The position numbers were made by a program, and so were the translations under genes. The notes below the pieces were generated by a model, which did no database searches, had not been told where the DNA came from, and saw nothing but the letters and a program-made list of their open reading frames with translations. From contig JAAWNY010000001.1 of NCBI GenBank assembly GCA_022799175.1, forward strand, positions 4,999 to 68,998: a stretch of DNA of 64,000 nucleotides, written 5' to 3'. Origin of the DNA: Lachnospiraceae bacterium (GTDB taxonomy: Bacteria; Bacillota; Clostridia; Lachnospirales; Lachnospiraceae). Within the stretch, counting starts at the first letter, position 1, and each line of letters opens with the position of its first letter. Below are positions 1 to 64,000 of the stretch, in pieces.

Positions 1-1293
1 CATGACGATCAGTCCGCCGGAGCCCATCATAGAGCCGATGGAAATCAGATTGTCATAGTCGATGGGAATATCAAAGTGCTCATAGGGAATACATCCGCCA
101 GAAGGACCGCCTGTCTGCGCCGCCTTGAACTTCTTGCCGTTGGGAATACCGCCACCAATCTCCTCGATTACCTCACGCAGAGTCGTACCCATGGGAATCT
201 CTACCAGGCCGGTATTATGGATTTTGCCACCGAGAGCAAAAACTTTGGTACCTTTAGATTTCTCGGTGCCCATGGAGGCAAACCACTCAGGTCCATTGAG
301 GATGATCTGTGGGATATTGGCATAGGTTTCTACATTATTCAAAATAGTGGGCTTGTCAAACAGACCTTTCTGGGCCGGGAACGGAGGTCTTGGTTTTGGC
401 TCGCCACGATTACCTTCGATGGAGTGCATCAGTGCAGTCTCTTCGCCACAGACGAAGGCACCAGCGCCCAAACGCAGATCAATATCAAAATCAAAACCAG
501 TACCGAAAATATCTTTGCCTAAAAGCTCCATCTCCCTTGCCTGGTTGATGGCTATCTTTAAACGCTCCACGGCGATGGGGTACTCAGCGCGGACATATAT
601 GTAGCCTTGATTTGCTCCGATGGCATAACCAGCGATGGCCATAGCCTCCAAAACGGCATGTGGATCACCCTCGAGTACGGAACGGTCCATAAATGCACCA
701 GGATCCCCTTCGTCAGCATTACAACAGACGTATTTCTGATCGGCATCATTTTGTTTGGCCAGTTTCCACTTGAGTCCGGTGGGGAAACCGCCGCCGCCTC
801 TGCCGCGCAGACCGGAATCCATCAGGCATTGGATGACATCGTCAGGAGTCATCTCGGTCAATACTTTACCAAGAGCAGCATAGCCGCCAGTACCGATATA
901 CTCTTCGATGACTTCCGGGTTGATAACACCACAGTTGCGCAGAGCAACACGGTGTTGCTTTTTGTAGAAGTCGGTGTCTACGAGAGACTTAACGCCAGCC
1001 TGGGTAACGGTCTCCTGATACAGAAGACGGGTTACTACACGGCCCTTCAACAAATGTTCAGATACAATCTCCGGAATATCTTCTACCTTAACCATGGAGT
1101 AGAAGCTGGCATCCGGATAAATAATCATAATTGGTCCTAAGGCACAGAGGCCATGACAACCGGTCTGGACGACGGAAACCTCGTCCTGGAGGCCGGCTTT
1201 CTCAATTTCTGCCTTCAGTGCTTCCATTATCTGCTGGCTGCCGGAGGAAGTACATCCTGTTCCGCCGCAGACCAATACATGTGAACGATACAT
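1..1293 (-). CDS. hydB: NADH-dependent (bifurcating) [FeFe]-hydrogenase beta subunit, NuoF/HydB/HndC-like; 3' end runs off the window
   Basis: Manual translation of the minus strand from ATG at 1293 (RBS aggag) gives MYRSHVLVCGGTGCTSS...GLRGRGGGGFPTGLKW...NADEGDPGAFMDR...GAFVCGEETAL...GGPSGGC, the NuoF FMN/NADH motifs. It is absent from the ORF track because it has no stop in the window. Confidence 0.93.
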   Translation of the reverse strand, partial: MYRSHVLVCGGTGCTSSGSQQIMEALKAEIEKAGLQDEVSVVQTGCHGLCALGPIMIIYPDASFYSMVKVEDIPEIVSEHLLKGRVVTRLLYQETVTQAGVKSLVDTDFYKKQHRVALRNCGVINPEVIEEYIGTGGYAALGKVLTEMTPDDVIQCLMDSGLRGRGGGGFPTGLKWKLAKQNDADQKYVCCNADEGDPGAFMDRSVLEGDPHAVLEAMAIAGYAIGANQGYIYVRAEYPIAVERLKIAINQAREMELLGKDIFGTGFDFDIDLRLGAGAFVCGEETALMHSIEGNRGEPKPRPPFPAQKGLFDKPTILNNVETYANIPQIILNGPEWFASMGTEKSKGTKVFALGGKIHNTGLVEIPMGTTLREVIEEIGGGIPNGKKFKAAQTGGPSGGCIPYEHFDIPIDYDNLISIGSMMGSGGLIVM

Positions 1294-1316
1294 TTTTGTC
1301 CTCCTTTGAACACTGG

Positions 1317-1694
1317 CTATTTGATGTCTGCTGAATTCAGGGTGTATTCTTCTACCACATGTCCCCCGATCAGATGGCGCTCCACGATTTCAGCAGCTTT
1401 GTCGGGATTCATCTTAATGTAGGTGATTTTGGCTTTGCCGGGTTCCATCACCTCTACGATGGGCTCATATTGGCAAAGGCCGATGCATCCGGTCTGGGTA
1501 ACAGCTACCTTGCCGGTGAGACCTTTCTCCTGGACTAGTCCAGACAGGGCGTTAAGTACAGGTCTGGCACCGCTGGCGATCCCACAGGTAGCCATACCGA
1601 CCACAACACGGGTCTGATTGCTGTCTTCCGCCCGCAGACCCACCTGGCCCTGCATTTTGTTGCGGATGGCTTTTAACTCTTCAAGGCTTTTCAT
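1317..1694 (-). CDS. Thioredoxin-like [2Fe-2S] ferredoxin subunit, HydD/HndB-like
   Basis: VVVGMATCGIASGA and TGCIGLCQYEP motifs; position within the hydrogenase operon. Confidence 0.88.
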   Translation of the reverse strand: MKSLEELKAIRNKMQGQVGLRAEDSNQTRVVVGMATCGIASGARPVLNALSGLVQEKGLTGKVAVTQTGCIGLCQYEPIVEVMEPGKAKITYIKMNPDKAAEIVERHLIGGHVVEEYTLNSADIK

Positions 1695-1741
1695 AGTATG
1701 TAATATCCTCCAAATTATGACAATATAATCTGGCGCACGTT

Positions 1742-2299
1742 TTAGTATACGGCGCCGCCGTCAGTTTCCAATTTGTTCTCGGTCAGATAATCCAGAATAT
1801 ACGCAGAAATCTCAGGTGTGTCAAAAGGAACACCTTCCAGAACTTCCTTAAATTCCCTTGTGTCCAGGATAAAAGACCGACCGTCATAGTGATATTGGTA
1901 GAGAAAATCTGTCTCCGGATGATAGACCACCAGGGTATGTATGGTGCTTGTAATATCACCGAGGGGCATCCGGTCAATGTGGGATAGGACAAAAACCGCC
2001 GTCACCGTGGTTCCGACGCCGGGCTCGGATCCGATCGAGAAGGAACCGCCTGCCGCTTCTGCTGCATATTTAAAAAAGGGAACCCCCAGTCCTACCTTGC
2101 GGGTGGTCCGACTGGTGAAAAACGGATCTGTCACCTGCGTCACCTGCTCCGGGGTCATGCCGCAGCCGTTGTCAGCGATGGTAATGGTCAGACGGTCGGC
2201 TGTCGTGTCCGCCGCTACTGTGATTTGCACCAGGGATGCACCTGCACGGGTAGAGTTCTCTGCCACATCTAAGACGTTTAAGGAAATCTCGGTCATCAT
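1742..2299 (-). CDS. Stand-alone HATPase_c (histidine-kinase-like ATP-binding) protein
   Basis: N box (DVAENS), G1 (DNGCGM), F box (DPFFTS) and G2 (GLG) motifs; no HisKA or sensor domain. Confidence 0.85.
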   Translation of the reverse strand: MMTEISLNVLDVAENSTRAGASLVQITVAADTTADRLTITIADNGCGMTPEQVTQVTDPFFTSRTTRKVGLGVPFFKYAAEAAGGSFSIGSEPGVGTTVTAVFVLSHIDRMPLGDITSTIHTLVVYHPETDFLYQYHYDGRSFILDTREFKEVLEGVPFDTPEISAYILDYLTENKLETDGGAVY

Positions 2300-2305
2300 A
2301 GGCGC

Positions 2306-2800
2306 TTATTGGTACTTGGCCAGGATGCCAGGAATGTCGTCCGGCACCAGCCGTCCATAAACCTCATCGTTGATCATCATGACAGGGGCAAGACCACAGG
2401 CGCCTACGCAGCGACAGGAGTCCAAGGAGAACTTGCCGTCGGGAGTACACTGTCCGTTGGTAATCCCAAGAAGCTCCTCCAATTTACTGAAAATAGCTGC
2501 GGAACCCTTTACATAACATGCGGTCCCGAGACATACGGAAATCTGATATTTGCCTTTAGGCTGCAGGGCAAACTGGGTATAAAAGGTTGCTATGCCATAA
2601 ATTTTCTCCAGCGGGATACCCGTCTCGTCGGAGATCATGGTCTGAACTTCGATGGGGAGATAGCCGTAAATCTCCTGCGCCTGCTGCATGATAGGCATCA
2701 AGGCACCCTTGGTGTCCTTCAGCTCGGCGATGACTTTCTTTAAAGCGGCTTCCTGATCCGGGGTCCCGCTGAAAGGAACTCCTTCTTTTTTGCAAGCCAT
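2306..2800 (-). CDS. hydC: [2Fe-2S] subunit NuoE/HydC/HndA of the bifurcating hydrogenase
   Basis: CLGTAC...CVGACGLAP motif and ATFY motif; RBS aggagg upstream. Confidence 0.93.
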   Translation of the reverse strand: MACKKEGVPFSGTPDQEAALKKVIAELKDTKGALMPIMQQAQEIYGYLPIEVQTMISDETGIPLEKIYGIATFYTQFALQPKGKYQISVCLGTACYVKGSAAIFSKLEELLGITNGQCTPDGKFSLDSCRCVGACGLAPVMMINDEVYGRLVPDDIPGILAKYQ

Positions 2801-3132
2801 GTCTCATCCTCCTTCTAGTAATGATACTATCTTTAAAATTAAATGTACCGCAACAGCTTAGAGCTTTTTACTGTTACAATGTACCAACAGTTTACCATGA
2901 AAATGATAAAAAATCTATAGTAAATAAATAGTTATCATACCCGTTAAAAACATATCGATAAAAAATATTGATAATTCATCTTTTCGATGGTATTCTTAAT
3001 ATAGCAAAGTAACGGTTAAAACTGGAAATGATTATAAAAGTTGTATTTTTCTGGCAAAGCAGGCAGAATAAACGGTTAAAAAATAGTTTAGCGCTAGAGA
3101 AATTAAGAAAAAAGAAAACAGGAGGGCAGAAT

Positions 3133-3480
3133 ATGACAGTAAAGGATGTACAGGAGATATTGGGCGCACGGGTTTTGACAGGTGAGGAATTTTTAGACCG
3201 AGAAGTGAGAAGCGCGTGCGGTTCCGATATGATGAGTGATGTGTTGGCATTTTCTAAAGATCATTCGGTGCTTTTGACAGGGTTGTGCAATCCGCAAGTG
3301 ATTCGTACGGCAGAGATGCTGGATATTGTGTGCCTGGTGTTTGTGCGGGGAAAGAAGCCGGATGAGACGATTATTGAAATGGCAAGAGAGCGGGAGATTG
3401 TAGTGTTAGAGACGGGACATCGGATGTTTTCTTCGTGCGGAATGCTATATAAAGCCGGCTTGGGCGGAGGTGCGATTTGA
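3133..3480 (+). CDS. Stand-alone DRTGG-domain protein
   Basis: ATG at 3133 after RBS ggagg; GSDMMSDVL...LLTGL...IRTAEMLDI...FVRGK pattern typical of DRTGG proteins in hydrogenase clusters. Confidence 0.8.
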   Translation: MTVKDVQEILGARVLTGEEFLDREVRSACGSDMMSDVLAFSKDHSVLLTGLCNPQVIRTAEMLDIVCLVFVRGKKPDETIIEMAREREIVVLETGHRMFSSCGMLYKAGLGGGAI

Positions 3481-3902
3481 TGGATGAAGCAATTGTTTTG
3501 AAATATGACATTTCTCCAGACGATTTTACCAGGGCCGGTGAAGCAAGCAGCGATGTGAAGGGAAAGCTAAAGCAGTTGGGGGTCAGCCCGGAGGCGATTC
3601 GTAAAGTGGCGATCGCCATGTATGAGGGTGAGATCAATATGGTTATCCATGCCAATGGCGGAGAGATTACTGTAGAGATAACGCCAGTAGATATCAAGAT
3701 GGTTTTGGCTGATGTAGGACCAGGGATTCCAGATGTGGAACAGGCGATGAAGGCTGGATATTCCACCGCACCGGACGAGGTGAGGAGCCTTGGTTTTGGC
3801 GCGGGTATGGGATTGCCGAACATGAAGAAATACACCGATGATATGGCGATCGAAACGAAACTTGGCGTGGGGACGACAATCACCATGATTGTAAAGATGT
3901 AG
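3480..3902 (+). CDS. Anti-sigma-factor-type Ser/Thr kinase (RsbT/SpoIIAB-like HATPase_c)
   Basis: EGEINMVIHA (N box), DVGPG (G1), GFGAGMGL (G2); the ATG overlaps the upstream TGA, suggesting translational coupling. Confidence 0.85.
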   Translation: MDEAIVLKYDISPDDFTRAGEASSDVKGKLKQLGVSPEAIRKVAIAMYEGEINMVIHANGGEITVEITPVDIKMVLADVGPGIPDVEQAMKAGYSTAPDEVRSLGFGAGMGLPNMKKYTDDMAIETKLGVGTTITMIVKM

Positions 3903-3971
3903 AGAGAACAATCAGATATTAGAATTGCTGTACATAGGCAGCTTTGGAAGAAGGACAGGAGGTAGCGGAAT

Positions 3972-5399
3972 ATGGATAAATTTTACCATTCAGTGCGTTT
4001 GGATTCGGAATTGTGCAAAGGATGTATTAACTGTATCAAACGCTGTCCGACTCAGGCCATCCGGGTCAGGAATGGAAAGGCACAGATTAATGGCAAATTC
4101 TGCATTGACTGTGGAGAGTGCATCCGGGTCTGTCCGCACCATGCCAAACATGCCACTTACGATAAGATGGATGTGATGAAGCAGTATCGTTATACGGTGG
4201 CGTTGCCAGCGCCGGCACTGTACAGTCAGTTCAACAATTTGGATGATGTAAATATTGTGTTGAATGCATTGCTTTTGATGGGATTTAATGATGTGTTTGA
4301 GGTCAGTGCAGCAGCAGAACTGGTATCAGAGGCTACACGAGAGTATCTGAACCATCATGAGGATAATCTGCCGATCATCAGTACCGCATGTCCGTCTGTG
4401 GTGCGTCTGATTCGAGTGCGTTTTCCGAATTTGATCTCTCATTTATTGCCACTGAATCCACCGGTGGAGGTGGCGGCGTCTTTGGCGGCGCAGCGTGCCA
4501 TGCAAAAAACAGGACTGGAACGACAGGAGATAGGGATCTGCTTTATCTCGCCATGTCCGTCAAAGGTCACATATTCCAAATCTCCTTTGGGAACGGAGAA
4601 AAGCCAGGTAGATCATGTGCTTGCCATCAAGGATGTATATCCGCAGCTGATTTCTCATATGAAAGCAGTGGGAGAGGAAGCTTGGGATCTGGCAACTTCC
4701 GGGAAGATCGGTATCAGCTGGGGTCGAAGTGGTGGCGAGGCTAGTGGATTGTTTACAGAGAGCTATCTGGCAGCAGATGGTATTGAAAATGTGATCCGGG
4801 TATTGGAAGATCTGGAAGATCAGAAGTTTACCAATTTGAAATTTGTGGAGTTGAATGCCTGCAACGGCGGCTGCGTAGGGGGAATTTTAAATGTAGAGAA
4901 CCCTTATGTAGCGGAGGTGAAGCTGAAACGACTCCGCAAATATATGCCAGTGGCCAGGAGCCATATGGATATGGAAGACCACGTGGAGGAGATGATTCCC
5001 TGGACGACAGGAGTGCAATATGAGCCAGTATTCAGTCTGGGCGGCAACATAATGGAAAGCTTTGCTCGCTTAAATCAGGTAGAACGGCTTTGTAAGAAGC
5101 TGCCAGGTCTGGACTGTGGTTCTTGTGGAGCGCCTACTTGTAAGGCATTGGCGGAAGATATTGTGCGGGGGCAGGCTAGTGAAAATGACTGTGTCTATTA
5201 TCTGAGGGAGAATTTGCATAAATTGTCAGAAGAGGTTTCCGTATTGGCAGATGATTTGCATGGGGGAGATAAAGGCGGACAGGAGACGTTGCGGATTTTG
5301 AAAGAGTATATTCAGCGGATCTCGGATGAGATGTCGCTTCTGGATAATCGGGATGCCGAAGAGGAAACAGGAAAGCATAATAATAGTGGAGGATTGTGA
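3972..5399 (+). CDS. HydS-like (group D-type) [FeFe]-hydrogenase homologue / Fe-S sensor
   Basis: Two CxxCxxCxxxCP ferredoxin motifs; H-cluster-like motifs TACP, SPCPSK and ELNACNGGCVGG; C-terminal CGSCGAPTC...C Fe-S domain. Confidence 0.82.
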   Translation: MDKFYHSVRLDSELCKGCINCIKRCPTQAIRVRNGKAQINGKFCIDCGECIRVCPHHAKHATYDKMDVMKQYRYTVALPAPALYSQFNNLDDVNIVLNALLLMGFNDVFEVSAAAELVSEATREYLNHHEDNLPIISTACPSVVRLIRVRFPNLISHLLPLNPPVEVAASLAAQRAMQKTGLERQEIGICFISPCPSKVTYSKSPLGTEKSQVDHVLAIKDVYPQLISHMKAVGEEAWDLATSGKIGISWGRSGGEASGLFTESYLAADGIENVIRVLEDLEDQKFTNLKFVELNACNGGCVGGILNVENPYVAEVKLKRLRKYMPVARSHMDMEDHVEEMIPWTTGVQYEPVFSLGGNIMESFARLNQVERLCKKLPGLDCGSCGAPTCKALAEDIVRGQASENDCVYYLRENLHKLSEEVSVLADDLHGGDKGGQETLRILKEYIQRISDEMSLLDNRDAEEETGKHNNSGGL

Positions 5400-5436
5400 G
5401 AAGAGGAAATAAAAAGTAAGAAGAAGGGAGAAGAAC

Positions 5437-5772
5437 ATGACAGTACAGGGACTTCTAGATAGTGGGATGTTTAGTATAGTGAATGTGGGGGAGAATCCGG
5501 AGCGGGAGATCACAGTGCCATTTTGTTGCGATCTTTTAAGCATTGCTATGGGAAGAGCGCCAGCGGGGTGTGCCTGGGTGACGGTGATGGGGAACATGAA
5601 TACATTGGCAGTAGCTACGCTGACGGATGCGGCATGTATTATCATGGCGGAAGGGGCAGTGTTAGATGAGATTGCCATGAAGAAGGCTAGAGATCAAGAA
5701 ATCACGGTGATGGGGACTGAGATGCCGATCTTTGAGGCGGCGTTGAAGGTGTACCAGGCATTACAGGGGTAG
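5437..5772 (+). CDS. Second stand-alone DRTGG-domain protein
   Basis: CDLLSIAM...WVTVMGNMNTLAVA...IIMAEG pattern. Confidence 0.78.
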   Translation: MTVQGLLDSGMFSIVNVGENPEREITVPFCCDLLSIAMGRAPAGCAWVTVMGNMNTLAVATLTDAACIIMAEGAVLDEIAMKKARDQEITVMGTEMPIFEAALKVYQALQG

Positions 5773-5776
5773 AGAG

Positions 5777-6493
5777 ATGATTACGCTTACTTATGACCTG
5801 CATATCCATTCCTGCCTTTCCCCTTGTGGGGATGATGATATGACGCCGGGCAATATTGTGGGTATGGCGGCAATCAAAGGATTGGATGTAATTGCAGTGA
5901 CAGATCATAATTCTTGTCGGAATTGTCCAGCGGTGATGAAGCTAGCAGAACAATTCGGCGTTCTGGCGGTTCCTGGCATGGAGATCAATACCTCAGAGGA
6001 GGTTCATGCCGTATGTCTGTTTCCGGGGCTGGAGCCGGCGCTGGATTTTGATGCCTATGTATATGAACGTTTGATGAAGTTTCCTAATAAAGAAGCTGTA
6101 TTTGGAAAGCAACAAATCTGCAACGAAGAAGATGAAGTGGTGGAAACAGAACCGAATCTGCTGATCAACAGTGTGGATATTTCTTTTGATCAGCTATGGG
6201 ATCTGGTGCGTTCTTTTGATGGAGTGATGTTTCCGGCCCATATTGAAAAGAGTGCCAACAGTTTGATTGCCAATCTGGGATTTGTACCGCCGGATAGCCA
6301 GTTTAAGACGGCGGAATTAAAGGATCTGAAAAGATTGCATGAAACGAAGAAGGGGAATCCTTATCTGGAGGGATGCCGAATTATCAGCAATTCGGATGCG
6401 CATTATCTGGAACATATCCATGAGCCAGAATTGACGATTCCAGTGAGAGAAAGGAGTATTGAAGGAGTGCTGAACGCGTTGCTGGGGAAATAG
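5777..6493 (+). CDS. PHP-domain phosphoesterase
   Basis: DLHIHSCLS, AVTDHN, GMEI, PAHI and NSDAH metal-binding motifs. Confidence 0.88.
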   Translation: MITLTYDLHIHSCLSPCGDDDMTPGNIVGMAAIKGLDVIAVTDHNSCRNCPAVMKLAEQFGVLAVPGMEINTSEEVHAVCLFPGLEPALDFDAYVYERLMKFPNKEAVFGKQQICNEEDEVVETEPNLLINSVDISFDQLWDLVRSFDGVMFPAHIEKSANSLIANLGFVPPDSQFKTAELKDLKRLHETKKGNPYLEGCRIISNSDAHYLEHIHEPELTIPVRERSIEGVLNALLGK

Positions 6494-6526
6494 AAGTTCG
6501 GAAAATAACGCAGGAGGAAGAAGTGG

Positions 6527-7342
6527 ATGTATACACCAGGAGAAATTGCAGAAAATTATATCCAGATCGGAAAGAAAAAGGCGGTAATGAATACGGACAA
6601 GATGTTTCTATTGGCAGTTATGGCTGGTATTTATATCGCTGTGGCAGGTTGTGGTGCATCCACAGCCGCCGGTACGATTGGTGGGTCTGCCGGAAAGCTG
6701 ATAGGGGCCAGTGTCTTTCCCGCTGGTCTGACTCTGGTGCTGTTAGCTGGCAGTGAATTGTTCACTGGCAATTGCCTACTTATCATTCCTGTGTTGGAGA
6801 GGGAGATTTCTGTGGGCGCGATGCTCCGCAACTGGGGGATCGTGTATCTGGGGAATTTTGTCGGCAGTATTCTTGTGGCGTGGATGGTGGTGAATAGTCA
6901 CCAGCTGAGTCTGTTTGATGGTCAGCTGGCAGTGGCGGCAGTCAACACGGCAATAGCGAAGGTGTCGATGCCATTTGCAGATGCCTTGATCAGGGGGATT
7001 CTCTGCAATCTGCTGGTCTGCCTAGCTGTCTGGGTGAGCTTTGCGGCAAAGGATGTGACTGGCAAGATAATAGGGTTATTTTATCCGATTCTGGTATTTG
7101 TGGTTTGTGGTTTTGAGCACAGTGTGGCAAATATGTTTTACTGCCCGGTAGCGTTGTTTGCCTTAGGACTTCCGGAATATGCAAAGTTGATTACGATTGA
7201 TGTGAGCGGCTTGACCTGGGGCAGCTTTGTTCTGAAAAATCTGGTGCCGGTTACGCTGGGAAATATTTTTGGGGGAGCGGTGCTCGTGGGGGTAGTATAT
7301 TGGCGGATATATCTGCGCAAGGAGCATCCGTCACTCTTCTGA
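6527..7342 (+). CDS. Formate/nitrite transporter (FNT, FocA/FdhC family)
   Basis: FPAGL...GSELFTGN, GILCNLLVCLAVW and GFEHSVANM signature motifs. Confidence 0.92.
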   Translation: MYTPGEIAENYIQIGKKKAVMNTDKMFLLAVMAGIYIAVAGCGASTAAGTIGGSAGKLIGASVFPAGLTLVLLAGSELFTGNCLLIIPVLEREISVGAMLRNWGIVYLGNFVGSILVAWMVVNSHQLSLFDGQLAVAAVNTAIAKVSMPFADALIRGILCNLLVCLAVWVSFAAKDVTGKIIGLFYPILVFVVCGFEHSVANMFYCPVALFALGLPEYAKLITIDVSGLTWGSFVLKNLVPVTLGNIFGGAVLVGVVYWRIYLRKEHPSLF

Positions 7343-7519
7343 GTCTTCGATCAACCGCATTCCAGCCAGGATTAACACAGCGCCCATTAGGAAACAAAGC
7401 AGGATGCTGGGAGAGACGGGAGCAATGGAAAAACAAAGTATCAGTACAATGCAAATGATTGGCAGGACAGCTTGGAGAGCTTCTTGCCATTTTTCTTTTA
7501 ATTTTGTTCGGATTCCCAA
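7331..7519 (-). pseudogene. Truncated N-terminal remnant of a DUF1538-like membrane protein
   Basis: KLKEKWQEALQAVLPIICIVLILCFSIAP...FLMGAVLILAGM resembles DUF1538 N-termini (recognised from memory). It breaks after about 54 aa and overlaps the FNT stop codon. Confidence 0.6.
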
Positions 7520-7552
7520 ATTTTATCAATATCCTTTCCTTGTGATATTAGT

Positions 7553-7581
7553 ATTATAACACAGAGCAGATAGATTTCCAA
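7553..7581 (-). promoter_or_regulatory. Sigma-A promoter of the DUF1538 remnant
   Basis: Minus strand TTGGAA-17 bp-TATAAT with TGn extension. Confidence 0.7.
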
Positions 7582-7708
7582 TAAAGAAGGTGTGTATATT
7601 TCTTTTTTGAAAAAGTACTTATAACATGGGTAAAAATTAGAACACTTAAAATATAGGTATAGGCGAATGGTAACGTCATACAAGTAAGGGGATGGCGTTA
7701 TCATATTG

Positions 7709-7715
7709 TGTCGAA
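7709..7715 (+). promoter_or_regulatory. Spo0A box (0A box) upstream of spo0A
   Basis: Exact TGTCGAA about 85 bp upstream of the spo0A ATG. A 7-mer can occur by chance, but the context fits autoregulation. Confidence 0.55.
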
Positions 7716-7800
7716 ACTTGGCGATGGAATCTAATTGCGTGCAGACAAAGGTTGCGTCTATAATACAATTTACAACAAAAGGAATAGGAGGGAAGGAAGA

Positions 7801-8604
7801 ATGGCGGAGTTTCATGTTGCAATTGCAGAGGATAACCCACAAATGCTAAATTTGTTAAACAATATGCTGGAAGAGGAAAATGGATTCCGGGTAGTTGGTA
7901 AGGCAGACAATGGTTCAGATGCTTATGATATGATTATGAAAACAGAACCGGATTTGGTGTTGATGGATGTAATTATGCCAAAGCTGGACGGAATTTCAGT
8001 AATGGAAAAAGTCAAAAAAGAACGGATGGGGAGGAAAATACCCTCATTCATTATGGTAACGGCAGCAGGAAATGATCAGGTGACAAGAGATGCTTTCCGG
8101 CTGGGAGCCAGTTATTTTATCATGAAACCGTTTGAAAAAGAACTGCTTATGGAAAAAATCCGGCGGGTTTGTGCTGGCTCTGAAAAACCAGCAATTCATG
8201 CAGAGAATGGCAAAGTGAATCCTTATATGGATCGGAATGAATATATCCGTCAGAATCTGGAGAACGATGTGACTCGTCTGCTTCATGAGATTGGGATTCC
8301 CGCGCATATCAAGGGCTATCAATATTTGCGGGATGCAATTGCCATTTCCGTGGAGGAAGAGGAAATTCTGGTCAGTGTTACCAAAGTGTTGTACCCAACG
8401 ATTGCAAAGCGTCATAATACTACGTCGAGTCGTGTGGAACGTGCAATTCGTCATGCGATTGAAGTGGCATGGACTCGCGGGAGATTAGACACCATTCATG
8501 AGTTGTTTGGCTATACAATCAGCAATGGAAAGGGGAAGCCTACCAATTCTGAATTTATTGCACTGATTTCGGATAAAATAAGGTTAGATTACAAAAGAAT
8601 GTAG
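7801..8604 (+). CDS. spo0A: Sporulation master regulator Spo0A
   Basis: Receiver domain ([13 protein letters not shown]) plus Spo0A C-terminal motifs [24 protein letters not shown] and KPTNSEFIA. Confidence 0.93.
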
Positions 8605-8726
8605 AGAAACAGGGAAAGAAGACAGCAGTTTTTTAAGATTTTGCTTCCTAAATCCGCTCAAATATTGTATACTGATAATCATAAGGTCTGCTTTGGGGGC
8701 GGACAACAGATTAGGAGGTTATTTCG

Positions 8727-10172
8727 ATGAAGAAAATTTTATTTGTTGCTTCAGAGGCGGTGCCATTTATCAAGACCGGTGGTCTGGCTGATGTGGTGGG
8801 TTCTTTGCCCAAATGCTTTGATAAGAAATATTTTGATGTGAGGGTGATGGTGCCCAAATATCTCTGCATCAAGGAAAAATGGCGCAACGAGATGACGTAC
8901 ATCAACCATTTTTATATGGATTATCTGGGGCAAAGCCGCTATGTGGGCATTATGCAATATGTGCTGGATGGAATTACTTTTTATTTTATTGACAATGAGT
9001 CTTATTTTAACGGGGATAAGCCCTATGGCGACTGGTTCTATGATTTGGAGAAATTTTCATTTTTTTGCCAGGCAGCATTATCTTCTTTGCCAGTGATTGG
9101 GTTTAGGCCAGATGTGGTGCATTGTCATGACTGGCAGACGGGGCTGATTCCGGTTTATCTTAAAGATCGATTCCGGGGCGGAGAGTTCTTCCGGGATATG
9201 AAATCGGTAATTACAATCCATAATCTGAAGTTCCAAGGAGTGTGGGATGTTAAGACGATACAGAGATTTTCTGGCCTGCCGGATTATTATTTTACATCTG
9301 ATAAGCTGGAGGCATATAAGGATGGCAATATGTTAAAGGGTGGGATTGTGTTTGCGGACGCGATTACCACAGTAAGTCAGACTTATGCCGATGAGATTAA
9401 GATGCCGTTTTATGGAGAAGGTCTGGACGGACTAATGCGGGCCAGATCCAATAGCCTGCGGGGAATTGTCAATGGCATTGATTATGAGGATTTTAATCCC
9501 GAGACGGACAAGCATATTGCTCAGCCGTATAATGCCAAGAATTTCCGAAAAGAGAAGGCAAAGAACAAGATGAATTTGCAGGCGCAGGTAGGTCTGCCCG
9601 TCGATGAAAAGAAGTTTATGGTAGGCATCGTCTCACGTCTTACGGATCAGAAGGGATTGGATTTGATTCAGGGTGTTATGGATGAACTTTGTTCCGAAGA
9701 TATGCAGCTGATCGTATTGGGCACTGGTGATGAGCGATATGAGAATATGTTCCGCCATTATGACTGGAAGTACCATGATCGGGTTTCTGCTCAGATTTAT
9801 TATTCAGAAGAGTTGTCCCATAAGATTTATGCCGGATGTGATGCATTTTTGATGCCGTCGCTGTTTGAACCCTGTGGATTAAGCCAGCTGATGGCGCTGC
9901 GATATGGTACAGTTCCGATTGTGCGTGAAACCGGAGGTCTGAAAGATACCGTACAACCATATAATGAATATGAGAGTATGGGAACAGGATTTTCTTTTGC
10001 TAATTATAACGCTCATGAGATGCTGGATTCTATCCGTTACGCAAAGCATGTGTATTATGAAAAGAAGAGAGAATGGAATAAAATTATTGACCGTGCTATG
10101 GCACAGGATTTCTCCTGGCAGACTTCTGCCGCCAAATATCAGGAATTGTATGACTGGCTGATTGGCTATTAA
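8727..10172 (+). CDS. glgA: Glycogen synthase
   Basis: KTGGLADV, HCHDWQT and PSLFEPCGLSQL motifs. Confidence 0.96.
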   Translation: MKKILFVASEAVPFIKTGGLADVVGSLPKCFDKKYFDVRVMVPKYLCIKEKWRNEMTYINHFYMDYLGQSRYVGIMQYVLDGITFYFIDNESYFNGDKPYGDWFYDLEKFSFFCQAALSSLPVIGFRPDVVHCHDWQTGLIPVYLKDRFRGGEFFRDMKSVITIHNLKFQGVWDVKTIQRFSGLPDYYFTSDKLEAYKDGNMLKGGIVFADAITTVSQTYADEIKMPFYGEGLDGLMRARSNSLRGIVNGIDYEDFNPETDKHIAQPYNAKNFRKEKAKNKMNLQAQVGLPVDEKKFMVGIVSRLTDQKGLDLIQGVMDELCSEDMQLIVLGTGDERYENMFRHYDWKYHDRVSAQIYYSEELSHKIYAGCDAFLMPSLFEPCGLSQLMALRYGTVPIVRETGGLKDTVQPYNEYESMGTGFSFANYNAHEMLDSIRYAKHVYYEKKREWNKIIDRAMAQDFSWQTSAAKYQELYDWLIGY

Positions 10173-10191
10173 AGGACAGGTAGAGAAGCGT

Positions 10192-10653
10192 ATGTCATTT
10201 TGGGAGCAGATATGCGGCAATGAGGTTTTAATCAGTGCAGTGATCGGTTGGATGGTAGCACAAGTGCTGAAGACATTGATCGATTTTGCATTGAATGAGT
10301 CTTTTTCTGCAGAGCGTCTGGTGGGATCCGGAGGAATGCCTAGTTCTCATTCATCTACCGTATGCGCTTTGATGACCAGTGCGGGGATTCGATATGGAGT
10401 GGAGTCTTTTGAATTTGCGATCTGTTTTATTTTGGCGTCGGTAGTGATGTATGATGCGATTGGAGTGCGTCAGGAAACCGGGAAGCAGGCAAAATTATTG
10501 AATCTGATTATGGAACAAGATTTTTTTCATCTGGATAATGAACAGTTTCAGAAACGGTTGAAAGAGTTTGTGGGACATACCCCGCTTCAGGTATTTGCCG
10601 GAGCTTTGTTGGGGATTTTGATCGCGTTTTTCGTGCACATGAAGTTTTTTTGA
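10192..10653 (+). CDS. Divergent PAP2 family (DUF212) membrane protein
   Basis: GSGGMPSSHS, VMYDAIGVR and GHTPLQV motifs. Confidence 0.88.
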   Translation: MSFWEQICGNEVLISAVIGWMVAQVLKTLIDFALNESFSAERLVGSGGMPSSHSSTVCALMTSAGIRYGVESFEFAICFILASVVMYDAIGVRQETGKQAKLLNLIMEQDFFHLDNEQFQKRLKEFVGHTPLQVFAGALLGILIAFFVHMKFF

Positions 10654-10785
10654 GCCTTTGGTCATAACCTGCTTTTTGGTGCGTTAGATATTATGTGTCA
10701 GTGCTACCTTCCGTGGATAAGCGAGTGTTTTCTTGTTCACGGAGGGTATATAGACATAATAATATTTTTAGAGGGCAGGGAGTGT

Positions 10786-11235
10786 ATGTATCAAAAAATG
10801 GAAGGAAATTATGTCTGGGTGTTTAAGGGCGAAAGGATTATTCTGCGGGGAAGGGACATTTGCTATGCGCATATGGACCAACGCAAGACGTTTGTCCATA
10901 CAGGCAGGAGAGAGTATCGCGTAGGCGGTAGTCTGAAAGATGTAGAAGAGTTGTTAAAAGATTTGCCAATAGTAAAGACACATAATGCTTTTCTTGTACA
11001 CATGGATTTTCTGGAATCGGTTAGTGTTCGGGGAGCCGTTTTAAAGGATGGAACCTTGATACCAGTCAGTCAAAATCGCTGGAAGCAGGTTCGGGAAACT
11101 GTGGAACGATATTATCAGGAATGTCATCGTGTCAGACATAAAATGCAAAAACAAGACGAAAAACTGCAAAAGAAAATATATATTGCGCAAGAGGGCTTGT
11201 CCATGAGAGAGAGTTGTGGTAATTTGGGTGCATAA
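10786..11235 (+). CDS. LytTR DNA-binding-domain-only regulator
   Basis: ICYA...RKTFVHT...SLKDVEELL...THNAFLVHMD...LIPVSQNR pattern; no receiver domain. Confidence 0.72.
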   Translation: MYQKMEGNYVWVFKGERIILRGRDICYAHMDQRKTFVHTGRREYRVGGSLKDVEELLKDLPIVKTHNAFLVHMDFLESVSVRGAVLKDGTLIPVSQNRWKQVRETVERYYQECHRVRHKMQKQDEKLQKKIYIAQEGLSMRESCGNLGA

Positions 11236-11384
11236 CATTTCTTGGCAGTGTTCTTGCTGCCAGCCATCCAAGTCCACAGGGAATCTTATCTTGATGGCGG
11301 TAAGATTCTTCTTGTCTATCTTCATTTGATACATTGGATTCGATTTGACAAATTGTCAATGACTGACAGGACAAAAGAAATCAA

Positions 11385-11413
11385 TTGACAGCCGAAAGCG
11401 GTTGTGGTAAGAT
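11385..11413 (+). promoter_or_regulatory. Sigma-A promoter of rpsO
   Basis: TTGACA-17 bp-TAAGAT with TGn. Confidence 0.75.
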
Positions 11414-11506
11414 AAGTCGGTATTAGTGACGCCGGGGCTCAGTTTTTAGGATACTCCAACCAGAAACTTGGTTTTCGGTAAGCATAAAATTTAAGGAGGA
11501 AATCTC

Positions 11507-11773
11507 ATGATTTCGAAAGAAAAGAAAGCAGCGATTATTGAACAGTATGGCAGAAAACCAGGGGATACCGGATCGCCGGAAGTACAGATTGCGATTCTGA
11601 CAGCCAGGATTGCAGAGCTGACCGAGCACCTGCAGCAGAATAAGAAAGATCATCATTCCAGAAGAGGTCTTTTGAAGATGGTAGGCCGGAGACGTGGTTT
11701 GCTGGATTATTTGAAGAAAACCGATCTGGAAGGTTATCGTGCTTTGATTGAAAAGCTGGGCATCAGAAAATAA
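11507..11773 (+). CDS. rpsO: 30S ribosomal protein S15
   Basis: [10 protein letters not shown]...[24 protein letters not shown]; the roughly 85-nt leader is the usual S15 autoregulatory site. Confidence 0.98.
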
Positions 11774-11784
11774 GTACAGATTCG

Positions 11785-11806
11785 GGGTGGAGAAGTTTCT
11801 CCACCC
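11785..11806 (+). terminator. Hairpin after rpsO (weak U-tract, probably leaky)
   Basis: GGGTGGAGAA-gt-TTCTCCACCC perfect 10-bp stem. Confidence 0.6.
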
Positions 11807-12011
11807 TGTCGTTGTTTGCGGGAGTCCGTAAAATGAGAAAAACAGAAGCTCATTATGTGAGTAATCAATGATATTTTTCAGAGGACAAGACCGAGACGAC
11901 TGCTGTACACAAAAGACAGAAAACTTAGGTCGGACGGCTTTTGTGCAGAGCAGTAGTTTCGGAGTCTTCTGGCAGATATAATGAAGGAAGAAAAGAAAAG
12001 GAGACGATGTC

Positions 12012-14102
12012 ATGTACAAAAGTTTTAGTATGGAACTGGCAGGGAGAACCCTGACAGTAGATGTGGGAAGAGTGGCCAAGCAGGCCAATGGCGCTGCCTT
12101 TATGCATTATGGGGATACGGTGGTATTGTCCACAGCCACTGCATCGGATAAGCCCCGGGAAGGGATCGATTTCTTTCCTTTAAGTGTGGAGTTTGAGGAA
12201 AAGCTGTATTCCGTGGGGAAGATACCAGGAGGTTTTAACCGCAGAGAGGGTAAGGCGTCAGAAAATGCGGTATTGACATCGCGAGTGATTGATCGTCCGA
12301 TGCGACCGTTGTTTCCCAAAGATTATCGCAATGATGTGACTTTAAATAATTTGGTGATGTCTGTGGACCCGGATTGTAGTCCGGAGTATACGGCCATGCT
12401 GGGATCCGCAATTGCGACTTGCATTTCTGATATCCCTTTTGATGGTCCTTGTGCCACAACCCAGATTGGTATGATTGATGGAGAATTTATCGTAAATCCG
12501 ACAAATGAGCAAAAAATGGTGTCAGATATGGCGCTGACAGTAGCTTCTACCAGAGAAAAGGTGATTATGATTGAAGCCGGTGCCAAGGAAGTGCCAGAAT
12601 CGGTCATGATCCAGGCGATTTTTAAGGCCCATGAGGTAAATCAGGAAATTATTAAATTTATTGACACCATTGTGGCTGAGTGTGGTAAGCCGAAACATTC
12701 CTATGAGAGCTGTGCTGTGCCAGAAGAACTCTTTGCGGCGATCCGCGAGATTGTTCCTCCGTCAGAGATGGAAGAGGCAGTATTTACTGATGATAAGCAA
12801 ACCCGGGAAGAAAATATCCGCCGGATTACCGAAAAGCTGGAGGAGGCTTTTGTGGAGAAGGAGGAGTGGCTGGCTGTCCTGGGTGAGGCAGTTTATCAGT
12901 ATCAGAAGAAGACGGTCCGCAAGATGATTTTAAAGGATCATAAGCGTCCGGACGGCCGTGCAATTACGGAGATCCGTCCTTTGTCAGCAGAGATTGATCT
13001 GCTGCCAAGAGTGCATGGCTCTGGTATGTTTACCCGTGGCCAGACGCAAATTTTGAATATTTGTACGTTAGCGCCTATGTCTGAGGCTCAAAGACTGGAT
13101 GGCTTAGACGAGAATGAGACTTCAAAGCGTTATATGCATCATTATAATTTCCCGTCTTATTCCGTGGGGGAGACAAAGCCGTCTAGGGGACCGGGACGCC
13201 GGGAGATCGGGCATGGTGCGCTGGCAGAGAGGGCATTGGTTCCGGTATTGCCAAGTGAAGCAGAGTTTCCTTATGCAATCCGTACCGTATCGGAGACTAT
13301 GGAATCCAATGGCTCTACCTCTCAGGCAAGTATTTGTGCATCTACGCTGTCTTTGATGGCTGCCGGGGTACCGATTAAAGCGATGGTTGCAGGAATTTCT
13401 TGTGGTCTGGTGACCGGAGAGAGCGATGATGATTATCTTGTATTGACAGATATACAGGGCCTGGAGGATTTCTTTGGTGATATGGACTTTAAGGTGGGTG
13501 GCACGCACAAGGGAATCACAGCGATCCAGATGGATATTAAGATTCATGGTTTAACCCGACCGATTATTGAGGAAGCGATTGCCAGAACCCGCGAGGCAAG
13601 GTTGTATATTTTAGATGAGGTGATGAAGCCAGTAATTTCCGAACCTCGGAAAGAAGTGGGCAAATATGCGCCAAAGATTGATCAGATTATTATTGATCCT
13701 CAAAAGATCGGGGACGTGGTAGGGAAGCAAGGGAGCACGATCAATAAAATTATCGAAGAGACAGGGGTAAAGATCGATATTTCTGAGGATGGCCGTATAG
13801 ATATCTGTGGTACCGATAAGGAGATGATTGAGAAAGCAAAGGAGATCATTACCAGTATTGTGACAGATATTGAGCCAGGACAGGTGCTCGCGGGCAAAGT
13901 GGTGAGGATTATGCCCTTCGGTGCTTTCGTGGAACTGAAACCAAAGAAAGATGGCATGGTGCATATTTCCAGACTGTCTGACAAACGGGTCGAGAAGGTG
14001 GAGGATATGGTAAACATCGGAGACTCTGTGACAGTAAAGGTGTTGGATATAGATAAAATGGGAAAAATTAGTCTTAGTATGAAACCAAGTGATCTGAACT
14101 AA
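12012..14102 (+). CDS. pnp: Polyribonucleotide nucleotidyltransferase (PNPase)
   Basis: RFFPL-like DFFPLSV, RRE, FTRGQTQ, SNGSTS and GDMDFKV motifs; C-terminal KH and S1 domains; downstream of rpsO. Confidence 0.98.
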   Translation: MYKSFSMELAGRTLTVDVGRVAKQANGAAFMHYGDTVVLSTATASDKPREGIDFFPLSVEFEEKLYSVGKIPGGFNRREGKASENAVLTSRVIDRPMRPLFPKDYRNDVTLNNLVMSVDPDCSPEYTAMLGSAIATCISDIPFDGPCATTQIGMIDGEFIVNPTNEQKMVSDMALTVASTREKVIMIEAGAKEVPESVMIQAIFKAHEVNQEIIKFIDTIVAECGKPKHSYESCAVPEELFAAIREIVPPSEMEEAVFTDDKQTREENIRRITEKLEEAFVEKEEWLAVLGEAVYQYQKKTVRKMILKDHKRPDGRAITEIRPLSAEIDLLPRVHGSGMFTRGQTQILNICTLAPMSEAQRLDGLDENETSKRYMHHYNFPSYSVGETKPSRGPGRREIGHGALAERALVPVLPSEAEFPYAIRTVSETMESNGSTSQASICASTLSLMAAGVPIKAMVAGISCGLVTGESDDDYLVLTDIQGLEDFFGDMDFKVGGTHKGITAIQMDIKIHGLTRPIIEEAIARTREARLYILDEVMKPVISEPRKEVGKYAPKIDQIIIDPQKIGDVVGKQGSTINKIIEETGVKIDISEDGRIDICGTDKEMIEKAKEIITSIVTDIEPGQVLAGKVVRIMPFGAFVELKPKKDGMVHISRLSDKRVEKVEDMVNIGDSVTVKVLDIDKMGKISLSMKPSDLN

Positions 14103-14126
14103 ATGCTTGTTAAAGATTAAAAAGGA

Positions 14127-14176
14127 AAAATAGCCGCCAGTATTTTGCAGGAGTGCAGAATATCGGCGGTTGTTTT
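14127..14176. terminator. Bidirectional terminator between pnp and the PHP gene
   Basis: AAAATAGCCGCC...GGCGGTTGTTTT stem with A/T tracts on both sides. Confidence 0.7.
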
Positions 14177-14185
14177 ATACTTGTG

Positions 14186-14986
14186 TTATAACGGAATGTT
14201 TTGGGGCTGACGATGATGATAGACTGTGAGATAGCGAAAGCCACAATCAATAAGAATGGCTTTTGTCCGATCAAAAGCGTGTCCGATATATTCTGGGGTA
14301 TGGGCATCCGAACCGAGAGTGATCGATTCTCCGCCTAATTGACGATAGCGTCGAAGGATATCTTCTGTGGGGTTTGGATGACTCAATCCATACTTAAAAC
14401 CGGCAGTGTTGCACTCCAGTGCGATACCTTTTTCGATCAGTGTTTTTAAAATGGGATCGATGTAGTCTTGATAGGCAAGGTAAGAGTAATTTTTGTTGGT
14501 GGCAGGACCATAACGAACTACATAGTCCAGATGACCAAAGGAGTCAAAACAGCTTAGCGTTTGGATGCACTTGAGTGAGACTTCAAAGAAGCGTTCGTAG
14601 GCGGCGCGCTCGGTTCTTCCTTGAAAGAAGCTGGGATAATAGGGATCCATTTGATCGATGAAATGGCAGGAGCCAATAATATAATCAACATCAAGAGAGC
14701 GAGTCAATTGTTCCAAATAGTCCTGAATGTGGATTTGCAGGCCCAACTCCACACCGATACCGATTCGGATGCGGTCAGAGTATTCTTCCTGCAAGCTGCG
14801 CAACTGAAAAAGGTAGGAAGAAAAATCGAGAAGAAAGATTTCTTCTGTCATACCAGTGGCATAATCATGGTGATCGGTAATGCATAATTCTGTCATGCCC
14901 AGAGAAAGACATCGTTCAACCTGGATACGGGCAGGAGTGGTGCAGTCGCCGGAAAACGCGGTGTGAATATGGGTGTCAGGGAGCAT
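14186..14986 (-). CDS. Histidinol-phosphatase HisJ-family PHP protein
   Basis: DTHIHT, ITDHHD, GVELG, GSCH, GHLD and GSDAH motifs. Confidence 0.85.
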   Translation of the reverse strand: MLPDTHIHTAFSGDCTTPARIQVERCLSLGMTELCITDHHDYATGMTEEIFLLDFSSYLFQLRSLQEEYSDRIRIGIGVELGLQIHIQDYLEQLTRSLDVDYIIGSCHFIDQMDPYYPSFFQGRTERAAYERFFEVSLKCIQTLSCFDSFGHLDYVVRYGPATNKNYSYLAYQDYIDPILKTLIEKGIALECNTAGFKYGLSHPNPTEDILRRYRQLGGESITLGSDAHTPEYIGHAFDRTKAILIDCGFRYLTVYHHRQPQNIPL

Positions 14987-15265
14987 AAAAGGGGAACCTC
15001 CTTGCTATGATATTTATTGGGATTATAGCGGATATCGGCGGAGAATGCAATGGGGGAGCGAAACGAAAATGCGCAAACTCGCTTTGCACAGATCATGTAC
15101 ATTTCTGTTTCAATGTAAAATTCGGAAACGTAAGATATTCTTAGTCTGGAATTTTATTATGTGAAAACTTGTTGAAATAGGAAGGCAGATTATGGTATCA
15201 TGAATTTGATTTTCGGTTTTATTTACTGGTAACAGAATGACAGATGAGCAGACAGGGAGAAGAGA

Positions 15266-16936
15266 ATGGTGATAAACGATATTTCAAATATGTTTGGGTT
15301 TTTAGGCGGTCTGGGGATGTTTCTGTATGGAATGAGCATTATGGCGGATGGCATGCAAAAGACGGCGGGCAGCCGAATGAGTAGCTTTCTGGGAATGCTG
15401 ACCAATAATCGTTTTTTGGCGGTTGTGCTGGGAGCATTGATCACAGCAATCATTCAGAGCAGTGGAGCGACCACTGTGATGGTGGTAGGTTTTGTCAGCG
15501 CAGGGGTTCTAAACTTGTCTCAGGCAGTAGGGGTGATCATGGGGGCGAATATTGGTACGACGATCACGGCCTGGATTGTGTCTATGAGTCAGTTGGGAGA
15601 TGCGTTTGAGATTATGAAGCCGGGCTTTTATGCGCCGCTGATTATCGGTGTGGGAGCATTGCTTTTGGTGTTTGCCAAAGGGCAGAAAAAGAAAACGATC
15701 GGCGAAATTTTGATCGGTTTGGGACTTTTGTTTACGGGTCTGGATTTTATGTCTGGTTCTATCAGCCCTTATACAGATGCACCTATTTTTGCTAAAGCAT
15801 TTGCTCTTTTGGGCGGGAATCCTCTTCTAGGAATGTTGATTGGCGCTCTGGTGACAGCGCTATTGCAGAGTTCTTCGGCTTCTGTCGGTATCTTACAGAC
15901 ACTAGCGATGAATGGAATTGTGACAACGAATGCGGCAATCTATATTACTTTGGGGCAAAATATTGGCTCTTGTGTTACAGCTATGCTTTCGAGTGCCGGG
16001 AGTTCGCGGACGGCAAAGCGGGCGGCGGTGATGCATTTGACGTTTAATGTGATTGGTGCGATTCTTTTTGGCATTTTGGGATTTATGGTATTTTCGATGA
16101 TGCCTTCTTTTGCCACAGCCAATATTAATGCGGTACAAATATCTATTTTCCATACAGTATTTAATCTGACTATGACGACTTTGCTGTTTCCTTTTGGGGA
16201 TCAGCTTGTGAAGCTGTCAGGAATTGTAGTAAAAGAAAAAGAGGAGGAAGGCACTGCCTGGGATCAGGAGGCAGCAGCAACTTTGAGACATTTGGATGAG
16301 CGTATTTTTGAATCTCCGGCATTTGCCGTGGAGACGGCGGCGTTGGAGGTGGTTCACATGGGGCAGATTACGATGAAAAATGTCAAACGAGCTCTGGATG
16401 CTGTTCTTACGGGCAATCTGGAGGAAGTTGAGGATGTGTATAAAACAGAAAAAACCATAGATAATATGGAAAAGATGTTGACGGAGTATCTGATTAAGGT
16501 GGATAATCTTTCTTTGACGGAACGGCAAAAACGGATTGTCAATAACTTGTTCTACAGTGTCAGTGATATTGAGCGGATTGGCGATCATGCAGAAAATATG
16601 GCGGAGCAGGCAGAATATCTGGTACAGCATAAGTTGGATTTCACGGAGACGGGAATGAGGGATCTAAAGAACATCAGTGACAGTGTGATTCAGTCTTTTC
16701 AGTATGCTATTAATGCCAGACAGACTGGCAATATGGATTCTGTGCGCAAGGTAAGTCAATATGAGGACGATGTGGATAATCAGGAAGAGGAATTGCGGGA
16801 GAAACATATTGAACGTCTTTCTGCGGGGCGATGTGAACCTTCTGCCGGCGTAGTATTCCTGGATATTCTCAGTAATCTGGAGCGTATTTCCGATCATGCT
16901 TACAATATAGCTGGTTATGTCAAAGATGAACTGTAA
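15266..16936 (+). CDS. Na/Pi cotransporter family protein with PhoU-like C-terminus
   Basis: Repeated QSS motifs (IQSSGATT, LQSSSAS), GANIGTT and GQNIGS; two LERIGDHA-type PhoU repeats. Confidence 0.92.
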   Translation: MVINDISNMFGFLGGLGMFLYGMSIMADGMQKTAGSRMSSFLGMLTNNRFLAVVLGALITAIIQSSGATTVMVVGFVSAGVLNLSQAVGVIMGANIGTTITAWIVSMSQLGDAFEIMKPGFYAPLIIGVGALLLVFAKGQKKKTIGEILIGLGLLFTGLDFMSGSISPYTDAPIFAKAFALLGGNPLLGMLIGALVTALLQSSSASVGILQTLAMNGIVTTNAAIYITLGQNIGSCVTAMLSSAGSSRTAKRAAVMHLTFNVIGAILFGILGFMVFSMMPSFATANINAVQISIFHTVFNLTMTTLLFPFGDQLVKLSGIVVKEKEEEGTAWDQEAAATLRHLDERIFESPAFAVETAALEVVHMGQITMKNVKRALDAVLTGNLEEVEDVYKTEKTIDNMEKMLTEYLIKVDNLSLTERQKRIVNNLFYSVSDIERIGDHAENMAEQAEYLVQHKLDFTETGMRDLKNISDSVIQSFQYAINARQTGNMDSVRKVSQYEDDVDNQEEELREKHIERLSAGRCEPSAGVVFLDILSNLERISDHAYNIAGYVKDEL

Positions 16937-17043
16937 CGAGTAAGGAATAGAACTTTTGACTTGTATTGAAAAAAGTAGCGATACAGATGCCGGAACGATT
17001 GCGAAAAAGATTCATAAATACAGGTAAAATGGCAAAAAACCTC

Positions 17044-17072
17044 TTGCTATTTTGTCCATAATTGGGTAAAAT
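17044..17072 (+). promoter_or_regulatory. Sigma-A promoter of gap
   Basis: TTGCTA-17 bp-TAAAAT. Confidence 0.7.
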
Positions 17073-17083
17073 AGGAATCAGGG

Positions 17084-17119
17084 TTGATTATAATTTAACA
17101 ATCAATAATTTTTTAACAA
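17084..17119. promoter_or_regulatory. Putative tandem Rex operator(s) just downstream of the gap +1
   Basis: TTGATTATAATTTAACAA has 2 mismatches to TTGTTAA-N4-TTAACAA; a weaker adjacent copy TCAATAATTTTTTAACAA follows. Confidence 0.55.
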
Positions 17120-17136
17120 TCTAGGAGGAATTGATT

Positions 17137-18165
17137 ATGGCAGTAAAAGTAGCAATCAATGGTTTTGGACGTATTGGCCGTCTGGCATTCAGACAGATGT
17201 TCGGAGCTGAGGGATATGAGGTTGTAGCGATCAACGATCTGACAGATCCGAAGATGCTGGCTCACCTGTTGAAGTATGATACTGCTCAGGGTGGATATGC
17301 CGGCCATATCGGCGAGGGCAAGCATACCGTTGAGGCTGGTGAAGACTCCATTACCGTAGATGGAAAGACCATCCGGATTTACGCAGAGAAAGACGCTGCC
17401 AATCTTCCGTGGGGCGAGATTGGTGTTGACGTAGTTCTGGAATGTACCGGCTTCTACACCTCCAAGGCGAAATCCCAGGCTCATATTGATGCTGGCGCTA
17501 AGAAGGTTGTTATCTCCGCACCGGCGGGCAATGATCTGCCGACCATCGTATTCAGCGTAAATGAGGATACTCTGACTAAGGATGACACCATCATTTCCGC
17601 AGCTTCTTGCACCACCAACTGCCTGGCTCCTATGGCAAAGGCTCTGAACGATTACGCTCCGATTCAGTCTGGTATTATGAGCACCATCCATGCTTATACC
17701 GGAGATCAGATGATTCTGGATGGCCCACACAGAAAGGGTGATTTAAGAAGAGCAAGAGCTGGTGCAGCAAACATCGTTCCCAACTCTACCGGCGCAGCAA
17801 AGGCAATCGGTCTGGTTATTCCGGAGTTAAATGGCAAGCTGATCGGTTCTGCACAGCGTGTTCCGGTTCCGACTGGTTCCACCACCATTTTGACTGCAGT
17901 TGTTAAGGGCGCTGATGTGACCAAGGAAGGCATTAATGCTGCTATGAAGGCGGCTGCTTCCGAGTCCTATGGCTACAACGAGGATCCGATTGTTTCTTCT
18001 GATGTGATCGGCATGAAGTATGGTTCCCTGTTCGATGCTACCCAGACCATGGTTGCTAAGATCGCAGATGATCTGTATGAGGTTCAGGTAGTTTCATGGT
18101 ACGACAATGAGAATTCCTATACCAGCCAGATGGTAAGAACCATTAAGTACTTCGCTGAACTGTAA
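17137..18165 (+). CDS. gap: Glyceraldehyde-3-phosphate dehydrogenase, type I
   Basis: [19 protein letters not shown] and WYDNE motifs. Confidence 0.98.
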
Positions 18166-18186
18166 TTAGAGGGCAGAGAAAAGCTC

Positions 18187-18224
18187 AAGCGGGGTCCGGT
18201 CTTGACAGGGACCGGATCCCGCTT
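18187..18224 (+). terminator. Stem-loop after gap
   Basis: AAGCGGGGTCCGGTC/GACCGGATCCCGCTT 15-bp stem with a short T tail. Confidence 0.65.
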
Positions 18225-18325
18225 TGTGGTATGAAACATTTGATAAGTAAAGTGATGGTTCCAATATCAGAATGATTATAAAACCGGTAGGATTTGTATA
18301 AGTTGAGAAAGGGGCATTGACAGAT

Positions 18326-19549
18326 ATGCTGAATAAAAAAACGGTAGAAGATTTAAAAGATTTAAAGGGCAAGAGAGTATTGGTTCGCTGTGATTTTAAT
18401 GTTCCGCTGAAGAATGGCGAGATCTCGGATGAGACTCGTATTGTGGCGGCGCTTCCGACCATCAAAAAACTGATTGGAGAAGGAGCGAAGGTGATCCTCT
18501 GTTCTCATTTGGGAAAGGTGAAAAACGGCCCCAATGAGGGAGAATCTCTGGCTCCGGTTGCTGCTCGTCTTACCAAGAAGCTGGGCAAGGACGTGGTATT
18601 TGTAGCAGATTACAACGTGACCGGAGAAGCGGCTACCAAAGCAGTGGAAACGATGAACGACGGTGATGTGGTATTGTTGCAGAATACCCGTTTCCGTGGT
18701 AAGGAAGAAACCAAGAATGGCGAGGAATTCAGTAAGGAACTGGCAGATCTGGCTGACGATTATGTGTGTGACGCTTTTGGTTCCTCTCATCGTGCTCATG
18801 CATCGGTAGAAGGTGTGACAAAGTTTATTACTGCTAAAGGTGGCACAAATGCAGTTGGCTATCTGATGCAGAAAGAGATTGACTTTTTGGGTAATGCAGT
18901 GGAAAATCCGGTGAGACCTTTTGTGGCAATTTTGGGTGGAGCAAAGGTGGCAGACAAGCTGAACGTGATTTCCAATTTGTTGGAAAAGTGTGATACATTA
19001 ATTATTGGCGGAGGTATGGCATTTACCTTCTTAAAGGCCCAGGGCAAAGGCGTAGGCAATTCTCTGGTAGATGACAGCAAGATTGATTACTGTAAAGAGA
19101 TGATGGAAAAAGCAGAGAAGTTGGGTAAAAAATTGCTGCTCCCGGTTGATACCACGATTGCTGCTGCATTCCCGAATCCGATTGACGGACCGGTTGAGGT
19201 GCAAGTTGTCTCTTCGGATGAGATCCCGGCAGATATGGAAGGTCTGGATATTGGACCGAAGACAGCTGAGCTATATGCAGAGGCAGTGAAGACGGCAAAG
19301 ACGGTTGTCTGGAACGGACCAATGGGTGTGTTTGAGAATCCGACTCTGGCGAAAGGGACCATTGCTGTGGCTAAGGCATTAGCTGAGACAGAGGCTACGA
19401 CTATCATCGGTGGTGGAGATTCTGCAGCGGCAATGAATCAGCTGGGCTTCGCGGATAAAGTAAGTCATATTTCCACTGGTGGTGGAGCTTCCCTGGAGTT
19501 CTTAGAGGGTAAAGTTCTTCCTGGTGTAGCAGCTGCTGACAATAAATAA
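18326..19549 (+). CDS. pgk: Phosphoglycerate kinase
   Basis: [29 protein letters not shown] and STGGGASLE motifs. Confidence 0.98.
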
Positions 19550-19592
19550 AAAGATTTCTCACGAAACAAAAATATAAAGGGAGGACAAAAAA

Positions 19593-20345
19593 ATGTCCAG
19601 AAAGAAAATAGTTGCAGGCAACTGGAAGATGAATATGACGCCTACCGAGGCGGTTGCCCTGGTAAATGAGTTAAAGCCTTTGGTTGCCAATGACGAGGTA
19701 GATGTGGTATTTTGTGTACCGGCGATCGATATTATTCCTGCGATGAAGGCAGCGGAGGGAACAAATATCAACATTGGAGCTGAGAATATGTACTATGAGG
19801 AGAAAGGAGCCTATACAGGTGAGATTTCTCCGGCAATGTTGGTGGATGCTGGTGTAAAATATGTCATTATCGGTCATTCTGAGAGAAGAGAATATTTTGC
19901 TGAGACGGATGAGACAGTAAACAAGAAAGTTTTGAAGGCATTTGAACATGATATTACTCCGATCATCTGCTGTGGAGAGTCCTTGACACAGAGAGAGCAG
20001 GGAATTACGATCGATTGGATTCGTCAGCAGATTAAAATTGCATTCTTGAATGTGACCAAGGAGCAGGCAAAGAAGGCTGTCATTGCGTATGAGCCGATTT
20101 GGGCGATTGGTACGGGGAAGGTGGCCACGACCGAGCAGGCACAGGAGGTTTGTGCGGCGATTCGTGTCTGCATCGGAGAGATCTATGATGAAGCTACTGC
20201 TGCAGAGATTCGTATCCAGTACGGTGGTTCCGTATCTGGTGCCAGTGCTCCGGAATTGTTTGCCCAGCCGGATATTGATGGTGGCTTGGTAGGAGGCGCA
20301 TCCTTAAAACCAGATTTTGGGAAAATCGTCAACTACAACAAATAA
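19593..20345 (+). CDS. tpiA: Triosephosphate isomerase
   Basis: [24 protein letters not shown] and LVGGASL motifs. Confidence 0.98.
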
Positions 20346-20357
20346 GAGATAATCTTT

Positions 20358-20392
20358 GGGGCGGAGCCGTTTGTGCTTCCGCCCTGTTTTTA
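20358..20392 (+). terminator. Rho-independent terminator after tpiA
   Basis: GGGCGGAGC...GCTTCCGCCC followed by a T-run. Confidence 0.75.
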
Positions 20393-20473
20393 TTTTTTAT
20401 GTTTTAGTGGATGGCGACAGTGACAAGGCGGGAATGATTTTGTTTTGGACTTGTCTGGAAAGGAAAACGGAAA

Positions 20474-21568
20474 ATGCAAAAAAAAGAAGCTATGAGCAGG
20501 AAAGCCCTGTTGATGAATATAGTAATCACGATTGGCATTTTTGTGATCGCTACTATGTTGGCAATTGCATTTTTTCATTACAGCCGTAATTCTACCAGTG
20601 TGGCCATTATTTATATTCTAGCGGTTATGCTGGTAGCCAGGTATACAAACGGATATGTACCAGGGGTTGTGGCTTCGTTTTTGGGAGTAATCTGTGTCAA
20701 CTATGTATTTACTTATCCTTTTATGCGTTTGAATTTTAGTATTGATGGCTATCCAATAACTTTTGTTGCCATGACATTGATATCGGGGCTGACCAGTATG
20801 TTGACTACACAGTCAAAAAAGCAAAATCAGATTTTGAATGAGCAGGAGAAATTTTTGATGGAGGCAGAAAAGGAGACAATGCGCGCGAATCTGTTGCGTG
20901 CGGTATCTCATGATCTGCGAACTCCGTTGACAGGAATTATTGGAATGGCGGATGCTTATTTGGCAGACAGTGGACGGTTGACAGAAGAAGAAAAATCGTA
21001 TATGGTAAAAGGGATCAGCGAAGATGCTAACTGGCTTCTCAACATGGTGGAGAATTTATTGTCAGTCACCAGGATTCGGGTGGGAGAGACCCGGGTCAAT
21101 ACCAGTTTGGAATCATTGGAAGAAGTAGTTTCGGAGGCAGTACAACGCTTGCGGAAACGATTACCTCAGGCCAGGGTACAAGTACAAGTGCCAGAAGAGT
21201 TTTTGATGGTTCCCATGGATGCGATGCTGATTGAACAGGTGATAATCAATCTGCTGGAGAATGGGGTATACCATTCAGGAGCGGAGAAAATCGATTTGTA
21301 TGTGGTAAAGAAGGACAAAGAAGCGGTTTTTCGCATCCGGGATTATGGGAAAGGGATTACTCCGGAGAGGCTGGAAGCGATCTTTGACGGTGGTGGCACA
21401 GAGGAGAATCCGAGCGGAGATTCTCATCGGGGGATGGGGATTGGTCTGAGTATTTGTAAGACGATTGTCAATGCCCATGAAGGTACCATATGGGCGAATA
21501 ATTGGGAACAAGGCGCAGAATTTGTCTTTACATTACCATTGAGAGAGGACACAGGTGATGACAAATAA
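20474..21568 (+). CDS. Short KdpD-like sensor histidine kinase (DUF4118 membrane domain, HisKA, HATPase)
   Basis: Four TM segments; NLLRAVSHDLRTPLT, NLLEN, DYGKG and GMGIGL motifs. Confidence 0.88.
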   Translation: MQKKEAMSRKALLMNIVITIGIFVIATMLAIAFFHYSRNSTSVAIIYILAVMLVARYTNGYVPGVVASFLGVICVNYVFTYPFMRLNFSIDGYPITFVAMTLISGLTSMLTTQSKKQNQILNEQEKFLMEAEKETMRANLLRAVSHDLRTPLTGIIGMADAYLADSGRLTEEEKSYMVKGISEDANWLLNMVENLLSVTRIRVGETRVNTSLESLEEVVSEAVQRLRKRLPQARVQVQVPEEFLMVPMDAMLIEQVIINLLENGVYHSGAEKIDLYVVKKDKEAVFRIRDYGKGITPERLEAIFDGGGTEENPSGDSHRGMGIGLSICKTIVNAHEGTIWANNWEQGAEFVFTLPLREDTGDDK

Positions 21569-22253
21569 ACAGACCATATTGGTCATTGAAGATGAAAAAA
21601 TTATTGGGAGCTATATTGAGACCATTTTAATATCGAACGAATACAAGGTGCTGCGTGCCATGAATGGGATGACAGGGCTTTCTCTATGTACATCTCACCA
21701 TCCGGAAATTGTTCTTCTGGATTTAGGTCTTCCGGATATGGATGGAATGGAAGTTTTACAGCACATTCGGGAATTTTCGAATCTGCCAATAATTGTGATT
21801 TCCGCTCGTTCTCAAGAGCGGGAGAAGGTGGAGGCACTTGATGGCGGAGCGGATGACTATATCACTAAGCCATTCGGAGCGGAAGAACTTTTGGCACGGA
21901 TTCGCACGGCATTGCGTCATCGCTTACATGCCGGACAAGGACAAAAGCACGAATTAGTATATTCCAAAGACGAACTAGTGATTGATTTTGAACGGCGACT
22001 GGTGACATTGCAGGGAAAAGCAATTCATTTGACACAGATTGAATATAAGCTTGTTTCTTTGCTGGCCCGCAATGCGGGAAAGGTTTTGACTTATGATTAT
22101 ATTCTGAAGGAAATCTGGGGTCCTTATGCAGATATGGATAATCAGATTTTGCGAGTGAATATGGCGAATATTCGCAGAAAGCTGGAGACAAATCCTGCAG
22201 AGCCTCATTACATTTTTACCGAGATCGGAGTGGGGTACCGGATGCTTGAGTGA
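21558..22253 (+). CDS. KdpE-like OmpR-family response regulator
   Basis: LLDLGLPDMDG, GADDYITKPF and PHYIFTEIGVGYR motifs. Confidence 0.9.
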   Translation: MTNKQTILVIEDEKIIGSYIETILISNEYKVLRAMNGMTGLSLCTSHHPEIVLLDLGLPDMDGMEVLQHIREFSNLPIIVISARSQEREKVEALDGGADDYITKPFGAEELLARIRTALRHRLHAGQGQKHELVYSKDELVIDFERRLVTLQGKAIHLTQIEYKLVSLLARNAGKVLTYDYILKEIWGPYADMDNQILRVNMANIRRKLETNPAEPHYIFTEIGVGYRMLE

Positions 22254-22292
22254 AAATGAGATTAAAAAACCGAGAAAATAGAAACAGCGGCT

Positions 22293-22895
22293 TTAATGGC
22301 CGCTGTTAATTACTTTCCAGTTATCGGATTTCGAATAGCGGGCGATGCTGATGGAACGCGCAGGATTGCCTTCGGCCTGGTCTTTTCCAGTAAGAACCAT
22401 AAAGATGATAATGTTTCCCGGATCGTATTCTGCCTCGATACCCGTGTTTTGGTAAAGAAAATAAGAGTCGTCCGCCGGATATATGTCTTCTACACCGTCG
22501 AAGCCCACAGAGGCTTCCGTGAAATAATAGCGAGCCAGTTCTTCTGTTTCTAAAAGTTCGGCTTCGGTCAGCGAAGACAGATAAGGCGGAGCCTGGTCAG
22601 TATCTGTCTCTAGAGCAACGACACCAGAGGTTACAAATTCACTGGGAACAAGAGAAAGCGCATCACGGGAAGACTCTGGAAGAGTCTGATACCATTCCAA
22701 CCATTTCAGAGTATCTTCTGAGAGTTCACTTTTCATCTTGGCAATACCATTAAATTCAACAAGTTCGTCATCAGCAGATTCCATAAGCGTCTCATCAGAG
22801 GCGACGGAAGCTGTAGAAGGAGTTATGGTGGCACCCTCGCCGCAGCCAGTAAGAAACAGGGCGGCAATGGTGATTAACAGAGCTTTTGCTTGCAT
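22293..22895 (-). CDS. Hypothetical acidic lipoprotein
   Basis: Signal peptide with lipobox LTG|C; RBS aggagg upstream. Confidence 0.7.
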   Translation of the reverse strand: MQAKALLITIAALFLTGCGEGATITPSTASVASDETLMESADDELVEFNGIAKMKSELSEDTLKWLEWYQTLPESSRDALSLVPSEFVTSGVVALETDTDQAPPYLSSLTEAELLETEELARYYFTEASVGFDGVEDIYPADDSYFLYQNTGIEAEYDPGNIIIFMVLTGKDQAEGNPARSISIARYSKSDNWKVINSGH

Positions 22896-22993
22896 GAGTA
22901 GATGCCTCCTTGTAGATATTATATCAATGATGGGACGGAAAAAAATTAAGAGTTCCTTAAAATTTATTGAAAAAGAGTATGAGGAAATAAAAA

Positions 22994-23872
22994 ATGAAAA
23001 CCATTGGGATTATTACAGACAGTCATAGCAGTATCACACAAGAAGAAGCAAAGCAGTTGGGAATTATGGTGCTTCCAATGCCATTTACCATAGAAGAGAA
23101 GAATTATTATGAAGGAATCTCTCTGACGCGGCAGGAATTCCTTGAAAAGCTGCATTCCGGGGCGATTGTTTCGACTTCCCAGCCAGCTCCGACAGAAGTA
23201 ATGGCATTGTGGGATCGGGCGCTGGAGGAATATGAAAAGGTTTTATATATTCCTATCAGCAGTGGACTTAGCGGGTCTTATGCTACGGCAATGATAATGG
23301 CACAGGAAGAACCCTATGCAGGAAGAATATTGGTAGTGGATAGTGGACGGGTATCAGCGCTTTTACACCGCATGGTATTAGATGCTCGAGAACTGATTGA
23401 GGAAGGCTACTGTGCAGAAGACATTCGAGAAATTCTAGAGGAGTCCCGGGACAAGATGGTGATCTATATAGGGGTTCAGACGCTGGAAAATTTGAAGCGG
23501 GGTGGCAGAATTACGCCAGCGGCGGCAGCCTTAGGAACTGTTCTGAATATCAAGCCGGTATTGCAGTTTGATGTGGGAACATTAGATGTGTTTAAAAAGT
23601 GTCGGGGATTTGCAAAGACAAAAAAGACCATGTTGGAAGCTATGCGCCATGATCTGCAAACTCGATTTCAGGAGTGGTATAACAGAGGGGAAATTTATCT
23701 GTTAGCGGCTTCCAGTGCGCCTTTCGAGGAGACAAAAGAGTGGGTAAAGGAGATTCAGGAAGCTTTTCCCGATCTGGACGTTCTGTGTGATGCTTTGTCT
23801 ATGGGGGTGTCTTGCCATATTGGTTATGGGGGGCTGGGCATCGGGTGTTCTTGTCGGCCAAAGAGAAGGTGA
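22994..23872 (+). CDS. DegV family fatty-acid-binding protein
   Basis: IITDS, STSQPAP, ISSGLSGSY, LKRGGRI and IKPVL motifs. Confidence 0.93.
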   Translation: MKTIGIITDSHSSITQEEAKQLGIMVLPMPFTIEEKNYYEGISLTRQEFLEKLHSGAIVSTSQPAPTEVMALWDRALEEYEKVLYIPISSGLSGSYATAMIMAQEEPYAGRILVVDSGRVSALLHRMVLDARELIEEGYCAEDIREILEESRDKMVIYIGVQTLENLKRGGRITPAAAALGTVLNIKPVLQFDVGTLDVFKKCRGFAKTKKTMLEAMRHDLQTRFQEWYNRGEIYLLAASSAPFEETKEWVKEIQEAFPDLDVLCDALSMGVSCHIGYGGLGIGCSCRPKRR

Positions 23873-23899
23873 ATTTTTTCAAAAACTAGGAAAAAGTAA

Positions 23900-23956
23900 T
23901 TGACAAATGAAAAAAAAGTAGTATTATATTCATATGAACAATTATTCATATGAATA
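23900..23956 (+). promoter_or_regulatory. Promoter and SmtB/CzrA/CadC-type operator
   Basis: TTGACA-16 bp-TATTAT followed by the inverted repeat CATATGAA-caatta-TTCATATG, resembling CzrA/SmtB operators (ATATGAAC...TTCATAT). Confidence 0.8.
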
Positions 23957-24007
23957 GATGCATAAGTATTAATTCGTAGGAATTCGCCATTAGCGAGGAG
24001 GGAAACT

Positions 24008-24394
24008 ATGACAGCAGAGGAGAGAGTAAAGATTCAGCAGGAAGTGGAGGCGAGCGTCTGTGAATTCATGCATATTCATGAGGAGATTGTAGATAAAGTA
24101 GAAAAGGTGATGCCAGATGAGCAGCAGCTTTTGAATTTATCAGAATTTTTTAAAGTATTTGGTGACTCTACCAGGATTAAGATTTTATATGTGCTGAGCC
24201 AGTCAGAGATGTGTGTATGTGATATTGCCACTTTGTTGCAAATGGGGCAGTCAGCAATTTCTCACCAGTTACGAGTGTTGAAGCAAATGCGCCTGGTGAC
24301 ATTTCGCAGAGAGGGTAAAACGGTTTTTTATAAATTGGCAGATGCCCACATTGAGACAATTTTGGCGCAGGGGATGGAGCATATCAGCGAATAA
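24008..24394 (+). CDS. ArsR/SmtB-family metal-responsive repressor (CadC/ZiaR-like)
   Basis: FKVFGDSTRIKIL, MCVCDIA and QSAISHQLRVL motifs; alpha5 site D-x-H...H-x-x-E. Confidence 0.92.
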   Translation: MTAEERVKIQQEVEASVCEFMHIHEEIVDKVEKVMPDEQQLLNLSEFFKVFGDSTRIKILYVLSQSEMCVCDIATLLQMGQSAISHQLRVLKQMRLVTFRREGKTVFYKLADAHIETILAQGMEHISE

Positions 24395-24438
24395 GAAATC
24401 TACAGGAGTATGTCAAAAAACGGGAGGAGAAAATTATC

Positions 24439-24663
24439 ATGAGAAAGATCATCAAAATGGAAGGATTATGTTGTGCCAATTGTGCGGCTAAGATCGAGGA
24501 AGGTATTAAAAAATTGCCAGGGGTTAAGGATGTGACATTGAGTTTCATGACGCAGCGACTGACGATCGAGGCAGAAGATGGCAGAGAAGATGCTGTGGTA
24601 GAGGAAGCGCGGAAGGTTGCAAAGAAGATTGAGCCAGAGGCAGGGTTTAAGATATTGCGGTAA
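24439..24663 (+). CDS. Stand-alone heavy-metal-associated (HMA) domain protein
   Basis: GLCCANCAAKIE motif. Confidence 0.88.
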   Translation: MRKIIKMEGLCCANCAAKIEEGIKKLPGVKDVTLSFMTQRLTIEAEDGREDAVVEEARKVAKKIEPEAGFKILR

Positions 24664-24721
24664 GAGAATGTGCACAGAATAAGAAACATGTATTTGAAGG
24701 AAGGCATAATGGGAGGCGGCT

Positions 24722-26593
24722 ATGACAAAGAAGCAGAAAAAGATGGTATTCCGGTTGACAATAAGTGGTATGTTCTTTATCAGCGCTGTGGTGATGGAGA
24801 ATAAAGGTTTGTGGGCTGGGCTCCCTTACATTTTGGCATATTTATTTGCCGGATATGATATTCCATGGAAAGCTTTGCGGAATATTAAAAACGGACAGGT
24901 ATTTGATGAGAATTTTCTGATGACAATAGCTACTTTTGGAGCGATCGTCGTCGGCTCTCTGGAAGAGGCTGTGGCAGTAATGTTGTTTTATCAGGTGGGA
25001 GAATTGTTCAACGACTATGCAGTAAATCAATCGCGGAAATCGATCCAGGAGTTGATGGATATTAATCCGGAGTATGCGAATTTGTTGCGGGACGGTGTGG
25101 AAGAACAGGTAGATCCCTATGAAGTGAATGTAGGCGATACCATAATCATTCGTCCGGGAGAAAAGGTGCCGTTAGATGGGGTAGTGCTGCGGGGAAACTC
25201 CAGTCTGGATGTCAAGGCACTGACGGGTGAACCGATGCCGGCGGAGGTAGAAGCTGGCAGCAGTGTGGTCAGTGGTTCTATCAACTTAAACGGTGTGTTG
25301 GAGGTGCAGACAACCCGCTTATTTGACGACTCTACAGTGGCAAAGATATTAGAGCTGGTGGAGAACGCTAGTTCCAGAAAAGCGAAAGCCGAAACTTTTA
25401 TCACGAAATTTGCCAGAATTTATACGCCGATTGTGGTGGGACTGGCACTTGTCTTGGCAGTGTTTCCTCCTTTGCTTTTAGGGGGCAGTTGGGGAACCTG
25501 GCTCTATCGTGCCTGTAGCTTTCTTGTAGTGTCTTGTCCCTGTGCTCTAGTGATCTCTGTTCCGCTAAGTTTTTTTGGTGGATTGGGAGCCGCCTCTAAA
25601 ACTGGAATTCTATTAAAGGGGAGTAATTATCTGGAAGCGATGGCGGATTTGGATACCATAGTTTTTGATAAGACGGGGACTTTGACAAATGGTAAATTTC
25701 AGGTGAGTGATGTGGCGCCGGTTCATGGCGTTCGAGAGGCATTGCTGGAACTGGCGGCATTGGGAGAATATCACTCCACCCATCCGATAGCTTTGTCTGT
25801 GAAAGAAGCCTATGGGAAAACGGTTGATACTGGACGGATTGGTCAGGTGGAAGAGATTGCCGGTCATGGCATTCATGCTCAGATAGAAAAAGACGGGGAG
25901 TGGCACGATCTGTATATTGGTAACCGGAAGCTGATGGAACAACAACAGATTTTGGTAGATACTCCTTCCGAGATTCTGGGTACTACCTTATATCTGGCAG
26001 ATGGGAGAGAATATCTGGGGGCAATTGTGATTTCTGACAGCATCCGTCCAGATGTGCCTGCTGCGCTGACAGGGTTGCGGCAGCAGGGAGTGAAAAATCT
26101 GGTAATGTTGACGGGAGACCGGGAAGAGGTGGGGAAGATTGTGGCTGGAAAATTGGGACTTGACCAGGTGTTTGGCAATCTGCTTCCAGGTGACAAGGTG
26201 TCTCGTGTGGAAGAATTGTTGAAAGAGAAGCCTTTTGGTAAGACATTGGCGTTTGTAGGAGACGGAATCAACGATGCTCCTGTGTTGGCTCGAGCTGATG
26301 TCGGAATCGCCATGGGAGGGATTGGTTCTGACGCAGCTGTGGAAGCAGCGGATGTAGTGATTATGGATGATGACTCATCTAAGATTGTGGATACGATACA
26401 GATTGCCAGAAAGACGATGGGGATTGTCAAGCAAAATATTATCTTTGCAATCGGAGTAAAGATCGCAGTGTTGATTTTGGTGGCTCTGGGTTATGCTTCT
26501 ATGTGGGCAGCTGTATTTGGTGATGTGGGTGTGTCCGTGCTGGCGATTCTCAATGCGATACGGGCGCTCTCCTATAAAAGGATCCGTCCATAA
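24722..26593 (+). CDS. cadA: Cd/Zn/Co-translocating P1B-type ATPase lacking an N-terminal metal-binding domain
   Basis: LTGE, SCPC, DKTGTLT, HP and GDGINDAP motifs. Confidence 0.9.
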   Translation: MTKKQKKMVFRLTISGMFFISAVVMENKGLWAGLPYILAYLFAGYDIPWKALRNIKNGQVFDENFLMTIATFGAIVVGSLEEAVAVMLFYQVGELFNDYAVNQSRKSIQELMDINPEYANLLRDGVEEQVDPYEVNVGDTIIIRPGEKVPLDGVVLRGNSSLDVKALTGEPMPAEVEAGSSVVSGSINLNGVLEVQTTRLFDDSTVAKILELVENASSRKAKAETFITKFARIYTPIVVGLALVLAVFPPLLLGGSWGTWLYRACSFLVVSCPCALVISVPLSFFGGLGAASKTGILLKGSNYLEAMADLDTIVFDKTGTLTNGKFQVSDVAPVHGVREALLELAALGEYHSTHPIALSVKEAYGKTVDTGRIGQVEEIAGHGIHAQIEKDGEWHDLYIGNRKLMEQQQILVDTPSEILGTTLYLADGREYLGAIVISDSIRPDVPAALTGLRQQGVKNLVMLTGDREEVGKIVAGKLGLDQVFGNLLPGDKVSRVEELLKEKPFGKTLAFVGDGINDAPVLARADVGIAMGGIGSDAAVEAADVVIMDDDSSKIVDTIQIARKTMGIVKQNIIFAIGVKIAVLILVALGYASMWAAVFGDVGVSVLAILNAIRALSYKRIRP

Positions 26594-26611
26594 TAAGATC
26601 GAATTCTCCCA

Positions 26612-26705
26612 TTGACAAATTCGTTGCAAGCTGTTATTATCAGAATTATAGAACGAGGATGTTATAGAAAGATCATATCAGGGATCTTTCGTCATCCTCG
26701 TTTTT
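26612..26705 (+). promoter_or_regulatory. glnA promoter followed directly by a leader terminator (attenuator)
   Basis: TTGACA-17 bp-TATTAT, then AACGAGGATG..GAAAGATC / GATCTTTC..CATCCTCGTT plus TTT before the RBS. Confidence 0.75.
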
Positions 26706-26740
26706 GTATGTATGCAGTTTAAAGAGAGAAGGAGAACGCG

Positions 26741-28078
26741 ATGAATAAGTATAGCAAAGAAGACATCATCCGTATGGTGGAAGAAGATGATGTGGAGTTT
26801 ATCCGTCTGCAGTTTACAGATATTTTTGGAATGTTGAAGAATGTGGCCATAACTTCCAGCCAGCTGGGAAAGGCATTGAATAATTGTTGTATGTTTGATG
26901 GTTCTGCGATTGAGGGATTTGTGAGGATTGAGGAGTCGGATATGTACTTGCATCCGGATTTGGATACTTTTGAAATTTTTCCTTGGCGGCCTCAGCAGGG
27001 GAAGGTGGCACGGCTGGTTTGTGATGTGTATCGGCCAGGAGGAGAACCTTTTGAGGGAGATCCTCGCTTTGTGCTGAAAAAGGTATTGAAAGAAGCAGCC
27101 GATATGGGTTATACTTTTCTGGTAGGTCCAGAATGTGAATTTTTTCTGTTTCAGACAGATGAAGAAGGAAAGCCAACTACCGAAACGCATGAAATGGCCG
27201 GATATTTTGATGTGAGCCCGATTGATATGGCGGAAAATGTACGGCGGGATATTGTGTTGAATTTGGAAGAGATGGGATTTGAGATTGAGGCTTCTCATCA
27301 CGAGATCGCGCCGGCCCAGCATGAGATTGATTTGCAGTATGCGGATGCACTGACAGCGGCGGATAATATTATGACTTTTAAGATGGCGGTTAAGACCATA
27401 GCCAGACGACATGGACTTCACGCTACTTTTATGCCAAAGCCCAAAGCAGGGATCAATGGTTCAGGGATGCATATCAATATGTCTCTGGCAGACAAAGCGG
27501 GCAACAATCTTTTTGTAAATTCGGCGGATCCTCTGGGATTAAGCCGGGAAGCGTATCAATTTATGGCAGGGATTTTAAAATACATTAAGGAGATTACTGT
27601 GCTCACGAATCCACTGGTGAATTCCTATAAGCGACTGGTTCCTGGTTATGACGCACCGGTTTATATTGCTTGGTCGGCGGCATCGAATCGCAGTCCACTG
27701 ATTCGGGTTCCTTCTTCCCGGGGAAGTAGTACACGGATTGAGTTGCGCTGTCCGGATTCCGCAGTGAATCCATATTTGGCGCTGGCTGCTTGCCTGGCGG
27801 CGGGATTGGAGGGAATCCGTCAACAGTTAGAGCCGCCGGCCAGCGTAGATGACAATATTTATGCGATGTCAGAAGAGGAACTGACACAGAGGGGAATTGA
27901 GTGTCTGCCAGAAACATTAGGAGAGGCGCTGGAGCTCTACGCTGGCAGTACATTTGCCAAAAAGCTTCTGGGAGATCACATTTTTACAAAATATTGGGAG
28001 GCAAAAAATTCAGAGTGGAAAAAATATCGTGCAGAAGTTACAGACTGGGAGGTAGCGGAATATCTGTATAAATTTTAA
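26741..28078 (+). CDS. glnA: Glutamine synthetase type I
   Basis: [29 protein letters not shown]...NGSGMH and RIELRCPD motifs. Confidence 0.96.
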
Positions 28079-28110
28079 AAGGAAAAAAGCATCTTCCAGG
28101 AGGTGAGGAA

Positions 28111-28653
28111 TTGGCGAATGTGATTGTGGCATTTTCAAAGCCGGAAGATGCCCGGAATATCAGGAATATATTGACAAGAAATGGGTTTTCTGTCGTTGCT
28201 GTCTGCAATTCCGGCGCTCAGGTATTGGCACAGACGGGGAATTTGAATGGGGGGCTGGTGGTGTGTGGCTACCGTCTTACCGATATGTTGTATACCGCGC
28301 TTCATGACAATATGTCATCCGAGTTTTCCATGTTGATGGTTTCCTCACCAAGTAGATGGAATTCGCAGATTCCAGAAGATGTGGTGTGCCTGCCAATGCC
28401 ATTGAAGGTGCAGGATTTGATATCTACATTAGAAATGATGGCACAGACTCAGGCACGGCATCGCAGAATACAGCGACAGCAGCCGAAACAGCGAAGTGAG
28501 AAAGAGAAGAGACTGTTGGATCAAGCGAAAAAGCTTTTGATGGAACGAAATGGAATGACAGAAGAAGAGGCACATCGATATATCCAGAAGTGCAGTATGG
28601 ATAGTGGAACGAATCTGATAGAGACAGCACAGATGATAATCAGCCTGCTGTAG
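28111..28653 (+). CDS. ANTAR-domain antiterminator with a degenerate receiver domain (NitR-like)
   Basis: TTG start after aggagg; C-terminal AKKLLMERNGMTEEEAHRYIQKCSMDS ANTAR motif. Confidence 0.85.
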   Translation: MANVIVAFSKPEDARNIRNILTRNGFSVVAVCNSGAQVLAQTGNLNGGLVVCGYRLTDMLYTALHDNMSSEFSMLMVSSPSRWNSQIPEDVVCLPMPLKVQDLISTLEMMAQTQARHRRIQRQQPKQRSEKEKRLLDQAKKLLMERNGMTEEEAHRYIQKCSMDSGTNLIETAQMIISLL

Positions 28654-28748
28654 AGACGTGCAGAACACATATCCGAGAGAGGACAAAGGAAGCAAAAGCA
28701 AAGATTAAAGAACGAGTACGGACAGATTTTGAGAAACAGGAGGCTGAC

Positions 28749-29552
28749 ATGAAATTTACAAAGATGCAGGGAATCGGAAATGATTATGTCTATGTGAATT
28801 GTTTTGAGGAAACGGTGACAGAGCCCGAACGGGTGGCGCGTCAAATTAGTGACCGACATTTTGGCGTGGGCTCTGACGGATTGATTTTGATTTGCCCTTC
28901 AAAGATTGCGGATTGTCGGATGCGGATGTTTAATGAGGACGGGAGCGAAGGGATGATGTGCGGCAATGGGATCCGTTGTGTGGGCAAATATGTGTATGAT
29001 CATAACATTGTGGATCGGTTGCATATTACAGTGGAGACGCTTGGCGGAATTAAGAAGCTTGAGATGACAGAAAAGGATGGGAAAGTGGAAGCTGTGCAGG
29101 TGGATATGGGGATACCTGTTCTGACAAGTGAACTCCCGGAGAAAATTGTGATAGAAGGGATAGAGCAAGAGTTTGTGGGGATTGATGTGGGGAATCCCCA
29201 TGCAGTGTATTTTTGGCCGGAGATCGATCATTTGGACTTGGAAAAGATTGGTCCTGGATATGAATGCCATACCCGGTTTCCGGATCGGGTAAATACAGAG
29301 TTTGTTCGTGTTATGGATCGGGAACATTTGCAGATGCGGGTATGGGAGCGGGGAAGTGGAGAGACCTGGGCTTGTGGTACTGGGGCAACAGCCTGTGCAG
29401 TGGCAGCGATTATGATGGGGCTGGCAGAGAACCAAGTGGAAGTGCAATTGAAGGGGGGATGCCTGCAGATCTGCTGGGATCCGCAAAGCGGCCATGTTTT
29501 TATGAAAGGGCCAGCTGTGGAAGTGTTCCAGGGAGAAATTGAGGTGGAATGA
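28749..29552 (+). CDS. dapF: Diaminopimelate epimerase
   Basis: FTKMQGIGNDY, MCGNGIRC, GNPH and ERGSGETWACGTGA motifs. Confidence 0.96.
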   Translation: MKFTKMQGIGNDYVYVNCFEETVTEPERVARQISDRHFGVGSDGLILICPSKIADCRMRMFNEDGSEGMMCGNGIRCVGKYVYDHNIVDRLHITVETLGGIKKLEMTEKDGKVEAVQVDMGIPVLTSELPEKIVIEGIEQEFVGIDVGNPHAVYFWPEIDHLDLEKIGPGYECHTRFPDRVNTEFVRVMDREHLQMRVWERGSGETWACGTGATACAVAAIMMGLAENQVEVQLKGGCLQICWDPQSGHVFMKGPAVEVFQGEIEVE

Positions 29553-29618
29553 AAATGTTCTACAAGTAAATAAAGTATGGGTTTAGGCAGCTTGAAAGGT
29601 CACCAAAATGGAGGGATT

Positions 29619-30065
29619 ATGGACAATATTGATAGAAGAATATTGAAATTATTACAGGAAAATGCCAGGATATCCTTGAAGACAATTGCAGAGAGCACAT
29701 TTCTTTCCTCACCAGCAGTATCAGCGCGAATTGAGAAGATGGAAAAGGATGAGGTGATTTCTGGTTATCATGCACAAGTAAATCCCGTTAAGCTTGGATA
29801 TCATATCATCGCATTTATAAATCTCAATGTGGTGCCAGAGGACAAGCCTAAATTTTATGATTATGCGGAGCATATCCCCAATGTGCTGGAATGTTGCTGT
29901 GTAACCGGAGAGTATTCCATGTTGATGAAAGTGGCATTTCAGAGTACTATGGAGTTAGATAACTTTATCGGTCAGCTGCAGAAGTTTGGTAAGACCAATA
30001 CGCAGATTGTTTTTTCCACTCATGTGGGACCAAGGGGAATGGGAGTGGAAGAGCAGGAATCATAG
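29619..30065 (+). CDS. Lrp/AsnC family regulator
   Basis: DNIDRRILKLLQENAR HTH; ECCCVTGEYS effector domain. Confidence 0.92.
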   Translation: MDNIDRRILKLLQENARISLKTIAESTFLSSPAVSARIEKMEKDEVISGYHAQVNPVKLGYHIIAFINLNVVPEDKPKFYDYAEHIPNVLECCCVTGEYSMLMKVAFQSTMELDNFIGQLQKFGKTNTQIVFSTHVGPRGMGVEEQES

Positions 30066-30155
30066 AGGGAAAGAATGACAAAGTGAGAACAGGCAACGGA
30101 CAGGCTTCTTTTACATACTGTACTAACAGAGCAGTGTGTGGAAGGAGTTTTTATT

Positions 30156-30935
30156 TTGGCAGAAACAAGACGTATTGTGATTGACGCAGGACATGGCGGT
30201 GATGAGCCAGGTGCTGTGTACCAGGGACGCCGGGAAAAAGACGATACTTTACGACTGGCGTTGGCAGTAGGAGAAATTTTGAGTAGAAATGGTATGGATG
30301 TGATGTATACACGAGTGACGGATGTTTACCAGACACCTTTAGAAAAAGCACAGATCGCCAACCGTTCGGGAGCAGATTATTTTTTGTCAATTCATCGGAA
30401 CGCCATGCCTGTGCCAGGCTCTGCTTCAGGAGCCCAAAGTCTAGTCTACGAGAACGAAGGGGTGGCGGGACTGATGGCTGAGAATATCAACCAGGCCATG
30501 ACGAAAACGGGATTTGCCGATCTGGGAGTAATCGAGCGGCCAGGGATTATCGTACTGCGCCGAACTCAGATGCCAGCTGTGTTGGTGGAAGCAGGGTTTT
30601 TGGATAATCCGGTAGATAATCAGAAGTTTGATCGTGATTTTTACCAGATAGCGCAGGCGATTGCAGACGGGATTTTAGAGACAGTGCGGGAAGAAGAAAA
30701 AGGACCGGAATATTATCAAATCCAAGTCGGAGCTTTTCCGGATCAAGAATCGGCAGAAAGATTAGAAAGGCAGCTTCGGGAACAGAATTTCCCGGCTTTT
30801 ATCGTTAAGGATGATGGAATGTATAAAGTACGAGCAGGAGCATTTTTGAATCTAGATAATGCAGCACGGATGGAACAAACGCTGCGCAATTATGGGTATC
30901 AGACCTATATGGTCAGAGAAGGGGAAAGAGAGTAG
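30156..30935 (+). CDS. N-acetylmuramoyl-L-alanine amidase with C-terminal SPOR repeats (CwlC-like)
   Basis: IDAGHGG, E, SIHRN and VLVEAGF motifs; YYQIQVGAF and YKVRAGAF SPOR half-repeats; TTG start after aaggag. Confidence 0.88.
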   Translation: MAETRRIVIDAGHGGDEPGAVYQGRREKDDTLRLALAVGEILSRNGMDVMYTRVTDVYQTPLEKAQIANRSGADYFLSIHRNAMPVPGSASGAQSLVYENEGVAGLMAENINQAMTKTGFADLGVIERPGIIVLRRTQMPAVLVEAGFLDNPVDNQKFDRDFYQIAQAIADGILETVREEEKGPEYYQIQVGAFPDQESAERLERQLREQNFPAFIVKDDGMYKVRAGAFLNLDNAARMEQTLRNYGYQTYMVREGERE

Positions 30936-31018
30936 CCGGGAAGTCTTGTAGGAATTTTCGGGTAAATGGCAATTGCTACCCTCAGTGCCTCTTTGTCCAC
31001 TGAGAGTAGCTTTGCCTG

Positions 31019-32461
31019 TTACATTTCGGGTACAGGGGTGGGGCGGTCAGGATCAAAAATATCTTCGGCACGAAAGAGATCGGAAAGTTTGCGTTCCCGT
31101 CCTTCACTTTCAGCAGTTATATCTTTCCACATCCGATAACCGTCAAGATTGCGGCGGCCCTGCCGCAGATAGTTATCGCCGATCTGAATCCAGTACTTGT
31201 TTGAGTCTACATTACAGAAATAGCGAAATCCGGCGTTATACAGATAGGCAAACCGTTCGTTCTCAAAGGTATAGGGATGCCAGTCGTTGATATCATTGCC
31301 AAAAGGATACAAAATGATGTCGACAGGACCAATCAGGCTGTCAACTTGTTCTTCCCATTTATCGGTATCTGCGCAGAAACGCTCCATCTCAATTTCACCC
31401 ATCATTAAATGTCCCCAGCTGTGGGAAGCCAGTTCCCAGCCATTGTCTTTCAGACACTGAGCGACGCGGGCGGCATCTTGCCGATCTTGTTCGTAGGTTT
31501 CGGAATTCGCGTACTTGTCAGCAGTCCGATAGCCAAGAATGCCTTCGTAGCCAGTGAAAGCAATCACTGCTCGGGCGCCTTTGTAGGAAAAGTCCGGATG
31601 CTCTTGAATAAAATCTTCTAATATTGGGACAAGATCATAGGAACCAACTAGGGTAGTGTTTTCATCAATCTTCATCTCACAAGTGGGCTTTCCGTCTTCT
31701 CCCACGATCATGCGGGTGGCAAATCCATCGTCATGCATATAAGGATAGTAGCAAACATCATCTTGAGACATGACGAAAGGAATCTTTCCTTCTGGCAAAA
31801 GGATGGTGCCCGGTTTCATAACAGAATTGCCATTTTCATCCGTGGTTTCATAAGCTAAATCATGCATACGGACTAGGACATACCCTTTGTCATACATGGT
31901 CTGAAGAATTTTTTCGAATTCACGGGCAGTGGTCATGACCTGGTTGTAACCATTCATATCATCATCACCATCGAAAGCTTTGCTGTTATCCATGACAAGT
32001 GAATGAAAAAATATATGAGTGACTTCACCAATTTTAGCTTTAACCAGAGAGGCGCGAGTGGCTTCATAAGAAGCAATTGCTTCTGTTACAGATGGTTCGG
32101 AGGCAAATTCACTGGATTGCAACAGCTCAATCGCACGATCGTAGTCATAGCCAGCAGCAATGGTATCAGCCTCAGCTAGCAATTGGCCAACCGGAGAATC
32201 GACGATGATTACCGCATCTGGATTGTTCTCTGCATTTGTGCTATCCGGGGATGGAACTTCAATAATAATCGGAGCTTTGGTGGCATCCGTAGGAGAATGT
32301 CCTTGTTTTTTCTGAAAAAAGAAGGCGCCGGTAACACAGATACCAGCCAATAGAAAACAGCTGACTGCAATAATCAGCCGTTGTCGCTTCTGGTGTCGCA
32401 TTCGATGCTGAATCCAGAGGTGATTTGAGTCATAGTTATATCTGTTCATATCGAACTCCAT
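31019..32461 (-). CDS. Membrane-anchored polysaccharide deacetylase family protein
   Basis: Single TM segment; FFHSL, MSQDD, LASHSWGH and LYPFG NodB-like motifs. Confidence 0.75.
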   Translation of the reverse strand: MEFDMNRYNYDSNHLWIQHRMRHQKRQRLIIAVSCFLLAGICVTGAFFFQKKQGHSPTDATKAPIIIEVPSPDSTNAENNPDAVIIVDSPVGQLLAEADTIAAGYDYDRAIELLQSSEFASEPSVTEAIASYEATRASLVKAKIGEVTHIFFHSLVMDNSKAFDGDDDMNGYNQVMTTAREFEKILQTMYDKGYVLVRMHDLAYETTDENGNSVMKPGTILLPEGKIPFVMSQDDVCYYPYMHDDGFATRMIVGEDGKPTCEMKIDENTTLVGSYDLVPILEDFIQEHPDFSYKGARAVIAFTGYEGILGYRTADKYANSETYEQDRQDAARVAQCLKDNGWELASHSWGHLMMGEIEMERFCADTDKWEEQVDSLIGPVDIILYPFGNDINDWHPYTFENERFAYLYNAGFRYFCNVDSNKYWIQIGDNYLRQGRRNLDGYRMWKDITAESEGRERKLSDLFRAEDIFDPDRPTPVPEM

Positions 32462-32560
32462 TGATAAAATATTAGGTTTGAAATTTGCATTGGAAAATAT
32501 CGGATATCAGGTTTATTATTGCCCTGGAATAGGCTAAATATATACTTCCTATATAATATA

Positions 32561-32589
32561 ACATAGAATTGTAAAAATAGCCATACATT
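32561..32589 (+). promoter_or_regulatory. Sigma-E/K-like sporulation promoter
   Basis: ACATAGA-14 bp-CATACATT matches the B. subtilis SigE consensus. Confidence 0.5.
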
Positions 32590-32619
32590 AATATATAGCA
32601 GAATGAACTGAGGGACGAT

Positions 32620-33927
32620 ATGAAGAGGATATTGATTGCATTATGTACAGGAAGTTTATTATTAACTCCGCCAGAAATGACTGGTTCGGAACCGGTAATT
32701 CTGGGGAATTTTCAGGAAGAAGGGGTGGAGACATCTGTCGAAGGTACTGCTGTGAAAGCAGAGAATCCGGCGGCGGGGGTGGAGGAACCGGGGGCCAGAA
32801 CAGAAAGTCCGGTTGCTGGTCCGGAGATTGCGGCTCCCAGTGCGGTTCTCATGGAAGCTTCCACAGGTAAAGTGATTTATGAAAAAGATGCGGATAAGCA
32901 ACGGCGTCCGGCCAGCATTACCAAGATTATGACGCTGATTTTAATTTTTGATGCGATTGATTCGGGCAAGATTAAAATGACAGATGAGGTGGTGACTAGT
33001 GCTTATGCGAAGTCCATGGGAGGATCGCAGGTGTTTTTGGAAGAAGGAGAGATTCAGACAGTAGAAACCATGATCAAGTGCATCGTGATTGCTTCTGGCA
33101 ATGATGCTTCGGTGGCTATGGCAGAATATATAGCAGGAACAGAAGGCGAATTTGTAAAGCAGATGAATGAACGGGCGGCTGGCCTGGGTATGACAGGAAC
33201 ACATTTTGAGGATTGCTGTGGTCTGACAGATTCGGCAACCCATGTGACAACAGCCAGAGACATTGCTATTATGTCACGAGAATTGATCACGAAATATCCA
33301 CAAATACATAATTATTCTACAATCTGGATGGAAAATATCACCCATGTGACAAAACAGGGAACAAAAGAATTTGGATTATCCAACACCAATAAGCTTTTGA
33401 AAATGGCAACGAATTTTCAGGTGACGGGACTGAAGACGGGGTCTACTTCATTGGCAAAATATTGTCTGTCAGCTACGGCAGAGAAAGATGGTGTACGGCT
33501 GATTGCTTCGATCATGGCGGCACCGGACTATAAGGCTCGTTTTGCTGATGCGCAGACGTTGCTCAATTATGGGTATGCCAACTGTAAGCTGTATGAGGAT
33601 CATGAGATGCCGCTTCTTCCCGAGTTGCCAGTACAAAATGGGGTGGCAGAGAGTGTTCCCTTAAAATATCGGAGTGGATTTTCTTATCTGGGAGTTGATG
33701 GTGAAGATTTCCAGACAATAGAAAAAAAACTGATGTTGCCGGAATCTCTAGAGGCGCCGGTAATGCCCGGGGATACCGTAGGGGTGCTACGGTATGAATT
33801 GGGAGGCAAAGCACTTGGTGAGGTGGAGATTTTATCCGACGGCCAGGTGGAAAAAGCCGGTTATCAGGATTATTTAAAAAAAGTGATACGAGCGTGGATG
33901 ATGGCGCATCAACTCAGCATTCCATAA
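32620..33927 (+). CDS. D-alanyl-D-alanine carboxypeptidase (DacF-like, peptidase S11)
   Basis: ASITK (SxxK), SGN (SxN) and KTG motifs; GGSQVFLEEGE; C-terminal PBP5 domain. Confidence 0.9.
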   Translation: MKRILIALCTGSLLLTPPEMTGSEPVILGNFQEEGVETSVEGTAVKAENPAAGVEEPGARTESPVAGPEIAAPSAVLMEASTGKVIYEKDADKQRRPASITKIMTLILIFDAIDSGKIKMTDEVVTSAYAKSMGGSQVFLEEGEIQTVETMIKCIVIASGNDASVAMAEYIAGTEGEFVKQMNERAAGLGMTGTHFEDCCGLTDSATHVTTARDIAIMSRELITKYPQIHNYSTIWMENITHVTKQGTKEFGLSNTNKLLKMATNFQVTGLKTGSTSLAKYCLSATAEKDGVRLIASIMAAPDYKARFADAQTLLNYGYANCKLYEDHEMPLLPELPVQNGVAESVPLKYRSGFSYLGVDGEDFQTIEKKLMLPESLEAPVMPGDTVGVLRYELGGKALGEVEILSDGQVEKAGYQDYLKKVIRAWMMAHQLSIP

Positions 33928-35233
33928 TTATTTTTCGATTGACAATCAGACAAATGATGCTTAAAACGAATACTATGCTTTCCGTTAAGGGAAACGCCAG
34001 CCATACGCCAGTCATTCCGGCCAGAACAGACAATAAAAATGCGACCGGAATAATCAGGGCAAAGCCTCTGGCAATAGAGATGAATTGTGCCGGTAAAGCC
34101 TGGTCTGTGGAGGTGAAAAAGAGAGACAGTACAATATTAATTCCGGCGAAAGGGATAGCAGTAAAATATAGTTTCAGACCAGGAACAGCAATTTGCTGTA
34201 GCAAGGAATTTTTCTCGCTGTTAAAAATATAAACAATAGGGGAGGCAAAAGAAAAAAGAACTATATATATAACAGCAGAAAGGGCCAATACACTGAGCAG
34301 ACCATATTGCAGTAGCTGACAGATATATTTTTTGTCTCCTTTTCCATATGCCTGGCTGGCCAGGGGCTGCATTCCTTGAGCAATTCCTGTATAGATAGCG
34401 ATGATAACCAGTGAGAGATTGGCGATTACTCCGTAAGCGGCTACTCCCATATTGCCAGTCAGTCCCAACAGGATAATGTTAAAAACAATAATCACGAATC
34501 CGGAAGACATCTCCGTAATCAGAGAGGGGAAACCAAGATCAAAGCCGGCCAGAATGGTTTTCATATGAAGTTTTTCGTTCCGAATATGAAAACCATTCTG
34601 TTTTTTTATCCAGTGTGTAGACAGGATGGACATGCCAACGATAGGGGCGGCGCCAGTGGCCAACACAGCACCCAGAATTCCCAGATGTAAGGGAAAGATA
34701 AAAACGTAATCCAAAATAATGTTAGATAAGCTTCCCAGAAGCATAGAAAGCATGGCCAGACGAGGATTGTGATCGTTTCTGACAAAACAGGTTAAAAGAT
34801 CGTTTATCATAAAAGCGGGGGCAAACAACATAAGCACCTGCAGATAGGTGCGTGTCATGTTCATGGTTTCTGTGTCGGCGCCGAGAAGCCGTGTTAGGAT
34901 ATCAGACAGGAACAGTCCTGCCAGAACAAACAATCCGGCAGCAGCCAATGTTATCCAAAGCATGTGGGTAAAAATTTGATCGCATTTATCCTGTGCTTTT
35001 TGTCCGCGAAAGATAGAGTACCAGGTAGCGCCCCCCATTCCCAGCATCAACCCGCAGCCATGGATGAAACTAAAAACAGGAATAGCCAGGTTTAAGGCGG
35101 CCAGACCGGCGGTTCCCAGACCTTTGGAGACAAAAAAGGTGTCTGCCAGGATGTAACAGGAAAGGCCGATCATTCCAGTGATATTTAAAATAGTGTATTT
35201 CAAAAACTCCTTGAGGCAGGATTGCGGATGCAT
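33914..35233 (-). CDS. MATE-family efflux transporter (MepA-like), riboswitch-controlled
   Basis: 12-TM pattern; NIILDYVFIF and GIAQGMQP motifs; likely ATG at 35233. Confidence 0.9.
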   Translation of the reverse strand: MHPQSCLKEFLKYTILNITGMIGLSCYILADTFFVSKGLGTAGLAALNLAIPVFSFIHGCGLMLGMGGATWYSIFRGQKAQDKCDQIFTHMLWITLAAAGLFVLAGLFLSDILTRLLGADTETMNMTRTYLQVLMLFAPAFMINDLLTCFVRNDHNPRLAMLSMLLGSLSNIILDYVFIFPLHLGILGAVLATGAAPIVGMSILSTHWIKKQNGFHIRNEKLHMKTILAGFDLGFPSLITEMSSGFVIIVFNIILLGLTGNMGVAAYGVIANLSLVIIAIYTGIAQGMQPLASQAYGKGDKKYICQLLQYGLLSVLALSAVIYIVLFSFASPIVYIFNSEKNSLLQQIAVPGLKLYFTAIPFAGINIVLSLFFTSTDQALPAQFISIARGFALIIPVAFLLSVLAGMTGVWLAFPLTESIVFVLSIICLIVNRKIIMEC

Positions 35234-35280
35234 AAGGATTCCTCCGAAAAATAGTGGGATGGGTATCATAATAAAAAAGG

Positions 35281-35375
35281 TGAAAACAAAACAATAAGCG
35301 TCAGGCTTTCTATCTTCTAAGACCTAATGATAGAAAGTCTGACGCTTCATTCCTTACCCGGTGGCAAGAAACAGC
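35281..35375 (-). ncRNA. Probable guanidine-IV (mepA/GGAM-1) riboswitch
   Basis: Minus strand: P1 CUUG-CCACCGGG-UAAG, then a 19-bp terminator stem whose loop carries GGU, then a U-rich tail, upstream of a MATE gene. Confidence 0.75.
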
Positions 35376-35394
35376 CGATTAAAATCTGATTTTC

Positions 35395-35423
35395 ATTCTA
35401 TCACAACCGAGAAGTGGTGTCAA
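35395..35423 (-). promoter_or_regulatory. Sigma-A promoter driving the riboswitch and MATE gene
   Basis: TTGACA-17 bp-TAGAAT. Confidence 0.85.
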
Positions 35424-35508
35424 CTAAATTCTGATGGGGATCCTCTTGCGAAAAAGAGACTTATAAGCTAAAATACCCTCAGCAAATGAAAAATGAGAGG
35501 AAGCAGAT

Positions 35509-36300
35509 ATGAAAAGAAAAGCGTTGTTTTTTGATGTGGACGGAACTTTGCTGAGTGAAATCACTCACAAGATTCCGGGGAGTGCCCTGGAGGCTCTGGC
35601 AGCTTCCCGAAGAGCTGGAAATCTGGTATTTATTAATTCTGGACGGACGTATTCGTTTTTGAATGATATTGAAGCAATGGTGGAATGCGACGGACTCTTG
35701 TGTGGTTGCGGTACTTGTGTAGTGGAACAAGGAACGGTGATTTTTCAAAAGCGAATAGAACGAGAGCGAGGGTGGCAAATCCGTAAAGCTATGGTGGGAT
35801 ATGGTTTTGATGGAATCTTAGAAAGTACAGAGCGTCTGGTTGTACGAAAAGAGCGCTCTTGGATAACTGCCATGAACCGGTTGCGGGACAGAATTGCCGG
35901 ACAAAATTTTTTATCCGAAGAGCTTTGGGAGGAGGAAAATCTGGAATTTGATAAATTCTGCGTTTTTGCAGATAAAAACAGCGACAGAGAAGGATTCTTT
36001 CGGTTTTTGTCGCCAGATATTGAAGTAATAGACAGGGGAAACGATTTTTATGAATGTGTTCCGGCAGGCTTTACCAAGGCGACAGCGATTGCCTGGGTGC
36101 TAAAGCATCACGGGATTGAGAAAACGAATGCCTATGTATTTGGGGACAGCAGCAACGATTTAACTATGTTTGAATATGCAGAGAATGCTGTTTTAATGGG
36201 GCGTCATGATAAGGTGTTGGAGCCATATGCCACTTTTGTGACAAAGTCCGTGGAAGAGGATGGAATTGCCTGGGCGATGCAAGAGCTGGGCTTGGTTTGA
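35509..36300 (+). CDS. Cof-type HAD-IIB hydrolase
   Basis: FFDVDGTL, NSGR, K and FGDSSND motifs; promoter TTGCGA-17-TAAAAT at 35446-35474. Confidence 0.92.
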   Translation: MKRKALFFDVDGTLLSEITHKIPGSALEALAASRRAGNLVFINSGRTYSFLNDIEAMVECDGLLCGCGTCVVEQGTVIFQKRIERERGWQIRKAMVGYGFDGILESTERLVVRKERSWITAMNRLRDRIAGQNFLSEELWEEENLEFDKFCVFADKNSDREGFFRFLSPDIEVIDRGNDFYECVPAGFTKATAIAWVLKHHGIEKTNAYVFGDSSNDLTMFEYAENAVLMGRHDKVLEPYATFVTKSVEEDGIAWAMQELGLV

Positions 36301-36373
36301 GAGAAAATCTTGTCATCCATGGGGGAACATGATAGAATGATTTTTATATCGATTGATGTCAGGAGGTTTTGCT

Positions 36374-37756
36374 ATGGAAAATAACAAGCAAGAACAAAAC
36401 CAAAAGGCGGATTTGTTTGAAAGTATTCCTATCCCACAGGCAGTGGCAAAGCTAGCGATTCCTACGATTTTGAGTTCTCTGGTAATGGTGATTTATAATA
36501 TGGCAGATACGTATTTTGTAGGGATGATCAACGATCCGATACAAAATGCGGCGGTTGCCTTAGCCTCTCCGGTGCTTCTGGCTTTTAATGCGGTTAATAA
36601 TCTGTTCGGTGTGGGTACTTCTAGTATGATGAGCCGTGCTTTGGGAAGGAAGGATTATGAAACGGTTCGCCGAAGCTCTGCGTTTGGTTTTTATTGTGCG
36701 CTTTTTAGTGGTATTTTCTTTTCTTTTTTGTGCCTGGTATTTCGTCAGCCGTTGTTGATGCTTTTGGGGGCAGATGGAAATACAATAGTCGCAACCGGGG
36801 AGTATCTCCATTGGACGGTCATATGTGGAGCTGCTCCGGCTATTCTTAATGTGGTTCTAGCCTATATGGTGCGTTCCGAAGGGGCTTCTCTGCATTCCAG
36901 TGTGGGGACCATGAGTGGTTGTATTCTGAATATTATTTTGGATCCGATTTTTATTCTGCCGCAGGGATTGAATATGGGAGCTGCTGGCGCAGGATTGGCG
37001 ACTTTTTTGTCTAATTGTGTGGCTTGTTTGTATTTCTTTGTTCTGTTGTATGCAAAACGAAAGACGACCTTTGTCTGTATCCTGCCACATAAATTCCGTT
37101 TTCAGACGGCGATTGTTCTGGGAATTTGTGGAGTGGGGATACCGGCATCCATTCAGAACCTGCTGAATGTGACAGGAATGACTATTCTCAACAACTTTAC
37201 TTCTTCCTATGGCGCTGACGCGGTGGCAGCTATGGGAATTACACAAAAGATCAATATGGTGCCGATGCAGGTGGCATTGGGCTTTTCTCAGGGAATTATG
37301 CCATTGATCAGTTATAATTATGCCAGTGGGAATATCAGGCGGATGAAGGAGAGTATTTTCTTTGTGGTAAAGCTTATGGTCCCTTCTTTAGTCGTGGTAA
37401 GTTTGTTTTACTATATCGGGGCGGGGGCTCTAATTGGGGCATTTATGAAGAATGAGGCGATTATTGCTTACGGAACCAGATTTCTGAGAGGATTCTGTCT
37501 GGGAATTCCTTTTATTTGTATAGATTTTCTGGCAGTAGGGGTGTTTCAGGCAATCGGGCTGGGGAAAGCGGCGTTGATGTTTGCTCTGCTAAGAAAGATT
37601 GCTTTGGAGATTCCGGCATTGTATGTGTTGAATTTTCTGTTTCCTCTTTATGGATTGGTTTATGCTCAGTTTACAGCGGAGTTTGTGCTGGCAGTAGTAG
37701 CAGTCATTATGTTAGGGTGGATTTTCAATAAGTTACAGAAGGGAGAACGGTTATAG
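36374..37756 (+). CDS. MATE-family efflux transporter (MepA-like)
   Basis: YNMADTYFVG, NIILDPIFI and GFSQGIMP motifs; promoter TTGTCA-17-TAGAAT at 36310-36338. Confidence 0.92.
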   Translation: MENNKQEQNQKADLFESIPIPQAVAKLAIPTILSSLVMVIYNMADTYFVGMINDPIQNAAVALASPVLLAFNAVNNLFGVGTSSMMSRALGRKDYETVRRSSAFGFYCALFSGIFFSFLCLVFRQPLLMLLGADGNTIVATGEYLHWTVICGAAPAILNVVLAYMVRSEGASLHSSVGTMSGCILNIILDPIFILPQGLNMGAAGAGLATFLSNCVACLYFFVLLYAKRKTTFVCILPHKFRFQTAIVLGICGVGIPASIQNLLNVTGMTILNNFTSSYGADAVAAMGITQKINMVPMQVALGFSQGIMPLISYNYASGNIRRMKESIFFVVKLMVPSLVVVSLFYYIGAGALIGAFMKNEAIIAYGTRFLRGFCLGIPFICIDFLAVGVFQAIGLGKAALMFALLRKIALEIPALYVLNFLFPLYGLVYAQFTAEFVLAVVAVIMLGWIFNKLQKGERL

Positions 37757-37758
37757 AT

Positions 37759-38811
37759 ATGAATATTACAAATAGAAAGCTTTTCTTTGCCAGTGATTAT
37801 ATGGAGGGTGCACATCCCAATATTATAAAGAGGCTGGTGGATACCAATCTGGTGAAGTCAACCGGTTATGGCACGGATGAGTTTTCGGAATCAGCAAAGG
37901 AAAGAATCCGGAAAGCGTGCAGTTGCCCGGAGGCAGAGATTTATTTTCTAGTGGGAGGAACACAGACAAATGCTACCGTAATCGATGCCTTGTTGCCGAT
38001 CTATCAGGGGGTAATCGCGCCGGATACCGGGCATATCAGTTTGCATGAAGCGGGAGCGATTGAGGCTAGTGGACATAAAGTACTAGTTTTGCCACATACA
38101 TTGGGAAAGATTTCAGCCAGGCAGATAGAGAAGATGATGAAAGAATATGAGGACGATCGCAACCATGAACATATGGTGATGCCAGGCATGGTATATTTGT
38201 CCCAGCCCACAGAATACGGAACTTTGTATACCTTACAGGAGTTGCAGGAGATCAGTCAGGTATGTCGGAAAAATAAAATTCCACTGTATCTGGACGGGGC
38301 AAGACTGGCCTATGGATTGGCCTGTCCGCAAAATGATGTAACGTTAAAGGATATTGCCAAATTGTGTGATGTGTTTTATATTGGTGGTACGAAATGCGGC
38401 GCTTTATTTGGTGAAGCTGTGGTAATTCCACAAAAGGGTAGAATTCCTGGATTCTTCACAATCATCAAGCAGCATGGTGCGTTGATGGCCAAAGGAAGAC
38501 TGCTGGGCCTGCAGTTTGAAGAGTTGTTTACCAAGGATCTATATGAGCATATTGGTGAATCTGCAATTGTTTTTGCCAACGAAATCAGGGAAGCATGGAA
38601 GCAATGTGGCTATCGGCTTTATTTTGAGAACCCTACCAATCAGGTGTTCTGTGTTGTTGAAAATTCCAAGTTGCCAAAACTGGCTGAGAGAGTTGAGTTT
38701 GGATTTTGGGAAAAATGTGAGGAAAGTCATACGATTATCCGATTGGCAACCAGCTGGGCAACCACGGAATTGGATGTAAAAGAACTGATTCGATTTTTAT
38801 CTACTTTATAA
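37759..38811 (+). CDS. Low-specificity L-threonine aldolase (PLP)
   Basis: FASDY, GYGTD, GGTQTN, LDGARL and GGTK motifs. Confidence 0.88.
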   Translation: MNITNRKLFFASDYMEGAHPNIIKRLVDTNLVKSTGYGTDEFSESAKERIRKACSCPEAEIYFLVGGTQTNATVIDALLPIYQGVIAPDTGHISLHEAGAIEASGHKVLVLPHTLGKISARQIEKMMKEYEDDRNHEHMVMPGMVYLSQPTEYGTLYTLQELQEISQVCRKNKIPLYLDGARLAYGLACPQNDVTLKDIAKLCDVFYIGGTKCGALFGEAVVIPQKGRIPGFFTIIKQHGALMAKGRLLGLQFEELFTKDLYEHIGESAIVFANEIREAWKQCGYRLYFENPTNQVFCVVENSKLPKLAERVEFGFWEKCEESHTIIRLATSWATTELDVKELIRFLSTL

Positions 38812-38891
38812 AAGAGATTGCTGCCACAAGGCAATCGCATTACCAAACAAACATGATTTTGGTTTGCGATTGGATATGTGGCAGCTCTTTT
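38810..38891. terminator. Long imperfect hairpin / bidirectional terminator between convergent genes
   Basis: AAAAGAG..GCTGCCACA..CAATCGCA..ACCAAA paired with TTTGGT..TGCGATTG..TGTGGCAGC TCTTTT. Confidence 0.7.
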
Positions 38892-38916
38892 TGCGTTCAG
38901 TCAGGTCAAGGTGTAT

Positions 38917-39930
38917 TTATTTTTTTGCCTTTTCAGCAAATTCTGTTGTGACCAGATCCTTATAGGGTACTCGTTTGGGCAGTTCTCCGGCTTCTTCCAG
39001 AATGTTTTGTAATAACTCAAAACTTTGTTCTTCAAAGATCGTATCTTCTTTCCAGGTATCCTGAGATTTGTAGCGTTCAACAATGGCAGTGATATTTCCC
39101 AGTGGAGTTTCTTTAAACTGGGGCTGGATGACTTTGGCGATTTCCTCGGCAGAATGAGAATTGACATAGTCCAGGCCCTTTTGGATAGCATTGGTGAATT
39201 TCTGGATAACCTCTGGATGAGCGGAGAGGTAGCTTTTTTTTGCGCTGTAGGCAGTGTAGGGGACATAGCCGGAGTCTGTGCCAAGAGAAGCAACGACATA
39301 ACCGCTGCCCTCCAATTCAAGTCCAGTTGCGAATGGTTCAAATTCGACAGTATAGTTTGAATCATCACTAGTAAAGGCAGCGGCGGTGAGACCAAAACTG
39401 ATACTTTGATCAATCGTCAGATCAAGTTTCGGATCGATGCCGTTTTTCTTTAAGATATATTCGAAAACCATCTGGGGCATACCGCCGGCTCTGCCTCCTA
39501 AGACCTTTGTTCCTTTTAATTTATCCCAATTAAAATTGGAATCTGGTTCACGACCCACCAGGAAGTTGCCGGCTCGCTGAGTCAGTTGTGCGAAGTTGAC
39601 AGCATAGTCTTCGGCGCCGCCGGCATAGGTATAGATACTGGCTTCTGAACCCATAAAACCGATATCGGCATCCCCGCTGACAAGGGCAGTCATGACTTTG
39701 TCTGCTCCGGCGCCATTGACTAAGGTGAGATCGATGCCCTCTTCTTCAAAATATCCCAGTTCAATCGCTACATATTGAGGAGCGTAAAAAATAGAGTGGG
39801 CTACTTCATTTAAAGTGACTGGCGTCAGAGTATTGTCAGAAGCTTTGGTTTGACAGGCGGTGAGGGAAGACGTAAGCAGGACTGCAATAAGAGGCAGAGC
39901 AGCCAGTTTTTGTATCGTTCTTTTTTTCAT
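38917..39930 (-). CDS. ABC substrate-binding lipoprotein, SsuA/NMT1-THI5 family
   Basis: Lipobox LTA|C; HSIFYAPQYVAIELGYFEEEGIDL motif. Confidence 0.88.
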   Translation of the reverse strand: MKKRTIQKLAALPLIAVLLTSSLTACQTKASDNTLTPVTLNEVAHSIFYAPQYVAIELGYFEEEGIDLTLVNGAGADKVMTALVSGDADIGFMGSEASIYTYAGGAEDYAVNFAQLTQRAGNFLVGREPDSNFNWDKLKGTKVLGGRAGGMPQMVFEYILKKNGIDPKLDLTIDQSISFGLTAAAFTSDDSNYTVEFEPFATGLELEGSGYVVASLGTDSGYVPYTAYSAKKSYLSAHPEVIQKFTNAIQKGLDYVNSHSAEEIAKVIQPQFKETPLGNITAIVERYKSQDTWKEDTIFEEQSFELLQNILEEAGELPKRVPYKDLVTTEFAEKAKK

Positions 39931-40194
39931 AATTCCTCCTGGATAATACGCATTAATACTACATGATATGCCTACCGGAGGAGAAATGTCTCTGTGGAAG
40001 CAGGTTTTCCTTGTTGGATCGGATGCAGCATGATGAAAATAAAAAACAACCAGTATTTGTGGAAATGCGAATGAAAAATTAGTGATTTAGTCGATTGCTT
40101 TTTTCAGATGGATGGAGTAAATTAGGTTACTGAAATTGAGTGAGTGAAAAGCAAAATTGCGCTTTGATTACTCCGGAAATAGTGAGGGATAAAT

Positions 40195-41718
40195 ATGGCA
40201 AATATTGCAGTAAAAGATATGACATCGGGTTCTCCAGCAAAGCTGATATTGGGGTTTTTTGTGCCTATGGTTTTTGGACTTTTATTTCAACAGCTTTATA
40301 ATATGGTGGATACGATTATTGTAGGAAATTATCTGGGCGTTCAGGCATTGGCATCTGTGGGTTCTACGGGTTCTATTAATTTTATGATCATTGGTTTTTG
40401 TATGGGAGTGTGCAATGGCTTTGCCATTCCCGTAGCACAGAAGTTTGGAGAAAAAAATTTTACGCAGCTTCGAAAGTTTGCGGCTAATGGAGCCTGGCTA
40501 GCGGTAGGTTTTGCGATAGTGATGACAACCGTGGTTTGTCTGTTGTGTCGCCGGATTTTGCTGTGGATGAATACGCCGGCGGATATCATCGATGGTGCTT
40601 ATGCTTATATTTTTGTGATTTTTTTGGGAATACCTGCGACGTATCTCTATAATATGGTATCGGGAATTCTCCGTTCTTTGGGAGATAGCCGTACTCCGCT
40701 GTATTTTCTGGTGATGTCTTCGCTGATGAATGTAGCGCTGGATTTGTTTACGATTGTGGTATTAAAAATGGGAGTGGCTGGGGCGGCCTGGGCAACGGTG
40801 ATTTCTCAGGCGGTTTCGGGTATTGCCTGTCTGGTGTTTATGGCAAAACAGTACGATGTGCTGAGAATGACCAAGGAGGAAGCAGCGCCAAACGGAAATA
40901 TTATGAAGATTTTGTGTGGAATCGGGATTCCTATGGGGCTGCAGTACTCGATCACGGCAATCGGCAGCATGGTGCTACAGGTGGCAGTCAATGGTTTGGG
41001 ATCTATGGCTGTGGCGGCGATGACAGCAGCGACAAAAATCAGCATGTTTTTTTGTTGTCCATTTGATGCATTAGGTTCCACAATGGCTACTTATGGGGGC
41101 CAGAATATCGGTGCCAAGCGTCTAGAGCGGTTGGGAGAAGGTATGAAGGCGGCGGTTTTGATGGGAATTGCTTATTCATTGCTGGCCTTGGCGGTGCTCT
41201 GCCAGTTTGGGGATCGGATTGCTTTGCTGTTTTTGGACGCGGATCAAGTGCAGATTCTGGGACAGGTGAAACAATATTTATTGACGAATGCGGTCTTTTA
41301 TATTCCCCTGGTATTAGTGAATGTGGTACGATTTATGATTCAGGGGATGGGATATTCTAAACGGGCAGTATTGGCCGGTGTGTGTGAAATGGCGGCGCGA
41401 GCCGGGGTGGGATTTTTGCTGGTGCCTTATTTTGGATATACGGCGGTCTGTTTTGCCAGTCCTTTTGCCTGGATTGCGGCGGATCTATTCCTGGTGCCAT
41501 CTTATCTGATGATTGTAAAACGGTTGTGGAAGGAGCAGGGAATGCCGGCGGCGCCTGTAGAGGGAAAACGAATGCAGGGGGATGGCATCGGCTTAAGATT
41601 TTTCGGTATGGACATTAGAAAAATGGGTATTCTAGAGATAGCCAGATCAGGAATCCACTGGCGATGGAAGGAATTTAGAGATGAAGAGAGTACCCAGACA
41701 CATAGGCATTATCCCTGA
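40195..41718 (+). CDS. MATE-family efflux transporter with an atypical C-terminal extension
   Basis: QQLYNMVDTIIVG and NVALDLF motifs; the tail overlaps the next gene by 38 bp. Confidence 0.88.
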   Translation: MANIAVKDMTSGSPAKLILGFFVPMVFGLLFQQLYNMVDTIIVGNYLGVQALASVGSTGSINFMIIGFCMGVCNGFAIPVAQKFGEKNFTQLRKFAANGAWLAVGFAIVMTTVVCLLCRRILLWMNTPADIIDGAYAYIFVIFLGIPATYLYNMVSGILRSLGDSRTPLYFLVMSSLMNVALDLFTIVVLKMGVAGAAWATVISQAVSGIACLVFMAKQYDVLRMTKEEAAPNGNIMKILCGIGIPMGLQYSITAIGSMVLQVAVNGLGSMAVAAMTAATKISMFFCCPFDALGSTMATYGGQNIGAKRLERLGEGMKAAVLMGIAYSLLALAVLCQFGDRIALLFLDADQVQILGQVKQYLLTNAVFYIPLVLVNVVRFMIQGMGYSKRAVLAGVCEMAARAGVGFLLVPYFGYTAVCFASPFAWIAADLFLVPSYLMIVKRLWKEQGMPAAPVEGKRMQGDGIGLRFFGMDIRKMGILEIARSGIHWRWKEFRDEESTQTHRHYP

Positions 41719-42307
41719 CGGTAATCGTCGATGGGCGAGTAAACAAGGAATGGCAAAAGAAGACGGCTATCATCACGGCATTTTACCAGGGATGGAACTG
41801 TATCATATCTGCAGAAATTTGGGGATACAGGAACTTACTTTTTATGGATTTACGGTAGATAATACGAAACGGCCATCCAAACAGAGAATTGCTTTCTCGG
41901 ATGCCTGTGTCAAGGCAGTAGAGTTGCTCTCAAAGGAGAATGCAGAACTATTAGTTCTGGGAAATACAAAATCGGCAATGTTTCCCAAGGAGCTATTACC
42001 CTACACAAGCAGGCACATCTTTGGAGAGGGTGGAATCAAGATTAATTTTCTTGTTAATTATAGTTATCAATGGGATCTAGGTTTTCACAATGGAAGATTT
42101 GGTCCGACTATGGGATCTTGTGATGTCTCAAGGGTAGATCTGGTGATTCGATGGGGTGGGAGAAGGCGGCTGTCTGGTTTTTTGCCAGTGCAGTCGGTGT
42201 ATGCGGATATTTATGTGATTGAAGATAACTGGCCAGATTTTACCCCACAGCATATTTATCAGGCGCTTTCGTGGTACGAGAAGCAGGATGTTACTTTAGG
42301 GGGATGA
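41681..42307 (+). CDS. Short cis-prenyltransferase (UppS-family paralogue)
   Basis: HIGIIPDGNRRWA, YGFTVDNTKR and DLVIRWGGRRRLSGFL motifs. Confidence 0.85.
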   Translation: MKRVPRHIGIIPDGNRRWASKQGMAKEDGYHHGILPGMELYHICRNLGIQELTFYGFTVDNTKRPSKQRIAFSDACVKAVELLSKENAELLVLGNTKSAMFPKELLPYTSRHIFGEGGIKINFLVNYSYQWDLGFHNGRFGPTMGSCDVSRVDLVIRWGGRRRLSGFLPVQSVYADIYVIEDNWPDFTPQHIYQALSWYEKQDVTLGG

Positions 42308-42440
42308 GTGAATTGACAAAAGACGGCATCCATAGTAGAATGATGTAGAGCGAAGAAGCCTGAAACCTTGATGGGGCTTCTTTTTGTGGTATAATTTCCG
42401 CGATAAGGCTTTTATTTTAACAAAAAGAGAGGAAAGAATT

Positions 42441-43346
42441 ATGAAAAAAACAGTAAGGCAATTGGCAGCAATGGTAATGGCAGCAGTGACGATGTTTTCT
42501 TTGAGTGCCTGTCAAGGGAGCAGCACACCGGAGACGACAGCCGCTGCTGGCAATGATGTTCAGACAGAAGCAACGGGTACGGAAGAATCTGGAGAGAAGA
42601 AAGTGTTGCGGGTGGCTATGGAATGCGCATATGCCCCTTATAACTGGAGTCAGCCGGATGATGCCAACGGTGCGGTTCCGATTGCAGAGAGTAATGAATT
42701 TGCTTATGGATATGATGTGATGATGGCCAAAAAGATCTGTGAAGAATTGGATTATGATTTGCAGATTGTTCGTCTGGACTGGGATTCTTTGATTCCGGCT
42801 CTGCAGAGCGGCCAGGCAGATTGTGTGATTGCCGGTCAGTCTATCACTACGGAGCGTCTGCAGGCAGTGGATTTCAGTGAGCCTTATTATTATGCTTCTA
42901 TTGTTACCTTGGTGAAAAAAGGCAGCAAATATGAGAACGCCAAGAGTGTGGCAGATTTGGCGGGGGCTACCTGTACTTCCCAGCAGAGTACGATTTGGTA
43001 TCAGAATTGCCTGCCGCAGATTGAGAATGCCAATATTCTGGCGGCAACAGCCAGTGCACCGGATATGTTAATGTCCTTGAATGCGGACAAATGCGATCTG
43101 GTGGTTACGGACCAGCCTACTGGTAAGGGAGCTCTGGTTGCCTATCCCAATTTTGTGATGTTGGAATTTGGCGGCAAAGAAGGCGATTTTCAGGTGACAG
43201 ATGAAGACATCAATATTGGTATTTCCATCAAGAAAGGTAATACGGAGTTGAAGACGGCCATTGACAGTGTATTGAGTAAGATGACGAAGGAAGATTTTTC
43301 GAACATGATGGATGAGGCGATTTCTGTTCAGCCGCTGGCAAATTAG
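42441..43346 (+). CDS. Polar amino acid ABC transporter substrate-binding lipoprotein
   Basis: Lipobox LSA|C; LRVAMECAYAPYNW, GYDV and WDSLIPALQSG motifs. Confidence 0.9.
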   Translation: MKKTVRQLAAMVMAAVTMFSLSACQGSSTPETTAAAGNDVQTEATGTEESGEKKVLRVAMECAYAPYNWSQPDDANGAVPIAESNEFAYGYDVMMAKKICEELDYDLQIVRLDWDSLIPALQSGQADCVIAGQSITTERLQAVDFSEPYYYASIVTLVKKGSKYENAKSVADLAGATCTSQQSTIWYQNCLPQIENANILAATASAPDMLMSLNADKCDLVVTDQPTGKGALVAYPNFVMLEFGGKEGDFQVTDEDINIGISIKKGNTELKTAIDSVLSKMTKEDFSNMMDEAISVQPLAN

Positions 43347-43373
43347 GAAAGACAATACTAAGGAGAGAGGGAT

Positions 43374-44168
43374 ATGCCAACAGATTTTCTGGGCCGCGTG
43401 ATGGCGGTATTTGATCGCTATGGAATGTCAATGTTACAAGGAGCAGGTGTCAGCCTGCAGATTGCGTTGGTGGGTACAGGGATCGGATGTATCATTGGTT
43501 TTGCTGTGGGAATCGTACAGACGATTCCCACAGAACAAAAAGACAACCCGGTAAAAAAGAGCGGCTTGTGGCTGATCAAGTTGGTGCTTAACGCTTATGT
43601 AGAAGTTTTCCGGGGCACCCCCATGATGGCGCAAGCAATGTTTATTTATTATGGTCTTTTTCCGTTGATGGGATTCAATCCTTCCATGCGGCAGGCGGCG
43701 TATTTTATTCTGTCCATCAATACGGGTGCTTATATGGCAGAGACGGTTCGGGGCGGAATCCTTTCGATTGATTCCGGTCAGACCGAGGGTGCCAAGGCCA
43801 TTGGTATGACGCATGTACAGCTTATGTTGTATGTGATTTTGCCTCAGGCATTGCGAAATATTATGCCACAGATTGGCAACAACCTGATTATCAATATTAA
43901 GGACAGCTGTGTGCTTTCAGTGATTGGCGTGGCGGAATTGCTTTATAAGACAAAGGCAGCCGCCGGTGCTCTTTATATGAACTTTGAAACTTATACCATC
44001 ACGATGATTGTCTATTTTATTATGACCTTTACCTGTTCCCGTGTCCTGCGCTGGATGGAGAACCGGATGGATGGATCGGATAATTACGATTTGGCTACTA
44101 CAGATACCCTGGCGCATACCAGCGGAATGTACAAATACCCTGATGAAAAGAAGGAGGCGAAAGGATGA
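43374..44168 (+). CDS. Amino acid ABC transporter permease
   Basis: [20 protein letters not shown] and [11 protein letters not shown] (EAA loop) motifs. Confidence 0.93.
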
Positions 44169-44911
44169 CTGAGAACGGACATGTATTGGAAGTGCGTCAT
44201 TTGAGTAAAGCCTTTGGAAAGCATGTGGTGTTGCGGGATATTGATTTTCAGGTGGATACCGGAGATGTGACCTGTATCATCGGCGCTTCCGGTTCCGGGA
44301 AATCTACGCTTTTACGGTGCATTAATATGTTGGAGACGCCTACCACAGGAGAGATTTTGTACCATGAGAAGGATATTACAGATCATGGTGTTAATGTGCC
44401 GGCTTACCGTTCCCGGGTGGGAATGGTATTTCAGAGCTTTAATCTGTTCAATAATATGACAGTGCTGGAAAATTGTATGATCGGACAGACAAAAGTTCTG
44501 AAAAAGGGAAAAGAAGAAGCAAAGAAGAATGCTATGCGTTATCTGGAAAAGGTTGGTATGGCGCCTTATATCAACGCCAAACCGCGGCAAATTTCTGGCG
44601 GACAGAAGCAGCGGGTGGCGATTGCCCGGGCACTGGCGATGGAACCAGAAGTGCTGTTATTTGATGAGCCGACCTCAGCCCTGGATCCGCAGATGGTGGG
44701 AGAAGTGCTGGCAGTTATGCGGACTCTGGCCAAAGAAGGAATTACTATGATCATTGTGACACATGAGATGGCATTTGCCCGGGATGTATCCAGCCATGTA
44801 GTATTTATGGCAGATGGAGTGATCGAAGAAGAAGGGAGTCCGGAGGATATCTTTGGAAGTCCGAAGAAGGCAAAAACTCAGGAATTTTTGAGCCGGTTTA
44901 TTCAGGGATAG
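44165..44911 (+). CDS. Amino acid ABC transporter ATP-binding protein
   Basis: [17 protein letters not shown] and [10 protein letters not shown] motifs. Confidence 0.95.
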
Positions 44912-45039
44912 AGTTTTTCGGAGTTCATGCTGGCGAAGAATACCAACAGAGAACATAGAAGGATACGAATGTTTGTGAAAATTAGGTATTGCAATCAAAA
45001 TATGTGTATGCTAATATAATACCAATTTAGTGCGGCAAA

Positions 45040-45356
45040 GCATGAAAAAGGCAGAGAAGGAGACTCTTGCTCAGGGACTTCGACAGGAAGATAGCGTCAC
45101 CGACTGAGAGCGCTGTCAGGTTGGACCAGGCAGATAGGGAACACTCCGGAGCTGGTATTTCGAACCGTCATATTTTTCATTGATGACGATGGAACATAAG
45201 TAGGGATATCCGAATGACACTCGTTACGTGTCGAGAGTGGAGCAGCGGTCTTTGCAGAAGGCCGGTCTCAAGGCGGGTGGTACCGCGGAGCGTGTTCTTT
45301 TGAGAATCATGTCCCGTCCCGGAATATGTAACAGTATTTCGGGGCGGTTTTTTGTT
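45040..45356 (+). ncRNA. T-box riboswitch with Asn (AAC) specifier
   Basis: Stem I with AGGAAG and GACUGAGAG elements; specifier loop GGGAACA-CUCC; T-box AAGGCGGGTGGTACCGCG at 45270-45287; terminator with T-run; promoter TTGCAA-17-TAATAT at 44989-45017. Confidence 0.92.
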
Positions 45357-45406
45357 GTGTTTCCAGAAAAATGCTAATGGCATCGAGTGGTAGAAAGGAG
45401 CAGGTA

Positions 45407-46738
45407 ATGGAATTCTTGACAGGTGTGAAAGAAAAAGAAACTCTGGGAATCGAGGAGATTCTAAAGGGAGGCTATGAAGGAAAAAAGGTAAAAATTCATG
45501 GAGCGGTGCACAATATTCGGGATATGGGAGAGGTAGCGTTTGTGATTCTGCGCAGGCGTGAAGGGCTGCTGCAATGTGTATATGAGGAGGGAAAAACAAA
45601 CGTTTCTTTGAAGGATCTGAAGGAGGAGTCAGCAGTAGAGGTGAGCGGTGTGGTGGCCAGGGAAGAGCGGGCGCCGCAGGGATTTGAATTACGACTGTTG
45701 GAGATCCGGATATTATCGGAACCGGCGGAGATCCTTCCTTTAGCCATCAACAAGTGGAAAATGAGTACTTCTCTGGAAACGAAGCTGGCTTTGCGTCCGA
45801 TTTCTTTGCGCAATGTGCGGGAACGGGCAAAGTTTAAGATTCAAGAGGGAATCGTAAGAGGATTTCGGGAATTTTTGTTTGGTCAGGGTTTTACAGAAAT
45901 TCGCACCCCGAAAATCGTGTCTCGGGGGGCGGAAGGCGGAGCAAATGTGTTTAAGTTGAATTATTTTAACAAGCGGGCGGAGTTGGGACAAAGTCCTCAG
46001 TTTTATAAACAGATGATGGTGGGGGTATATGACAGGGTATTTGAGGCGGCGCCGGTGTTCCGGGCAGAAAAGCATAACACTACCCGCCATTTGAATGAAT
46101 ATATCAGCCTGGATTTTGAGATGGGATATATCGATGGTTTTGAAGATGTAATGGCCATGGAAACTGGTTTTCTACAGTATACGATGGAGCTCTTAAAGCG
46201 GGAATATCAGAAAGAGCTGAAGATACTGGGGGTGACATTGCCCGTCATTGACCAGATTCCCCAGGTGCGTTTTGATGAAGCCAAGGAGTTGGTTTCTGAG
46301 AAATATAATCGTAAAATCCGCAATCCGTTTGATTTAGAACCGGAGGAGGAAATGCTGATTGGTCGTTACTTTAAGGAAGAATATGACAGTGATTTTGTGT
46401 TTGTCACTCATTATCCCTCCAAAAAACGTCCTTTTTATGCGATGGAGGATCCCAAAGACAGTCGTTTTACCCTGAGTTTTGATCTGCTTTATAAAGGTTT
46501 AGAAATTACCACAGGTGGACAGCGCATTCATAATTATGAAACTATTTTGGAGAAAATGGCCAGACGGGGCATGGATCCGGAAGATATCCGGGATTATCTG
46601 ATGATTTTTAAGTATGGGATGCCTCCTCATGGCGGTTTGGGGATTGGACTGGAGCGGTTGACTATGCGCCTTTTGGATGAACAGAATGTACGGGAGGCTG
46701 CTATGTTTCCACGCGATGTGACCAGATTGGAGCCTTAA
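45407..46738 (+). CDS. aspS: Non-discriminating (archaeal-type) aspartyl-tRNA synthetase AspS2
   Basis: About 443 aa without a GAD insertion; [12 protein letters not shown] and GLERL motifs; His and Pro at the anticodon-loop positions (HGAVH, RAPQG); upstream of gatCAB. Confidence 0.92.
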
Positions 46739-46776
46739 CGCGGGCCAGTAAGTACGTATATGGAAAGGAGAGCAAA

Positions 46777-47070
46777 ATGGCAAACGCGATCAGCGATGAG
46801 ATGATAGAATATGTAGGTATTCTGGCGAAATTGGAGCTTTCTGAGGAAGAAAAGGAAGCAGCCAAGAAAGACATGGGTAGGATGCTAGACTATATTGATA
46901 AATTGAATGAGTTGGATACTAGTGGTGTGGAACCTATGTCCCATATATTTCCGGTAAATAATGTCTTTCGGGAGGATGTGGTGACGAATGGAGATGACAG
47001 AGAAAACATTCTGGGGAATGCACCGCGACAGAAGGATGGAGCCTTCCAGGTGCCAAAGACAGTAGAGTGA
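46777..47070 (+). CDS. gatC: Asp/Glu-tRNA amidotransferase subunit C
   Basis: [10 protein letters not shown]...[12 protein letters not shown]...FREDV...FQVPK pattern. Confidence 0.96.
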
Positions 47071-47105
47071 CAGGAAAATGGATGAGACAGAGAGGAGCGA
47101 AGAAG

Positions 47106-48590
47106 ATGAGTATCCTGGAATTGACTGCCATGGAACTGGGCAGAAAGATCAAAAAAAGAGAGATTGGCGTCGTGGAAGCTACTGAGGCAGCACTGGCTCA
47201 GATCAAAACCCTGGAAACCGAGCTGAATTGCTATGTGACGGTGGACGAAGAAGGGGCGCGCAGGCAGGCAGCCAAGGTGCAGGATAAAATAGATGGAGGC
47301 ATGCTGACAGGACCTTTGGCAGGAGTGCCGATGGCAGTGAAGGACAATATATGCTTAGAAGGGCGGCCAACTACCTGCAGCTCCAAAATTTTGAAAAATT
47401 TTGTGCCGGCTTATACGGCGGAGGCTGTAGAGAAGCTGATTCAGGCTGGAGCCGTAATTTTGGGAAAAACCAATATGGATGAATTTGCTATGGGAAGTAC
47501 GACAGAGACTTCTGCTTTTGGAGAGACGAAGAACCCCTGGAATCTGGCACATGTGCCAGGTGGCTCTTCTGGTGGTTCTTGTGCAGCAGTGGCCTCTGGG
47601 GAATGCTTTTATGCGTTGGGATCAGATACGGGTGGTTCGATTCGTCAGCCTAGTTCTTTTTGCGGAGTAACAGGAATCAAGCCAACTTATGGCACGGTTT
47701 CCCGATATGGTTTGATTGCCTATGGCTCGTCCCTGGATCAGATCGGGCCGGTGGCTCGCAGTGTGGCCGATTGTGCGGCAATTTTAGAAGTAATTGCTTC
47801 TTATGATAAAAAAGACAGTACCTCAATCCGACGGGAAGATTGTGATTTTACCAGTGCGTTGACAGCGGATGTAAGTGGATTGCGGATCGGGATTCCTCGA
47901 GATTATTTGGGTGAAGGACTGGACGAAGAAGTAAAAACGGCAGTATTGGCGGCGGCTAGGGAATTGCAAGATAAAGGAGCCATAGTGGAGGAGTTTGACC
48001 TGAGTCTGGTGGAATATGCCATTCCGGCTTATTATGTAATCGCTTCCGCCGAAGCAAGCTCCAATTTATCTCGATTTGATGGGGTCAAATATGGTTATCG
48101 ATCCCCCAATTATGAGGGATTGCATGATATGTATAAAAAGAGTCGTTCCGAAGGATTGGGAGCGGAGGTAAAGCGTCGGATTATGTTGGGTTCCTTTGTG
48201 CTCAGCAGCGGTTATTATGACGCCTACTATCTGAAGGCGCTTCGCACAAAGGCGTTGATTAAGCAGGCATTTGACAAGGCGTTTAAACAGTATGACGTGA
48301 TTCTTGGTCCGACAGCGCCATCTACAGCGCCAAGACTGGGAGAATCGCTAAAAGATCCGCTAAAAATGTATTTGGGCGACATTTATACGATTGCTGTCAA
48401 TTTGGCTGGATTGCCGGGAATGACGGTACCATGTGGTCGAGATTCCAGCGGATTGCCGATTGGATTGCAGCTGATTGGTGATTGCTTTAAGGAGAAAAAT
48501 ATTATTCGGGCAGGCTATGCTTATGAGTGCGGCCGCAAATATGAGATGCCTAAGCTGGCCAAGAAAGCAGCAAAACAGGAGGTGAGGTAA
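47106..48590 (+). CDS. gatA: Asp/Glu-tRNA amidotransferase subunit A
   Basis: KDN, GKTNMDEFAMGS, GGSSGGS and GSDTGGSIRQP amidase signature. Confidence 0.97.
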   Translation: MSILELTAMELGRKIKKREIGVVEATEAALAQIKTLETELNCYVTVDEEGARRQAAKVQDKIDGGMLTGPLAGVPMAVKDNICLEGRPTTCSSKILKNFVPAYTAEAVEKLIQAGAVILGKTNMDEFAMGSTTETSAFGETKNPWNLAHVPGGSSGGSCAAVASGECFYALGSDTGGSIRQPSSFCGVTGIKPTYGTVSRYGLIAYGSSLDQIGPVARSVADCAAILEVIASYDKKDSTSIRREDCDFTSALTADVSGLRIGIPRDYLGEGLDEEVKTAVLAAARELQDKGAIVEEFDLSLVEYAIPAYYVIASAEASSNLSRFDGVKYGYRSPNYEGLHDMYKKSRSEGLGAEVKRRIMLGSFVLSSGYYDAYYLKALRTKALIKQAFDKAFKQYDVILGPTAPSTAPRLGESLKDPLKMYLGDIYTIAVNLAGLPGMTVPCGRDSSGLPIGLQLIGDCFKEKNIIRAGYAYECGRKYEMPKLAKKAAKQEVR

Positions 48591-48591
48591 T

Positions 48592-50031
48592 ATGGGAAAA
48601 CAGTATGAGACAGTCATTGGTCTGGAGGTACATGTGGAGTTGGCCACGAAAACCAAGATTTTTTGCGGCTGTTCCACAGAGTTTGGCGGTGCCCCCAATA
48701 CTCACACATGTCCGGTTTGCACGGGAATGCCTGGGTCTTTGCCAGTGCTCAACAAGCAGGTGGTGGAATATGCGTTAGCTGTAGGGTTGGCTACCAATTG
48801 CAGCATTAATCAGTATTGCAAATTTGATCGCAAGAATTATTTTTATCCGGATAATCCCCAGAACTATCAGATTTCCCAACTGTATCTGCCAATTTGCCAT
48901 GATGGTTGGGTGGAGATTGAGACGGCGACCGGAAAAAAGAAAATAGGTATTCATGAGATCCATATGGAAGAGGATGCGGGCAAGTTAGTTCACGATGAGT
49001 GGGAAGATTGTTCTCTGGTAGATTATAATCGCAGCGGCGTGCCGCTGATTGAGATTGTATCTGAACCAGATATGCGCAGTGCCGATGAGGTAATCGCTTA
49101 TTTGGAAAAGCTGCGATTGATTATACAATATCTGGGCGCTTCGGACTGCAAGCTTCAGGAAGGGTCGATGCGGGCAGATGTAAACTTGTCTGTGCGGGAG
49201 ATGGGGGTCATGGAATTTGGAACCCGCACAGAGATGAAAAATCTGAATTCCTTTAAGGCGATTGCCCGGGCAATTGAGGGAGAAAGAACCCGCCAGATTG
49301 AGCTTTTGGAAGATGGAAGAAAAGTAATTCAGGAAACTAGGCGGTGGGATGACAATAAAGAATCTTCTCATGCCATGCGTTCTAAGGAAGATGCCAAAGA
49401 TTATCGTTATTTTCCGGATCCCGATCTGGTTCCGATAGAAATTTCGGATGCGTGGATTGCTCAGATAAAAGGGAAGCAGCCAGAGTTGCAGACGGAGAAG
49501 TTGTCTCGCTATCAGACCGAATATCAGCTGCCTAGATATGATGCAGAGATTCTCACCAGCTCCAAGCATCTAGCGGATGTGTTTGAGGAGGCCGTGAAGC
49601 TCAGCCAGCAGCCGAAGGAGGTTTCCAACTGGCTGATGACGGATACCATGCGCCTTTTGAAAGAGCGGGGGGAGGAGCCGGAAGACCTTTCTTTTGATCC
49701 GGCAAATTTGGCAAAACTCATCGAATTGGTAGATAAAAAGATCATTAACCGTACGGTTGCCCGGGAAGTGTTTGCAGAGATCTTTGAGAATAATGTAGAT
49801 CCTGCACAGTTCGTGGAGGAAAAAGGGCTGAAGGTGGTCAGTGACGAAGGGGCCTTGCGAGACGTGATTGAGGAGATTTTGGCAAAAAATCCGCAGTCGG
49901 TGGCAGATTATAAAGCTGGAAAGCAGAAAGCAATGGGATTTGTAGTAGGACAGACGATGCGGGCAATGAAAGGAAAGGCAGATCCGGCAGTGGTGAATGA
50001 GCTGGTGAAGACGATGTTGGAAAATGCGTAA
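48592..50031 (+). CDS. gatB: Asp/Glu-tRNA amidotransferase subunit B
   Basis: IGLEVHVEL, RKNYFYPD, DYNRSGVPLIEIV and GSMRADVN motifs. Confidence 0.98.
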   Translation: MGKQYETVIGLEVHVELATKTKIFCGCSTEFGGAPNTHTCPVCTGMPGSLPVLNKQVVEYALAVGLATNCSINQYCKFDRKNYFYPDNPQNYQISQLYLPICHDGWVEIETATGKKKIGIHEIHMEEDAGKLVHDEWEDCSLVDYNRSGVPLIEIVSEPDMRSADEVIAYLEKLRLIIQYLGASDCKLQEGSMRADVNLSVREMGVMEFGTRTEMKNLNSFKAIARAIEGERTRQIELLEDGRKVIQETRRWDDNKESSHAMRSKEDAKDYRYFPDPDLVPIEISDAWIAQIKGKQPELQTEKLSRYQTEYQLPRYDAEILTSSKHLADVFEEAVKLSQQPKEVSNWLMTDTMRLLKERGEEPEDLSFDPANLAKLIELVDKKIINRTVAREVFAEIFENNVDPAQFVEEKGLKVVSDEGALRDVIEEILAKNPQSVADYKAGKQKAMGFVVGQTMRAMKGKADPAVVNELVKTMLENA

Positions 50032-50157
50032 TGGCAGATGTTTTTTGTGCCAACAAATAGCCGGGGCAGCTGGAAAGAAAAATGGATTGTAAAGAAGCAG
50101 ATTTTCGTGTAGAATAAGAACCAATTTTAAAAGAATGAATAAGAGGAGGAATGCAAT

Positions 50158-51462
50158 ATGCAGCCGTATGCAGAGATGAGTACTGAGGAATTGCACGCGT
50201 TAAAGAAACAGTTATCCGTTCGCTACCGGGATTTTCAGGGAAAAGATTTGCGACTTGATATGTCCAGGGGAAAGCCCAGTGTGGATCAACTAGATCTTTC
50301 CATGGGGATGATGGATGTTTTGAGCAGTGATGATGATTTGACTTGTGATGATGGTACCGATTGCCGGAACTACGGTGTTCTGACAGGTATCGGGGAGGCG
50401 AAGGAATTGATCGGGGATATGATGGAGGTATCCCCGGACAATATTATAATATATGGAAACTCCAGTCTGAATGTGATGTTTGATACGGTGTCCCGTTCCA
50501 TGACCCATGGCGTGATGGGATGTACACCCTGGTGTAAGCTGGATCAGGTGAAGTTCTTATGTCCGGTGCCGGGATATGACCGCCATTTTGCCATCACAGA
50601 ATATTTTGGCATTGAAATGATCAGCGTACCTTTAACTGGAGAAGGCCCCGATATGGATATCGTGGAAAAATTGGTAGCTGAGGATGACAGCATTAAAGGA
50701 ATCTGGTGCGTACCGAAGTATTCGAATCCTACAGGCAACAGCTACTCCGATGTGACAGTCCGCCGTTTTGCCCGTTTAAAGCCGGCGGCACCGGATTTCA
50801 GAATCTACTGGGATAATGCATATGGAATTCATCACCTGTACGACTATGATCAGGATCATCTGATTGAGATTTTGGCCGAGTGTAAACGGGCCGGCAATCC
50901 GGATCTGGTATATAAGTTTTCATCCACTTCGAAAATCAGCTTTCCTGGTTCTGGTATCGCGGCCATTGCCACATCCCGCAACAATCTGGAGGATATCGAG
51001 AAGCAGCTGAAATTCCAGACGATTGGCCATGATAAGGTAAATCAGCTGCGTCATGTCCGCTTTTTTGGCGGTATTCATGGTATGGTAGAGCACATGCGGC
51101 TACATGCAGATATTATGCGTCCAAAGTTTGAAGCAGTAACCAGTACTTTGGAGAGAGAACTGGATGGTTTGGGGATTGCCAGCTGGACAAGTCCGAAAGG
51201 CGGTTATTTTATCTCTTTTGATGCCATGGAGGGCTGCGCAAAGGAGATTGTGGCACGTTGTAAAAAAGCAGGTTTGATCATGACGGGGGCTGGCGCTACT
51301 TACCCATATGGAAAGGACCCTCATGACAGTAATATCCGGATTGCTCCGTCTTACCCGCCTCTTGAGGATCTGATTTTAGCCATGGAACTTTTTGCCCTTT
51401 GTGTCAAGATTGTCAGTATCAATAAAATTTTGGCTGACAGAAAAGCAAAGGGAGAGATTTAA
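50158..51462 (+). CDS. PLP-dependent aminotransferase (class I/II fold, aspartate aminotransferase-like)
   Basis: LDMSRGKP, VPKYSNPTG, YWDNAY, STSKISF and IRIAPSYP motifs; promoter TTGTAA-17-TAGAAT at 50087-50115. Confidence 0.88.
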   Translation: MQPYAEMSTEELHALKKQLSVRYRDFQGKDLRLDMSRGKPSVDQLDLSMGMMDVLSSDDDLTCDDGTDCRNYGVLTGIGEAKELIGDMMEVSPDNIIIYGNSSLNVMFDTVSRSMTHGVMGCTPWCKLDQVKFLCPVPGYDRHFAITEYFGIEMISVPLTGEGPDMDIVEKLVAEDDSIKGIWCVPKYSNPTGNSYSDVTVRRFARLKPAAPDFRIYWDNAYGIHHLYDYDQDHLIEILAECKRAGNPDLVYKFSSTSKISFPGSGIAAIATSRNNLEDIEKQLKFQTIGHDKVNQLRHVRFFGGIHGMVEHMRLHADIMRPKFEAVTSTLERELDGLGIASWTSPKGGYFISFDAMEGCAKEIVARCKKAGLIMTGAGATYPYGKDPHDSNIRIAPSYPPLEDLILAMELFALCVKIVSINKILADRKAKGEI

Positions 51463-51485
51463 ATTCCCATTTTTGCCTATTTTTT

Positions 51486-51653
51486 GAGGTGTTATAAAAT
51501 AAGTCGTCAGCCATTTCCCTATCTTGTGTTGGCACAATTCACGTACCCTGTCGGATATTAATGGATAAAGTCCACCAATATCCGACAGGGTATTCGTGAA
51601 CAGCTGGACATGAGATACGTGAAATGGCTGATGGCTTATTTTGCAAGACCTCC
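51486..51653 (+). ncRNA. 168-nt rod-shaped palindromic element (candidate structured RNA or repeat element)
   Basis: About 38-bp outer stem, internal loop, 22-bp inner stem; G-U pairs favour the plus strand. Confidence 0.5.
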
Positions 51654-51715
51654 TCTTTACTTTTTTTTATTCCTGCCCTATAATACAATAGACTGTGCAA
51701 AGGAGAAGCTCTGAA

Positions 51716-52144
51716 ATGAAGCAATTAGGGAATCAGTGGAAAGCAAAGCTGATCAATTATGAAACGATTTCTTATTTAATTTTTGGCGTGTTGACGACGT
51801 TGACCGATTGGATTAGCTATGGAGTCATGACCCGCTACGGGAATGTGGATTATCGGGTTGCTACGGCAGGAGCATGGGCGGCGGCAGTACTGTTTGCCTT
51901 TGTAACGAACAAGCTGTTTGTATTTCAAAGCCGGAACTTCAGTCTCGGAAAGGTATGGGAAGAATGGATACCATTTGTGACCTGCCGGGTAGCCACAGGT
52001 CTGTTTACTTTGGCGGCTATGATGGCGATGGTAGATGGAATCGGTATTCAGCAAGATCTTATCTGCAAAGTGGTGGTGTCGGGAATTTCCCTGGTGATGA
52101 ATTATGTTTTAAGTAAATGGTTTGTGTTCAGAAAGGCATCGTAA
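51716..52144 (+). CDS. GtrA family flippase-like membrane protein
   Basis: YLIFGVLTT, FAFVTNKLFVF and NYVLSKWFVF motifs; promoter TTTACT-17-TATAAT at 51656-51684. Confidence 0.9.
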   Translation: MKQLGNQWKAKLINYETISYLIFGVLTTLTDWISYGVMTRYGNVDYRVATAGAWAAAVLFAFVTNKLFVFQSRNFSLGKVWEEWIPFVTCRVATGLFTLAAMMAMVDGIGIQQDLICKVVVSGISLVMNYVLSKWFVFRKAS

Positions 52145-52193
52145 GGCAACAGGGGGAGTAAAACGGTTATGGGAAAAGCAGGGAGAAACCAGA

Positions 52194-54980
52194 ATGGCAT
52201 ATGAGGATATATACCGTATTACGAAAGAGCTAGAGGATTTACTTATGATAGATAAAGAGAGAATATTAACGTGGGAAGAAGAACAGCCGGATTCGATGGA
52301 CAGGCAGAATGAAATTTGCCTGGAGGAGGAGACGACTGTCCGAGAACAGGATATCGCACAAGAAGAAGAGGAGACGACTGTAGAAAATGAGAATGAAGTG
52401 ACAATATCCGGAAAACATCATTTTGAGATGGGGGGAGGGGCCTGGAGCCTGATACGTCCCAATGACGGATGGATCGTTGCTTTTGTGGTGCCGATGGTGA
52501 TTCTGCTGATTATTTTTGCGCAGCGGGGAATCTATCCCTTTGGTGAGGAGTCTTTTCTGCGTACGGATATGTATCATCAATATGCACCTTTTTTTTCGGA
52601 ATTTCGTAATAAGCTGGCTCATGGAGAAAGCCTGCTTTATAGCTGGAATGTTGGGATGGGCATTAATTTCTCTGCTTTATATGCCTATTATCTGGCAAGT
52701 CCGCTCAACGGTTTGCTGTTTTTTTGTCCGGAAAAATATGTGATCGAATTTATGACCTACATGATTGTTTTAAAGACGGGACTTTGTGGGCTTTCTATGG
52801 CCTATTATCTGAGAAAGCATTGTAAAAGCGAAAATTTGGGAATTGGATTTTTTGGGATTTTTTATGCTTTGTCTGGATATATGGCAGCATATAGCTGGAA
52901 TATCATGTGGTTGGATTGCATTATTTTGTTCCCGCTGATTATGTTGGGCCTGGAGCGGTTGGTGCAGGATGGGAAGGGACTTTTGTATTGCTTGACTTTG
53001 GGAATATCGATTTTTTCTAACTACTATATCTCCCTTATGACCTGTATTTTTATGGTGCTGTATTTTGTAGCATTATTGATCTTAGAGAGACGGATGACAT
53101 GGGAAAAATTTGTCAGCCGGTGTGCCGCTTTTGCCTTTTATTCGTTGGTGGCCGGAGGACTGGCCGCCGTTGTTCTTTTGCCAGAGATTTATGCTCTGAT
53201 GATGACAGCATCAGGAAAATTTAATTTTCCCAAATTGCAGGAACCTTATTTTCCGATTTTTGATATGCTGGCCCGTCATATTGGCAATGTGGAATCTGAG
53301 ATTGGTTTGGATCACTGGCCGAACATTTATTGTGGAGTGGCGGTGTTGATGTTTTTGCCTCTGTATTGGATATCGAAGAAAATATCTGGCAGAGAGAAAG
53401 TAGTATACAGTGTATTGTTGCTGTTTTTCCTGGCTAGTTTTTCCATTAATGTGCTGAATTTTATCTGGCATGGATTTCATTTTCCCAATAGTTTACCCTG
53501 CCGGCAGTCGTATATCTATATTTTTCTGGTGTTGGTGATGTGCTGTAAGGCATATCTCCAGCTGTCGGAAATTTCCTGGAAGCATGTGCTTTTGACATTC
53601 TGGGGAGCAGTAGGATTTGTGTTGATGGCTCAAAAGCTAGTGACAGAAGAACATTTTCACTTTTCTGTATTTTATGTGGCAATTTTGTTTTTAGCCTTGT
53701 ATTTGTGGATTTTATGGTTGCATAAGCAAAGACCTCGTTTCCGGAACCGGGCGATTTTGCTAGCGCTGGTATTGGTGGCAATGGAATCGTCAGTCAATAT
53801 GACAGTGACTAGTGTGACTACTACTAGCCGTACTGCATATGTCAAAGACAATGAGTCCGTAAAAAAATTAGTGAATTCTGTTCTGCCGTCCGATACCTTC
53901 TTTCGGATGGAGAAAGTGACAAGAAAGACGAAAAATGATGGCGCTTGGATGAATTTTCCGTCAGTGTCTTTGTTCTCTTCTACAGCAAATGCAGATTTAA
54001 CGAAATTGTTTAAAAAATTGGGTTGTGAGAGTTCCACAAATGCTTATAGTATTACTGGAAGTACACCATTGATTGATATGTTGTTTGCGGTCCGTTATGG
54101 TATTTATTCGGAAGAACCGGTAGATACCGGAATGCGGGATTTTGTGGCGTGCGAGGATGATACGGTTTTGTATCGCAATAACTATACGCTGCCATTGGGG
54201 TTTATGGTAGAAGCAGATTTTGAGCAGTACTGGGATCGGGAGGCGGGAAATCCTGCCGCTGTACAGAATAATCTTGCCGGAAGTGTCGGGGCAGATCCAG
54301 TACTGATCCTGGAGACGGATATTTCTTCTTCCGGAGAGGGACTGACCTTTTGTCCCAAGGAGGGTGGCGAGTATTATGTTTATGTGAACAATACTTCCAT
54401 TGAAAAGGTAACAGCAGAGACCTGGAGAGGGACGAAAACCTATAATAATGTCAATCGAGGATATCTGTTGGAGCTGGGATATTGTACTGCTGAAGATATG
54501 GTTACTTTGAAGACAGAAGATGCTTCGGATGGAGTGTGGGCAGAGGTATATCGATTTTCGGAGACAGGGCTGGCTCAGATCTATGAACGACTTTCGGAAG
54601 AACCCTGGAAACTGACAAGCTGGCAGGAAACACGACTAGAAGGGATCATATCAGCGGAGGAAGGGGGAGTGATGATTACCACAATCCCTTACGATGAGGG
54701 ATGGACCATTCTGGTAGATGGGGAAGAGCAGCAGAAGGAAAAGGTGTTGGATGCTTTTATTGGCGTGTCTGTGACGCCGGGGACTCATAAGATTTCCATG
54801 AGGTATCGTCCGGAGGGCCTGGTAAAAGGAGGTCTGATCACTGCCGGATGTGTAGTGCTTTTGTTGGCAGTGGAATATGCTTGTCAGTTCTGGCGTCGGA
54901 GGAAGTGGGAGGAAGAAGTATGGGGAGAGGAAATACCGGAAGAAGAAATATGGGAAGAGGAAATACCAAAACAAGAATAA
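52194..54980 (+). CDS. YfhO family polytopic GT-C glycosyltransferase
   Basis: [32 protein letters not shown] and IPYDEGW motifs. Confidence 0.88.
54906..54980 (+). repeat. Five in-frame 15-bp tandem units at the yfhO 3' end
   Basis: tgggaggaagaagta / tggggagaggaaata / ccggaagaagaaata / tgggaagaggaaata / ccaaaacaagaataa, encoding [24 protein letters not shown]. Confidence 0.75.
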
Positions 54981-55002
54981 AGGAAGTGAGGAGAGAATCG
55001 TT

Positions 55003-56382
55003 ATGAAGTTATGGGGCGGACGTTTTACAAAAGAGGAGAATCAACTGGTGCATAATTTTAATGAATCTCTGTCCTTTGATCGGAAGTTTTACCGGCAGGA
55101 CATCGAAGGAAGCATTGCTCATGTGACTATGCTGGGAAAACAGGGAATTGTGTCAAAGAAAGATCAGGAGGCGATTGTCAACGGCCTGAAGGGGATTCTT
55201 GCAGATTTGGAATCGGGAAAACTAGAATTTACAAATGAACATGAAGATATCCATTCTTTTGTGGAAGCAAATCTGATTCAGAGAATCGGAGAGGCGGGCA
55301 AACGGCTGCATACCGGACGCAGCCGAAACGACCAGGTAGCACTGGATATGAAGCTGTATTGTTGGGACGAGCTGGGGGAGATGGATGGACTGGTAAAGGC
55401 GCTGCTGGAAAATCTACTGGCCATCATGGAAGAAAACCTGGATACCTATATGCCTGGTTTTACTCATCTGCAGAAAGCGCAGCCAATCACACTGGCACAC
55501 CATATCGGCGCTTATTTTGAGATGTTTTCCCGGGATCGGAGCCGCTTACATGATATTCGGGAACGGATGGATACTTGCCCATTGGGGGCTGGCGCTCTGG
55601 CGGGAACTACTTATCCTCTGGATCGGGATTACAGTGCCGCTTTGTTGGGTTTTGCCGGTCCAACCAGAAACAGCATCGATTCTGTGGCGGATCGGGATTA
55701 TGTGATTGAGCTTTTGTCAGCAATGTCGATTCTGATGATGCATCTGAGCCGCTTTAGTGAAGAGATCATTCTTTGGAACAGTAATGAGTACCAGTTTGTA
55801 GAAATTGATGATGCTTATAGCACGGGCAGCAGTATTATGCCACAAAAGAAAAACCCGGATATTGCAGAATTGGTTCGTGGCAAGACGGGAAGGGTATATG
55901 GAGCATTGGTGGCGCTGTTGACCACCATGAAGGGGCTTCCTCTTGCTTATAACAAAGACATGCAGGAGGATAAAGAGTTGACCTTTGATGCCATTGATAC
56001 GGTCAAAGGATGTCTTGTTTTGTTTACGGGCATGATTGCCACTATGACATTCCACAAAGATGTGATGGAGTCAAGTGCAAAAAATGGTTTTACCAACGCC
56101 ACAGACGTCGCGGACTACCTGGTAGGACATGGGGTGCCATTTCGCGACGCCCATGGAATTGTGGGACAATTGGTGCTTCGCTGCTTAGAGAGGGGAATTG
56201 CTCTGGATGATTTGTCGCTGGAAGAGTTTCGTGCAATGAGTCCGGTGTTTGACGAGGATATTTATGAGTCCATCAGTATGAGGAATTGCGTTGAACGACG
56301 GAACATCATTGGTGCACCAGGGCAAAAAGCAATGAAACAGGTGATTGAAACATATAAAAAACAGCTTTTGGGCAACAATTAA
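55003..56382 (+). CDS. argH: Argininosuccinate lyase
   Basis: [26 protein letters not shown] and [12 protein letters not shown] motifs. Confidence 0.97.
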
Positions 56383-57128
56383 CGGACCAGAAATACTTCC
56401 ATTTTACGACTGCCATGTCTTAATGCCTGGAGATGGCTGTCATAATAGATATCGATATGTTTTCCGTTGACGCCGCTGCCACAATCTTCAGCCGTATAGA
56501 TCACTCCATTAATCATCAGTTTGGTGCCGTAGGGAATGACTCTTGGATCCACAGCAACGGTATGACCAGAGCGGGGAATGGCGCCAGTGCTGGTGCGTTT
56601 TCCCCATTTTCCGGAGCAATGGGAGCAGGGACAGTATCCGGTCGTGCGGAATATACCTAAGGAACGGGTGGCGGTGGCAGTTGCTGGCGATTCTGTCTCC
56701 GGAACCGATTCACTTTCTTTTTCTTGTGGAACCTCACCTTTGATATAAGACTGGGTATTGCCGAACTGTTTGCCGTCCACGGTGCCTTCGATTTGGTAGA
56801 TGCCGTCCGGCAGAGAGTCCCAGTCCATCCGGATTCGAAAACCATGCATTCCGTTGCCGATGCCGTTTTCTTTCAGATCGTTCCGGTAAACGGCAGCAGT
56901 GGGAGAAAAACTGCTGACTATCTGGGAGGTTGCCTTATTGGTAATGGTTACATGAACTGGGACTACCGTGTTTGGCTGGCTGGATTCCCACCCCCAGCCA
57001 ACAATCGTATTTCCCTCCATAGGGTCAAAGTATCCATCCAATGGCTCTGCAAAAGTAAGAATAGAGCCGCTTTGCAGCAGGATAGTTATTAATAGCAGGC
57101 ATGTCCATAAGAATTTGTTTTTTAACAT
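56379..57128 (-). CDS. Secreted 3D-domain (MltA-like lytic transglycosylase-type) protein with an N-terminal beta-rich domain
   Basis: Signal peptide; [10 protein letters not shown]...[12 protein letters not shown]...AEDCG...IDIY. Confidence 0.85.
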
Positions 57129-57190
57129 GATTATACTCCTTTCTTGTTACAATATAAAATGAAATGAAAATTTCACATGTTTTAAATATA

Positions 57191-57207
57191 TGTAACAAAA
57201 ATGTAAT
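57191..57207 (+). promoter_or_regulatory. WalR (YycF)-type box upstream of 3D gene 1
   Basis: TGTAAC-aaaaa-TGTAAT is an exact match to TGTWAH-N5-TGTWAH. Confidence 0.65.
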
Positions 57208-57406
57208 ATATGACCATGATTGTCATTGAAATAGCAAAGAGGGTATCGCAAAATTAATGTTATTTAGATTATGTAGTGACAAAGGGTACGCCAAAGAAAA
57301 GGGGCAAGAAGCAGCAAGAAATCGTTGGTTCCTTTTTCCGATTTCTTGCTATTTCTCACCCCTCTTCTTTGTCTGTGTTTCTCGTTTTCTTATCTAAATG
57401 ATGTTG

Positions 57407-57484
57407 ATCGCAAAATAAGCCATTCGCCATTTCCCGTATTTCAAGCCCGGAATACAGAAAATGGCGAATGGCTTATTTTGCGAT
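57407..57484. repeat. 78-nt palindrome related to the 51486-51653 element
   Basis: Perfect 26-bp inverted repeat ATCGCAAAATAAGCCATTCGCCATTT; 28 of 32 nt identical to the other element's arm. Confidence 0.8.
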
Positions 57485-57505
57485 ATTTTTTGCAGTTATA
57501 TTGTG

Positions 57506-58207
57506 TTATTGAACAGTAAATACTTCCTGAAGTTGTTTGCCGTGATTCATTGCTTCTTCGTGATTGTCATAGTAGATGTCGATATGCTCGCCGATTACAT
57601 TGGAGCCAATATCTTCTACTGTATAGACAATGTCGCCGATTATCAGGCGAGTGCCGATAGGAAATAGAGAAATATCAGCGGAAACGGTATGATTTGCCTG
57701 GGGGACTGTTCCGGAATAAGTCAGGCCAAAGCCGCCAGAACATTCATCGCAAGCACAATAACCGGTAGTGGTAAACATTCCCAAAGAAGCGCCTTTATTA
57801 ATTTGATTTTTATTCGTTACTTCTTTTATCGGGGAAGGCGCCGCTTTGCCATTTCCACAAGTAACGACTGGCGAACCGATGGAAGCGGAGGGAGAGTTAT
57901 GGGAAATACCAATAGTATCAACGTCTTGGGGACCTTCTGTTTTTTGTGGAGGTTGAGAGCTGACCGGACCACCGGAGACCGGCATGTCTGCGGATATGTA
58001 TGACTCGCCAGGTGCACTGGAAGCATGTATCATCCCGGTATCTTTGGAAATTTCACTGGCTTTTACATTTTGAATTGTACCATCAATTGCCATCCCTCCA
58101 CCAGGAACCTCAGCACCGAAAGCTGACAGTCCAAAGATAGTTACCCATAATAGTGTCATAATACTCATCGAAATAAAGCTTGTCTTATTAATTTTTAAAT
58201 GATACAT
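57506..58207 (-). CDS. Second secreted 3D-domain protein with a low-complexity linker
   Basis: Signal peptide; TTGYCACDEC...SADISLFPIGT...VEDIG...IDIYY; ATG at 58207 after gaggtg. Confidence 0.85.
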   Translation of the reverse strand: MYHLKINKTSFISMSIMTLLWVTIFGLSAFGAEVPGGGMAIDGTIQNVKASEISKDTGMIHASSAPGESYISADMPVSGGPVSSQPPQKTEGPQDVDTIGISHNSPSASIGSPVVTCGNGKAAPSPIKEVTNKNQINKGASLGMFTTTGYCACDECSGGFGLTYSGTVPQANHTVSADISLFPIGTRLIIGDIVYTVEDIGSNVIGEHIDIYYDNHEEAMNHGKQLQEVFTVQ

Positions 58208-58242
58208 ACGGATCACCTCACATTCTGGTATTTTCTATATCC

Positions 58243-58270
58243 ATTATATTACAAAATTGTTAAATGTCAA
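58243..58270 (-). promoter_or_regulatory. Promoter of 3D gene 2 with a WalR-like box in the spacer
   Basis: TTGACA-16 bp-TATAAT; the spacer contains TTTAAC-aattt-TGTAAT (1 mismatch to the WalR box). Confidence 0.7.
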
Positions 58271-58344
58271 GGATTGCTTTTTATATGGACTTTTTGAAGA
58301 TAAATAACCATTGTTGTGAATCAAAAGTTTTTCTTGAAAACCTC

Positions 58345-58373
58345 TTGACAAAAGCGGTTAGGTAAAGTATATT
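58345..58373 (+). promoter_or_regulatory. Sigma-A promoter of the hrcA operon
   Basis: TTGACA-17 bp-TATATT. Confidence 0.85.
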
Positions 58374-58384
58374 AGTCACAGATA

Positions 58385-58411
58385 TTAGCACTCCCATTCA
58401 ATGAGTGCTAA
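58385..58411. promoter_or_regulatory. CIRCE operator
   Basis: Perfect TTAGCACTC-N9-GAGTGCTAA. Confidence 0.98.
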
Positions 58412-58432
58412 CAAACAAAAATGGAGGCCGTC

Positions 58433-59482
58433 ATGGAGCTGGATGATCGGAAAGTTACTATATTAAAAGCTATCATCAAGACATACTTGGAGACGGGTGA
58501 GCCGGTAGGTTCTAGAACGATTTCTAAGTATACAGATTTGCAGTTAAGCTCTGCGACCATCCGCAATGAAATGTCTGATTTGGAGGAGATGGGCTATATC
58601 ATACAACCTCATACTTCAGCAGGAAGGATTCCTTCTGATAAGGGATATCGTTTTTATGTGGACCAGATTATGCAGGAGAAGGAACAAGAGGTAACAGAGG
58701 TTAAAGCGTTGATGATTAAGAGCGTGGATCGCGTAGAGCTGATTTTGAAGAAGCTGGCACAACTTTTGGCCAGGAATACCAATTATGCAGCAATGATCAG
58801 CGGTCCTCAATATCATCGCAACAAACTGAAATTTATCCAGCTTTCCCAGATGGATCCGCATAAACTGCTAGTGGTCACGGTGGTAGAAGGAAACTTGATT
58901 CGCAATAAGGTGGTTACTGTACAAGAGGAGATCAGTCAGGAAGCGCTTTTGAATCTGAACATCATGCTGAACAGCAGTTTGAACGGATTGACGATCGATG
59001 AGATCAATCTGGGAGTGATTAGTCGCTTGAAAGAACAGGCGGGAAACCATAGCCAAGTGGTTGATCTTGTGCTGGGTGAAGTGGCGGCAGTGATACAGGC
59101 TGATGAGGAAGACTTGCAGATTTATACCAGTGGCACTACCAATATATTCAAATATCCGGAGCTGAGTGACGGGGAAAAGGCCAGTCAGCTGATCAGCACA
59201 CTAGAGCAGAAAGAATTGCTTCAGGAACTGATTACTGATGTAAACCGCACGGAGGAAGATAATGGAATCCAGGTTTATATCGGGGAAGAAACACCACTTC
59301 AGACGATGAAGGATTGCAGTGTTGTGACAGCGAATTATGAGTTGGGAGAAGGGATACGAGGGACGATTGGTATTATTGGCCCCAAACGCATGGATTATGA
59401 GAAGGTACTTGGCACTTTGAGGCATTTGATGAGACAATTAGATGCCACGTTTAAAACAGATACGAACAGTGAGGAAGGATGA
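58433..59482 (+). CDS. hrcA: Heat-inducible transcription repressor
   Basis: EPVGSRT, SSATIRNEMSDLE, HTSAGRIPSDKGYRFYVD and GPKRMDY motifs. Confidence 0.97.
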   Translation: MELDDRKVTILKAIIKTYLETGEPVGSRTISKYTDLQLSSATIRNEMSDLEEMGYIIQPHTSAGRIPSDKGYRFYVDQIMQEKEQEVTEVKALMIKSVDRVELILKKLAQLLARNTNYAAMISGPQYHRNKLKFIQLSQMDPHKLLVVTVVEGNLIRNKVVTVQEEISQEALLNLNIMLNSSLNGLTIDEINLGVISRLKEQAGNHSQVVDLVLGEVAAVIQADEEDLQIYTSGTTNIFKYPELSDGEKASQLISTLEQKELLQELITDVNRTEEDNGIQVYIGEETPLQTMKDCSVVTANYELGEGIRGTIGIIGPKRMDYEKVLGTLRHLMRQLDATFKTDTNSEEG

Positions 59483-60090
59483 TAGATATGGGAAAAGATA
59501 AGGATAAAGAAGAACGCGAGACTCCGGGAGGCCAGGAGACGATGGTTGATTCTGCGGATCAAGAAAAGAATATGGAGGAAGAGAACCTATCTTCTGAAAC
59601 AGAGGAAGCAAAAGAGAACGAAAATTTGGAGCATGATAAGGCAGGCAAAAAGGATCCGAAAGACGTACAGATCGAGGAGATGCAAGATCGCCTGATGCGT
59701 CAGATGGCGGAGTTTGACAATTTTCGCAAGCGGACGGAGAAAGAGAAGTCTGCAATGTACGAAGTTGGCGCCCGTGAGATGATTGAGAAGATTTTGCCGG
59801 TGCTGGATAATTTTGAGCGGGCTTTGGCCGCCGTGCCGGAGGAGGAGAAGGGAAGTTCCTTTGCCGAAGGCGTGGAGATGATCTACAAGCAGTTTATCAA
59901 GACTCTGGAAGACGCCGGAGTAGAGATGATCGAGGCAGTAGGACAACAGTTTAATCCGGATGTGCACAATGCAGTGATGCATATCGACGACGAAGCCTAT
60001 GGGGAGAATGAAATTTCTCAGGAGCTTCAGAGGGGGTATAAGTATCGAGGCACTGTAGTCAGACACAGTATGGTGCAGGTGGCAAATTGA
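59479..60090 (+). CDS. grpE: Nucleotide exchange factor GrpE (start may be 59488)
   Basis: AEFDNFRKR, FNPDVHNAV and QRGY...VRHSMVQV motifs. Confidence 0.96.
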   Translation: MIDMGKDKDKEERETPGGQETMVDSADQEKNMEEENLSSETEEAKENENLEHDKAGKKDPKDVQIEEMQDRLMRQMAEFDNFRKRTEKEKSAMYEVGAREMIEKILPVLDNFERALAAVPEEEKGSSFAEGVEMIYKQFIKTLEDAGVEMIEAVGQQFNPDVHNAVMHIDDEAYGENEISQELQRGYKYRGTVVRHSMVQVAN

Positions 60091-60097
60091 CAGATAA

Positions 60098-62005
<1,908 letters not shown>

Positions 62006-62162
62006 AGAGGCAAAAGGGCTGGCGCAGTCGAGGAAGGTTCCGGTAAAGAGCTTTTCGAAACTGCGACAGCCGTTTCGGTGTATAAATGTAGCCGTTTGTG
62101 TTGCATGAGCGGTTATGTATCAATATAGAGCGTGCAAAAGCGAGCACGAAATGGAGGAGACC

Positions 62163-63305
62163 ATGGCAGAGAGCAAGAGAGATTATTATGAGGTCCTGGG
62201 CGTTCCCAAGAACGCGGACGAGGCAGCTCTGAAAAAGGCATACCGTGCCCTCGCCAAAAAATATCACCCAGACAGTAATCCGGGGGATGCAGAGGCTGAA
62301 AAAAAGTTTAAGGAGGCTTCGGAAGCATACAGTGTTTTAAGCGATCCGGATAAACGCCGTCAATATGATCAGTTCGGCCATGCGGCGTTTGACGGGGCGG
62401 CCGGAGGTGGCGGCTTTGGCGGTTTTGACTTTTCCGGAGATATGGGCGATATTTTTGGTGATATTTTCGGCGATATTTTTGGTGGTGGTAGGAGCCGCAG
62501 CAGCCAGTACAATGGTCCAATGCGGGGGGCCAACGTAAGGACAGCAATTCGCATTACTTTTGAGGAGGCTGTTTTTGGATGTGAAAAGGAGATTGAGATT
62601 AACTTTAAGGAGGAGTGTTCTCAGTGTCATGGCACCGGGGCAAAGCCCGGCACTTCTCCGGAAACTTGTCCGAAGTGTAATGGCAAGGGCAAAATCATGT
62701 ATACTCAGCAGTCTTTCTTTGGTCAGGTGCAAAATGTGCAGACCTGCCCGGAGTGCGGAGGCAAAGGTAAGGTGATTCGTGAGAAATGTTCGGATTGTTA
62801 TGGCACCGGTTATGTGACACGCAAAAAGAAATTTAAGGTCACGATTCCGGGAGGTATTGACAACGGACAGAGCGTGCGTTGCGCTGGTGGCGGAGAACCA
62901 GGAATTAATGGAGGAGAGCGTGGCGATCTGCTGGTGGAAGCAGTGGTATCACAACATCCCGTATTTAAGCGTCAGGATACCAGCATTTATTCGACAGTGC
63001 CAATTTCCTTTGCAACAGCGGCTTTAGGCGGGCCGATTCGCATCAAAACGGTGGATGGCGAGGTAGAATACGAGGTGAAGGCCGGAACGCAGACGGATAC
63101 CCGCGTACGCCTAAAGGGGAAAGGAGTGCCGTCTCTGCGGGCTCGCGGAATCCGTGGGGATCACTATGTGACCTTGGTAGTCCAAGTGCCGGAGCGTCTG
63201 AATGAAACGCAGAAGGAAGCGTTGCGGAACTTTGATGCTGCGATGCGAGGCGAGAAATTGGAGACGGGAGAGAAACATAAAAAAGGAAAGCTTTTTGGTA
63301 AATAA
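62163..63305 (+). CDS. dnaJ: Chaperone DnaJ
   Basis: J domain with HPD, G/F-rich region and four CxxCxGxG repeats. Confidence 0.98.
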
Positions 63306-63316
63306 GGTCGGGAAAG

Positions 63317-63442
63317 TTGAAACGAAAGATATATCTGCTATTGGCTAGCAATTTGTTTGTATTGGCGATCATGCAGGGCGGTTTCAACAAATTTGTCGAG
63401 ATCAAGCGGGGGATTCCCCAAGATGAGATAATAACAGAATGA
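63317..63442 (+). CDS. Candidate 41-aa small hydrophobic protein
   Basis: TTG start; MKRKIYLLLASNLFVLAIMQGGFNKFVEIKRGIPQDEIITE; lies between the dnaJ stop and the terminator; weak RBS. Confidence 0.3.
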   Translation: MKRKIYLLLASNLFVLAIMQGGFNKFVEIKRGIPQDEIITE

Positions 63443-63460
63443 GTGAGAGAAATAAAAGGG

Positions 63461-63498
63461 AAAAGAGCCGTCTCGTGTTGACACGTGGCGGCTCTTTT
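63461..63498 (+). terminator. Terminator of the dnaK/dnaJ operon
   Basis: AAAAGAGCCG...CGGCTCTTTT stem. Confidence 0.8.
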
Positions 63499-64000
63499 GG
63501 TTGCAACCCTAATTTTTAAGGTTTTTTTGAAAATGGTCTTTTCCCAACTAGAAAACTTGGCAGTGTGTGATGGAATGTAATGCATCAAGGAATTTCGTTT
63601 ACTTGATTTGATTTTTAATATTTTGCCTTGTCTTCCTGCGGAAATCGACTCTTTTCATCATCCGTTCAATAGGTTAATGCAGATAGTAAGAGTTTTATTG
63701 CAAAAAAATAAAATTTTTTGCGATTGATTTTTGTATGGATAGGGGAGAACCATAAATGAGAGACTTTTTTGGCAGAGATTGTGCCTTTCAACATACAGAG
63801 TCTGGATTGTTTTTGGAAGTGAAATGAGAGTCCGAATGCAGGTATGTAGGAATTTGAAAATTGATATATTAATAAAAATTATAAATAATAATAATTAAAA
63901 AGAATAAAAAGACTACCGGTTATCAACGGTGACAAAATCGGCTAAAAAATTCACAATCTAAAATTCTCTTTTCTTTGCATATAATAGTTGGAACCTATAA

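Follow-up and report, generated by a model that had tools for sequence, protein, structure and literature searches.

A conserved gene cassette around a putative group D [FeFe]-hydrogenase of Clostridia: candidate partners in its signalling pathway

The relay of signals from sensory [FeFe]-hydrogenases is treated as an open question in the papers on TamHydS of Thermoanaerobacter mathranii (2020-2026), in which both the partners and the route of signal transduction of group D enzymes are stated to be unknown (PMC8163306, PMC13104023). Group D proteins lack a PAS domain, and their signal route has therefore so far been blank. A locus of a Lachnospiraceae bacterium, in which a gene for such a protein is embedded in a compact cassette, raises the question which proteins could receive the signal and on what they would act. 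About one in three of the Clostridia sampled carries the cassette; among these are gut, rumen and biofuel organisms, in which the H2 partial pressure decides between acetate and H2 on the one hand and ethanol, lactate or butyrate on the other. As the original prediction had it, the pathway has not been worked out: the searched literature holds no description of it, and searches on DRTGG domains in connection with hydrogenases, on locus tags of known carriers and in phosphoproteomes of thermophilic Clostridia gave nothing relevant.

The locus and its predicted gene products

The window, i.e. the whole stretch of 64,000 nucleotides that was analysed (contig JAAWNY010000001.1, forward-strand positions 4,999 to 68,998), carries five packed open reading frames on the plus strand between positions 3133 and 6493, D1-K-HydS-D2-P, each preceded by a GGAGG-type ribosome-binding site and with intergenic gaps of -1, 69, 37 and 4 nt. 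The predicted arrangement, divergent from a bifurcating hydrogenase, is indeed present. On the minus strand lie hydC (2306-2800; NuoE-like 2Fe-2S subunit of the bifurcating hydrogenase, PF01257, E 9e-52), a stand-alone ATPase gene, H (1742-2299; HK-type, CA-like HATPase_c, E 2e-16, with a conserved C-terminal domain), a small 2Fe-2S thioredoxin-like ferredoxin recognised by domain matches (1317-1694) and NuoF-like hydB (1-1293), the 3' (C-terminal) end of which is cut by the window start; beyond this start follows a hydA-like frame of 586 aa (G000:C5:3387-3920). The divergent promoter spacer of 332 bp (2801-3132) contains CGGTTAAAA at 3013 and 3073 and CGTTAAAAA at 2942. Rex control of the cassette was considered and rejected, as the Rex operator TTGTTAANNNNTTAACAA, allowing up to 3 mismatches, is absent from this spacer.

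HydS (3972-5399, plus strand; 475 aa) combines two Fer4 motifs, an Fe_hyd_lg_C domain and a PF04060 FeS domain (Pfam, NCBIfam). On the basis of these domains and of the group D motif definition given in PMC8163306, it can be assigned to the putative sensory [FeFe]-hydrogenases of group D (M2e), in line with the Fe-S/H-cluster-like sensor that had been proposed. Its N-terminal Fer4 dicluster (residues 8-58) contains C15, C18, C21, C25, C44, C47, C50 and C54, the H-domain (E 1.9e-28) has the ligands C140, C195, C297 and C301, at least 95% conserved, and the C-terminal Cx2Cx4Cx16C motif (PF04060, E 1.3e-13) is formed by C382-x2-C385-x4-C390-x16-C407; all 16 cluster cysteines are conserved among 106 orthologues. 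The proton-relay cysteine (C299 of CpI) is replaced, TSCCP reading ISTACP (consensus ISsaCP), and a Pfam scan detected no PAS domain. The HydS of the window carries, in addition, about 45 aa of acidic tail that are not conserved.

The K gene (3480-3902, plus strand) overlaps the D1 stop codon by 1 nt with its ATG; an alternative TTG start lies at 3477, and the product has 140-141 aa. In line with the proposed RsbT/SpoIIAB-type kinase, it can be described as a SpoIIAB/RsbW-like GHKL ATPase of the serine-kinase type: K is a HATPase_c_2 protein (E 1.5e-10) with SpoIIAB (1tid, E 4.4e-7) as its best match in the PDB, the Bergerat-fold motifs and the catalytic Glu are kept, and the N-box E/N/H, G1 DxGxG and G2 GFGAGxGL motifs are at least 95% conserved across orthologues. 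The best NCBIfam match, anti-sigma F factor TIGR01925, reaches 58 bits, far under the cut-off of 135; for the SpoIIAB and RsbW equivalogs the scores are 58 and 26 bits against cut-offs of 135 and 145. The sole K paralogue in the same genome is a separate SpoIIAB-like gene of 140 aa.

P (5777-6493, plus strand; 238 aa) belongs, as predicted, to the PHP-family metal-dependent phosphoesterases (PF02811, E 1.4e-7). Its trinuclear metal site is complete (HxH, DH, E, H, H, DxH), the residues H9, H11, D43, H44, E69, H77, H155, D207 and H209 being invariant in 42-95 orthologues, and Cys17 of an LSPC motif is invariant too. A profile search of the PDB yielded EndoQ (8.8e-16), TM0559, Rnm, pAp phosphatase, PolC and YcdX, and no CpsB/YwqE-type protein phosphatase. 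The nearest relatives are nucleic-acid or nucleotide phosphoesterases such as EndoQ, Rnm and pAp phosphatase, and not protein phosphatases.

The remaining two genes encode the free DRTGG domains that had been suspected. D1 (3133-3480, plus strand; 115 aa) matches Pfam DRTGG (PF07085, E 1.4e-7) with 31.7 bits (cut-off 25.2), and its AlphaFold2 model (pLDDT 92.9) was aligned by Foldseek to the DRTGG domain of AF1212 (TM 0.84) and, with the same fold, to the insert of a CBS-PPase (PDB 3l2b/3l31, TM 0.74). D2 (5437-5772, plus strand; 111 aa) has no Pfam match of its own; it is recognised as a D1 paralogue by the D1 profile (E 1.2e-10), and its model (pLDDT 97.6) has the same predicted order of secondary structure elements. 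A STAS-like fold for D1 was rejected, since no STAS domain is among the best 50 of 784 Foldseek matches, and no STAS gene was found in the cassette.

Conservation of the cassette and natural fusions

Of 301 genomes sampled from the phylum, 106 encode HydS. At least 86 of 105 loci keep the order D1-K-HydS-D2-P, in most cases immediately upstream of hydCBA, with D1>K>S>D2>P(>E>H>x>F>HydA) as the dominant arrangement, and of 80 further loci only three or four lack an intact cassette, which brings the survey to about 185 loci. Similar clusters had been said to flank hyd operons in Thermoanaerobacter and Clostridia; the gene-neighbourhood census reveals a tight association with bifurcating hydrogenase operons.

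Various natural fusions occur: D1 with K (8 loci), D2 with the C-terminus of HydS (4 loci), PHP with H (4 loci, one recognised by Pfam and three by ORF length) and also D1 with HydS. These gene fusions indicate three physically coupled pairs, D1 and K, HydS and D2, and PHP and H. The module was originally drawn with five genes; these five are real, but a sixth, H, is a core member as well, because the natural fusions include PHP with HATPase. H adjoins the cassette in most loci, also in three that are without hydABC (L148, L149 and L152). The sensor is exchangeable, as variants that lack HydS have a CBS pair fused to K; some of these adjoin Rnf or Nfn genes without any hydrogenase-like gene. 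In some loci (L151-L155) D1 and K occur without PHP. We are highly confident that the module has been identified correctly, with its six proteins including the central HydS, and consider the cassette proteins the best candidates for the HydS signalling pathway.

The DRTGG proteins and the proposed phospho-switch

The D-x-x-S motif that was noted in each DRTGG protein is conserved far more widely than the single locus could tell. In orthologue sets composed of first-pass HMM matches and orthologues identified by position, a phylum-wide sample of 77-84 D1 and 97 D2 sequences shows no variation at D32 and S35, nor does a second, independently collected set of 81 D1 and 80 D2 sequences (together about 160 D1 and about 175 D2, about 340 in all). 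The motif is thus real and far exceeds chance. T49 is also invariant in D1, where R72-G73-K74-x-P76 is kept in at least 90%; D2 orthologues have invariant T49 and N55, the D2 of the window being a clade variant (M51/N53), and lack R72 and K74 of D1. In the AlphaFold2 models of both proteins S35 is located in the first turn of helix 2, after a strand. Ser58 of SpoIIAA likewise lies in the first helix turn following a strand. That Ser35 might be a generic DRTGG feature was rejected: at the positions of D32 and S35, Ala and Pro stand in AF1212, and Asp and Glu in the CBS-PPase encoded in the same genome. Judging from these alignments, the proposed acceptor Ser35 is specific to the DRTGG subfamily of the cassette.

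We propose that the cassette encodes a Ser-phosphorylation module that resembles a stressosome or partner switch, is set by HydS and acts post-translationally on HydABC, and give this reading about an even chance. The module would be assembled from non-homologous parts, DRTGG replacing STAS and PHP replacing PP2C. The pair of HydS and D2 would correspond to the sensor-STAS proteins (e.g. RsbR or YtvA), D1 to RsbS or RsbV, K to RsbT or RsbW, and PHP to RsbX, the phosphatase that resets the system. Through its H2-dependent redox state, probably sensed at the C-terminal [4Fe-4S] cluster, HydS would alter the engagement of the DRTGG proteins by K. K would phosphorylate D1 and/or D2 on the invariant Ser35, where helix 2 begins, and PHP, helped or gated by H, would take the phosphate off. 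The step from K to Ser35 may occur, with a likelihood somewhat short of even. The output would be control of the electron-bifurcating hydrogenase, the enzyme to which HydC belongs being the likely target, and in variant cassettes Rnf or Nfn would be the controlled complexes. In about 185 loci the cassette has neither a sigma factor nor a common regulator linked to it, in agreement with what the single cluster had shown. Given this lack of a linked DNA-binding gene and the co-transcription with hydC-H-fdx-hydB-hydA that is normally predicted, the output is most likely post-translational, a point on which we are evenly divided.

Several observations count against a phospho-switch. To our knowledge every known substrate of HATPase_c_2 kinases is a STAS domain, whereas D1 has the DRTGG fold; P is closest to phosphoesterases acting on nucleic acids and nucleotides; there are D1-K loci without PHP; and D32, S35, T49, R72 and K74 of D1, which follow predicted strands as loop residues in the model, could form a single pocket serving as ligand site or interface, as far as the fold indicates this without recourse to coordinates. 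Of the original idea of partner switching with DRTGG acceptors, the invariant and subfamily-specific serine, the SpoIIAB-like kinase and a gene order with fusions mirroring RsbV-RsbW-target-RsbX and stressosome logic stand, but the acceptor fold is not STAS-like, the PHP relatives are not protein phosphatases, and the fusions fit an adaptor role equally well.

Such a role is a serious rival, in our estimate unlikely: D1 and D2 may be non-phosphorylated adaptor or dimerisation domains that dock K onto HydS by pairing, with K having its substrate elsewhere (a HydABC subunit, H or PHP) or being an ATP-dependent binding switch. The fusions of D1 with K, D2 with HydS and D1 with HydS, which give sensor and kinase each their own DRTGG partner, would agree with this, as would the surface motif common to D1 and D2, the loci that miss PHP, and the CBS-PPase regulatory region matched by Foldseek, in which DRTGG domains reportedly form the dimer interface. 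Kinase-substrate fusions are known among partner-switching proteins, e.g. Rv1364c, and therefore the fusions do not discriminate. Against adaptors speaks that a Ser which never varies in about 340 sequences, beside Asp at the start of a helix, is more than would normally be required for an interface, and that DRTGG domains without a link to K have another residue in the place of Ser35. It is rather improbable that D1 and D2 bind a nucleotide or phospho-metabolite in a conserved pocket, with PHP hydrolysing this ligand, e.g. a nucleotide signal, and with energy charge and H2 being integrated. Asp, Ser, Thr, Arg and Lys in post-strand loops do suggest a classic ligand site on the basis of the fold, the Pfam clan of DRTGG also holds putative ligand-binding domains (the N-terminal domains of PucR and HprK), the closest PHP relatives have nucleotides or nucleic acids as substrates, and the CBS pairs that substitute for HydS are adenylate sensors. 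However, we know of no DRTGG domain with a known ligand, R72 and K74 are missing in D2, and K would be left without a clear role.

A transcriptional output, with K as a genuine anti-sigma factor or as a binder of regulators and with the sigma factor or regulator encoded elsewhere, is quite improbable. Anti-sigma F/B factors are the closest family of K, a gene for a putative DNA-binding DUF134 protein follows H in a single locus (L149), a Rex gene is found upstream in 7 loci, and an AraC-type neighbour in T. mathranii was mentioned by Land et al. Against this stand the about 185 loci devoid of a linked sigma factor or common regulator, the equivalog scores of K and its separate SpoIIAB-like paralogue. 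A shared linked transcription factor was rejected on account of the mixed upstream neighbours (SPOR-like in 24 loci, Rex, others). There is a very small chance that HydS is merely a slow catalytic or electron-input hydrogenase and that the small proteins serve in HydABC assembly or maturation, as might be thought from the predicted co-transcription with structural genes in most genomes and from the slow in vitro turnover of H2 by TamHydS (PMC8163306). However, the kinase-type ATPase, the phosphoesterase and the CBS-kinase variants near Rnf or Nfn without a hydrogenase-like gene point to regulation. As far as we know, HydABC complexes studied by cryo-EM require none of the cassette proteins.

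What is new here are the invariance of D32 and S35, the natural fusions, the membership of H and the HydS-less CBS-K variants; together the comparative data name likely partners of HydS, protein pairs and one testable residue, Ser35. If the phospho-switch holds, it would represent new partner-switching chemistry, non-STAS and non-PP2C, and provide a handle to steer fermentation and H2 output. Only as a tentative and somewhat doubtful extension do we suggest that DRTGG is a new class of Ser-phosphorylated switch domain in place of STAS, and that D1-K-D2-PHP-H might act in anaerobic Bacillota generally as a 'redox and energy stressosome', with input from HydS or from CBS adenylate sensors, and directly gate, at the protein level, electron-bifurcating and ferredoxin-dependent complexes such as HydABC, Rnf and Nfn.

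Comparison with known systems

The closest counterpart of HydS is TamHydS (PMC8163306, PMC13104023), with which it shares the two N-terminal [4Fe-4S] motifs, the four H-domain ligand cysteines, the C-terminal Cx2Cx4Cx16C, the lack of PAS, the replaced proton-relay cysteine and the position beside a trimeric bifurcating hydrogenase. TamHydS was studied in vitro as a hydrogenase alone; the HydS of the window adds its acidic tail. The group C (M2f) HydS of Thermotoga maritima and Ruminococcus albus, and hfsABCD (PMC5707799), likewise comprise a sensor-type hydrogenase with a C-terminal 4-Cys cluster beside bifurcating hydrogenases, and for hfsABCD of Thermoanaerobacterium saccharolyticum genetics gave a regulatory phenotype on ethanol and H2 (PMC5707799). 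Group C differs by its fused PAS domain and by pairing with PP2C phosphatases or with Ser/Thr or His kinases; in the present cassette D2, sometimes fused, takes the place after the 4-Cys cluster.

With the partner-switching and stressosome systems of Bacillota (SpoIIAA/AB/E, RsbR-S-T-X, RsbV-W-SigB) the cassette has in common a small HATPase_c_2 kinase gene directly after, and translationally coupled to, that of an alpha/beta antagonist of roughly 115 aa, an invariant Ser at a helix N-terminus of the antagonist, a dedicated phosphoesterase gene in the operon, and fusions of sensor with antagonist and of kinase with antagonist. It differs in having DRTGG and not STAS, PHP and not PP2C, no sigma factor and a second GHKL ATPase, H, and phosphorylation is inferred here. 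The CBS-DRTGG-CBS insert of family II pyrophosphatases (3l2b/3l31) offers an association of CBS and DRTGG that recurs in the HydS-less variants, but it is an allosteric part of an enzyme, and Ser35 is not conserved in it. Finally, in HoxBC-HoxJ-HoxA, the regulatory [NiFe]-hydrogenase system of Cupriavidus necator, a crippled hydrogenase similarly serves as H2 sensor controlling a kinase, although the proteins are unrelated and the output runs by His-Asp two-component transfer to a transcription factor.

Gene content of the cassette and its HydS sensor

The original prediction of five co-directional genes, including two for DRTGG proteins and one each for a kinase, a HydS-like protein and a PHP protein, is borne out by ORF listing and profile scans of the source genome, a Lachnospiraceae-like MAG that is ~91% complete. 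On the plus strand lie the genes for the DRTGG-fold protein D1 (3133-3480, 115 aa; Pfam DRTGG, E 1.4e-7), the kinase K (3480-3902; HATPase_c_2, E 1.5e-10), the putative sensory [FeFe]-hydrogenase HydS (3972-5399, 475 aa; two ferredoxin-type clusters and an Fe-S domain, PF04060, besides the H-domain typical of [FeFe]-hydrogenases), the second DRTGG-fold protein D2 (5437-5772, 111 aa), which has no Pfam match and is matched by the D1 profile (E 1.2e-10), and a PHP phosphoesterase (5777-6493, 238 aa). Each gene is preceded by a GGAGG-type Shine-Dalgarno sequence, and the stop codon of D1 overlaps with the start codon of K. The minus strand carries hydC (2306-2800, NuoE-like), the gene for a 185-aa HATPase_c protein termed H (1742-2299), fdx for a 2Fe-2S ferredoxin (1317-1694) and hydB (1-1293, NuoF-like), with hydA just past the window start.

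In the divergent spacer between hydC and D1, the stretch 2942-3081 contains two copies of CGGTTAAAA, at 3013 and 3073, a distance of 60 bp, and a single CGTTAAAAA at 2942; judged from sequence, these could form a candidate regulator binding site, and no Rex box is present in this spacer. At the other end, a gene for a FocA-type formate/nitrite transporter (6527-7342) begins 33 nt past the PHP stop codon, with no terminator-like site in between, and may be co-transcribed with the cassette in the divergent layout. At other loci, it lies outside the conserved module.

By its sequence features HydS is assigned to group D (M2e), a class defined by the feature set of Land et al. (PMC8163306), all of which is present. 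The protein has two N-terminal [4Fe-4S] motifs, four H-cluster cysteines (C140, C195, C297, C301), a C-terminal Cx2Cx4Cx16C motif (C382, C385, C390, C407) and Ala at the proton-relay Cys position (STACP), and profile scans of its 475 residues gave no PAS domain. All 16 cysteines are at least 95% conserved across 106 orthologues. The last ~45 residues (5260-5399) form an acidic, Gly-rich tail without counterpart in the orthologue consensus. The same genome encodes, on contig G000:C50, a second HydS-like protein of 576 aa (L002 1021-2751, minus strand), composed of Fer4, H-domain, FeS and a ~170-aa C-terminal region without family assignment; it is preceded by a 2Fe-2S protein and possibly belongs to group C. 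A 483-aa polyferredoxin-type [FeFe]-hydrogenase is encoded there as well (L003 1375-2826, minus strand). That the signalling pathway has not been worked out agrees with the TamHydS papers, which state signal transduction and native partners to be unknown (PMC8163306; PMC13104023, from 2026). M2e genes near kinases and bifurcating hydrogenases were reported earlier (Carere et al. 2012), and full-text literature searches yielded no paper linking DRTGG proteins to hydrogenases.

DRTGG proteins, ATPases and phosphoesterase

D1 and D2 are paralogues with D32, S35 and T49 invariant in both. The D-x-x-S motif noticed in both proteins stands, with D32 and S35 invariant in two orthologue sets, the second of which was independently collected (D1 81/81, D2 80/80). 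Conservation of R72-G73-K74-x-P76 and T94 is restricted to D1, and that of W47, Q51, H53 and N55 to D2. D2 of the window's clade (5437-5772) has M51/N53 where the phylum consensus is Q51/H53, a substitution found in 78-80 of 80 close relatives (L160-L239) that tracks the divergent gene layout.

The AF2 models are confident (pLDDT 92.9 for D1 and 97.6 for D2) and put S35 at the start of helix 34-40, within its first turn, right after strand 27-30. According to its model, which matches AF1212 (TM 0.84), the CBS-PPase regulatory region and the HprK N-domain, D1 is a true DRTGG fold; a STAS-like fold was ruled out, with no STAS domain among the best 50 of 784 Foldseek matches. DRTGG domains at large do not share D32 and S35: AF1212 has Ala and Pro at these positions. 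The genome's own CBS-pyrophosphatase DRTGG domain (G000:C115:27201-27509, L240) has Asp and Glu there, its NPDMME aligning with GSDMMSD of D1.

The proposed RsbT/SpoIIAB-type nature of K holds in part: its ATP-binding motifs are kept (N-box Glu, Asn and His; G1 DxGxG; G2 GFGAGxGL) and SpoIIAB is its best solved relative (E 4.4e-7), but for the closest named family, anti-sigma F factor, the score of 58 bits falls short of the 135-bit cut-off. The closest relatives of H are catalytic domains of histidine kinases (KinB 2e-15); H itself lacks a DHp or His domain and has its own conserved C-terminal region (HIDRxPLGD). The phosphoesterase keeps the full metal-ligand set and has an invariant Cys17 within an LSPC motif; among solved structures, the closest to it are those of the EndoQ PHP domain (8.8e-16), TM0559, a 5'-3' exoribonuclease and pAp phosphatase, with no protein phosphatase among them.

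Gene order, natural fusions and HydS-less variants

Among 301 genomes evenly sampled from the phylum, group D HydS occurs in 106 and a D1/D2-family protein in 121; in a library of 1.84 billion proteins the D family comprises 1,411 clusters at 50% identity (E <= 1e-10). ORFs were called in 17-kb regions around 105 HydS matches and assigned by phmmer and ortholog HMMs. That similar clusters flank hyd operons was confirmed, the dominant order being D1>K>HydS>D2>PHP>hydC>H>fdx>hydB>hydA, co-directional throughout. At least 86 of the 105 loci have the complete five-gene cassette, exceptions being mostly due to contig ends. The divergent layout is in the minority across the phylum; in the 80 nearest relatives of K that come from named genomes (Hungatella, Enterocloster, Lacrimispora, Anaerobium, Ruminococcus, Oscillospiraceae and others), no other layout is as frequent. 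The absence of a DNA-binding protein, already remarked on for the window, extends to the other loci, where neighbour comparison found none consistently linked to the cassette. Three genomes of one family (L109, L117, L124) carry a second HydS > D2-like pair upstream of a second hyd operon, without its own K or PHP and with D32 and S35 still kept. Intact D1 and D2 remain in a decaying cassette (L150 8001-9900) that has no K and in which HydS and PHP are split into short ORFs; hydC-H-fdx-hydB-hydA downstream is intact.

Natural fusions and HydS-less variants are new evidence on the cassette. In 8 loci, spread over at least three families, D1 and K form one ORF, with more cases in the representative library; HydS is fused to D2 in 4 loci (two families), D1 to the N-terminus of HydS in one representative, and PHP to H in four loci. 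A Pfam check confirmed one example of each. In D-protein genomes without HydS, K has a CBS pair fused to its N-terminus and the gene order is D1>CBS-K>D2>PHP>H; this variant occurs both with and without hydABC. At one locus (L147 7995-15392), D1 > CBS-CBS-kinase directly precedes a 2Fe-2S ferredoxin, rnfC, rnfD and rnfG, followed by two ORFs and rnfB; at another (L155), plain D1 > K adjoins RseC, NfnAB-like genes, fhs and rnfC. Together, the fusions and variants indicate that H belongs to the module, that the module can take different sensor inputs (H2/redox or adenylates), and that it is found alongside energy-converting ferredoxin/NAD(P)H complexes. In one HydS-less cassette, H is followed by a putative DNA-binding protein with DUF134 and a zinc ribbon (L149 4879-5331, minus strand), which may serve there as an output regulator.

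Proposed mechanism and likeness to partner-switching systems

The invariance of Ser35, its position and its specificity to K-linked DRTGG proteins suggest that it would be phosphorylated. In the chief rival reading, the DRTGG domains would act as adaptors, D1-D2 pairing serving to dock K to HydS; the natural fusions fit this as well as they fit phosphorylation. A ligand pocket is a less probable alternative, consistent with the apparent clustering of the invariant residues at one sheet edge, as deduced from the fold, and with the resemblance of PHP to nucleotide and nucleic-acid esterases. As to output, co-transcription and the absence of regulators point to a post-translational action, which would be exerted on HydABC, the bifurcating hydrogenase.

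The proposal of a partner-switching circuit with DRTGG in place of STAS is upheld as far as anatomy goes. As in stressosome and partner-switching systems, one antagonist domain lies on or next to a sensor, another is free and shows translational coupling to a small GHKL kinase, and there is a resetting phosphoesterase. However, the parts are non-homologous, with DRTGG in the place of STAS and PHP in that of PP2C, a second ATPase is added and a sigma factor is absent; for these reasons the cassette is not classed by its parts as a partner-switching system, although by analogy it plausibly works like one.

Follow-up and report, generated by a model that had tools for sequence, protein, structure and literature searches.

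Guanidine-IV riboswitches and their closest relatives

The guanidine-IV riboswitches, known both as the mepA motif (Salvail et al. 2020, bioRxiv 10.1101/2020.10.21.349134) and as the GGAM-1 motif (Lenkeit et al. 2020, PMC7736828), are built from a P1 hairpin, a short linker and an intrinsic terminator hairpin, and conservation is highest in the two hairpin loops, which pair with each other to form a kissing-loop helix, P2 (10.1101/2020.10.21.349134; PMC7736828). Guanidine binds at a stage when the terminator has formed in part and stabilizes this loop-loop helix, increasing read-through; the bound ligand thus blocks formation of the full terminator, making these RNAs ON switches (10.1101/2020.10.21.349134; PMC7736828). 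In the published model, the shortness of the linker accounts for the mutual exclusion of loop docking and the full terminator (10.1101/2020.10.21.349134). Reported class sizes range from 1,275 to 2,882 members in six or seven phyla, with selective guanidinium binding and read-through known only for representatives from C. botulinum, L. brevis and L. lactis (10.1101/2020.10.21.349134; PMC7736828). The genes associated with the class encode MepA/MATE, SugE/SMR, PnuC, NimA, B3/B4 and GNAT proteins (PMC9788692).

The L. lactis representative, the sugE leader designated 95 Lla, binds guanidine with a KD of ~210 uM and behaves as an ON switch: in vitro it antiterminates in response to guanidine, and in vivo it activates a reporter (PMC7736828). 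The mutants G66C, U67A and G72C of this RNA are dead, mutation of G72 abolishes guanidine binding, and replacement of the G located two nucleotides before AGG with C weakens binding (PMC7736828).

Gd4v is a variant of guanidine-IV with an orphan ligand, which is enriched in the gut and in some cases precedes MATE genes (Lenkeit et al. 2022, PMC9788692). At the position designated D1, it carries a nucleotide other than the G that is always present in guanidine-IV and required there for binding; D3 and D4 are two further positions (PMC9788692). In the three Gd4v constructs, AGGUA is followed by a hairpin and this in turn by UUACAAG, UGAAAGG or AAGACAA, and the main gene partners of the variant are a PLP-dependent transaminase, YitT and HDc, along with alanine dehydrogenase (PMC9788692). 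Another system, Guanidine-II (mini-ykkC, RF01068), also uses ligand-dependent kissing between two hairpins to control genes for small exporters.

A two-hairpin leader precedes a MATE gene

We analyzed a 64,000-nt stretch of Lachnospiraceae DNA, referred to here as the window. On its minus strand, sequence and fold together delimit a guanidine-IV candidate leader unit, promoter included, at 35423-35283, directed toward a gene for a 439-aa MATE-family efflux transporter (33914-35233, minus strand), which is the regulated gene. The promoter is of the sigma-70 type, with a -35 element TTGACA (35423-35418), a 17-nt spacer and an extended -10 element TGaTAGAAT (35403-35395), all on the minus strand. 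In the promoter scan this sequence agrees with 11 of the 12 consensus positions and has the TG ahead of the -10, so that the promoter described earlier as perfect is indeed located here and does have an extended -10, but is more accurately called near-perfect, its -10 hexamer being TAGAAT. The same TTGACA-17-TAnAnT arrangement occurs in the orthologous leaders L002, L003 and L004. From the promoter position, transcription is predicted to start at ~35388 on the minus strand.

The transcript would begin with the 5' half of a split aptamer, the P1 hairpin (35372-35349, minus strand), which has 10 bp and a top of the form UGCC-ACCG-GGUA (35366-35355). Within its ACCG loop (35362-35359), the ACC at 35362-35360 constitutes the 5' strand of the kissing or pseudoknot helix P2 and pairs with GGU at 35324-35322. 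A single unpaired linker nucleotide (35348) separates P1 from the intrinsic terminator hairpin (35347-35296, minus strand), whose arms, AAGCGUCAGaCUUUCUAUC ... GAUAGAAAGcCUGACGCUU, form 18 of 19 pairs over the outer and inner main segments, with one A.C mismatch. This hairpin serves as the expression platform and also supplies the 3' half of the aptamer. Its 14-nt apical loop, A-UUAGGUCUUAGAA (35328-35315), contains no inserted hairpin and includes the conserved stretch UUAGGUCUUAGAA (35327-35315), within which the GGU supplies the 3' strand of P2. The hairpin is followed by a U-tail, UUGUUUUGUUUU (35294-35283, minus strand), in which 10 of 12 nucleotides are U and which is also present in related elements.

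The 105-nt leader is predicted to fold into these two hairpins only, at -37 kcal/mol, and is more stable than 200 of 200 dinucleotide-preserving shuffles (z = -4.97). A generic terminator scan did not report the terminator hairpin because its loop exceeds the limit of 8 used in that scan. The P1 hairpin, the 18-of-19-bp terminator stem, the U-tail before the MATE gene and the complementarity that would allow the GGU to kiss the P1 ACC had all been noted in the preliminary description, and each was recovered here from the sequence.

We also considered whether the hairpin could be the terminator of an upstream gene. This is ruled out by the position of the nearest upstream neighbor, a HAD-IIB hydrolase gene (35509-36300, plus strand), which is divergent and lies on the other strand.

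The MATE gene and its neighborhood

The MATE gene starts with an ATG at 35233, 50 nt past the U-tail, preceded by the ribosome binding site GGAGGA (35245-35240); another in-frame ATG at 35269 has no ribosome binding site, and the context of the start is the same in L002. The protein scores above the cut-off for TIGR00797 (matE), with weaker matches to PRK09575, FepA and MepA, and matches Pfam MatE at 1.7e-39. Genes for a D-Ala-D-Ala carboxypeptidase and a HAD phosphatase are its neighbors. We saw no leader peptide and no gene for an RNA-binding protein near the leader.

The window contains a second MATE gene (36353-37756, plus strand), located downstream of the divergent HAD hydrolase gene. 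Its product is nearer to S. aureus MepA by NCBIfam (7e-58), and no guanidine-IV element was found before it, as judged from the lack of a match to the covariance model R1 described below.

Both loops correspond to those of published guanidine-IV RNAs

The sequence, structural and gene-context features that characterize guanidine-IV RNAs are found in this leader. The P1 top of the class, C-(G/A)CCG-G/R, appears in the window as UGCC-ACCG-GGUA, and the terminator loop UAGG(C/U)C-N-UAG-NA, including the G residues that are essential for binding, appears as UUAGGUCUUAGAA. The terminator and its U-tract are situated just upstream of an open reading frame and a short linker away from P1, the two loops form a pseudoknot (ACC/GGU) that covaries, and the downstream MATE gene is of a type associated with the class.

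The comparison can be extended to individual letters. In the part of the GGAM-1 alignment available to us, the consensus is C-GCCG-R for P1 and UUAGGCC-N-UAG-NA for the terminator loop, but a sizeable subtype in the same alignment has CACCGG and UAGGUC.U.UAGAA, the string UAGGUC.U.UAG occurring at least 27 times (PMC9788692). The terminator loop UUAGGUC.U.UAGAA is carried by published members in that same portion, one example being NZ_BAHS01000006.1, which reads GCCACCGGGU ... GUUAGGUC.U.UAGAA.G (PMC9788692). The window reads GCCACCGGGU ... AUUAGGUCUUAGAAG, so both of its loops are letter-for-letter those of published guanidine-IV members. The leaders of the window, L003, L004, L006 and L007 were not found in the searchable part of the published supplements, which does not imply that they are absent from them.

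The window loops, GCCACCGGGU and UUAGGUCUUAGAAG, are also almost identical to those of the guanidine-binding L. lactis sugE riboswitch, CUCCACCGGGAG and GUAGGUCUGAGAAG. 95 Lla reads CUCCACCGGGAG ... CAGUAGGUCUGAGAAG, has the P1 loop CCACCGGG and belongs to the same ACC/GGU subtype. The two RNAs have in common a split aptamer made of two hairpins, the P1 loop CCACCGGG, the terminator loop UAGGUCU(U/G)AGAAG, the ACC/GGU pseudoknot, an intrinsic terminator as the platform, a very short linker and a downstream gene for an efflux pump. The nucleotides equivalent to G66, U67 and G72 are all present in the window, as G35323, U35322 and G35317. Two letters differ: 95 Lla has G where the window has U, both at two nucleotides before AGG and immediately before AGAAG, and in the portion of the published alignment available to us the window letter is the majority letter in both cases. 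The downstream genes differ as well, sugE in L. lactis and MATE in the window, the latter being the eponymous mepA association of the class.

Based on these correspondences, together with the comparative data given below, we consider the MATE leader (minus strand, ~35388 to 35283) to be, with high probability, a guanidine-IV (mepA/GGAM-1) riboswitch of the ACC/GGU kissing-pair subtype. As such it is an ordinary member of an already described and abundant class. The identity proposed in the preliminary description, and its view of the class as a transcriptional ON switch in which a kissing loop competes with the full terminator, therefore agree with both the published members and our comparative data.

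A related system that could give rise to a similar leader is Gd4v, and it is conceivable that the window element is Gd4v itself or another offshoot of guanidine-IV. It would then have the same fold and ON mechanism but would sense something else than free guanidine, perhaps a nitrogen-rich compound specific to the gut and exported by the MATE protein. Gd4v resembles the window element in its overall fold, in its P1 loop, CCACCGGG, and in having a terminator platform, as well as in its enrichment in the (mammalian) gut and its association with MATE genes (PMC9788692), and the orthologous leader L004 has a hairpin inserted at the site of the D2 hairpin that defines Gd4v. We nevertheless find this reading very unlikely for the window. 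Its loop reads AGGUC-U-UAG-AAG, with AGGUC rather than AGGUA and with no inserted hairpin, which is the guanidine-IV state throughout. At D1, which corresponds to G72, the Gd4v constructs have C or A and the window has retained the G (G35317, in UUAGAAG); the D1, D3 and D4 columns were deduced here from the construct sequences and the text of the Gd4v paper. The loop is the same as in RNAs classified as guanidine-IV and differs little from that of a guanidine-binding L. lactis RNA, and no transaminase, YitT, HD-domain or alanine dehydrogenase gene of the kind that accompanies Gd4v is found downstream. Guanidine-II differs as well, as it employs two ACGR tetraloops and controls translation, and its expression platform has another sequence and mechanism; a search of the genome to which the window belongs gave no Guanidine-II match.

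The element is conserved upstream of orthologous MATE genes

A protein-based search with the MATE protein retrieved 7 orthologous loci with 52-84% identity, hosted by Lachnospiraceae, Eubacterium, Lentihominibacter and Christensenellales-like or other Clostridia MAGs. An element was present upstream of the MATE orthologue in all 7 of the retrieved loci. It stands directly ahead of the MATE gene in L003, L006, L007 and L008, while in L005 (56-2817, plus strand) it heads a three-gene operon encoding a Pyridox_ox_2 (NimA-like) protein, an SfLAP-like membrane protein and the MATE protein. In the closest orthologue, L002 (84% identity), an insertion of ~330 nt separates the element from the ribosome binding site. 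In L004 (150-295, plus strand), where the MATE protein is 72% identical, a hairpin of ~52 nt interrupts the terminator loop after AGGUC and before (G)AGAAG.

A broader set of related elements was collected by pattern search. A loose IUPAC pattern gave 1 match as compared to 7 in the reversed control, so a pattern match alone was not taken as evidence and a stricter pattern was used together with a covariance model. Scanning 401 genomes of the order with the strict pattern yielded 28 matches in 24 genomes; two of these, L012 and L034, have neither the P1 nor the terminator structure and were dropped as chance matches, leaving 26 elements. The genes that follow these 26 elements encode MatE, SMR, PnuC-like NMN_transporter and Pyridox_ox_2 (NimA-like) proteins, as well as one radical-SAM and one metallo-beta-lactamase-fold protein. 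MATE, SugE, PnuC and NimA are gene classes published for guanidine-IV, and the association of the class with MATE genes, which had been put forward earlier as known, thus agrees with the orthologues and the gene context as well as with the published members.

Loops are invariant and stems covary among relatives

The alignment A2 contains 26 sequences and leaves out the window, L003 and L004. Over P1, P2 and the inner terminator stem, 96.4% of its cells are paired, compared to 80.6% in shuffled controls and 34-41% in slid registers, and 10 of the 17 pairs show changes on both sides, a level of pairing and change that neither kind of control approaches. Covariation is found in P1 at columns 9/24 and 10/23 and in the inner terminator stem, where 7 of 8 pairs have changed on both sides, while all cells of the P2 helix (100%) are paired. 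The kissing pair was counted in a total of 28 elements, that of the window and 27 from other genomes, between the position that precedes CC in the P1 loop, which was left free in the search pattern, and the Y of AGGYC. It is A-U in 18, G-C in 8, G-U in 2 and A-C in none, so that this pairing covaries and never breaks in the relatives. Across these relatives the loop nucleotides are invariant and the stems have diverged with covariation.

These observations bear on another explanation, in which the leader responds to no ligand and serves as a constitutive attenuator or one controlled by a protein or by translation, its loop likeness to guanidine-IV being coincidental or vestigial. Strong leader hairpins are common, and no Rfam family matches the element (see below), both of which are compatible with such an attenuator. 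Set against this, the loop letters have stayed invariant while the stems diverged and covaried, the loop-loop pair itself covaries, the element has been kept before 7 of 7 MATE orthologues, and there is neither a leader peptide nor an RNA-binding-protein gene nearby. We therefore regard a ligand-independent leader as extremely improbable, even more so than a Gd4v-like variant, and retain the guanidine-IV assignment.

Covariance models and the scope of annotation

The covariance model R1 was built from A2, that is, from 26 elements of other genomes. Applied to the window, it recovers the leader (minus strand, 35284-35376) at a score of 66.8 bits (E 2.3e-15), every modelled pair being standard; its next-best match in the 64 kb scores 13.8 bits (E 0.32). 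In the whole genome (2.97 Mb, 91% complete), this is the only site identified. The L004 leader, with its extra hairpin, scores 43.7 bits. Across the same family, R1 matches at E<=1e-4 in 35 of 151 sampled genera (~23%). As the pattern by which the training elements were collected was itself based on the window element, the R1 score shows that the element belongs to a conserved, covarying group; the proposed link between this group and guanidine-IV is drawn from direct comparison of letters and from gene context rather than from the covariance model of the original authors.

A search with the Rfam model of the class had been suggested in the preliminary description as a check on the assignment. 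At the gathering threshold, no Rfam family matched anywhere in the window, and at E<=10 the interval 35150-35550 gave only chance hairpin matches to miRNA and snoRNA models, an outcome that at face value would count against the assignment. At E<=1, no guanidine-IV match was obtained for the canonical GCC/GGC relatives L006 and L007 either, while the same scan of the relatives found a T-box at 2.7e-20. The Rfam 15 copy used here appears to have no guanidine-IV model, and since the canonical relatives also score nothing, the miss in the window is uninformative; the covariance-model support that does exist comes from R1. Genome annotation that draws on Rfam will therefore systematically overlook guanidine-IV, an abundant class.

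Rfam does include working models of Guanidine-I and Guanidine-II (RF01068); these had no match in the whole genome, and the window element is for this reason the sole guanidine switch detected in it. Our analysis adds a correct annotation to the genome of an uncultured mouse-gut Lachnospiraceae, which has one detectable putative guanidine-responsive switch, controlling a MATE pump.

A proposed mechanism of MATE regulation

By analogy with the described members of the class, transcription would start from the strong promoter at 35423-35395, and when no ligand is present the 18-bp hairpin with its U-tail would stop it ~50 nt short of the MATE start codon. When guanidinium is bound, the ACC of the P1 loop (within GCCACCGGG) would dock with the GGU of the terminator loop (within UUAGGUCUUAGAA) at a point when the terminator stem has closed in part. 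With a linker of just 1 nt, this docked complex should be incompatible with the full terminator stem; docking would therefore let the polymerase read through and the MATE pump be made, giving a genetic ON switch. Guanidine binding and ON switching enter this scheme from published experiments on near-identical RNAs (10.1101/2020.10.21.349134; PMC7736828).

We infer that guanidine is the ligand of the window copy and also the substrate removed by its MATE protein. Export of guanidine by MATE proteins has been called "reasonable to speculate" (PMC7736828), and in the literature that we searched we found no transport assay for MATE proteins associated with guanidine-IV. The analysis marks a MATE clade in which every retrieved orthologue has a guanidine-IV element, and this clade is a good candidate for an assay of guanidinium export by such proteins. 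In contrast, the relevance to gut metformin handling that had been raised earlier is not supported, because the one guanidine-IV aptamer tested with it rejected 1,1-dimethylbiguanide at 10 mM (10.1101/2020.10.21.349134). Beyond this the practical value of the finding is modest, and it opens no new question.

Variation among related elements

Several features of the related loci were observed in addition to those used in the comparison. The L004 leader, which has kept the guanidine-IV-type letters and carries a hairpin at the D2 site of Gd4v, resembles a hybrid of the two motifs. One could imagine that the ACC/GGU elements associated with MATE and PnuC genes in gut Lachnospiraceae are tuned to a guanidine derivative, with L004 as a living intermediate between guanidine-IV and Gd4v. 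We give this idea little credence, but if it were true, the MATE clade would provide a handle on the Gd4v ligand.

The insertion in L002 (1130-1470, plus strand) has long palindromic arms, GGAGCGGGAAGCGGCGGGAAAGG ... CCTTTCCGGCCGCTTCCCGCTCC, and includes a 26-nt match to window positions 15059-15084. Membership of this insertion in the palindromic repeat family located at 51486-51653 of the window was considered and rejected, as blastn-short gave no match. In L003, a T-box leader (846-1136, minus strand; Rfam 95.6 bits) lies upstream of, and divergent from, the unit formed by the riboswitch and the MATE gene.

The PnuC-associated elements L014, L015, L017, L027, L030, L031 and L032 (~1480-1580 of each locus) contain a further small hairpin within the linker, such as GAAUGC-AAA-GCAUUC, the 3' arm of which also serves as the outer 5' arm of the terminator. 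This hairpin is a classical antiterminator alternative, and the MATE leader of the window has no hairpin of this type. In all PnuC-associated copies of the sample the kissing pair is A-U, with the exception of L025, where it is G-U.

Follow-up and report, generated by a model that had tools for sequence, protein, structure and literature searches.

Between an aminotransferase gene and gtrA, the DNA analysed here (64,000 nt of contig JAAWNY010000001.1 from a Lachnospiraceae bacterium; hereafter the window) contains a 168-nt stretch with a rod-like fold, for which the initial annotation had considered a 6S-like RNA, a new non-coding RNA or a MITE/REP-like unit. What this stretch is, and what it does behind the aminotransferase gene, is the question addressed below.

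A long hairpin behind the aminotransferase gene

The upstream gene (plus strand, 50158-51462) belongs to the aspartate-aminotransferase family (PF12897), with 23 nt separating its stop codon from the element; downstream, gtrA (PF04138; plus strand, 51716-52144) has its own promoter. The sequence originally quoted at 51486-51653 was correct and formed a single long, almost continuous hairpin. The plus strand of the 168-nt element folded at -96.8 kcal/mol with 71 pairs and the minus strand at -88.1 kcal/mol with 68 pairs, of which 7 and 5, respectively, were G:U in the minimum-free-energy folds, so that the earlier G:U count of four against one was wrong. The hairpin at 51486-51653 is real and far beyond chance: the z values were -14.8 (plus) and -14.9 (minus), and none of 200 dinucleotide shuffles matched the fold energy of either strand. 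Of the internal features described, the perfect inner stem of 16 bp (51544-51559 paired with 51577-51592) and the small hairpin at the apex were both present, and the supposed bubble of 12-13 nt shrank to a modest asymmetric internal-loop region around 51531-51537/51597-51606.

As for known RNAs, cmscan returned no match to the 6S model RF00013 in 51000-52200 at E up to 10 and none at the gathering level window-wide, and a search of all Rfam families to the same E limit gave nothing but a meaningless 27-bit match to a plant miRNA. The TwoAYGGAY motif (RF01731) was also considered; ACGGAC and ATGGAT do occur at the apex, but within a stem, and no model match was obtained at E up to 10.

Members of a dispersed family

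The main omission of the initial annotation was to treat the element as a single locus, for it belongs to a dispersed family, here designated family A. BLAST and profile searches of its own genome (2.97 Mb, 122 contigs, 91% complete) recovered about 50 related loci, 62-75% identical to the copy at 51486-51652 and each a strong hairpin. Nine were long forms of 146-170 nt, alignable over the full length and sharing the same asymmetric internal features; about 40 were short forms of 65-100 nt lacking the apex; and a few minimal hairpins of ordinary terminator size (e.g. C56:2071, C38:76559 and C43:17924) kept the termini only. The extent of the whole palindromic element in the window (51486-51652) was delimited by its folds, by its homology to the 8 other long and about 40 short forms of the same genome, and by the covarying structural alignment described below. 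All copy numbers from draft assemblies are lower bounds, and an assembly artefact is excluded for the family A loci because independent assemblies carry the same copy. The window holds a second copy, a short form at 57239-57485, whose left terminus (57239-57254) is split from the remainder (57407-57485) by an insertion of an unrelated palindrome, family B; same-species contigs lacking this insertion carry the family A copy intact.

The copies showed a marked preference for gene ends. A gene 3' end was faced by 48 of the 50 copies, at a median distance of 22.5 nt past the stop codon and within 50 nt in 42 cases; these contexts were assigned with a crude longest-ORF caller, and the ORFs behind the two seemingly "divergent" cases are doubtful. 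Spacers between convergent genes accommodated 28 of the 48 copies, as against 337 of the 2545 spacers genome-wide (13%; odds ratio 9.2, Fisher p = 6e-13). The same gene-end preference was found for the copies of a sister species, G010 (the closest relative), in which the small sample of tandem contexts revealed no bias in orientation, three elements being co-oriented with the gene and three opposite to it.

Anatomy of the family A unit

The family A unit (about 171 nt) reads, from the outside in, (A-run) GAGGGTGTTGC, AAAATAAG, a GC-rich box of 9-10 bp, CATTTCTCTATCCTGTGTTCGGACGGTTCACGTACAC and the apical hairpin, and its second half mirrors this order and closes with CTTATTTT, GCAACACCCTC and a T-run. 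These boundaries are fixed, because the flanks of near-identical young G010 copies diverge exactly outside GAGGGTGTTGC...GCAACACCCTC. The terminal inverted repeats are GAGGGTGTTGCAAAATAAG/CTTATTTTGCAACACCCTC in young copies and GAGGTGTTAT/GCAAGACCTC in the copy studied here, in which the left repeat (plus strand, 51486-51495; family consensus GAGGGTGTTGC) pairs with the right one (plus strand, 51643-51652). The TATAAA-type sequence TGTTATAAA that had been pointed out at 51490-51498 is indeed there, but it is a variant of this terminal repeat, with the consensus GTGTTGCAAAAT.

Next to the left repeat lies the A-tract AAAATAA (plus strand, 51496-51502), a U-tract on the minus strand, where columns 18-25 are nearly invariant in an alignment of 18 long copies. 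It is followed by the left GC box GTCGTCAGCC (plus strand, 51503-51512), a hypervariable but compensated stem segment of which columns 26-34 pair with columns 155-163. The apical module, composed of the 16-bp perfect stem and the small apical hairpin (51544-51592), is absent from the short forms. On the descending side, the right GC box GGCTGATGGC (plus strand, 51626-51635) constitutes the stem arm directly 5' of the U-tract TTATTTT (plus strand, 51636-51642), which is nearly invariant in the family and, following a GC-rich stem as it does, would be a candidate termination point for aminotransferase transcripts. A duplex is accordingly succeeded by a U-rich tract twice, namely GGCTGATGGC by TTATTTTG and the outer stem by CTCTTTACTTTTTTTT. 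Every copy presents, on both strands, the order A-tract, GC-rich stem, interior, GC-rich stem and U-tract (TTATTTT), which is how a two-way intrinsic terminator is built.

Removal of the centre of the long form, with the ends joined at the 6-nt direct repeat TGTTCG, gives the short form, as seen in the G010 copy L213. Long palindromes typically suffer central deletion, and such loss of the centre would yield the short and minimal forms, which would grade into terminators of ordinary size. The apical module was also considered as an independent smaller element, and it was found inside family A copies only. Extra apical palindromic material was observed in copies of 195-245 nt (L194, L057, L085 and others in other species), L194 carrying an apex extension GGACATTGCC...GGCAATGTTC with a T-rich loop. 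The apex is a site of gain as well as of loss.

Replacement of resident terminators

The aminotransferase gene is conserved across the genus, which allowed its downstream spacer to be compared between species. In four congeners (G007, G015, G016 and G018) the element is absent, and the sequence after the stop codon forms an ordinary small terminator hairpin, for instance GAGCCGGAAC-AATAG-GTTCCGGCTC in G007, which abuts a conserved CTCTTTACTTTTT leading into the gtrA promoter TTTACT-17-TATAAT. The genome studied here keeps CTCTTTACTTTTTTTT and the gtrA promoter (51653-51684) and has the 168-nt palindrome in the place of the small hairpin, with no other hairpin left between the aminotransferase stop codon and that promoter. 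The retained flank comprises the T-rich tract CTCTTTACTTTTTTTTAT (plus strand, 51653-51670), an ancestral sequence found in the orthologous spacers of the same four congeners and of G010, and a promoter-like site for gtrA (plus strand, 51656-51684; 10 of 12 positions matching) conserved in congeners; terminator and promoter overlap, since the T-tract of the upstream terminator contains the -35 element of gtrA. The polarity is clear, the small hairpin being ancestral and the element derived.

Nine same-species contigs were found (GCA_949502285.1 and eight metagenome contigs), all of which reach into the aminotransferase-gtrA spacer. The element was complete, with 0-2 SNPs inside, in the six that span the spacer, the other three stopping inside or just before it, and no empty allele of the 51486-51652 site occurred among these contigs. 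As a separate observation, the G010 spacer (L148) lacks the element, has a different strong terminator further upstream, and reads GCGGACACT just before the conserved CTCTTTAC; the former resembles the right end of family A and may be a remnant.

When the flanks of G010 copies were mapped onto the genome studied here, four further swapped sites emerged, at which an element in G010 corresponds to an ordinary terminator in our genome (L182/C56:21940, L184/C56:31634, L206/C93:46408 and L213/C122:3090), with conserved flanks and T-tract. No flanking duplication was present at the five filled-versus-unfilled orthologous sites. Judged from these comparisons, family A evidently lands on resident Rho-independent terminators close behind stop codons and replaces their stem-loops. 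Three copies (C9:41283, C59:15242 and C46:74983) are common to both species and are therefore old. In G010, a complete newer element (L188; C33, about 4085-4247) was found at the exact dyad centre of the older copy orthologous to C59:15242, replacing its apex, and L181 and L178 are likewise nested at the symmetry axis of minimal copies.

Mobility and distribution

In G010, at least 125 matches to the arm were obtained with at most one mismatch, as against none with a reversed-pattern control. One arm variant, AAATAAGTCACCCGTCATTT, the mark of a near-identical subfamily, recurs many times in this genome and ends at least nine contigs, a sign of a recent burst. Family A evidently is or was mobile; no target-site duplication was found at at least 13 complete young G010 copies.

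The exact arm pattern occurred in one of 24 sampled congeners, in none of 16 other families and in none of 400 further genomes of the same family (399 from other genera and one more congener), counts in which diverged relatives would be missed because the pattern was exact. Among named genomes, true copies were found in five records only: the Lachnospiraceae MAGs MGBC164298 (G010) and ABMPRH_275_0, Bacterium 1XD21-13, Clostridia bacterium MGBC000113 and an uncultured Lachnoclostridium bin, several of which include the 195-245-nt units with extra apical material. Family A thus far appears confined to a few closely related mouse-gut Lachnospiraceae, and plasmid and phage collections gave no match to it.

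A mobilising partner was sought as well. The 91%-complete genome gave no match to a RAYT/Y1 transposase (Y1_Tnp, PF01797); in the same assembly, no pair of inverted termini lay 0.7-6 kb apart except for one 4.6-kb span between a truncated end and a small copy, and no repeat of at least 350 nt at 90% identity or more was present, MAG assemblies often dropping IS copies. The sequence TGTTGCAAA is presumably reminiscent of IS6-family ends, and no 8-bp duplication is present.

Of the readings put forward in the initial annotation, 6S was not supported and the MITE/REP-like alternative was, the element being multi-copy, lineage-restricted, polymorphic between species and bounded by terminal inverted repeats. 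We regard it as an undescribed SPRITE/REP-like mobile palindrome, one that probably serves as a terminator.

Family B and the 6S locus

The palindrome that splits the second family A copy, family B, is 152 nt long (57255-57406), unrelated to family A, and inserted into the left terminus of that copy, where it is flanked by the 10-bp direct repeat ATCGCAAAAT (57245-57254 and 57407-57416). The insertion was found in seven of nine other same-species contigs, and an exact empty site, 162 nt shorter, in GCA_949502285.1 and GCA_965646465.1; given the 10-bp duplication and these exact empty sites, family B is a classical MITE, polymorphic within the species. It amounts to about 136 loci on 81 of the 122 contigs, of which 71 touch contig ends, and thus it fragments the assembly. 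Its long form of about 310 nt is a near-perfect palindrome (reference copy L231:1524-1832), and a 360-nt stretch that contains it folds at -192 kcal/mol. At four further orthologous terminator sites, family B is present in the genome studied here and family A in G010.

Canonical 6S RNA (59-75 bits) was detected in all 12 same-genus genomes sampled. In G010 it lies at C74:5758-5937 (L231:1959-2138; 59 bits), with a copy of family B about 130 nt away. It was not found in our 91%-complete assembly, from which it is missing because the whole orthologous locus with its flanks is unassembled.

Covariation and signs of selection on RNA

Covariation, named in the initial annotation as a possible check, was assessed in a structural alignment of 18 long copies, drawn from the genome studied here and from G010, and compensated pairing was present, mostly in the GC box. 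The alignment yielded 48 consensus pairs, and 95% of their cells were paired, a proportion that fell to 37-49% when the 3' partners were slid as a control. Both-sided changes were seen in 18 of the 48 pairs (shuffled mean 8.8) and in 43 cells (15.8 in shuffles), and for neither measure was a value as high reached in 500 shuffles. The double changes clustered in the GC box that adjoins the U-tract, with up to 5-6 pair types per position, as exemplified by column pair 29/160 (AU:9 CG:4 GU:2 GC:1 UA:1 UG:1); the A-tract and the U-tract were the most invariant columns. Over 34 nt, the two arms were 83% identical within a copy and 73% between copies, and compensation is therefore real but local, partly reflecting subfamilies. 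The possibility that the GC box is copied from the target or its flank was also considered, and no match to the replaced terminator stems was found.

Complementary changes at both termini were also encountered in near-identical young G010 copies, namely GAGGGAG/CTCCCTC in L208 and GAAGGTG/CACCTTC in L209. Independent mutation is an unlikely source of such double changes, which favour some templated symmetrisation and are compatible with a terminator role.

The suggestion of selection at the RNA level, originally drawn from the mistaken G:U count, is weakly supported by better sense-strand folds and a G:U excess. In 15 of 20 co-directional contexts, the better fold was that of the sense strand (mean -7.9 kcal/mol, Wilcoxon p = 0.009), and G:U pairs numbered 92 in the sense and 53 in the antisense folds; this excess could be mimicked by strand-biased mutation, most genes sharing the direction of replication, and it depends on a crude ORF caller. 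A strand-specific RNA is disfavoured by two findings: a conserved U:G pair (A:C on the other strand) and a small asymmetric internal loop were kept in both orientations, and the few informative G010 contexts showed no orientation bias (3 versus 3), so that inheritance rather than selection in RNA accounts for these asymmetries.

Proposed role of the element and its rivals

The 168-nt hairpin is a long-form copy of family A, an undescribed dispersed palindromic family, and we consider it probable that it serves as the terminator of the aminotransferase gene. In the mechanism that we propose, the copy at 51486-51652 would act both as terminator and as protective 3' hairpin of the aminotransferase transcript. 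On transcription of either strand, the 5' arm, the interior and then the 3' arm would be made, and when the polymerase reaches UUAUUUU, the GC-rich box would just have closed a stable hairpin directly upstream; this would be the geometry of a Rho-independent terminator, which the upstream A-tract would render two-way. A second U-rich tract, CUCUUUACUUUUUUUU, follows the outer stem, and release would take place upstream of the gtrA promoter. Such a terminator would account for the position at gene ends, the excess between convergent genes, the invariant tracts beside a GC box that is free to vary yet remains paired, and the loss of the resident hairpins.

A simple terminator scan called no terminator-like site in 51300-51800, because the stem and loop of the element exceed the limits of the scan: the canonical size (stem of 5-20 bp, loop of 3-8 nt) is surpassed by a stem of about 70 pairs. 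A stem of about 70 bp is far longer than known terminators need.

Gene-end enrichment could by itself stem from insertions being tolerated at such sites, an argument made for pneumococcal repeats (PMC3049150). The rival that survives best here follows Croucher et al., who argued likewise for those repeats (PMC3049150), and takes the element as palindromic DNA, selfish or neutral, that plays no part as RNA and is tolerated after genes, the arms of which are kept complementary by a DNA-level process, such as template switching in quasi-palindromes or fold-back copying in the course of transposition. We judge this rather unlikely, though by a good measure the most credible of the rivals. It agrees with the unbiased orientation of the elements relative to genes, with the U:G pair and asymmetric loop inherited in both orientations, and with the double changes of L208 and L209, which are hard to obtain via independent mutation; against this stand the five orthologous sites at which the resident hairpin has disappeared, leaving the element as the sole hairpin ahead of the retained T-tract. 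Something must terminate at these five swapped sites. Nor would neutrality lead one to expect that conservation or compensation should be strongest in the A-tract/GC stem/U-tract layout, or that the sense strand should fold better in 15 of 20 cases.

An improbable further reading, though one compatible with the observations, is that the element tunes mRNA half-life from the 3' UTR, besides or instead of terminating, either as an RNase III substrate or as a block to 3' exonucleases. The conserved U-tract and the replacement of terminators would be left unexplained by it, even though a near-perfect duplex of more than 60 bp would be an ideal RNase III substrate, the copies are positioned in 3' UTRs, and precedents exist in Correia elements with RNase III and ERIC with RNase E (PMC10969869) and in REP sequences with mRNA stability (PMC3184786).

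Least credible of all, and very improbable, is a stand-alone small-RNA gene, coding either for a 6S-like RNA that binds RNA polymerase or for a hairpin RNA that starts from TTGCCT-16-TAAAAT (51473-51500) and stops at the U-tract. In its favour, the size of about 150-170 nt, the rod-like fold, a promoter-like match (9 of 12 positions) reading into the element and the missing 6S gene of the assembly might be adduced, but it is contradicted by the want of any 6S or other Rfam match at E up to 10, by some 50 copies in either orientation, by the absence of the element from the aminotransferase-gtrA spacers of congeners, by the canonical 6S in 12 of 12 congeners, by a -35 that lies in non-repeat flank, is no family feature and has matches as frequent in shuffles, and by an internal loop of about 4 unpaired bases on each side in place of a large open-promoter-like bubble.

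Returning to the terminator reading, we tentatively entertain, as a possibility with the odds against it, that family A is a self-propagating terminator cassette, which overwrites resident terminator stem-loops rather than inserting beside them. A mechanism aimed at hairpins or their dyad centre, such as a hairpin-tip-specific recombinase, repair of a cleaved tip, or template switching between hairpins flanked by A-tract and T-tract, would leave no target-site duplication and would regenerate both arms from one template, whereby the complementary double changes in near-identical young copies would be explained. The nesting at the dyad centre and the occurrence of family B at the same sites would fit the view of terminators as a general landing pad and as a route of terminator turnover.

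For annotation, these results remove a false 6S/ncRNA candidate and define family A by its consensus, boundaries, forms and distribution, a family that fragments assemblies of mouse-gut Lachnospiraceae. The orthologous sites offer polarised examples, unusually clean ones, of a mobile palindrome that has usurped the position of a terminator hairpin, with the U-tract and the next promoter retained, and they bear on the origin and turnover of intrinsic terminators as well as on the domestication of "junk" palindromes. Behaviour that lacks target-site duplication and is centred on the symmetry axis points to a poorly understood route of mobilisation, and a MITE with a 10-bp duplication is found in the same window.

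Comparison with known systems

Family A shares its length and rod shape with 6S RNA (RF00013; about 170-190 nt), from which it differs in having no model match and no large central bubble, and in being multi-copy without fixed orientation. Bidirectional intrinsic terminators likewise show an A-tract, GC stem and U-tract on both strands, 10-50 nt after stop codons and often between convergent genes, whereas the stem of family A is some 5-10 times longer, its "loop" is a conserved hairpin, and it is a genome-wide repeat.

Among mobile repeats, the Correia/NEMIS, ERIC, RUP, BOX and bcr1 MITEs resemble it in their size of 100-200 nt, terminal inverted repeats and whole-length RNA fold, the compensatory changes of bcr1 and the effects of MITEs on co-transcribed mRNAs being further traits in common; classical MITEs, however, have target-site duplications and IS-like termini, whereas family A had no duplication at at least 13 young copies or at five site pairs. 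REP and REPIN sequences, associated with RAYT (Y1 transposases), are also extragenic palindromes with many copies, a convergent bias, no target-site duplication and co-varying arms. Yet REPs are GC-rich units of 20-40 nt, REPINs are doublets of these, and both are found mostly in Proteobacteria, whereas family A is a single hairpin of 65-170 nt with AT-rich conserved tracts and no RAYT was found in its own genome.

Closest among the described repeats is SPRITE of S. pneumoniae (PMC3049150, PMC10969869). SPRITE, a small non-coding interspersed repeat, comprises 30 terminator-like copies that are strongly enriched near gene 3' ends, 15 of them lying between convergent genes (p = 1.7e-9); it is restricted to the species and its nearest relative, has no established target-site duplication or partner IS, and has been proposed to be co-opted as a terminator (PMC3049150). 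Family A likewise combines a duplex and U-rich tract with enrichment at gene 3' ends and between convergent genes. SPRITE has AAAA/TTTT ends, an 18-bp duplex, a long loose U-rich tail and 28% GC (PMC3049150); this published description does not fit family A, the two differ in order and consensus, and no sequence relationship is expected. Unlike SPRITE, family A is a symmetric unit, a terminator by layout on both strands, in which pairing extends along all of its 65-170 nt; it possesses terminal repeats of 11-19 nt and occurs in nested long, short and minimal forms. Replacement of resident terminators at orthologous sites is seen for family A. Family A constitutes an undescribed family of a known kind, set apart by its full pairing, nested forms, compensated GC box and occupancy of terminator sites.

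Follow-up and report, generated by a model that had tools for sequence, protein, structure and literature searches.

The window analysed here is a stretch of 64,000 nucleotides (G000:C5:4999-68998) from G000, a 2.97-Mb, 122-contig MAG of an uncultured member of the Lachnospiraceae near Hungatella/Enterocloster. It contains two tandem paralogous genes for 3D-domain (cell-wall hydrolase-like) proteins, both on the minus strand, at 57506-58216 and 56379-57128, which have several near-identical short segments in common. A palindrome core lies in the gap between them at 57407-57484, with the minus strand as its sense strand. The transcript of the upstream 3D gene reads into this palindrome, the stop codon being 21 nt away, and a promoter-like site of the downstream 3D gene is located at 57158-57130. 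The arms of the palindrome (57407-57440 and 57451-57484) are 34 nt each and 94% complementary, and they enclose a 10-nt apex. As RNA, this copy was predicted to fold with -53.7 kcal/mol on the minus strand (z = -13.0) and with -50.1 kcal/mol on the plus strand (z = -10.9).

A second, longer palindrome, with the plus strand as its sense strand, was found at 51486-51652. It lies between an aspartate aminotransferase gene (50158-51462, plus strand), which ends 24 nt before it, and a gtrA-like gene, whose promoter-like site (51656-51684, plus strand, TTTACT-17-TATAAT) follows it directly. The 32-nt arms, 51486-51517 and 51621-51652, enclose 103 nt with a nested 22-bp hairpin (51544-51592). The predicted RNA fold of this copy reached -96.8 kcal/mol (z = -14.3), and no shuffled version folded as stably as the window palindromes. 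The initial annotation had described the two palindromes as sharing arms with 28 of 32 identical positions, both just past the 3' end of a gene. The two 32-mers indeed differ at 4 positions, and the distances of 24 nt and 21 nt from the stop codons agree with the described placement. Furthermore, the 22-nt arm core occurred 4 times in the window, against 0.04 occurrences expected from shuffles. We refer to this palindromic repeat as family A.

A nested MITE in the 3D gene gap

The extent of 57407-57484 initially assigned to the smaller palindrome proved too short. The outer left arm of this family-A element was found at 57234-57254 (GCAAAGAGGGTATCGCAAAAT), detached from the core by a previously unrecognised 152-nt insertion (57255-57406) that splits the outer arm. 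The remainder of the outer right arm lies at 57485-57493 (ATTTTTTGC) and shows only partial complementarity to the left outer arm. Strain contigs encoding an identical downstream 3D protein fell into two classes, 162 nt apart in length. The insert is present in the window and in L020, L022, L023, L024 and L026, and it is precisely absent from L021, L025 and L027. In the latter three, the outer left arm joins the core directly and lengthens the stem, which runs on outward as GCAAAGAGGGTATCGC... in this empty allele. The true family-A element therefore extends over about 57234-57493 minus the insert.

The insert itself, which the initial annotation had missed, is a classical MITE nested in the family-A copy; we refer to its family as family B. 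It derives by deletion from an element of ~307 nt and has inverted ends TAATGTTATTTAGAT... and ...ATCTAAATGATGTTG and a hairpin at 57292-57371. It is flanked on the plus strand by two copies of a 10-bp target-site duplication (TSD), ATCGCAAAAT, at 57245-57254 and 57407-57416; the sequence is single in the empty-site alleles, and its second copy is also the outermost part of the left arm as first drawn. Family B has an 18-nt terminal inverted repeat (TIR), CAATGTCATTTAGATAAG, and 10-bp TSDs at varied targets were seen at 4 other copies. TIRs, TSD and an empty-site allele, the marks of a classical MITE, were thus all observed for this family. These comparisons showed that the family-B insertion hit the outer arm of the family-A copy later, that it is polymorphic among strains and that it left the core hairpin intact. 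The insertion stands between the palindrome and the promoter region of the downstream 3D gene.

Family B was detected at ~175 loci in G000 (e.g., C64:7223-7531, C63:68664-68869 and C83:43278-43585). Its TIRs numbered 107 in G000 versus 1 in G010, the MAG of a sister species, so its expansion is limited to the G000 species. Seven other congeners carried a few family-B copies, all MITE-sized. No parent IS was found in the G000 MAG or in 50 congeners, and matches in the congeners were rejected as parents because they were MITE-sized too. One pair of TIRs 2 kb apart was considered as an autonomous copy and discarded, since it merely flanks an EamA transporter gene. Family B occurs at dozens of contig ends, indicating that it is a main cause of assembly breaks in G000. 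Families A (in the sister species) and B (in the G000 species) together account for many MAG contig breaks, and polymorphic family-B insertions could serve as strain markers.

About 9 of 37 family-A copies abut a family-B element. At G000:C107:3812-4020 and G000:C2:32843-33064, family-A arms occur with a family-B insertion, and G010 has family A alone at these places; both loci add to this tally. The TSDs of family B are varied in sequence, so specific targeting of family A was rejected; a mild preference of family B for terminator-side DNA is possible.

Copy number, anatomy and mobility of family A

We searched G000 with a profile of the arm and obtained 93 arms, which paired into 37 palindromic elements on many contigs. 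A covariance model found ~42 loci of 80 to 175 nt and scored the 57407-57484 copy at 74 bits (G000:C5:62398-62489). A chance pair of similar palindromes could be discarded on the basis of the 93 arm matches and the shuffle expectation in the window. These counts bear out the original suggestion of a dispersed, unnamed MITE/REP-like family, and they contradict the possibility, raised with it, that only the two copies exist.

The full-length form of family A is a near-perfect palindrome of ~171 nt, GAGGGTGTTGC AAAATAAG ... CTTATTTT GCAACACCCTC, the ends of which were set as GAGGGTGTTGC...GCAACACCCTC by identical young copies in G010. The size distribution was sharply bimodal, with copies of ~107-109 nt and of 168-174 nt (profile coordinates) and a few shorter ones. 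In the long class, the inner hairpin (CTGTCTGATATTGACGGA-TTT-TCCGTTAATATCAGAC) is conserved and has a small inverted unit (GTGTTCG-N-CGAACAC) on either side. One such unit is retained at the apex of the short class (~107 nt), in either orientation. The 57407-57484 copy, an internally deleted member, has undergone a further internal deletion and lost the apex too, which places it among the few copies below the short class. The cores are thus homologous, being nested internal deletions of one ~171-nt palindrome, and not interchangeable modules as the initial annotation had proposed. On both strands, the core stem is followed by TTATTTTG, giving a hairpin with a T-rich tract. The arm core AAAATAAG-N-GCCATTTC was conserved in sequence, beyond pairing alone.

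Several copies showed unusual arrangements. In a composite copy of 298 nt at G000:C63:64924-65221, the arms enclose ~190 nt of additional sequence. At L007:4063-4300 (G010:C67), a young full-length copy adjoins the right half of a copy that is older and diverged, which suggests insertion into or beside existing family members, in a BIME-like clustering. At G000:C91:41998-42104 (L123:999-1105), an NFACT-family gene ends within a family-A copy, with its stop codon in the right arm.

We also compared the element with Rfam 15. No match reached the gathering score; the only resemblances were to hairpins of the miRNA-precursor type, at 23-49 bits versus gathering scores of 64-99. A known RNA family was dismissed on this basis, as all matches were sub-threshold generic hairpins. 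The same resemblances bear on the proposal that family A yields a structured RNA that is processed, as a long double-stranded substrate of RNase III or as the precursor of a small RNA, and that regulates flanking mRNAs and does not terminate transcription. The ERIC/YPAL repeats of enterobacteria are presumed to act in this way, a long perfect RNA duplex is predicted for family A, and its sole Rfam resemblances are indeed long-hairpin precursors. However, these matches are generic and far below the gathering scores, and such a role would leave unexplained why relatives have terminators at exactly the same position (see below). We regard it as highly improbable.

The host range was narrow. G010, which shows 85-89% DNA identity to G000 in the flanking genes, contained about 70 loci, with 105 arms and 65 covariance-model strand-hits. 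A third species, G016, carried one genuine copy. Among the 51 species of the genus searched with the covariance model, the other 48 congeners lacked family A, and one genome each from 400 other Lachnospiraceae genera gave nothing above the control level. As far as these genomes indicate, family A is confined to two or three gut Lachnospiraceae species.

Five family-A loci (the two window copies, C69, C110 and C91) were checked among strains. Family A was present wherever a strain contig reached the site, and no empty-site allele was found at these loci, so that the family appears fixed within the G000 species. The initial annotation had named a second way in which its reading might fail, namely fixation across strains with no associated mobile gene, and in this respect the five loci agree with that description. 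At the long copy, the palindrome was found in all strain contigs that span the site (7 of 9; L014 breaks within the palindrome and L016 stops short of it). In a low-coverage strain contig, L141 (2115-2175), a 60-nt deletion inside the C91 element would extend the ORF from 583 to at least 653 residues; the palindrome may have led to an assembly artefact here.

The first report of neither TSD nor visible transposase for family A was upheld. No target-site duplication was found at the ends of four complete young G010 copies or in comparisons of filled with empty sites. A RAYT/Y1 transposase (PF01797) gave no match in G000 or G010 in a search that detects the family in 6 control genomes, and IS110-type transposases were likewise missing from both assemblies. 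RAYT/REPIN and IS110 drivers were therefore set aside, with the reservation that both carriers are incomplete drafts (MAGs of 91% and 95% completeness), that IS usually stay unassembled in such drafts, and that an enzyme may have escaped detection. In G000, no family-A arm pairs 0.6-6 kb apart enclosed an ORF, and the draft MAG held no repeats of 400 bp or longer, IS being usually unassembled there. Contig breaks in G010 fell at the apex of identical family-A palindromes and not at a longer element. An autonomous copy was not found in these draft assemblies, no arm pair enclosing a transposase. Integron attC-like sites, considered because they too are palindromes that vary in length and stand at the 3' ends of genes, were discarded by inspection: the copies are on scattered contigs, form no one-way array and have no GTTRRRY core. 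In the carrier genomes at hand, the mode of spread leaves no TSD, and no enzyme is visible.

Placement at terminator positions

Gene contexts were assigned with a simple greedy ORF caller. Family A lay between convergent genes at 20 of 36 loci (56%), compared to 14% of all gaps (p = 6e-9); 15 of the 36 loci were tandem and only one (3%) was divergent. Measured from the stop of an inward-reading gene, the element lay at a median distance of ~30 nt. At least 10 convergent gaps have no more than 40 nt left on either side of the element, and there is thus no room for another terminator. Family B served as a placement control: 31% of its loci were convergent, also an enrichment, 18% were divergent, showing no depletion, and the median distance from stops was 71 nt. 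Family A is thus more strictly placed than family B (p = 0.02 and 0.03). Placement at 3' ends is nevertheless also typical of purely selfish repeats, since insertions elsewhere are purged, and family B was likewise enriched in convergent gaps.

The orthologous gaps were compared at the long copy. In the gap between the aminotransferase and gtrA-like genes of G010, G041 and L031, family A is absent and ordinary terminator hairpins are found instead. The closest other species (L028; genome G041, with zero family-A arms) has the hairpin GAGCCGGAAC-aata-GTTCCGGCTC exactly at the place of the long palindrome, and G010 and L031 carry other conventional terminators. G041 and G010 conserve the gtrA promoter, and L031 has a recognisable form of it; all three lack the palindrome at this gap. 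Judging from these orthologous sites, the long copy is a gain in the lineage of the G000 species. Downstream of the aminotransferase gene (window 51463-51717 compared with L028, L031 and G010:C5:41194-41421), the native terminator hairpin had a wholly different sequence in each of the three related species, and the promoter 20-30 nt beyond it was conserved. The turnover of terminator hairpins at this gap seems very rapid in these alignments, even without family A.

The reverse comparison used ~40 family-A loci of G010 with their flanks as queries against G000, and ~20 of them were resolvable. Of these, 8-9 were common to G000, including the gap between the two 3D genes. At eight others (L002, L005, L154, L159, L161, L170, L173 and L185), G000 has a short unrelated hairpin with the same junctions, and the flanks are conserved right to the junction. 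Seven of these G000 hairpins are canonical terminators, and the hairpin at L185 is weak (-5.2 kcal/mol). The native hairpin missing from the filled sites measures 29-45 nt. Its absence where family A is present, with equal junctions, indicates that family A replaces the hairpin and is not added beside it. Gains specific to G000 or G010 numbered at least 9, and at the level of aligned loci family A was shown to substitute for terminator hairpins at at least nine orthologous sites.

These substitutions bear on the view that family A is a non-autonomous, purely selfish element of the MITE or REPIN type without any role for the host. In that case it would be merely tolerated at 3' ends, and the native terminator beside or beneath it would have been lost secondarily. 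The multiple copies and narrow lineage distribution, the identical young copies in G010, the lineage-specific gains and the convergent enrichment of a classical MITE family such as family B are all consistent with this view, and Croucher et al. argue likewise for pneumococcal repeats (PMC3049150). However, at least nine gaps contain no other terminator, so that the upstream gene would have none. In addition, old, diverged copies retain the stem, placement is stricter than for family B, and family A is fixed among strains at five loci. We therefore consider a purely selfish element unlikely, though a selfish origin and later co-option are mutually compatible.

The architecture of family A was also compared with that of intrinsic terminators. 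A scanner based on the terminator consensus calls neither window copy. This miss results from an apical loop or interior beyond its 3-8-nt limit, from its counting a maximum of 20 stem pairs, and from the mutual pairing of the A and U tracts. The stems of 30-60 bp are far longer than those of normal Firmicute terminators. The window copies thus lack the classical form, a short G+C-rich stem-loop followed by a U run, but they occupy the terminator position. In the predicted folds, the architecture resembles an oversized bidirectional terminator. The original idea of a recurrent RNA or DNA-hairpin signal fits this placement.

Taken together, we consider it probable that family A, a lineage-restricted repeat, is a SPRITE/REPIN-like interspersed palindrome that serves as a (bidirectional) terminator hairpin and spread by replacing terminator hairpins. 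Its termination or stabilisation activity, the selection at the RNA level and the mode of spread are what we infer from the observations above. In the predicted RNA, a hairpin of 30-60 bp would have its core stem flanked by an A-tract (AAAATAA) on one side and a U-tract (UUAUUUU) on the other, as in a bidirectional terminator. The hairpin would most likely end and/or stabilise the transcripts of the gene or genes reading in; at 57407-57484, the affected transcript would be that of the upstream 3D-domain gene on the minus strand. Family A would have multiplied in the ancestor of the two sister species and then again in each of them, and would have spread by taking the place of pre-existing terminator hairpins without generating a TSD.

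A more specific proposal concerns the spread itself. Family A may have been copied hairpin for hairpin into the place of an existing terminator, either by a structure-specific enzyme attacking terminator hairpins or by template switching or gene conversion primed by the A/T tracts common to all bidirectional terminators. We hold this to be rather improbable. If true, it would be a form of spread distinct from cut-or-copy transposition, and it would help explain why close species have wholly different native terminators at one locus.

Stem conservation and strand asymmetry

An alignment of 24 short-class copies showed 31 consensus pairs, with 94% of cells paired and double-sided changes at 20 pairs. 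Compensatory changes in a DNA palindrome can, however, arise by quasi-palindrome correction at the DNA level or by conversion between copies, without RNA function. At the gap between the 3D genes, G010 carries a full-length family-A copy, and ~6 of 13 arm positions differ between the two orthologous copies, yet every change is perfectly compensated. This pattern suggests that another subfamily converted the copy or was inserted there anew.

We then considered on which strand mismatches appear as G.U rather than A.C, as a way of telling constraint on the RNA from constraint on the DNA; the direction found was the predicted one. G.U mismatches favoured the sense strand in 11 of 15 tandem-context G000 copies (11:4) and in 18 of 22 G010 copies (18:4, p = 0.004), the latter set being only partly independent because 8-9 loci are common to G000. 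The per-copy bias in G000 was highly heterogeneous (chi-square 112, 37 df, p = 2e-9). Pooled counts were 197:98 for the sense strand (2.0:1); this ratio is similar in size to the sense-strand GC skew at four-fold degenerate sites in G000 (+0.245, G:C ~1.65:1, with a slightly negative TA skew), so that mutational bias may explain much of it and the G.U test is not decisive. The strong strand asymmetry of G000 has to be taken into account in strand-based tests of any kind in this genome. When the test was made by fold energy in G010, the sense preference was weak (12:9). In three tandem-context G000 copies, the antisense strand was more stable by fold energy, and four were discordant by mismatch counts; one discordant tandem context was checked and found to be real. 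Together, the stem and strand patterns suggest selection on family A at the RNA level.

The same data bear on a role of family A as DNA, in which a cruciform or hairpin site would be bound or cut by a trans-acting protein, as a nucleoid, gyrase or recombinase site of the kind proposed for REP/BIME. A trans-acting factor had been suggested in the initial annotation, young copies are near-perfect palindromes on both strands, and the arm core is conserved in sequence and not in pairing only. However, the fold energies of the two strands of one copy differ by up to 33 kcal/mol, and many old copies retain the hairpin on one strand only, which would destroy a symmetric cruciform. Moreover, no candidate protein co-occurs, Y1 and IS110 enzymes being absent from both assemblies, and the strict placement after stop codons would not be explained. 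We consider a DNA-level role very unlikely compared with a terminator hairpin.

Comparison with known repeats

Several dozen genes in the two species have no candidate terminator other than a family-A palindrome, and these palindromes escape simple terminator finders. The empty sites make the co-option of mobile repeats as terminators directly testable in gut Lachnospiraceae.

Compared to a classical MITE, family A is likewise short, multi-copy and non-coding and shows presence/absence differences between genomes, but it lacks a TSD. The Correia/NEMIS repeats of Neisseria and the ERIC/YPAL repeats of enterobacteria are palindromic intergenic repeats of 100-170 nt with full-length and internally deleted classes. 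They are co-transcribed with flanking genes, with reported effects on termination or mRNA stability, and Correia elements have a TA duplication and defined 26-bp TIRs. Family A resembles these repeats in its length and deletion classes, whereas it shows no duplication, occurs in another host phylum and is unrelated in sequence.

REP/REPIN elements, which are mobilised by RAYT (Y1) transposases, are similar to family A in being extragenic, in forming a long symmetric hairpin from two inverted halves and in lacking a TSD. Their copies also number from tens to hundreds, many of them at 3' ends or in convergent gaps, and are hit by other IS or MITEs, as family A is by family B. The palindromic units of REP/REPIN elements are recognised by a conserved 5'-terminal tetranucleotide, GTAG or CGTC (PMC3733652). 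The terminus of family A, GAGGGTGTTGC, has neither tag, and no Y1 transposase was found in either carrier assembly. In addition, the units of family A are far longer than 20-40 bp, and the host is a Firmicute. With no TSD (unlike a MITE) and with neither RAYT nor tag (unlike REP/REPIN), family A is filed as a terminator-like interspersed palindromic repeat.

Among described repeats, SPRITE of Streptococcus pneumoniae comes closest to family A; it is present in 30 copies and consists of an oversized terminator-like hairpin and a T-rich tract (PMC3049150). Half of its copies (15/30) lie between convergent genes near 3' ends, the strongest such enrichment among pneumococcal repeats; no TSD was established and no IS with matching ends was found (PMC3049150). 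SPRITE is restricted to its species and the nearest relative and was proposed to have been co-opted as a terminator (PMC3049150). Family A thus shares with SPRITE tens of copies (~42 versus 30), a hairpin with a T-rich tract, enrichment in convergent gaps, the lack of an established TSD and of a visible IS with matching ends, and a narrow host range. The host families differ, and no sequence relationship is expected; the likeness is one of kind only. SPRITE is AT-rich and forms an 18-bp duplex with a long U-rich tail, whereas family A is a symmetric palindrome of 30-60 bp with A/T tracts inside the stem and two sharp size classes. Furthermore, empty sites were not found for SPRITE (PMC3049150), whereas those of family A were found and showed that an ordinary terminator hairpin had been replaced. 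Family A is therefore distinguished from the known systems by its very long symmetric stems, its two size classes and the documented replacement of native terminator hairpins.
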